DNA of 10,129 nucleotides from assembly GCA_903897985.1 (NCBI GenBank), contig CAIUDS010000675.1:1-10129 (forward strand). The letters run 5' to 3'. The notes beneath the pieces were generated by a model. The model searched no databases. It was not told the origin of the DNA and saw only the letters and a list, made by a program, of their open reading frames with translations. Below, piece by piece: positions 1 to 10,129 of this stretch; positions within the stretch are counted from its first letter, which is position 1, and each line of letters opens with the position of its first letter. Both the position numbers and the translations under genes were made by a program. The DNA is from an uncultured delta proteobacterium. GTDB taxonomy: Bacteria; RBG-13-61-14; DRUE01.

Positions 1-493
1 GCCCGGTCTTTTCCCCGAACCCGTAATAATGCTCAGCCTTCGGGATGGCCCGCGCCACCCCCGGCTTCCCGTTTTCAAAATTGATGCCCCCGCCCGTCTC
101 GTCCAAAAGCAGATTATTGTTCTTATCATAAATGCCGATCCTGCCCCCGTCCTTGGAAATCTTTCCGGTCAAAAGCGCGGTTTCGAAGGTCAGGTGGGAG
201 GAATCTTCCCGCACCGCGAGCGCTCCGGCCTTAGGCGCGTCCGGCGCCAGCGCGAACGATTCATCCGGCTCGAACTCCGCCTGGTCCGTGGCCCGCACCC
301 GGATGATCCCGTCCGTCACCTTGCTCAGCTTCATCCGGCCCTTTTCAAAAACGATCACCGTTCCGTCCGGCCCCGCGTTAAAACTTTTCATCCGGCCCAG
401 GGTTTCCGCCCGGGCCGCAAACGGGGCGCAGGCGCTCATGCCTGCGATTAGCGCCAATACTCGAATGGCTCTTCTTGCCCAAATCTTTCTCAT
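1..493 (-). CDS. GH31-family glycoside hydrolase (alpha-glucosidase/alpha-xylosidase-like), 5' portion only; the gene continues beyond the window edge. Secreted, with an N-terminal signal peptide.
   Basis: Minus-strand translation from the ATG at 491-493 gives MRKIWARRAIRVLALIAGMSACAPFAARAETLGRMKSFNAGPDGTVIVFEKGRMKLSKVTDGIIRVRATDQAEFEPDESFALAP...HYYGFGEKTG. Block for block this parallels the N-terminus of the full GH31 protein at 1249..3672 (IRVRAT[ND]Q.EF.PD.SFAL, GKPGV, EH[FY]YGFGEKTG). A GGAGAGAG Shine-Dalgarno sits 5-6 nt upstream (revcomp of 494-506). It is absent from the ORF track only because it has no in-window stop. Confidence 0.7.
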   Translation of the reverse strand, partial: MRKIWARRAIRVLALIAGMSACAPFAARAETLGRMKSFNAGPDGTVIVFEKGRMKLSKVTDGIIRVRATDQAEFEPDESFALAPDAPKAGALAVREDSSHLTFETALLTGKISKDGGRIGIYDKNNNLLLDETGGGINFENGKPGVARAIPKAEHYYGFGEKTG

Positions 494-527
494 CTCTCTC
501 TCCTTTTTCCTTACTGTGCGGGGGACT

Positions 528-1235
528 TTAGTCCCCCTTCTTCCACCGCATTTGTCTCAGCATCCCTCTTACCATCTTCACCTCTTTCGCCGTCAGCATC
601 GCCCGATTAAATAAGCTCCGGAATGCCAGCATCATCCTCCGCGGATCGCCTTGCTCCAGGAAACCGATCTCGGAAAGCGCCTGTTCCAAATGCGCATACA
701 TCGCTTCCAAATCCCCAGTATCCGCCAACTTCTTCCTGCTTTCAACCGGCGCTCCCAAAGCCAGGTTCAACTCGTATAACACGATCGCGACCGCGTGGCT
801 CAGACTCAGGACCTCGAACTCCGTGCCCGGATGAATCCCCACCACCCACGGGCAATGCTTCAACTCCTGCTCCGTCAATCCGATGTCCTCCGACCCGAAC
901 ACCAGCGCCACCTTTTGCCTCGGCGGCGAGTCCTTGAGCAACTCCGCCATCTCGCGCGGACTGATCACCTTCTTCTTCCTCACGCCGTATCTCCGGCTCG
1001 TCCCGATCACCAGGCCGCAGCCCTTGATCGCGTCCTCAAAATCGTCGTGGGTCTGGGCCAGCGCCAAAATGTCCGCGGCCCGGACCACCGCCCGGGCATA
1101 CGCCTCCTCGTCCAGCTTCGCCCGCGGCCGCACCAGCCTTAAGTCCTCAAACCCGAAATTCTTCATCGCCCGCGCCACCATCCCCACATTCCCCCCGAAC
1201 TTCGGGCTGACCAGAACTATTCGGAATTTTTCCAT
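528..1235 (-). CDS. trmJ: SPOUT-class RNA 2'-O-methyltransferase, TrmJ-like (tRNA Cm32/Um32 methyltransferase family)
   Basis: The 239-aa ORF reads MEKFRIVLVSPKFGGNVGMVARAMKNFGFEDLRLVRPRAKLDEEAYARA...KVALVFGSEDIGLTEQELKHC....HPGTEFEVLSLSHAVAIVLYEL. This is collinear with E. coli TrmJ as recalled from memory ([24 protein letters not shown]...[24 protein letters not shown]...NLAMAVQVIAYEV). The listed ORF start (1247) is a TTG, and the first ATG (1233-1235) is the likelier start. The gene starts 13 nt downstream of the GH31 stop, so it is co-transcribed. Confidence 0.75.
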   Translation of the reverse strand: MEKFRIVLVSPKFGGNVGMVARAMKNFGFEDLRLVRPRAKLDEEAYARAVVRAADILALAQTHDDFEDAIKGCGLVIGTSRRYGVRKKKVISPREMAELLKDSPPRQKVALVFGSEDIGLTEQELKHCPWVVGIHPGTEFEVLSLSHAVAIVLYELNLALGAPVESRKKLADTGDLEAMYAHLEQALSEIGFLEQGDPRRMMLAFRSLFNRAMLTAKEVKMVRGMLRQMRWKKGD

Positions 1236-1248
1236 TGCCGTCAGCAAG

Positions 1249-3672
1249 CTACCAGGCGATCTTTACCTGAAGCGCATCCCGGCTATCCGGAATCTTGAAT
1301 GACACCCGACCGTCGGCAAAGTCGAAAGCAAGATTCTGTTTTTCCGCCCCCTTGCCCAGCTCAATCGCCTTGGGCTTTTGGTCGGTGAAGACCACGAAAT
1401 CAAGATCGCGCGTGCTGGATTGCATCTTGCCTTCCGAGGAAGCTTTGGTAATCGTCAGCGAGGCAGTCCCCGACTGCTGGCAAAACCGGTTGCTCCGGTA
1501 TTCGCCGTTCAAATATGCATACCCGTTTCCCGCATCCTCGTAAAGGTCGAAGCAGGTTTTCGTGTCGCCGGGATAGAACTCTATGGACAGGGGCGCCCAC
1601 GGGCGCTCGCCCGTGTAATTCATCACCGGCGCCAGCGGAATGATCGCTCCGGCTCTCACAAACATCGGGATGGTGTCGAGCGCAACCGCGGTCACGACCT
1701 CTTTTGCGCCGTCGGTCCGGTTGGCGGTTTCGAAATCATACCACTGGCCTGCGGGCAGATAGACACTTCGTGTCCCCCTTTTCGCCTCCATCATCGGGGC
1801 AACCAGAAGCCAGTCTCCGATCATGAACTCGTCCGTGATCTGGTAGGTTTTTTCATCCGCGGGAAATTCCAAGAGCAAAGCCCGGAAGATGGGCCGGCCG
1901 GTCTCGGAGGTTTCCTTGAAATAATTGTAATAATAGGGCAGGAGCCGGTAGCGGAGTTGGATGGCTTTGCGCGATGCGTCTAGAACAGCATTGCCGTAGG
2001 AGAACGGGTCCTGACTGGGAGTGCCCTGGCTGGTATGGGTCCGGCTGAACGGATAGAACGATCCCTGTTCGATCCAGCGCGCATATAGCTCCGGCGACGG
2101 CGCGCCGCCGAACCCGCCGATGTCCGCGCCGACCATGGGCATGCCCGAGATGCCCATACTCAGGAGCATGGATGACGCGAGCCGCAAGTGGTCCCAATTG
2201 GCTGTATTATCTCCAGTCCAGACACAGGCGTATTTCTGGATGCCGGCATAACCGCCCCGGCTGATCACGAACGGCCGCTCATCGGGCCGGAGCCGCTTGA
2301 GCCCTTCAAAACTCGCCTGGCTCATTAGCGAGCCGTAGGCATTGTGGACCAGGCTATGCTCAACCTCGCCGCTCGGGCCGTGGCGCATGGGCAGGAACTC
2401 CACCTTGCCATGGCTCTTGCTCCAACCCGCGGGCTCGTTCATGTCGTCCCACACCCCGGCGATGCCGATGTCGGTCAGGAATTTCTGCAAGCCGCCCCAC
2501 CACTCCCTCACATTGGCCTGATAAAAATCCGGGTAATAGACCGCGCCCGGCCAGACATTGGCGGTGAAATATCCGCCGCGCGAATCATGCACGAAATAGT
2601 TTCTTTCCCGGGACTGGTCAAAGACCAGGTAGCCCGGCTCGATCTTGACGCCCGGGTCAACAATCGTGATCACCTTGAACCCGTCCTTTGCCAAATCCGC
2701 GACCATTTTCTTGGGGTCCGGGAACCGCTTCGGGTTGAAGGTGAAAACCTTGTAGGCGTCCATGTAGTGAATATCCAGGAAGATCACATCGCACGGGACC
2801 CGCAGGGTCCTGAATTTATTTGCCAGCCGGCGCACAATAGACTCATTCTTATAACTCCACCGGCACTGCTGATAGCCCAGCGCCCAGAGCGGCGGGAGCG
2901 GGTATCGGCCGACCAGCGAGGAGTAGCGCTCGATCACCTGCATGGGCGCGGGACCGGCGATGAGGTAATAGTTCAATTCGCCGCCATCGGCCCGGTAGAA
3001 GAACTTGCCCGGCTCGGTCGCGCCGACATCGAAAGCCGCGCGATAGGAATTGTCCAGGAAAATTCCGTAGGCCAGCCCCTTGCGCAGCGAGAGGTAATAC
3101 GGATGCGACTGATAGATCGGGTCGTCATTCGGCGCGTAACCATGGTCGGTGTTCCACATCGTCATCTTCCAGCCGCGCTTGTCGAACGGCCCGGTCTTCT
3201 CGCCGAACCCATAAAAATGCTCGCCCGTTTGGATCGTTCGGGTCACCCCCGGTTTGCCGCCCTCGAAAAAGATGCCGCCCCCCTCCGGCTCGGAGAAAAG
3301 CAGGTTCCCGTCCCGGTCATAAGCCTCGAAGACACCAGTGTCCTTATTTATCCTGAGCCGGAGCGCAACCGTGCTCAGGGTGAGAAAACTCTTGGCATCC
3401 TCATATGCAATCGGCCCCGGCTGAGGCGCGCTGTCCGCCAACGCGAACGAAAAATCCGGCGCGAATTCTTTCTGATTCGTCGCGCGCACCCTTATGATCT
3501 CCGGCGTGAGCGCGCTCACCTTGACCATGCCCCCGGAAAAATTTATGACCACTCCGTCCGGCTTCGGCTCGAATCCGGTCACCTTCCCCAAATTGACCCT
3601 GCCGGTCTGCCCAAAAGCCGAGCCCGCGGCCAGCAACCCCAAAACCAAAATCGAGAAAATTTTCCTGCTCAT
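1249..3672 (-). CDS. GH31-family glycoside hydrolase (alpha-glucosidase-like), secreted; full length, about 807 aa from the proposed start
   Basis: The 887-aa ORF contains both GH31 signature regions: GVWDDMNEPA (catalytic-nucleophile WxDMNE motif) and MVGADIGGFGG (acid/base region). The likely true start is the internal Met at 3670-3672, giving MSRKIFSILVLGLLAAGSAFGQ, a Sec signal peptide. The 80 residues upstream in the listed ORF (MPTPSFQNL...) are Arg/Gly-rich read-through of the promoter region. A GGAGGG Shine-Dalgarno lies upstream of 3672. Confidence 0.85.
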   Translation of the reverse strand: MSRKIFSILVLGLLAAGSAFGQTGRVNLGKVTGFEPKPDGVVINFSGGMVKVSALTPEIIRVRATNQKEFAPDFSFALADSAPQPGPIAYEDAKSFLTLSTVALRLRINKDTGVFEAYDRDGNLLFSEPEGGGIFFEGGKPGVTRTIQTGEHFYGFGEKTGPFDKRGWKMTMWNTDHGYAPNDDPIYQSHPYYLSLRKGLAYGIFLDNSYRAAFDVGATEPGKFFYRADGGELNYYLIAGPAPMQVIERYSSLVGRYPLPPLWALGYQQCRWSYKNESIVRRLANKFRTLRVPCDVIFLDIHYMDAYKVFTFNPKRFPDPKKMVADLAKDGFKVITIVDPGVKIEPGYLVFDQSRERNYFVHDSRGGYFTANVWPGAVYYPDFYQANVREWWGGLQKFLTDIGIAGVWDDMNEPAGWSKSHGKVEFLPMRHGPSGEVEHSLVHNAYGSLMSQASFEGLKRLRPDERPFVISRGGYAGIQKYACVWTGDNTANWDHLRLASSMLLSMGISGMPMVGADIGGFGGAPSPELYARWIEQGSFYPFSRTHTSQGTPSQDPFSYGNAVLDASRKAIQLRYRLLPYYYNYFKETSETGRPIFRALLLEFPADEKTYQITDEFMIGDWLLVAPMMEAKRGTRSVYLPAGQWYDFETANRTDGAKEVVTAVALDTIPMFVRAGAIIPLAPVMNYTGERPWAPLSIEFYPGDTKTCFDLYEDAGNGYAYLNGEYRSNRFCQQSGTASLTITKASSEGKMQSSTRDLDFVVFTDQKPKAIELGKGAEKQNLAFDFADGRVSFKIPDSRDALQVKIAW

Positions 3673-3699
3673 CTTTCCCCATCCCTCCATTTTGCGGTT

Positions 3700-3745
3700 A
3701 CCTAAAATATATATCCCACCCGGCTTTTTATAGCAATCGCGCAAC
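3700..3745 (-). promoter_or_regulatory. Candidate sigma70-type promoter for the GH31-trmJ operon (read on the minus strand: TTGCTA-N17-TATATA; an alternative TTGCGC -35 lies 3 nt after the upstream motif)
   Basis: The minus strand reads ...AAATTTTTTGGTTGCGCGATTGCTATAAAAAGCCGGGTGGGATATATATTTTAGG..., placing the -10 about 25 nt upstream of the GGAGGG Shine-Dalgarno and ATG at 3672. Hexamers were assigned by eye. Confidence 0.3.
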
Positions 3746-3746
3746 C

Positions 3747-3775
3747 AAAAAATTTCTTGCCCACCCCCGGTTTTT
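3747..3775 (-). promoter_or_regulatory. Copy A of a recurrent promoter-upstream motif (minus-strand reading AAAAACCGGGGGTGGGCAAGAAATTTTTT), directly 5' of a TTGCGC/TTGGTT -35-like hexamer
   Basis: Near-identical to copy B (3895-3922) in inverted orientation, and to copy C (9958-9984). Seen directly in the sequence. Confidence 0.5.
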
Positions 3776-3922
3776 CGCGCGCGCCCGCGCGCTTTGGAGT
3801 GCGGCGTCCGCGACGCCGCTTTAAAAGCGGTGCCGCCGGCACCGCAGTCCAAAACGCTTTCAGCGCAAATTGGTTGAATTCTATTGAGATTTTGAAAACT
3901 GGGGGTGGGCAAGGAAATTTTT
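3747..3922. repeat. Imperfect inverted repeat of about 28 bp (AAAAATTTC-TTGCCCACCCCCGGTTTT / AAAACTGGGGGTGGGCAAGGAAATTTTT) enclosing three tandem GC-rich palindromic hairpins
   Basis: Left arm at 3747-3775, right arm at 3895-3922, with 1 indel and 1 mismatch. Internal palindromes: CGCGCGCGCCCGCGCGC (3776-3792), GCGGCGTCCGCGACGCCGC (3801-3819), GCGGTGCCGCCGGCACCGC (3827-3845). Each is followed by TTT. Confidence 0.6.
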
Positions 3923-3955
3923 CACTTGACAAATTATTAGGGAAAGGGCTAATTT
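3895..3955 (+). promoter_or_regulatory. Copy B of the upstream motif (AAAACTGGGGGTGGGCAAGGAAATTTTT), followed after 3 nt by a sigma70-like promoter (TTGACA at 3926-3931, N17-18, TAATTT at about 3950-3955) for the flotillin-like gene
   Basis: The -35 hexamer is a perfect consensus. The predicted leader is about 50 nt, ending in the strong Shine-Dalgarno AAGGAGGGGG (4001-4010) and ATG at 4015. Confidence 0.45.
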
Positions 3956-4014
3956 ATGGGGGTTGGAAACGGGTCAAGAATGAAAAATTACGATGTAATC
4001 AAGGAGGGGGTAAG

Positions 4015-5970
4015 ATGGTGCCAGGATTGATTGTATTGGCCATGGTCATTGCCGCGATTTTGATTCTGCCTTCATTCCGGAATATCGGCCCGACCGAGAT
4101 TGGTCTGGTCACCAAACGGTTTTCCGTAAAGAAACTGGCGGAAGACAACCTGGTGGCATTCGAGGGGGAGGCCGGGTATCAGGCGGACCTGTTGATGCCG
4201 GGCTGGCGCTGGAAACTCTGGATGGTGTTCAGGATCGAGAAATTCCCCTGGGTGCAGGTTCCGGCCGGAGAGATCGGCGTGGTCATCGCCCAGGTGGGAC
4301 ATCCACTCCCGATCGGGGCCAAGTCCGCGGTCTTCAAAAAGGAGTTCGCCAATTTCAGCGACCTGCGCCGGTTTGTGGAACTGGGCGGTCAAAAGGGCGT
4401 GCAGCGGCCCGTGCTTTCGCCCGGAACCCTGGTGCCGATACATCCGGTCGGGTTCCTGATCCTGACCAAGCACAAGATTTACGGCGTCCCGGTTTCTCCG
4501 CAATTCAAGGCCATTGGCCGCCAACTCGCCCCGCAGGACTTCGGCCTGTCCGCGGCGCAACTGGAAGTGGTCCGGATCGAGCCGGCGCCGATGGAGGAAA
4601 AATCTTCTGCCCTGGATATGATCGGCGTGGTTACGACCTTTGAGGGCGATCCTTTGCCCGCCGGAGACATCGCCAACCGGCTGGGCGGGTTTGAGGATGT
4701 GGAAAAATTGGAACGGGCCAACGAGAGCGACATCAAGCTGATCGAGACCATCCTGGGCAGCAAGAACAACCTCCATAATAACTACCAGGACTACCAGGCC
4801 TTCCTCGACCATGGCGGCAGGATCGGCCTTCAGCACGATCCCCTGCTTTACGGCGCTTACAATTTAAACCCGTTCCTGGTCGCGGTCGAGAGGGTGGCCA
4901 TGCTCAAGGTCGAGCAAGGCGAGGTGGCGGTGATCAAGTCCTATGTGGGCCTCCCAACCGAGGATGTCTCCGGCGCCGAGTTCAAGTTCGGCAGCCTGGT
5001 CAAGCCCGGGCATCGCGGCATCTGGAGAGAGCCGCTCCGGACCGGCAAATTCCCGATCAACCCCAGGTGCTACGAGGCCGAAATCGTTCCCACCAGCATC
5101 CTCACTCTGAACTGGGCCGAGGCCACCTCCATGGCCCACAAGCTCGACGCGAACCTCAAATCCATTGACGCCAAATCCCGCGAGGGCTTTGTCTTCAAGA
5201 TAGACCTCCAGGTCCAGATCCATGTCCCGGACACCAAGGCCCCCAAGGTGATCTCGATCGTGGGCACCATGGCCAACCTGGTCAACGAGGTTTTGCAGGC
5301 CGCGGTCGGGAACCATTTCCGCGACAAATTGCAGAGCATGCCCGCGGTCATGTTCATCGAGACCCGGCAGGAAGTGCAGCAACAGGCTTTTGCGCATATC
5401 AAGGAGCATCTGGCGCAGTATGAGGTCGAGACCAAGGGCGTTTATATTCAGGATGTGGTCCTGCCCCAGGGCCTGGTCAATGTGCTGACCCAGCGCGAAA
5501 TCGCCAACCAGGAGATCAATACCTTCAAAAAACAGCAGCAGGCCCAGGAGCAGCGGATCGAAATGGAAAAATCCAAGGGTACCGCGGACATGCAGGCCGA
5601 ACTCGCCCGGTCCAAAGTCGGGATTGACATCAAAACCAACAACGCGTCCGCGCGCAAGTCCGAGGCCGACGGCGAGGCCACCTATATCCGCGAGACCGGC
5701 ATCGCCAAGGGCGCCGAGGTCGAGGCGGTCGGAATGGCCCGGGCCAAGGGCTTTGACGCCCAAGTTAAAGCCATGGGCCGCGAGACCACCGCGCTTGTCA
5801 ATGTCATCACCGTGCTTGCGGAAAAAGGGACCAAGTTCGTCCCCGAAATCCTGGTCATGGGCGGCTCCGGCGCCGCCGGCGGCAGCGGTAGCCTCGAGGG
5901 CCTCGCCGCCACCCTCATGAAATTCATCCGCGCCAAGACTGATCAGGACGCGAAAGGGTTGACCAAATAG
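4015..5970 (+). CDS. Flotillin-like SPFH/band-7 membrane protein (YqiK/FloT-like), 652 aa: N-terminal TM helix, SPFH region, long coiled coil, C-terminal EA/AKG-rich repeats and Gly-rich tail
   Basis: The true start is the Met at 4015, preceded by the Shine-Dalgarno AAGGAGGGGG. The listed ORF start at 3757 lies in the intergenic region. The N-terminus MVPGLIVLAMVIAAILILPSF is a TM helix. The C-terminal part reads QQQAQEQRIEMEKSKG...ATYIRETGIAKGAEVEAVGMARAKGFDAQVKAMG...KFVPEILVMGGSGAAGG. This parallels the FloT/YqiK tail as recalled (AEAEVIRLKGLAEAEA...ITVVDTGGSG). The SPFH portion is longer than in FloT. Confidence 0.6.
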   Translation: MVPGLIVLAMVIAAILILPSFRNIGPTEIGLVTKRFSVKKLAEDNLVAFEGEAGYQADLLMPGWRWKLWMVFRIEKFPWVQVPAGEIGVVIAQVGHPLPIGAKSAVFKKEFANFSDLRRFVELGGQKGVQRPVLSPGTLVPIHPVGFLILTKHKIYGVPVSPQFKAIGRQLAPQDFGLSAAQLEVVRIEPAPMEEKSSALDMIGVVTTFEGDPLPAGDIANRLGGFEDVEKLERANESDIKLIETILGSKNNLHNNYQDYQAFLDHGGRIGLQHDPLLYGAYNLNPFLVAVERVAMLKVEQGEVAVIKSYVGLPTEDVSGAEFKFGSLVKPGHRGIWREPLRTGKFPINPRCYEAEIVPTSILTLNWAEATSMAHKLDANLKSIDAKSREGFVFKIDLQVQIHVPDTKAPKVISIVGTMANLVNEVLQAAVGNHFRDKLQSMPAVMFIETRQEVQQQAFAHIKEHLAQYEVETKGVYIQDVVLPQGLVNVLTQREIANQEINTFKKQQQAQEQRIEMEKSKGTADMQAELARSKVGIDIKTNNASARKSEADGEATYIRETGIAKGAEVEAVGMARAKGFDAQVKAMGRETTALVNVITVLAEKGTKFVPEILVMGGSGAAGGSGSLEGLAATLMKFIRAKTDQDAKGLTK

Positions 5971-6048
5971 ACACGATAAACAGGAGCGGATTGGGCGCAC
6001 TTCGTTTCCAGCTTTTCCGAAGAATGCACGGGAATTGGTGCGGAAAAA

Positions 6049-6825
6049 ATGTATTATGACGAACTCATCATACGGTGCGGGCGGTTCTTGCATAAGAACT
6101 GGTTGATCAATTTGGCGGTCGCTTGCGGGCCGATCACGATTTTTATCGTGTTTACATGGGCGACAACTCGATTGCTAAATTTCGAGTCCAGCGGACTTAC
6201 CCATTTAATATTCATTATAGGTTACCTCGCCATTACCGCGCTGATGTTCTATGCGCATTGGGCCGCGGTTTCGTTTTTCTATCACAGCGAATTTGAGCGG
6301 AAGAACATGTCTCTTAAAGCTGTTTTGATCAATGCGCTCAGGCCATTTTATCTTTTCGTCATCATCCTTACGCTTGGCTTAGCCGGTGAGGCCGTTTCAC
6401 AAAGAATTCTGACCAACAATCTAGCGGCAAAAATATCCTTGATGGGGCTCTTGTCGGTGATAATGCTTGTGCTTGAATTGGCGTGCATCATGTTGATCTT
6501 GCGGGATGAAGATGTGGCCGAAGTCTTGCGGCGCACGGTCGGGCTGGTATCTCGAAATATTTCCGCGCTGCTCAGGCTGTATCTGAATATTTTGTTCTGG
6601 TCATTTCCGCTCATATTGATTCTGGGTATCGCAGCTTGGGGGAGCATCCACTATTCCGCTTCCATCCATGTCTTTCTCATAAACAAAGGAATTGACATTC
6701 AAAAAATGTTTTGGGTGCGGAACGGGCTGGTTGTGATCGTCTATACCTTCTTTACGCTTTTATATCTCTGTTTCCTTTATGTGGAAACGGAATTCCTGAA
6801 GAGGCTGGATGAGCTTAAAGGGTAA
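6049..6825 (+). CDS. Hypothetical polytopic membrane protein (about 6 predicted TM helices), no recognisable family. First gene of the AT-rich three-gene cassette.
   Basis: The 258-aa ORF has six hydrophobic helical stretches (approximate residues 17-37, 50-78, 100-116, 129-151, 174-200, 228-245). GC content is about 40-45% against about 60% in the flanks. Its stop is 2 nt before the MNT ATG. No strong Shine-Dalgarno is evident upstream. Confidence 0.55.
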   Translation: MYYDELIIRCGRFLHKNWLINLAVACGPITIFIVFTWATTRLLNFESSGLTHLIFIIGYLAITALMFYAHWAAVSFFYHSEFERKNMSLKAVLINALRPFYLFVIILTLGLAGEAVSQRILTNNLAAKISLMGLLSVIMLVLELACIMLILRDEDVAEVLRRTVGLVSRNISALLRLYLNILFWSFPLILILGIAAWGSIHYSASIHVFLINKGIDIQKMFWVRNGLVVIVYTFFTLLYLCFLYVETEFLKRLDELKG

Positions 6826-6827
6826 GG

Positions 6828-7163
6828 ATGAATTTTCAGTCCGGGGTTGCCTTTTGGCTCAATTTGATCGAGAATAAAGGTATGGACACGACGGTTCAAT
6901 CCGAAATCGAAAATGCGGTGCGCATTCTCAAAGAATACGGCGCCCGGGAGGTCTATCTGTTCGGCTCTCACGCCCACGGCAAGGCCCGGCCAAACTCCGA
7001 CCTGGATCTGGCGGTCACCGGGATTCCTCCCGAGAAATTCATAAGGGCGTATGGGAAGGTGATGTGGAAACTCGACCGGCCGGTTCACTTGATTGACTTG
7101 GACGAGGATTCCGACTTTAGTAAATTCATCAAGACCAACGGAGAGCTTAGAAGTGTCGGTTGA
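6828..7163 (+). CDS. Minimal nucleotidyltransferase (MNT, Pol-beta superfamily); putative antitoxin/modifier of a HEPN-MNT pair
   Basis: Carries the NTase-fold motif YLFGSHAHGKARPNSDLDLAV (GS-x10-D-x-D) and is about 110 aa, typical of MntA/HI0073-type proteins. A Shine-Dalgarno AAGGGTAAGG sits before the ATG at 6828. An alternative start is MDTTVQ at 6882. Confidence 0.8.
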   Translation: MNFQSGVAFWLNLIENKGMDTTVQSEIENAVRILKEYGAREVYLFGSHAHGKARPNSDLDLAVTGIPPEKFIRAYGKVMWKLDRPVHLIDLDEDSDFSKFIKTNGELRSVG

Positions 7164-7602
7164 TCTCGGGAAGCAGATAGCGTTTGAGCTTGGGCAACTC
7201 GGGAAATTGGTCGAGGTCAATTCCTCTCTCCAACGCAAAATCGGCGGCCGGGAGCCGGATGAGTTTGATGTCTTTGCTTTTGCCGCGATTCTGCATTCTT
7301 TTTACAACGGGATCGAGAATATTTTTTCGCGGATTGCCAACGAACTTGACGGCGGAACCCCCGATGGATCCAACTGGCATAGAGACTTGCTGTCCTCGAT
7401 GTCTAAGCCTGGGAGTCGTCGAGGAAGCGTAATCACTCAAGAACTGGCTGAAGAGTTAAACGACTACCTGACCTTTCGACATCTTTTTCGCAGCATCTAT
7501 TCTTTTGAACTGAAGTGGGAAAGAATGAGAAAATTGGTTATGGACATGGAGAGGGTATTTAGAGAATTTGAAAAACAATTAGCGAACTTTAAAGCAGACT
7601 AA
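7153..7602 (+). CDS. HEPN-domain / HI0074-family nucleotidyltransferase-substrate-binding protein (putative toxin partner of the MNT). The catalytic His of the Rx4-6H motif is apparently replaced: RHLFRSIY.
   Basis: A GTG start at 7153 is preceded by a GGAGAG Shine-Dalgarno. It overlaps the MNT stop by 11 nt, a TA-like arrangement. The helical, about 149-aa product reads VSVDLGKQIAFELGQLGKL...FAFAAILHSFYNGIENIFSRIANEL...YLTFRHLFRSIYSFE. This is collinear with HI0074 as recalled (ALFQLEQGL...IQRFEYTLDLSWKTLRRVL...FHEARNKTAHTYD). The listed ORF start at 7093 is a TTG deep inside the MNT gene. Confidence 0.55.
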   Translation: MSVDLGKQIAFELGQLGKLVEVNSSLQRKIGGREPDEFDVFAFAAILHSFYNGIENIFSRIANELDGGTPDGSNWHRDLLSSMSKPGSRRGSVITQELAEELNDYLTFRHLFRSIYSFELKWERMRKLVMDMERVFREFEKQLANFKAD

Positions 7603-7608
7603 TCCGCT

Positions 7609-7830
7609 TTACTTGTCATTCTTCCCCAGCGCCATATACACCCCTCCCCCAATCAGGGCGGCGCCGATCAGGAACCTTGGGGTCATGGGATCGTGGAAGA
7701 CCGGGCTGGCAAGGGGGATGCCCACCAGGGGCTGGATCATGATGGAGATGCCGACCCGGTGGGAGGCGCGCCGGCTGAGCGCCTGGTAGTAAATCCAATA
7801 TCCGATGGAGGTCGCGATGCTGTGCCGCTT
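7609..7830 (-). pseudogene. 3' fragment of an EamA/DMT-superfamily transporter gene (about 73 C-terminal codons). The 5' part of the gene is missing.
   Basis: The minus-strand frame reads KKRHSIATSIGYWIYYQALSRRASHRVGISIMIQPLVGIPLASPVFHDPMTPRFLIGAALIGGGVYMALGKNDK*. This is the typical C-terminal EamA-domain pattern (Q.L...........P..........E.....IGa.LI..Gvy). A stop (TAA) lies immediately upstream in frame at 7831-7833. Only about 140 nt separate it from the next gene, so a full transporter of about 300 aa cannot fit. Confidence 0.5.
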
Positions 7831-7973
7831 CTTTTACCCTTAAAACCTAACTTAACCACCTGTCCAGTTTTGGGGGGAAGCTCAGTTCGCAGACAAGAGG
7901 GTCTGCGGCCCCTAGAAGAGCGCGCGCAGCACGAATGCCTGCGCAATTAATGCTCGCACATCAATGCTCGTCG

Positions 7974-9116
7974 CTAGGCTTCATGCTCATGCTCGGCGGG
8001 AAAGATGGGCAGGATTTTGGCGGCGACGATGAAAATAATGACGCCGAGGGTAAGGATCATGAAGGTGATGGAGATTTCCTGCCAGGTCGGGAAATAGCGG
8101 GCATGGCTCTGCAGGAGGAACCCGACGATGGTGAAATTAAGTCGGTTCATGAACAACCCGAGCACGGCCAGGACCGCGGCGATACGGAACCCGATGCGGG
8201 AGTTGCGGACCGCGGGGATGGCGAGGAGGACGATGGGGAGGATGACGCCCGGAATGGTTTCCAGGCCGAGCCAGAAGGCGGCTTGGGGATCATTCGCCAG
8301 CAGGGTCCATTTGCCCAAGCGGGTGAAATCGGCGCAGAGGATAATGAGATATGCGGCGAGGGTCCCAAGCAGGAGTTTGGCCAGGGCTTTGACCAGTTCG
8401 GGCGAGAACCTCCAGTGAACGAATTTTTCGGCCATGAAGAGTTCCATAACGAGGAACCCGAGTCCGCCGGGGAGTGCGGAAGCCAGGAAGATGAGGGGCA
8501 TCCAAGAGGAATACCAGATGGGGGACATTTTTTCGCTGGCGATGAGGAAAATGGTCCCGATGGATGACTGGTGCAGGGTTGAGAGGACGGCGCCGAGGAG
8601 GGCAAGCAGGACCACCAAACCTTTGAGCCGGTCGGCGATTTTTTTCCAGCCGACACCCTCGGTAAAGGGGATGGCCATTTCCATACCGAGCACGGCCACA
8701 TAAGTCCCGATGCACCAGGCGGTCTCCAACATGGCGGAATGGATGTTCCAGTAGATGAGCGGGTGCCAGAAATGGAGCGGGAGTCCGAGGTCGTAGATGA
8801 GTTCGACCGCGACCAGGGAGTATCCGACAAAGGCGGTGAGCACCGCGGCGCGGACGATGGAATGGAAGCGCTCGTAGTGGAACAGATAGACCACCGCGGC
8901 GAGGATGAACCCGCCGGCGCTGAGTCCGACCCGGGTCAGGGTGAACCAGATCCAGAGTCCCCAAGGCACGGAGTCGGAAAGATGGGTGGTGGCGCCCAGG
9001 CCCCTTGAGAAGCGGAGCCAAGTGGCATAAAGCCCGACCGCGAAGATGGCCAGGACCGCGAGTCCGATCGCCGCGGTCGAGATCCGAGTGAGCGGCTTGC
9101 TGTTATTATTTGCCAT
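7974..9116 (-). CDS. NrfD/PsrC-family polytopic membrane subunit (quinone-interacting membrane anchor of NrfCD/PsrBC/DsrOP/HybAB-type modules)
   Basis: The 380-aa protein has multiple TM helices. Its N-terminal family signature is LSDSVPWGLWIWFTLTRVGLSAGGF (compare PsrC/NrfD: DSVPWGL...F.GLSAGA). Its start overlaps the upstream FeS gene's stop by 11 nt. Confidence 0.8.
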   Translation of the reverse strand: MANNNSKPLTRISTAAIGLAVLAIFAVGLYATWLRFSRGLGATTHLSDSVPWGLWIWFTLTRVGLSAGGFILAAVVYLFHYERFHSIVRAAVLTAFVGYSLVAVELIYDLGLPLHFWHPLIYWNIHSAMLETAWCIGTYVAVLGMEMAIPFTEGVGWKKIADRLKGLVVLLALLGAVLSTLHQSSIGTIFLIASEKMSPIWYSSWMPLIFLASALPGGLGFLVMELFMAEKFVHWRFSPELVKALAKLLLGTLAAYLIILCADFTRLGKWTLLANDPQAAFWLGLETIPGVILPIVLLAIPAVRNSRIGFRIAAVLAVLGLFMNRLNFTIVGFLLQSHARYFPTWQEISITFMILTLGVIIFIVAAKILPIFPAEHEHEA

Positions 9117-9864
9117 CGAATTCCTTCTTTCTGAGCAGGGCCTCGAGCGCGGCGACTTCGTTGCGTCTCTTGGAAAGCCACCAGATCCCGCAGAGCATGG
9201 TCCCCACGCCGAAGCCCACGAAGGGGACCTGGTTATGGGCGGCCGCGGTGAGGTCGGGCAGGGGCGTTTTGATGGTCGGATAGATCAGGGCTTTCTTCAC
9301 GATCACCGGGCTGGTGATGATCAGGATGGACGAACCACCGCCTTCGGTCTCGCCGAAGACCTTGGGGAAATACCATTGGGGTTCGGCCTCGAGCCGGGCA
9401 TGGGCCTCCTTCAGCAGTTCCTCGCGCTCGCCGAAGACCGTGGCCTCCGCGGGACAGGCGTCGGCGCAGGCCGTGGCTTCTCCTTGCTTCTGCTTCTCGA
9501 CGCAGAAGTCGCACTTGCGCACCTGCGGCCGCGTGGAATTCCACTGGTAGCGCGGAATCCGGTAGGGGCAGGCCACAAAACAATAGCGGCAGCCAATGCA
9601 CTTGTTCGCGTCATAGACCACCGGGCCTTCCGCAGTCTTCTTGAGCGCGCCCACCGGGCACGACGAGGCGCAGGCCGGCTTGAGACAATGGCGGCAGAAA
9701 TCCCGAACCTTATAGCCGTCCACCCGCTTCACGACCGTGAAATTGTCCGCGTCCAGATCGGTGGGGTTCAATTTGCCTGACAGATGGTGGGCTTCCCGAC
9801 ACGCCTCGCTGCAATTGCCGCAACCGATGCAAAGCCTGGAATCAAACAGAATGCCTTTACTCAT
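9106..9864 (-). CDS. 4x[4Fe-4S] ferredoxin-type iron-sulfur subunit (PsrB/NrfC/DmsB/HybA-like) with a C-terminal TM anchor and no N-terminal Tat signal
   Basis: Four Cys clusters: CIGCGNCSEAC; CRHCLKPACASSCP; CIGCRYCFVACP; CDFCVEKQ...CADACP. The N-terminus MSKGILFDSRLCIGCGNC is DmsB/PsrB-like. The C-terminal hydrophobic helix is VPFVGFGVGTMLCGIWWLS, followed by basic residues. The Shine-Dalgarno AAGGATAGGAG precedes the ATG. Confidence 0.85.
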   Translation of the reverse strand: MSKGILFDSRLCIGCGNCSEACREAHHLSGKLNPTDLDADNFTVVKRVDGYKVRDFCRHCLKPACASSCPVGALKKTAEGPVVYDANKCIGCRYCFVACPYRIPRYQWNSTRPQVRKCDFCVEKQKQGEATACADACPAEATVFGEREELLKEAHARLEAEPQWYFPKVFGETEGGGSSILIITSPVIVKKALIYPTIKTPLPDLTAAAHNQVPFVGFGVGTMLCGIWWLSKRRNEVAALEALLRKKEFDGK

Positions 9865-9926
9865 GCTCCTATCCTTTCTACTGCTTACCCTGAAGTTAGC
9901 CTTGAGATTCCAGCGCCACTATTTAA

Positions 9927-9984
9927 TAATTTAGCCATATTAGCGCATATGTCAAGCTAAAAATTTTGAGTTGCCCCCGGTTTT
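9927..9984 (-). promoter_or_regulatory. Copy C of the upstream motif (minus-strand reading AAAACCGGGGGCAACTCAAAATTTTTA) followed after 2 nt by a sigma70-like promoter (TTGACA at 9950-9955, N16-17, TAAATT) for the FeS/NrfD operon
   Basis: Motif, spacing and -35 hexamer have the same architecture as copy B at 3895-3931. The leader to the ATG at 9864 is about 55 nt. Confidence 0.45.
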
Positions 9985-10052
9985 ATTGGACACGGAATTG
10001 GGTTAAACTTGTCCTCGTGGAAACGGGGATTGGGTTCAGGAGGAAAGGCGGC

Positions 10053-10129
10053 ATGAAACGAGAGGAGCTGAAGGAAAAGGGTGCAACGGGCGCAACGGAG
10101 CGAGGGCGTAGCCCGAGCGGAGTTGCGCC
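10053..10129 (+). CDS. 5' end of a divergently transcribed gene of unknown function (MKREELKEKGATGATERGRSPSGVA...)
   Basis: ATG at 10053, preceded by a CAGGAGG Shine-Dalgarno (10037-10043). The ORF runs off the window, so no functional call is made. Confidence 0.4.
   Translation, partial: MKREELKEKGATGATERGRSPSGVA

What the first reader, a model, noticed from the sequence alone, without database searches (positions are those of the whole stretch)
3747..3922. Inverted-repeat-bounded cluster of three GC-rich palindromes between divergent promoters. Candidate structured RNA, MITE/REP-like insertion, or looping/insulator element.
Two motif copies form an about 28-bp imperfect inverted repeat 120 bp apart. 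Between them lie three consecutive near-perfect GC palindromes (17, 19 and 19 nt), each followed by TTT.

If transcribed, this would fold into a long closing stem with a three-hairpin multiloop, ending in a U-run. No terminator is needed here, because both flanking genes start rather than end in this region.

Three explanations remain open:
- a small mobile inverted-repeat element (MITE/REP-like) inserted between the promoters;
- a pair of inverted regulator-binding sites allowing DNA looping, with GC hairpins or cruciforms as insulators between divergent promoters;
- a small structured RNA.

I could not find a convincing target-site duplication. The extended AAATTTC/GAAATTT flanks are themselves part of the inverted repeat.
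Basis: seen in the sequence. Interest (0 to 1): 0.5.

Follow-up and report, generated by a model that had tools for sequence, protein, structure and literature searches.

The report
Small transposon inserted beside a promoter
The feature is most likely a roughly 157-bp non-coding mobile element with inverted-repeat ends and a core of REP-type GC hairpins, inserted between two divergent promoters, and its close relatives in a sister genome nearly all sit exactly 12 bp upstream of a promoter -35 box.

Summary
A 28-nt inverted repeat (89% complementary, 120 nt apart) encloses GC-rich hairpins in the 342-bp spacer between a divergent GH31 glycosidase gene and an SPFH/Band-7 gene.

- The closest syntenic relative lacks about 145-160 bp here. 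Removing 3756-3922 restores a collinear alignment.
- The core (3790-3866) is two inverted REP units, flanked by two small hairpins.
- The relative's metagenome carries this same core (85% identical) inside a 196-bp element present at 12 distinct sites, with conserved terminal inverted repeats and 9-bp target-site duplications.
- The window copy has different termini. No second copy of them was found, so its mobility is inferred by analogy.

The REP unit (TTTGGAGT, GC hairpin, TTTGG) occurs in MAGs of many phyla, mostly as inverted doublets. It brackets a RAYT-like tyrosine-transposase gene in 7 of 7 loci examined.

Unexpectedly, 9 of 13 element copies, including the window's, have a sigma-70-type promoter whose -35 box starts exactly 12 nt from one element end (P about 1e-14).

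The structured-RNA, terminator and regulator-looping readings are not supported.

The parts
3747..3755 (.). Left copy of the putative 9-bp target-site duplication (AAAAAATTT)
   Evidence: It matches the right copy GAAATTTTT at 6 of 9 positions. This is weak on its own in A/T-only sequence. Sister elements have 9-bp duplications that are perfect in 5 of 12 copies.
3756..3774 (+). Left terminal inverted repeat CTTGCCCACCCCCGGTTTT
   Evidence: It is part of the 28-nt, 89% complementary inverted repeat (shuffle test). It occupies the same position as the conserved end CTGACCGTCTAACAC plus T-run in the 196-bp sister MITE.
3776..3792 (.). Hairpin A, a (CG)n palindrome CGCGCGCGCCCGCGCGC
   Evidence: Read from the sequence and predicted as a hairpin in the fold. 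The sister MITE has a different hairpin, GCGTCCCGCGAGCGGGACGC, at the same position.
3794..3821 (+). REP unit 1 (TTGGAGT, GCGGCGTC-CGC-GACGCCGC, TT). The stem is 3801-3808 paired with 3812-3819.
   Evidence: It matches the REP pattern and the nhmmer profile at E = 1.9e-8. The family is multi-copy in many phyla. The free stem positions covary.
3825..3852 (-). REP unit 2, inverted relative to unit 1. The stem is 3827-3835 paired with 3837-3845.
   Evidence: Supported by the pattern match, nhmmer and the inverted-repeat scan. The '+-' doublet is the dominant arrangement in the family, 62 clusters against 3 '-+'.
3855..3865 (.). Hairpin D (CGCT-TTC-AGCG)
   Evidence: Read from the sequence. It is homologous to GCGCC-TTC-GGCGC in the sister MITE. 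The core 3790-3866 matches the MITE reference at 84.6% over 78 nt, E = 8e-18.
3867..3894 (.). A/T-rich right subterminal segment
   Evidence: It is only weakly similar to the sister MITE subterminal segment. The alignment score is 8.5 against a shuffle mean of 5.0, sd 1.7, and 77 of 2000 shuffles reach it.
3895..3913 (-). Right terminal inverted repeat AAAACTGGGGGTGGGCAAG
   Evidence: Shown by the inverted-repeat scan. The terminal 12 nt after AAAACTG have the same length as in the sister MITE but a different sequence.
3914..3922 (.). Right copy of the putative target-site duplication (GAAATTTTT)
   Evidence: Compared with the left copy. Removing 3756-3922 gives a collinear alignment with the relative's empty site CCCAAAAAAGAATTGTTTTTCCTTGACA.
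3926..3955 (+). Putative promoter of the SPFH/Band_7 gene: -35 TTGACA at 3926-3931 and -10 TAATTT at 3950-3955. The -35 box starts exactly 12 nt from the element end.
   Evidence: The block TTGACA...TAATTTAT is conserved in the relative L003. The spacing was measured. No transcription data were available.
3708..3736 (-). Putative promoter of the GH31 gene: -35 TTGCTA at 3731-3736 and -10 TATATA at 3708-3713, both on the minus strand. It lies 19 nt outside the left element end.
   Evidence: Read from the sequence. The corresponding block TTGCCA-N17-TATATT is present in L003. This is an inference with no transcription data.
1249..3672 (-). GH31 glycoside hydrolase gene with a signal peptide
   Evidence: Translated. 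Pfam finds PF01055, PF13802, PF21365 and PF17137.
4015..5970 (+). SPFH/Band_7 (flotillin/YqiK-like) gene
   Evidence: Translated. Pfam finds PF01145. The closest homologue is 88% identical and lies on the 129-kb contig L003.

Best explanation
Window 3756-3913 is most likely a non-autonomous transposable element (MITE). It has roughly 19-nt terminal inverted repeats, no coding capacity, and a core made of two inverted REP-type palindromes plus two accessory hairpins.

**Insertion (inferred).** It inserted into the A/T-rich tract between two divergent promoters and duplicated about 9 bp of target, now degenerate (AAAAAATTT / GAAATTTTT).

**Mobilisation (inferred).** By analogy with the sister element, which has conserved terminal repeats and 9-bp duplications, a transposase that makes 9-bp staggered cuts moved it. 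That points to a DDE-type enzyme. No such gene was identified.

**Core (shown for the family, not for this genome).** The core belongs to a REP family spread over many phyla, whose units bracket a RAYT-like HUH tyrosine-transposase gene.

**Position (shown as a statistical association).** Element ends lie exactly 12 bp upstream of sigma-70-type -35 hexamers. Whether this reflects target selection is inferred.

**Effect on the GH31 and SPFH genes.** No effect is shown. The element lies upstream of both putative -35 boxes, so it is probably not part of either transcript.
For: **It is an insertion.** The closest relative has the same GH31 / SPFH synteny but a 209-bp spacer instead of 342 bp, with no arms and no hairpins. 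Deleting 3756-3922 restores collinearity with that spacer.

**Sister element.**
- The core 3790-3866 is 85% identical to a segment at a different locus of the relative.
- A metagenome scan found that segment on 13 contigs of one sample, representing 12 distinct sites.
- All of these are 194-197-bp elements, 91-98% identical to one another.
- They share the ends CTGACCGTCTAACAC...GTTAGACGGTCAG and carry 9-bp target duplications, perfect in 5 of 12 and 7-8 of 9 in most of the rest.

**The window's inverted repeat is far beyond chance**.

**Same geometry as the sister copies.** The window's -35 box TTGACA starts 12 nt from the element end.

**REP family.**
- 62 clusters are '+-' doublets against 3 '-+'.
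- The free stem positions are 96% paired, against 63-69% in shuffles.
- The RAYT-like gene is bracketed by inverted REP units in 4 of 4 REP-anchored loci and 3 of 3 RAYT-anchored loci.
- That protein matches NCBIfam NF047646, REP-associated tyrosine transposase, at E = 7e-20.

**Promoter association.** 9 of 13 copies score at least 8 of 12 against TTGACA-N16-18-TATAAT at offset 12. The background rate is 0.014, giving a binomial P of about 1e-14. The peak is confined to offset 12.
Against: - Only one copy with the window-type termini (CTTGCCCACCCCC) is known. None was found in the 136 loci then held or in viral contigs. The rest of the window's genome was not available.
- The window's target duplication matches at only 6 of 9 positions, in A/T-only sequence, so it is not significant by itself.
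- The termini of the window element and the sister MITE are not recognisably homologous: about 5 of the terminal 12 positions, or 6 of 15, match by eye. The similarity of the subterminal segments is weak (p about 0.04).
- No autonomous element or transposase with matching ends was found.
- At 75-88% protein identity between the two genomes, the spacer alignment cannot fix the insertion boundaries to the base. A deletion in the relative cannot be formally excluded.
Confidence: 0.72

Rival explanations
1. It is a pure REPIN/BIME. The REP doublet was placed here by the RAYT-type tyrosine transposase. The outer 28-nt arms arose locally, for example by template switching at the hairpin that copied one flank in inverted orientation, and are not transposon ends.
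For: - The REP doublet is a module of its own. A doublet without MITE arms exists in the relative's sample (L131 3462-3560).
- Doublets are common in many phyla.
- Part of the right arm (AAGGAAATTTTTCAC) resembles the ancestral promoter-upstream sequence of the relative.
- A few REP doublets in other phyla also have 16-21-nt flanking inverted repeats.
Against: - In the sister lineage the equivalent arms are identical at 12 dispersed sites and are flanked by 9-bp duplications. That is transposition, not local palindrome growth.
- HUH/Y1 enzymes are not known to make target duplications (established knowledge, also summarised in PMC6006769).
- Flanking inverted repeats are not a general property of REP doublets. 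Only 10 of 144 clusters exceed the 99th percentile of the control, and three of the examined high scorers are explained by further REP units.
Confidence: 0.12
2. The arms are copies of a short G-rich repeat of the kind that flanks TIR-associated tyrosine transposase genes (TIRtron/TIRYT, motif GGGGWSAS). Here they form an inverted dimer around a REP doublet.
For: - The window arm GGGGGTGGGC resembles GGGGWSAS at 7 of 8 positions.
- The relative carries a Y1_Tnp gene with perfect 23-bp repeats GGGGTCAGGGCTTTACATTTTAC.
- Solo copies of TTGGGGTCAGGGCTTTA occur elsewhere in the same sample.
- Such repeat families are described in PMC3733652.
Against: - The orientation is opposite. The G-run is innermost in the window and outermost in the TIRtron.
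- The sequences next to the G-run differ.
- There is no match to the TIRtron repeat in the window, even with up to 3 mismatches.
- The resemblance rests on a short G-rich word.
Confidence: 0.06
3. The two arms are operator sites for a regulator of the divergent GH31 and SPFH genes, allowing DNA looping. The GC hairpins or cruciforms act as an insulator between the promoters.
For: - The element sits between divergent putative promoters.
- Partial copies of the arm motif lie near both -10 regions: 3704-3721 resembles 3749-3766 (78%), and 3957-3969 resembles 3900-3912 (85%).
- (CG)n and GC palindromes could extrude under the negative supercoiling expected between divergent promoters (inference).
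Against: - The syntenic relative keeps both genes and both promoter blocks without the arms or hairpins.
- The equivalent arms of the sister element are transposon ends at 12 unrelated sites.
- The extra partial copies are short two-copy matches of the kind the repeat tool flags as often being chance.
Confidence: 0.05
4. It is a small structured RNA or a transcription terminator.
For: - The fold is very stable (z about -8) on either strand.
- The stems covary across the REP family.
- REPs in other bacteria can act at the RNA level (PMC3733652 abstract).
Against: - There is no Rfam match at E up to 1 in this region.
- No terminator-like site is found; the hairpins have only 3-4 T.
- Both strands fold equally, as expected for palindromic DNA.
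- The element lies upstream of both putative -35 boxes, and both neighbouring genes start here.
- Element copies occur in both orientations relative to the adjacent promoter.
Confidence: 0.03

Closest known systems
REP / BIME / REPIN elements with their RAYT (TnpA-REP) tyrosine transposases (E. coli, Pseudomonas; PMC3116915, PMC2817692, PMC6006769)
   Same: - The units are roughly 30-nt GC-rich imperfect palindromes with a conserved single-stranded 5' tag.
- Most are inverted doublets that can form a larger hairpin.
- They are multi-copy and lie outside genes.
- The stems covary.
- A single Y1/HUH gene is bracketed by inverted units, as in a REPtron.
- The associated protein (about 200 aa, motifs NHYH / WH / YVHQNA, Pro-rich N-terminus) resembles subclass 2.8 of Quentin et al. 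2018. This comparison was made by eye from their table.
   Different: - The tag is TTTGGAGT, not GT[AG]G or CGTC.
- Near-identical units occur across many phyla instead of being specific to a species or genus.
- A G-A mismatch next to the loop is the commonest state (63 of 138 units).
- In the window and its relative, the doublet is embedded in an element with terminal inverted repeats, which in the sister family carries 9-bp duplications.
- The location is upstream of promoters rather than downstream of genes.
Bacterial MITEs (Correia/NEMIS, ERIC, RUP, Nezha, MITEAba12; PMC3733652 background, PMC6382973, PMC10969869)
   Same: - The size is 157-197 bp.
- There are 15-20-nt terminal inverted repeats and no ORF.
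- The sister family has target-site duplications.
- The location is intergenic.
- Presence/absence differs between relatives.
- The whole element can fold into a long hairpin.
   Different: - The core consists of RAYT-type REP palindromes.
- No parent insertion sequence was identified.
- The position is strikingly fixed at 12 bp upstream of -35 hexamers. I did not find this described in the papers searched, but that search was limited.
TIRtron / TIRYT elements (Di Nocera et al. 2013, PMC3733652)
   Same: The relative carries a Y1_Tnp gene flanked by perfect 23-bp inverted repeats that start GGGGTCAG, which fits the published GGGGWSAS motif. The window's arms contain a similar G-rich word.
   Different: There is no gene between the window's arms, the orientation of the G-run is reversed, and the similarity is limited to about 8 nt.
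IS4-family ends such as IS50/Tn5 and IS10/Tn10 (recalled from memory, not tested)
   Same: The sister MITE makes 9-bp target duplications, and its ends begin 5'-CTGAC, as do the Tn5 outside end (CTGACTCTTATACACAAGT) and IS10 (CTGATG...).
   Different: No transposase gene was found. The window element begins CTTGCC. A position fixed relative to -35 boxes is not a known property of Tn5 or Tn10.

Membership tests
MITE (non-autonomous DNA transposon) | Terminal inverted repeats | tested here: met
   The arms are 28 nt and 89% complementary. The score is 21.5 against a shuffle maximum of 15.
MITE (non-autonomous DNA transposon) | Target-site duplication flanking the ends | tested here: inconclusive
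   In the window, AAAAAATTT and GAAATTTTT match at 6 of 9 positions in A/T-only sequence. The sister element has 9-bp duplications that are perfect in 5 of 12 copies and 7-8 of 9 in most others.
MITE (non-autonomous DNA transposon) | Several copies at unrelated sites in one genome | not testable with these tools
   Only 10 kb of the window's genome is available, and no other copy of its arms was found in the held loci or in viral contigs. The feature is met for the sister element, which occupies 12 distinct sites on contigs of one sample.
MITE (non-autonomous DNA transposon) | Presence/absence at an otherwise conserved locus | tested here: met
   The relative L003 has the same flanking genes and promoter blocks but a 209-bp spacer instead of 342 bp. 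The alignment is collinear after removing 3756-3922.
MITE (non-autonomous DNA transposon) | A cognate autonomous element with the same ends | tested here: not met
   BLAST of the MITE against all held loci found only MITE copies. The 19 viral-contig hits to the end sequence have no properly paired inverted partner. The search space was small, so this is a weak negative.
REP/REPIN-RAYT system | Short GC-rich imperfect palindrome with a conserved unpaired tag | tested here: met
   The unit consensus is T-TTGGA(G/C)T-GCGNNGNC-NNC-GNCNNCGC-TTT. The free stem positions covary: 96% paired against 63-69% in shuffles.
REP/REPIN-RAYT system | Canonical GT[AG]G (or CGTC) tag at the hairpin foot | tested here: not met
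   The 5' tag is TTTGGAGT, or TTTGGACT on the other arm. The published definitions are in PMC3733652 and PMC6006769.
REP/REPIN-RAYT system | Inverted doublets | tested here: met
   62 clusters are '+-' doublets against 3 '-+', out of 157 clusters. The window's doublet is '+-'.
REP/REPIN-RAYT system | A Y1/HUH transposase gene bracketed by inverted REP units | tested here: met
   Loci L078, L066, L050 and L107 and L156, L157 and L158 all show it, 7 of 7. The protein scores 71 bits against NF047646, below the curated cut-off of 80. This could not be tested in the window's own genome.
REP/REPIN-RAYT system | High copy number within a genome | tested here: inconclusive
Whole-genome counts were not obtainable.
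Known structured RNA family (Rfam) | Match to a covariance model; strand-specific structure | tested here: not met
   There is no match in the region at E up to 1. Both strands fold equally well.
Intrinsic terminator | GC stem followed by a T-run of at least 5 in 8 | tested here: not met
   No terminator-like sites were found in 3500-4200. The hairpins are followed by only 3-4 T.

The most novel reading that the evidence does not exclude
This element belongs to a family of MITEs that integrate at a fixed position, 12 bp upstream of the -35 hexamer of sigma-70-type promoters, with either end facing the promoter. That would imply promoter-directed target selection by a bacterial transposase. The signal could be promoter DNA or RNA polymerase/sigma bound to it, or a TTGACA-like mimic of the element's own CTGAC end. 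The family's cargo is a REP doublet of a RAYT-associated family shared by many phyla, so two transposition systems would be nested in one small element.
Probability: 0.45. Interest if true: 0.65.

Novelty: new variant of a known kind. Interest (0 to 1): 0.5.

Why it matters
**For annotation.** The feature is a mobile-element scar, not a regulator site or an RNA gene. It also explains the spurious ORFs that run through this spacer.

**Wider points that may deserve follow-up.**
- One REP unit (TTTGGAGT-hairpin-TTTGG) and its RAYT-like gene are shared almost unchanged by Acidobacteriota, Planctomycetota, Verrucomicrobiota, Hydrogenedentota, Chlamydiota, Nitrospirota, Chloroflexota and others. Classical REPs are specific to a lineage.
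- REP doublets can be carried inside an element with terminal inverted repeats and target duplications. This links two kinds of small repeat that are usually treated separately.
- The copies sit exactly 12 bp upstream of -35 boxes. I know of no bacterial transposon with that specificity. If it reflects targeting, it would be a natural tool for marking or perturbing promoters, and a possible source of regulatory variation.

Tried and rejected
**Searches that found nothing useful**
- The Rfam scan of the whole window found nothing in the region.
- The promoter/terminator consensus scan found nothing in 3500-4200. Its criteria also miss the conserved TTGACA...TAATTT block.
- Searches for other copies of the window-type arm found none in the held loci or in viral contigs.
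- The search for an autonomous partner of the sister MITE in viral contigs gave 19 hits, none with a properly paired inverted end, so I take them as chance.
- A literature search for the motif sequence returned only unrelated primer hits.

**Ideas I held and dropped**
- I first read the outer repeats of the window and of L003 as locus-specific, perhaps from palindrome growth. I dropped this for L003 once 12 sites with identical ends and 9-bp duplications appeared.
- I first thought the -35 box always faced the same element end. Inspection of the left flanks showed promoters at offset 12 on that side too.
- A general link between REP units and -35 spacing in other genomes was tested and not found.

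**Weak or unavailable evidence**
- Homology of the right subterminal segment is weak (p about 0.04).
- The taxon of the window was not resolved.
- A third GH31 relative (P0243) has no DNA on file and a different gene context.
- The two other contigs that carry the window's SPFH protein have no DNA on file.
Full report
**Observation.** The window region 3673-4014 is the 342-bp spacer between two divergent genes. One is a GH31 glycoside hydrolase (1249-3672, minus strand). The other is an SPFH/Band_7 protein (4015-5970, plus strand).

Its arms are 3747-3774 and 3895-3922, 28 nt, 89% complementary and 120 nt apart. It lies far beyond chance, scoring 21.5 against a mean of 8.8, sd 1.2 and maximum 15 in 1000 dinucleotide shuffles.

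The three GC palindromes are at 3776-3792, 3801-3819 and 3827-3845. Two corrections apply.
- The third palindrome is not followed by TTT. It mirrors the second, and the two belong to a 34-nt inverted repeat, 3789-3822 with 3824-3857.
- There is a fourth small hairpin at 3855-3865.

Both strands fold equally well, at about -102 kcal/mol and z about -8. That is what palindromic DNA gives. Rfam has no match here, and the terminator scan finds nothing.

**It is an insertion.** The SPFH protein has one close relative (88% identity) on a 129-kb metagenome contig, JGI sample 3300032118, held as L003.
- That contig has the same GH31 / SPFH arrangement, but its spacer is 209 bp.
- Both putative promoter blocks are conserved: TTGACA...TAATTTAT for SPFH, and TTGCYA-N17-TATAT for GH31.
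- The arms and all the hairpins are missing.
- Removing window 3756-3922 gives a collinear alignment with the relative's sequence CCCAAAAAAGAATTGTTTTTCCTTGACA.

At this divergence (GH31 is 75% identical) the boundaries cannot be fixed to the base.

**The core is a repeated module.** A BLAST of the element against the fetched loci found window 3790-3866 again, 85% identical, at a different place in L003 (21237-21314). The hairpin stems there carry compensatory changes.

A unit pattern derived from the four half-sites (TTGGASTGCGNNGNCNNCGNCNNCGCTT) was scanned against one genome per species.
- The hits are in MAGs labelled Acidobacteriota, Planctomycetota, Verrucomicrobiota, Hydrogenedentota, Chlamydiae, Nitrospirales, Anaerolineae, Armatimonadota and others.
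- Several MAGs are hit on 4-7 contigs.

A profile search on these loci gave 157 clusters. Of these, 62 are '+-' doublets like the window's and only 3 are '-+'. At the stem positions that the pattern left free, 96% of units pair, against 63-69% in shuffles. A G-A mismatch next to the loop is the commonest state, in 63 of 138 units.

**The module is a REP of a RAYT-like system.** Among the REP-anchored loci, four carry a gene of about 200 aa within 150 nt of REP units, bracketed by units in inverted orientation. These are L078, L066, L050 and L107, from differently labelled taxa.
- The protein matches NCBIfam NF047646, REP-associated tyrosine transposase, at E = 7e-20 and 71 bits. That is below the curated cut-off of 80.
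- It has more than 6000 homologues at E below 1e-10, the best of them about 70% identical.
- For the reverse test I took three homologues without regard to REPs (P0174, P0206, P0237). All three genes are bracketed by a '+' unit upstream and a '-' unit downstream.

That makes 7 of 7, the classical REPtron arrangement (PMC6006769).

The family still differs from described REPs. Its tag is TTTGGAGT rather than GT[AG]G or CGTC (PMC3733652). It is also shared across phyla. By its motifs (NHYH, WH, YVHQNA, Pro-rich N-terminus, about 200 aa) the protein looks most like subclass 2.8 of Quentin et al.. That comparison was made by eye.

**The outer arms are most likely transposon ends.** A metagenome scan for the tight doublet found 14 stretches. 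Thirteen are on different long contigs of the same sample as L003. They represent 12 distinct sites, because L123 and L130 share flanks.

All are copies of one 194-197-bp element, 91-98% identical to one another. Its layout is:
- a conserved end, CTGACCGTCTAACAC followed by a T-run;
- hairpin A;
- REP(+);
- REP(-);
- hairpin D;
- an A/T-rich segment;
- the other conserved end, GTTAGACGGTCAG.

Each copy is flanked by a 9-bp direct duplication that differs from site to site, for example CGGACCTGC, CATAAATTG and AAGATCTCA. The duplication is perfect in 5 of 12 copies and matches at 7-8 of 9 in most others. This is a bona fide MITE.

The 9-bp duplication argues for a transposase that makes staggered cuts, which points to the DDE type. 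It argues against the Y1 enzyme. This step is inference, and no transposase with matching ends was found.

The same sample also holds a REP doublet without these ends (L131). So the doublet and the ends are separable modules.

The window element has the same core and the same layout, but different termini (CTTGCCCACCCCCGG / CTGGGGGTGGGCAAG) and a shorter left side. By analogy:
- the element is 3756-3913;
- the flanks AAAAAATTT and GAAATTTTT are a degenerate 9-bp duplication (6 of 9);
- the flanks share the palindrome AAATTT, so they seem to extend the inverted repeat, as happens with AAGATCTCA in L124.

**Weak points.**
- No second copy with the window-type termini is known.
- The termini of the two elements are not recognisably homologous.
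- The subterminal similarity is weak (p about 0.04).

**Unexpected position rule.** When the copies were aligned, a TTGACA-like hexamer appeared at a fixed distance from the element.
- At least 5 of 6 matches to TTGACA start exactly 12 nt from the right end in 6 of 13 copies, with one more at 11 nt. The background rate is 0.0043 per position.
- Inspection of the other flank showed that most copies lacking this have TTGATT, TTGATA or TTTACT followed by TATAAT-like boxes at the same offset from the left end.
- Scoring full promoters (TTGACA-N16-18-TATAAT) at offset 12 on either flank, 9 of 13 copies reach at least 8 of 12. The background is 0.014, so the binomial P is about 1e-14.
- The mean score is 8.5 at offset 12 and 3.9-5.7 at every other offset from 0 to 29.
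- Of the remaining four copies, L136 has TTGACA at 11 nt, L132 has TTGATT at 13 nt, L123 has CTGACA at 12 nt, and L134 has a -35-like box at 6 nt.

The window copy follows the rule, with TTGACA at 3926 being 12 nt from 3913. REP units in other genomes show no such spacing, so the rule belongs to the element with the terminal repeats. A rough ORF survey suggests that many copies, like the window's, lie between divergently oriented ORFs or upstream of a gene start.

Selection alone would not give a single-base peak. I therefore infer target selection, but the signal is unknown. It could be promoter DNA or bound RNA polymerase, or a TTGACA-like mimic of the element's own CTGAC end. Only 12 sites from one population plus the window support the rule.

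**How it most likely works.**
- *Shown.* There is an extra segment of about 157 bp with terminal inverted repeats and a REP-doublet core, absent from the syntenic relative. The same core sits in a multi-copy MITE with target duplications. The REP family is associated with a RAYT-like gene. Element ends lie 12 bp from -35-like boxes.
- *Inferred.* The window copy transposed here by means of its own ends. The mobilising enzyme was DDE-type. The AAATTT flanks are the target duplication. The element is not transcribed from either neighbouring promoter. Any effect on GH31 or SPFH expression is secondary.

**Rivals.** Four were considered: a pure REPIN with locally generated arms, TIRYT-type G-rich repeats, a regulator site or looping element, and a structured RNA or terminator. 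Together I give them about a quarter of the probability. Their evidence is set out in the rival entries.

**Novelty.** The window feature is a MITE, which is a known kind of element. Three aspects are not in the papers I could search:
- a REP/RAYT family shared across phyla, with a non-canonical tag;
- a REP doublet as the core of an element with terminal repeats and target duplications;
- the fixed position 12 bp upstream of -35 boxes.

That literature search was limited. I rate the finding as a new variant of a known kind, of moderate interest.

Noticed in passing
L003 6329-7363 (compare window 1247-1249): In the relative, a 317-aa Y1_Tnp gene is inserted between the SpoU methylase and GH31 genes, which directly abut in the window. 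It hits PF01797, and NF047646 at 74 bits. It is flanked by perfect 23-bp inverted repeats GGGGTCAGGGCTTTACATTTTAC. The repeat fits the GGGGWSAS motif of the published TIRtron/TIRYT elements (PMC3733652).
   Followed up: partly
L127 12438-12448; L132 131-141, 8370-8380, 8497-8507: Solo copies of the TIRtron end motif (TTGGGGTCAGGGCTTTA) occur at other sites in the same metagenome sample. This looks like a second short repeat family in that genome.
   Followed up: partly
window 6828-7602 (low-GC stretch about 6000-7650): There is an MNT-type nucleotidyltransferase (6828-7163; PF18765, PF01909) and an overlapping HepT-like ORF (7093-7602; PF20797, E = 2e-33). Together they look like a MntA/HepT toxin-antitoxin pair. 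They lie in a stretch with GC 0.43-0.50, against about 0.6 elsewhere in the window. The relative L003 has different genes downstream of the SPFH gene.
   Followed up: partly
L106 2165-2347; L119 5500-5677; L092 1442-1615: In MAGs of other taxa, REP doublets are also bracketed by 16-21-nt inverted repeats. These may be further MITEs with a REP core. With one copy each, that could not be tested.
   Followed up: no
L050 5634-5870 and L107 5049-5239, 5891-6046: Tandem arrays of 3-6 REP units lie directly next to the RAYT-like gene. In L107 the 3' TTTGG of one unit doubles as the 5' tag of the next.
   Followed up: no
window 3704-3721 and 3957-3969: Partial copies of the arm motif (CCCACCC / GGGGGTTGG) lie beside the putative -10 regions of both divergent promoters. 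They are 78% and 85% identical to the arms over 18 and 13 nt. They may be chance matches in G-rich sequence.
   Followed up: no
window 3757-5970 and 1249-3912 (ORF list): The mechanical ORF list extends both flanking genes through the element, to TTG starts at 3757 and 3912. The ATG starts at 4015 and 3672, each with a Shine-Dalgarno sequence, are the plausible ones. Repeats of this kind are a likely source of spurious N-terminal extensions and hypothetical ORFs in automatic annotation.
   Followed up: partly
window 7974-9864: NrfD-like (7974-9116, minus strand) and 4Fe-4S dicluster (9106-9864, minus strand) genes suggest a membrane-bound oxidoreductase operon at the right end of the window.
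   Followed up: no

What the first reader, a model, noticed from the sequence alone, without database searches (positions are those of the whole stretch)
6049..7602. AT-rich three-gene cassette: 6-TM membrane protein + minimal nucleotidyltransferase + HEPN/HI0074-like protein. Candidate novel membrane-associated HEPN/MNT toxin-antitoxin or defense module.
Three tightly coupled genes sit in a block whose GC content (about 45%) is far below the flanks (about 60-70%). This points to horizontal acquisition. The first gene stops 2 nt before the second starts, and the second and third overlap by 11 nt.

MNT-HEPN pairs are well known as two-gene type VII TA systems (MntA/HepT). A translationally coupled upstream polytopic membrane protein with no recognisable family is not part of that canonical architecture. 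The arrangement resembles nucleotidyltransferase-plus-membrane-effector logic seen in abortive-infection systems such as CBASS, but with a minimal NTase. The membrane protein could be an effector, an anchor or an immunity component.
Basis: partly seen in the sequence, partly recalled or inferred. Interest (0 to 1): 0.8.

Follow-up and report, generated by a model that had tools for sequence, protein, structure and literature searches.

The report
MNT-HepT toxin-antitoxin beside orphan membrane gene
A small block of foreign-looking DNA carries an ordinary two-gene MNT/HEPN toxin-antitoxin pair next to a membrane-protein gene that has no detectable relative anywhere, and nothing beyond their adjacency in this one genome shows that the three genes work together.

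Summary
Three co-oriented ORFs (6049-6825, 6828-7163, 7153-7602) lie in a block of 46-52% GC between genes of 59-61% GC.

Genes 2 and 3 are a standard MntA/HepT-type (type VII) pair:
- The nucleotidyltransferase matches Pfam Polbeta and has an exact GSX10DXD motif.
- The catalytic His of RX4HXY is Ser here.

The membrane ORF is very likely a real 6-TM protein, but it is a strict orphan. It matches only itself among 5.8 billion protein clusters and 1.84 billion representatives. It has no match in GTDB genomes, viral contigs, plasmids or phages, and no hit in Pfam, NCBIfam, PADLOC or PHROGs.

Among 85 related HepT-like_2 loci, 78 have the nucleotidyltransferase directly upstream. None has a relative of the membrane protein. 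None of the 45 loci with enough upstream DNA has a co-oriented polytopic membrane gene there.

Homologues also place the nucleotidyltransferase start at ATG 6882, so the gap is probably 56 nt, not 2 nt.

Verdict: a known two-gene module next to an orphan gene. A three-component membrane-linked system is not excluded but has no support. Interest is low.

The parts
5971..7605 (.). Low-GC block (about 46-52% GC) between host-like genes of 59-61% GC. Presumed horizontally acquired islet.
   Evidence: Composition profile. Per-gene GC and GC3. Dinucleotide signature of both halves deviates from the host: delta* 93-106 against 50-78 among host segments. No tRNA, flanking repeats, integrase or Rfam hit.
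6049..6825 (+). Orphan ORF encoding a 258-aa predicted 6-TM inner-membrane protein (N-in/C-in by charge distribution). No detectable homologue.
6828..7163 (+). Minimal nucleotidyltransferase (MntA-like antitoxin). The longest ORF is 111 aa from ATG 6828. The start favoured by homologues is ATG 6882 (93 aa). Motif GS-HAHGKARPNS-DLD matches GSX10DXD.
   Evidence: Pfam Polbeta and NTP_transf_2. NCBIfam MntA_antitoxin 44.3 bits, below its 60-bit cut-off. Motif read, with its definition from PMC7641770. Start-site comparison.
7153..7602 (+). HepT-like_2 HEPN protein (putative RNase toxin), 149 aa from GTG 7153, overlapping the MNT stop by 11 nt. The motif reads R109-HLFR-S114-I-Y116, so the canonical His is replaced by Ser.
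7609..7833 (-). Right-hand boundary: C-terminal remnant of a host-type EamA/DMT transporter gene (about 70 codons, 5' part missing), convergent with HepT and 6 nt from its stop.
   Evidence: Translation. Pfam EamA E 8e-8 over profile positions 72-133 of 135. GC3 0.85.

Best explanation
The block is a small horizontally acquired islet holding two unrelated things.

(1) An ordinary two-gene MntA/HepT-type (type VII) toxin-antitoxin module. The HepT-like_2 HEPN protein would act as an RNase toxin. The upstream, overlapping minimal nucleotidyltransferase would neutralise it by AMPylating the conserved Tyr (Y116) next to the active site, using its GSX10DXD centre. This mechanism is inferred from characterised HepT/MntA pairs, not shown here. 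Because the catalytic His of RX4HXY is Ser in this copy, the toxin may be weakened or may use the invariant R109/H110/H76 instead.

(2) Immediately upstream, a lineage-specific orphan gene for a 6-TM membrane protein of unknown role. It is adjacent through insertion or co-transfer history, not as a conserved third component. It may still be co-transcribed with the pair, since the gap is at most 56 nt and no terminator was found.
For: Family and motifs:
- MNT and HepT family assignments.
- Exact GSX10DXD motif, with motif definitions and mechanism from PMC7641770.
- High-confidence HEPN model whose best structural matches are HepT toxins solved with their MNT antitoxins.

Architecture in relatives:
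- The MNT-then-HepT order with a short overlap is the rule. 78 of 85 related loci have the MNT directly upstream, with overlaps of 4-11 nt.
- In those loci the module is two genes set in varied, unrelated neighbourhoods.
- 0 of 45 loci have a co-oriented multi-TM gene upstream.

The membrane protein:
- It has no relative in any collection searched.
- TM and TA halves are each atypical for the host but are not alike in dinucleotide signature, with delta* 174.

The locus as a site of flux:
- A truncated EamA gene lies at the right edge.
- Homology with a 91%-identical relative stops 20 nt past the NrfD stop.
Against: - All three genes are co-oriented, closely spaced (2 or 56 nt, and an 11-nt overlap) and share a lowered GC3. 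That pattern would also be expected of a co-acquired operon.
- No promoter-like site was found between the TM ORF and the MNT. The scan is crude and the organism's promoters are unknown.
- Absence of homologues means conservation of the association cannot be tested at all. It does not show the association is non-functional.
- The His-to-Ser change means canonical toxin activity is not assured.
Confidence: 0.72

Rival explanations
1. The three genes form one functional three-component module. The 6-TM protein would be an effector, anchor or sensor working with the MNT-HepT pair, making this a unique membrane-linked TA or defence system.
For: Co-orientation, close spacing, and lowered GC/GC3 in all three genes. 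No terminator-like or promoter-like site between them. The HepT lacks the canonical catalytic His, which could fit a changed role. HEPN domains fused to TM segments are known in other families (PMC3710099).
Against: The membrane protein has no homologue anywhere. 0 of 85 related loci encode a relative of it, and 0 of 45 have a co-oriented polytopic gene upstream. No PADLOC hit for the TM or HEPN protein. The likely MNT start at 6882 removes the 2-nt coupling. TM and TA halves differ strongly in dinucleotide signature. The case rests on adjacency in one genome.
Confidence: 0.08
2. The 258-codon ORF is not a functional gene. It would be an unexpressed or decaying stretch of foreign DNA, or an over-called ORF, and only the MNT-HepT pair is functional.
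For: No homologue exists, so no evidence of purifying selection can be obtained. No recognisable promoter upstream. The single-sequence structure model has low confidence.
Against: The ORF is longer than any in 3000 shuffles. It has six regularly spaced hydrophobic segments with a positive-inside charge pattern. GC3 > GC1 > GC2 in this frame. An SD-like GGAA lies upstream of the ATG (read from the sequence). Public gene callers called it in every contig.
Confidence: 0.12
3. The membrane protein is a partner of the upstream SPFH/flotillin-like protein (4015-5970), as NfeD-type membrane proteins are for other SPFH proteins. On this reading it has nothing to do with the TA pair.
For: Same strand, 78 nt downstream of the SPFH stop. 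That SPFH genes often sit in operons with membrane partners is general knowledge, not tested here.
Against: GC3 is 0.59 against 0.80 for the SPFH gene. None of 75 SPFH-homologue loci encodes a relative of it, and their downstream genes vary. No NfeD or other Pfam match.
Confidence: 0.03

Closest known systems
HepT/MntA type VII toxin-antitoxin systems (Shewanella oneidensis SO_3166/SO_3165, PDB 5yep; Aphanizomenon flos-aquae HEPN/MNT, PDB 7ae2; Legionella HEPN-MNT, PDB 8xdj)
   Different: Only 9-17% sequence identity to the solved toxins. The HEPN protein belongs to Pfam HepT-like_2 (PF20797), not DUF86 (PF01934). The catalytic His of RX4HXY is Ser here. The MNT scores below the NCBIfam MntA equivalog cut-off. 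No activity data.
Metagenomic Polbeta + HepT-like_2 (PF20797) pairs, e.g. Candidatus Handelsmanbacteria MFKF01000135 (L003) and loci L081-L160
   Same: Same two families, same order and short overlap. 40-52% identity for HepT and 33-55% for MNT. These are stand-alone two-gene modules in varied neighbourhoods.
   Different: None has the upstream 6-TM ORF. 74 of 86 keep the RX4H His that this copy lacks.
CBASS-type nucleotidyltransferase plus membrane effector systems
   Same: Only the superficial pairing of a Pol-beta-superfamily NTase gene with a multi-TM protein gene.
   Different: The NTase is a 93-111-aa MNT, not a CD-NTase; the PADLOC cyclase model gives 14.7 bits, E 0.0035. The TM protein matches no effector model. 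The NTase's evident partner is the HEPN protein.
HI0074-type HEPN (PF05168; Class II HEPN/MNT of PMC7641770)
   Different: No Pfam PF05168 match. Structurally and by profile it is closer to HepT. Most members of its own family do have RX4HXY.

Membership tests
HepT/MntA type VII TA (Class I, as defined in PMC7641770) | MNT antitoxin carries the GSX10DXD nucleotidyltransferase motif | tested here: met
   LFGS-HAHGKARPNS-DLD in the 6828-7163 product: GS, ten residues, then DLD. Motif definition. Pfam Polbeta and NTP_transf_2 above their cut-offs.
HepT/MntA type VII TA (Class I, as defined in PMC7641770) | HEPN toxin carries RX4HXY (catalytic R and H, AMPylated Y) | tested here: not met
   The window protein reads R109-HLFR-S114-I-Y116. 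R and Y are present but His is replaced by Ser. In 86 family members this column is H 74, S 6, N 4, Q 2.
HepT/MntA type VII TA (Class I, as defined in PMC7641770) | MNT gene immediately upstream of the HEPN gene, as neighbouring genes in one operon | tested here: met
   11-nt overlap, 7153-7163. The same order is seen in 78 of 85 related loci.
HepT/MntA type VII TA (Class I, as defined in PMC7641770) | HEPN fold of the HepT toxins | tested here: met
HepT/MntA type VII TA (Class I, as defined in PMC7641770) | HEPN is toxic (RNase) and is neutralised by MNT-catalysed AMPylation | not testable with these tools
   Needs expression, mass-spectrometry and RNase assays.
NCBIfam NF047752 MntA_antitoxin (equivalog) | Score at or above the curated cut-off of 60 bits | tested here: not met
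   44.3 bits, E 1.3e-11. This is a relative, not an equivalog by NCBI's threshold.
Pfam PF20797 HepT-like_2 | Score above the gathering threshold of 27 bits over the full profile | tested here: met
   115 bits, profile positions 1-108 of 110.
   No homologue of the membrane protein exists in any collection searched. 0 of 85 related loci have a relative, and 0 of 45 have a co-oriented multi-TM ORF upstream.
CBASS / CD-NTase defence systems | cGAS/DncV-like cyclase and a recognised effector | tested here: not met
   PADLOC cyclase model gives only 14.7 bits (E 0.0035) on the MNT. There is no effector hit on the TM protein.
Known or candidate defence systems in PADLOC-DB v2 | Component proteins match system models | tested here: inconclusive
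   The MNT matches the candidate models PDC-S09 (up to 40 bits). The TM and HEPN proteins have no hit.

The most novel reading that the evidence does not exclude
The orphan 6-TM protein is a genuine third component of a one-off membrane-linked MNT-HepT system. For example, it could be a membrane effector or sensor coupled to a HepT whose canonical catalytic His has been lost (RX4SXY). If so, the module would work differently from the classical RNase/AMPylation TA pair.
Probability: 0.07. Interest if true: 0.6.

Novelty: new member of a known kind. Interest (0 to 1): 0.15.

Why it matters
As it stands, this adds one more diverged MNT/HepT-like_2 pair to the most abundant predicted TA class, plus one more metagenomic orphan membrane gene. 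Neither changes current understanding.

Two points have modest value. First, about 14% of this HepT-like_2 sample, including this copy, lack the canonical RX4H His while keeping R109, H110, H76 and the acceptor Tyr. That raises a testable question about how, or whether, these toxins cleave RNA. Second, the case shows that tight spacing and shared low GC in a single genome do not establish a multi-gene system.

If the membrane protein were shown to be functionally coupled, it would be a new TA/defence architecture.

Tried and rejected
Searches for relatives of the membrane protein found nothing but itself:
- Word-seeded search of 5.8 billion protein clusters at E up to 0.01 and up to 10.
- Exhaustive phmmer against 1.84 billion representatives.
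- tblastn-confirmed scans of GTDB genomes and IMG/VR.
- tblastn against plasmids and phages.

Profile libraries (Pfam, also at E up to 10; NCBIfam; PADLOC; PHROGs) gave only a sub-threshold DctM match, 17.3 bits against a cut-off of 23.8, which I take as hydrophobic noise.

From memory, the layout resembles the YciC/DUF975/GPDPase_memb type of membrane protein. No tool result supports this, so I make no claim.

The synteny approach was uninformative:
- 75 loci with SPFH homologues share none of the window's other genes.
- The only near relative (91% nt identity) covers just the FeS and NrfD genes and diverges beyond them. A clean empty site could therefore not be recovered.

No mobile-element signatures were found: no tRNA, no Rfam match with an E-value below 0.2, and no flanking direct or inverted repeats beyond chance-length matches. 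The promoter/terminator scan found nothing useful.

The dinucleotide comparison of the TM and TA halves is noisy at about 780 nt each. I treat it as weak evidence only.

A sequence search of the PDB with HepT gave only chance cytochrome c1 matches. The fold comparison was needed instead.

Full report
**Observation**

The window has three co-oriented ORFs at the stated coordinates: 6049-6825 (258 aa), 6828-7163 (111 aa), and a frame open from 7093 to 7602.
- In the third frame, the GTG at 7153 overlaps the stop of the second gene by 11 nt. It aligns with the start Met of homologues.
- GC content is 45.7%, 51.8% and 46.4% for the three genes, against 58.7-61.1% for the five flanking genes. GC3 is 0.59, 0.66 and 0.52 against 0.76-0.80.
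- The host's own membrane protein NrfD has GC3 0.80 and uses no ATA codon. The TM ORF uses ATA for 7 of its 29 Ile codons. The low GC is therefore not simply a membrane-protein effect.
Otherwise the description is accurate.
- The SPFH-TM junction and the TM-MNT-NrfD junctions recur in independent assemblies. The arrangement is not an assembly artefact.

**Genes 2 and 3**

- Gene 2 matches Pfam Polbeta (E 6e-10) and NTP_transf_2 (E 6e-9). It reads GS-HAHGKARPNS-DLD, an exact GSX10DXD.
- Yao et al. (PMC7641770) showed that this motif catalyses tri-AMPylation of the HepT Tyr in RX4HXY.
- Gene 3 matches Pfam HepT-like_2 (PF20797) at 115 bits against a cut-off of 27.
- With a 19-sequence alignment it folds at pLDDT 96.4.
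- One departure: the window protein reads R109-HLFR-S114-I-Y116. The catalytic His of RX4HXY is Ser.
- Across 86 family members this column is H 74, S 6, N 4, Q 2. H48, Y51, G53, E55, F108 and R113 are invariant, and H76, R109, H110 and Y116 are nearly so (84-85 of 86).
- The MNT scores below the NCBIfam MntA equivalog cut-off, 44.3 against 60 bits.
- I file the pair as a diverged member of the MntA/HepT kind. The AMPylation-neutralised RNase mechanism is inferred, not shown. This copy's toxin activity is in question.

**The membrane ORF**

It is very probably a real protein-coding gene.
- It is longer than any stop-free stretch in 3000 shuffles of the block.
- It has six regularly spaced hydrophobic segments.
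- Its charge distribution fits an N-in/C-in six-helix topology: 12 K+R on the inside against 4 outside.
- GC3 > GC1 > GC2 in this frame.

It is also a strict orphan.
- It matches only itself among 5.8 billion protein clusters, even at E up to 10.
- It matches only itself in an exhaustive phmmer of 1.84 billion representatives.
- It has no match in 185,579 GTDB genomes, IMG/VR, plasmids or phages.
- Pfam, NCBIfam, PADLOC and PHROGs give nothing except a sub-threshold DctM match.

**Is the association conserved?**

I collected 85 loci encoding HepT-like_2 relatives: 5 by exact look-up and 80 from JGI metagenomes.
- 78 have the MNT directly upstream.
- None contains a relative of the membrane protein by tblastn at E up to 0.01.
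- 45 loci have at least 800 nt upstream of the MNT. Only one of these has any ORF with three or more hydrophobic segments within 1.1 kb, and it lies on the opposite strand. The same script recovers the window's 6-TM ORF.
- The neighbourhoods are unrelated to each other, for example cysS/ruvC, DAG kinase/cupin and asparaginase. That is typical of a mobile two-gene module.

The membrane gene is not a partner of the upstream SPFH gene either. 75 loci with 50-72% identical SPFH homologues have variable downstream genes and no relative of the ORF.

**Spacing**

The 2-nt gap depends on taking the longest MNT ORF. In about 35 of 78 homologues an ATG aligns exactly with M19 of the window protein (ATG 6882). 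In many of the closest ones only 3-9 codons are open upstream of it, and 93 aa is their modal length. The first 18 residues of the 111-aa version have no counterpart. The likely gap is therefore 56 nt. That is still compatible with co-transcription but is not translational coupling. The consensus scan found no promoter-like or terminator-like site that helps.

**Origin**

I found no integrase, tRNA, Rfam element or flanking repeats.
- The right edge abuts a C-terminal remnant of an EamA transporter gene with host-like composition, 7609-7833 on the minus strand (Pfam E 8e-8).
- A 91%-identical relative shares only the FeS and NrfD genes and loses homology 20 nt past the NrfD stop. This interval is a site of rearrangement.
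- The dinucleotide signatures of the TM half and the TA half both deviate from the host (delta* 106 and 93, against 50-78 among host segments). They differ even more from each other (174). At about 780 nt each, this is only weak evidence against a common donor.

**Conclusion**

The most likely reading (about 0.72) is a canonical two-gene MNT/HepT-like module and an unrelated orphan membrane gene lying side by side in a small foreign islet.

| Reading | Probability |
|---|---|
| Functional three-component system | about 0.08 |
| The ORF is not functional | about 0.12 |
| The ORF partners the SPFH protein | about 0.03 |

HEPN domains fused to TM segments are known in other families (PMC3710099). 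A membrane link would therefore not be unprecedented in principle, but nothing here supports it beyond adjacency. Novelty: a new member of a known kind. Interest is low.

Noticed in passing
window 7609-7833 (- strand): C-terminal remnant (about 70 codons) of an EamA/DMT transporter gene with host-like GC3 of 0.85. The 5' two-thirds are missing. Only 140 nt separate it from the NrfD stop, and 6 nt from the HepT stop. It looks like a pseudogene marking a deletion or rearrangement at this site.
   Followed up: partly
window 7153-7602, residue 114 of the HepT-like protein: The canonical catalytic His of the HEPN RX4H(XY) motif is Ser. 12 of 86 HepT-like_2 sequences sampled carry S, N or Q there, while R109, H110, R113, H76 and Y116 stay (nearly) invariant. 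The family may use a different catalytic arrangement, or these copies may be inactive.
   Followed up: partly
window 4015-5970 (+); loci L006-L080: The 651-aa SPFH/Band_7 protein has 55-72% identical homologues in MAGs labelled Acidobacteriota, Armatimonadota, Actinomycetota, Patescibacteria, Bipolaricaulota and others. Their neighbours are not conserved, so the distribution looks patchy and HGT-like. Its N-terminal ~300 residues have no Pfam match.
   Followed up: partly
window 6828-6881: The first 18 codons of the longest MNT ORF have no counterpart in homologues. ATG 6882 coincides with the homologues' start. Public gene calls use 6828.
   Followed up: yes
window 7147-7440 (- strand) / sister contig of ERZ1426824: In the public gene calls of a sister contig, the HepT gene was not called. 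An antisense 77-aa ORF was called in its place, probably because HepT starts with GTG and overlaps the MNT. HepT is therefore missing from the protein collection for this organism.
   Followed up: partly
L161/L162 versus window 7953-9965: The nearest available relative (91% nucleotide identity) shares only the 4Fe-4S and NrfD genes. Homology ends 20 nt after the NrfD stop and about 100 nt upstream of the FeS start. Either this two-gene respiratory block sits in different contexts, or both flanks have been replaced.
   Followed up: partly
window 3913-4014: A 38% GC divergent intergenic region lies between the GH31 gene (- strand) and the SPFH gene (+ strand). The longest ORFs of both genes run into and overlap each other there (GH31 to 3912, SPFH from 3757). 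The public gene calls of sister contigs use shorter products: GH31 of 807-811 aa and SPFH of 651 aa.
   Followed up: no
window 2344-3705 (+) and 4864-6093 (-): Very long antisense ORFs (453 and 409 aa) lie opposite the GH31 and SPFH genes. I take them as shadow ORFs typical of high-GC coding DNA, not genes.
   Followed up: no
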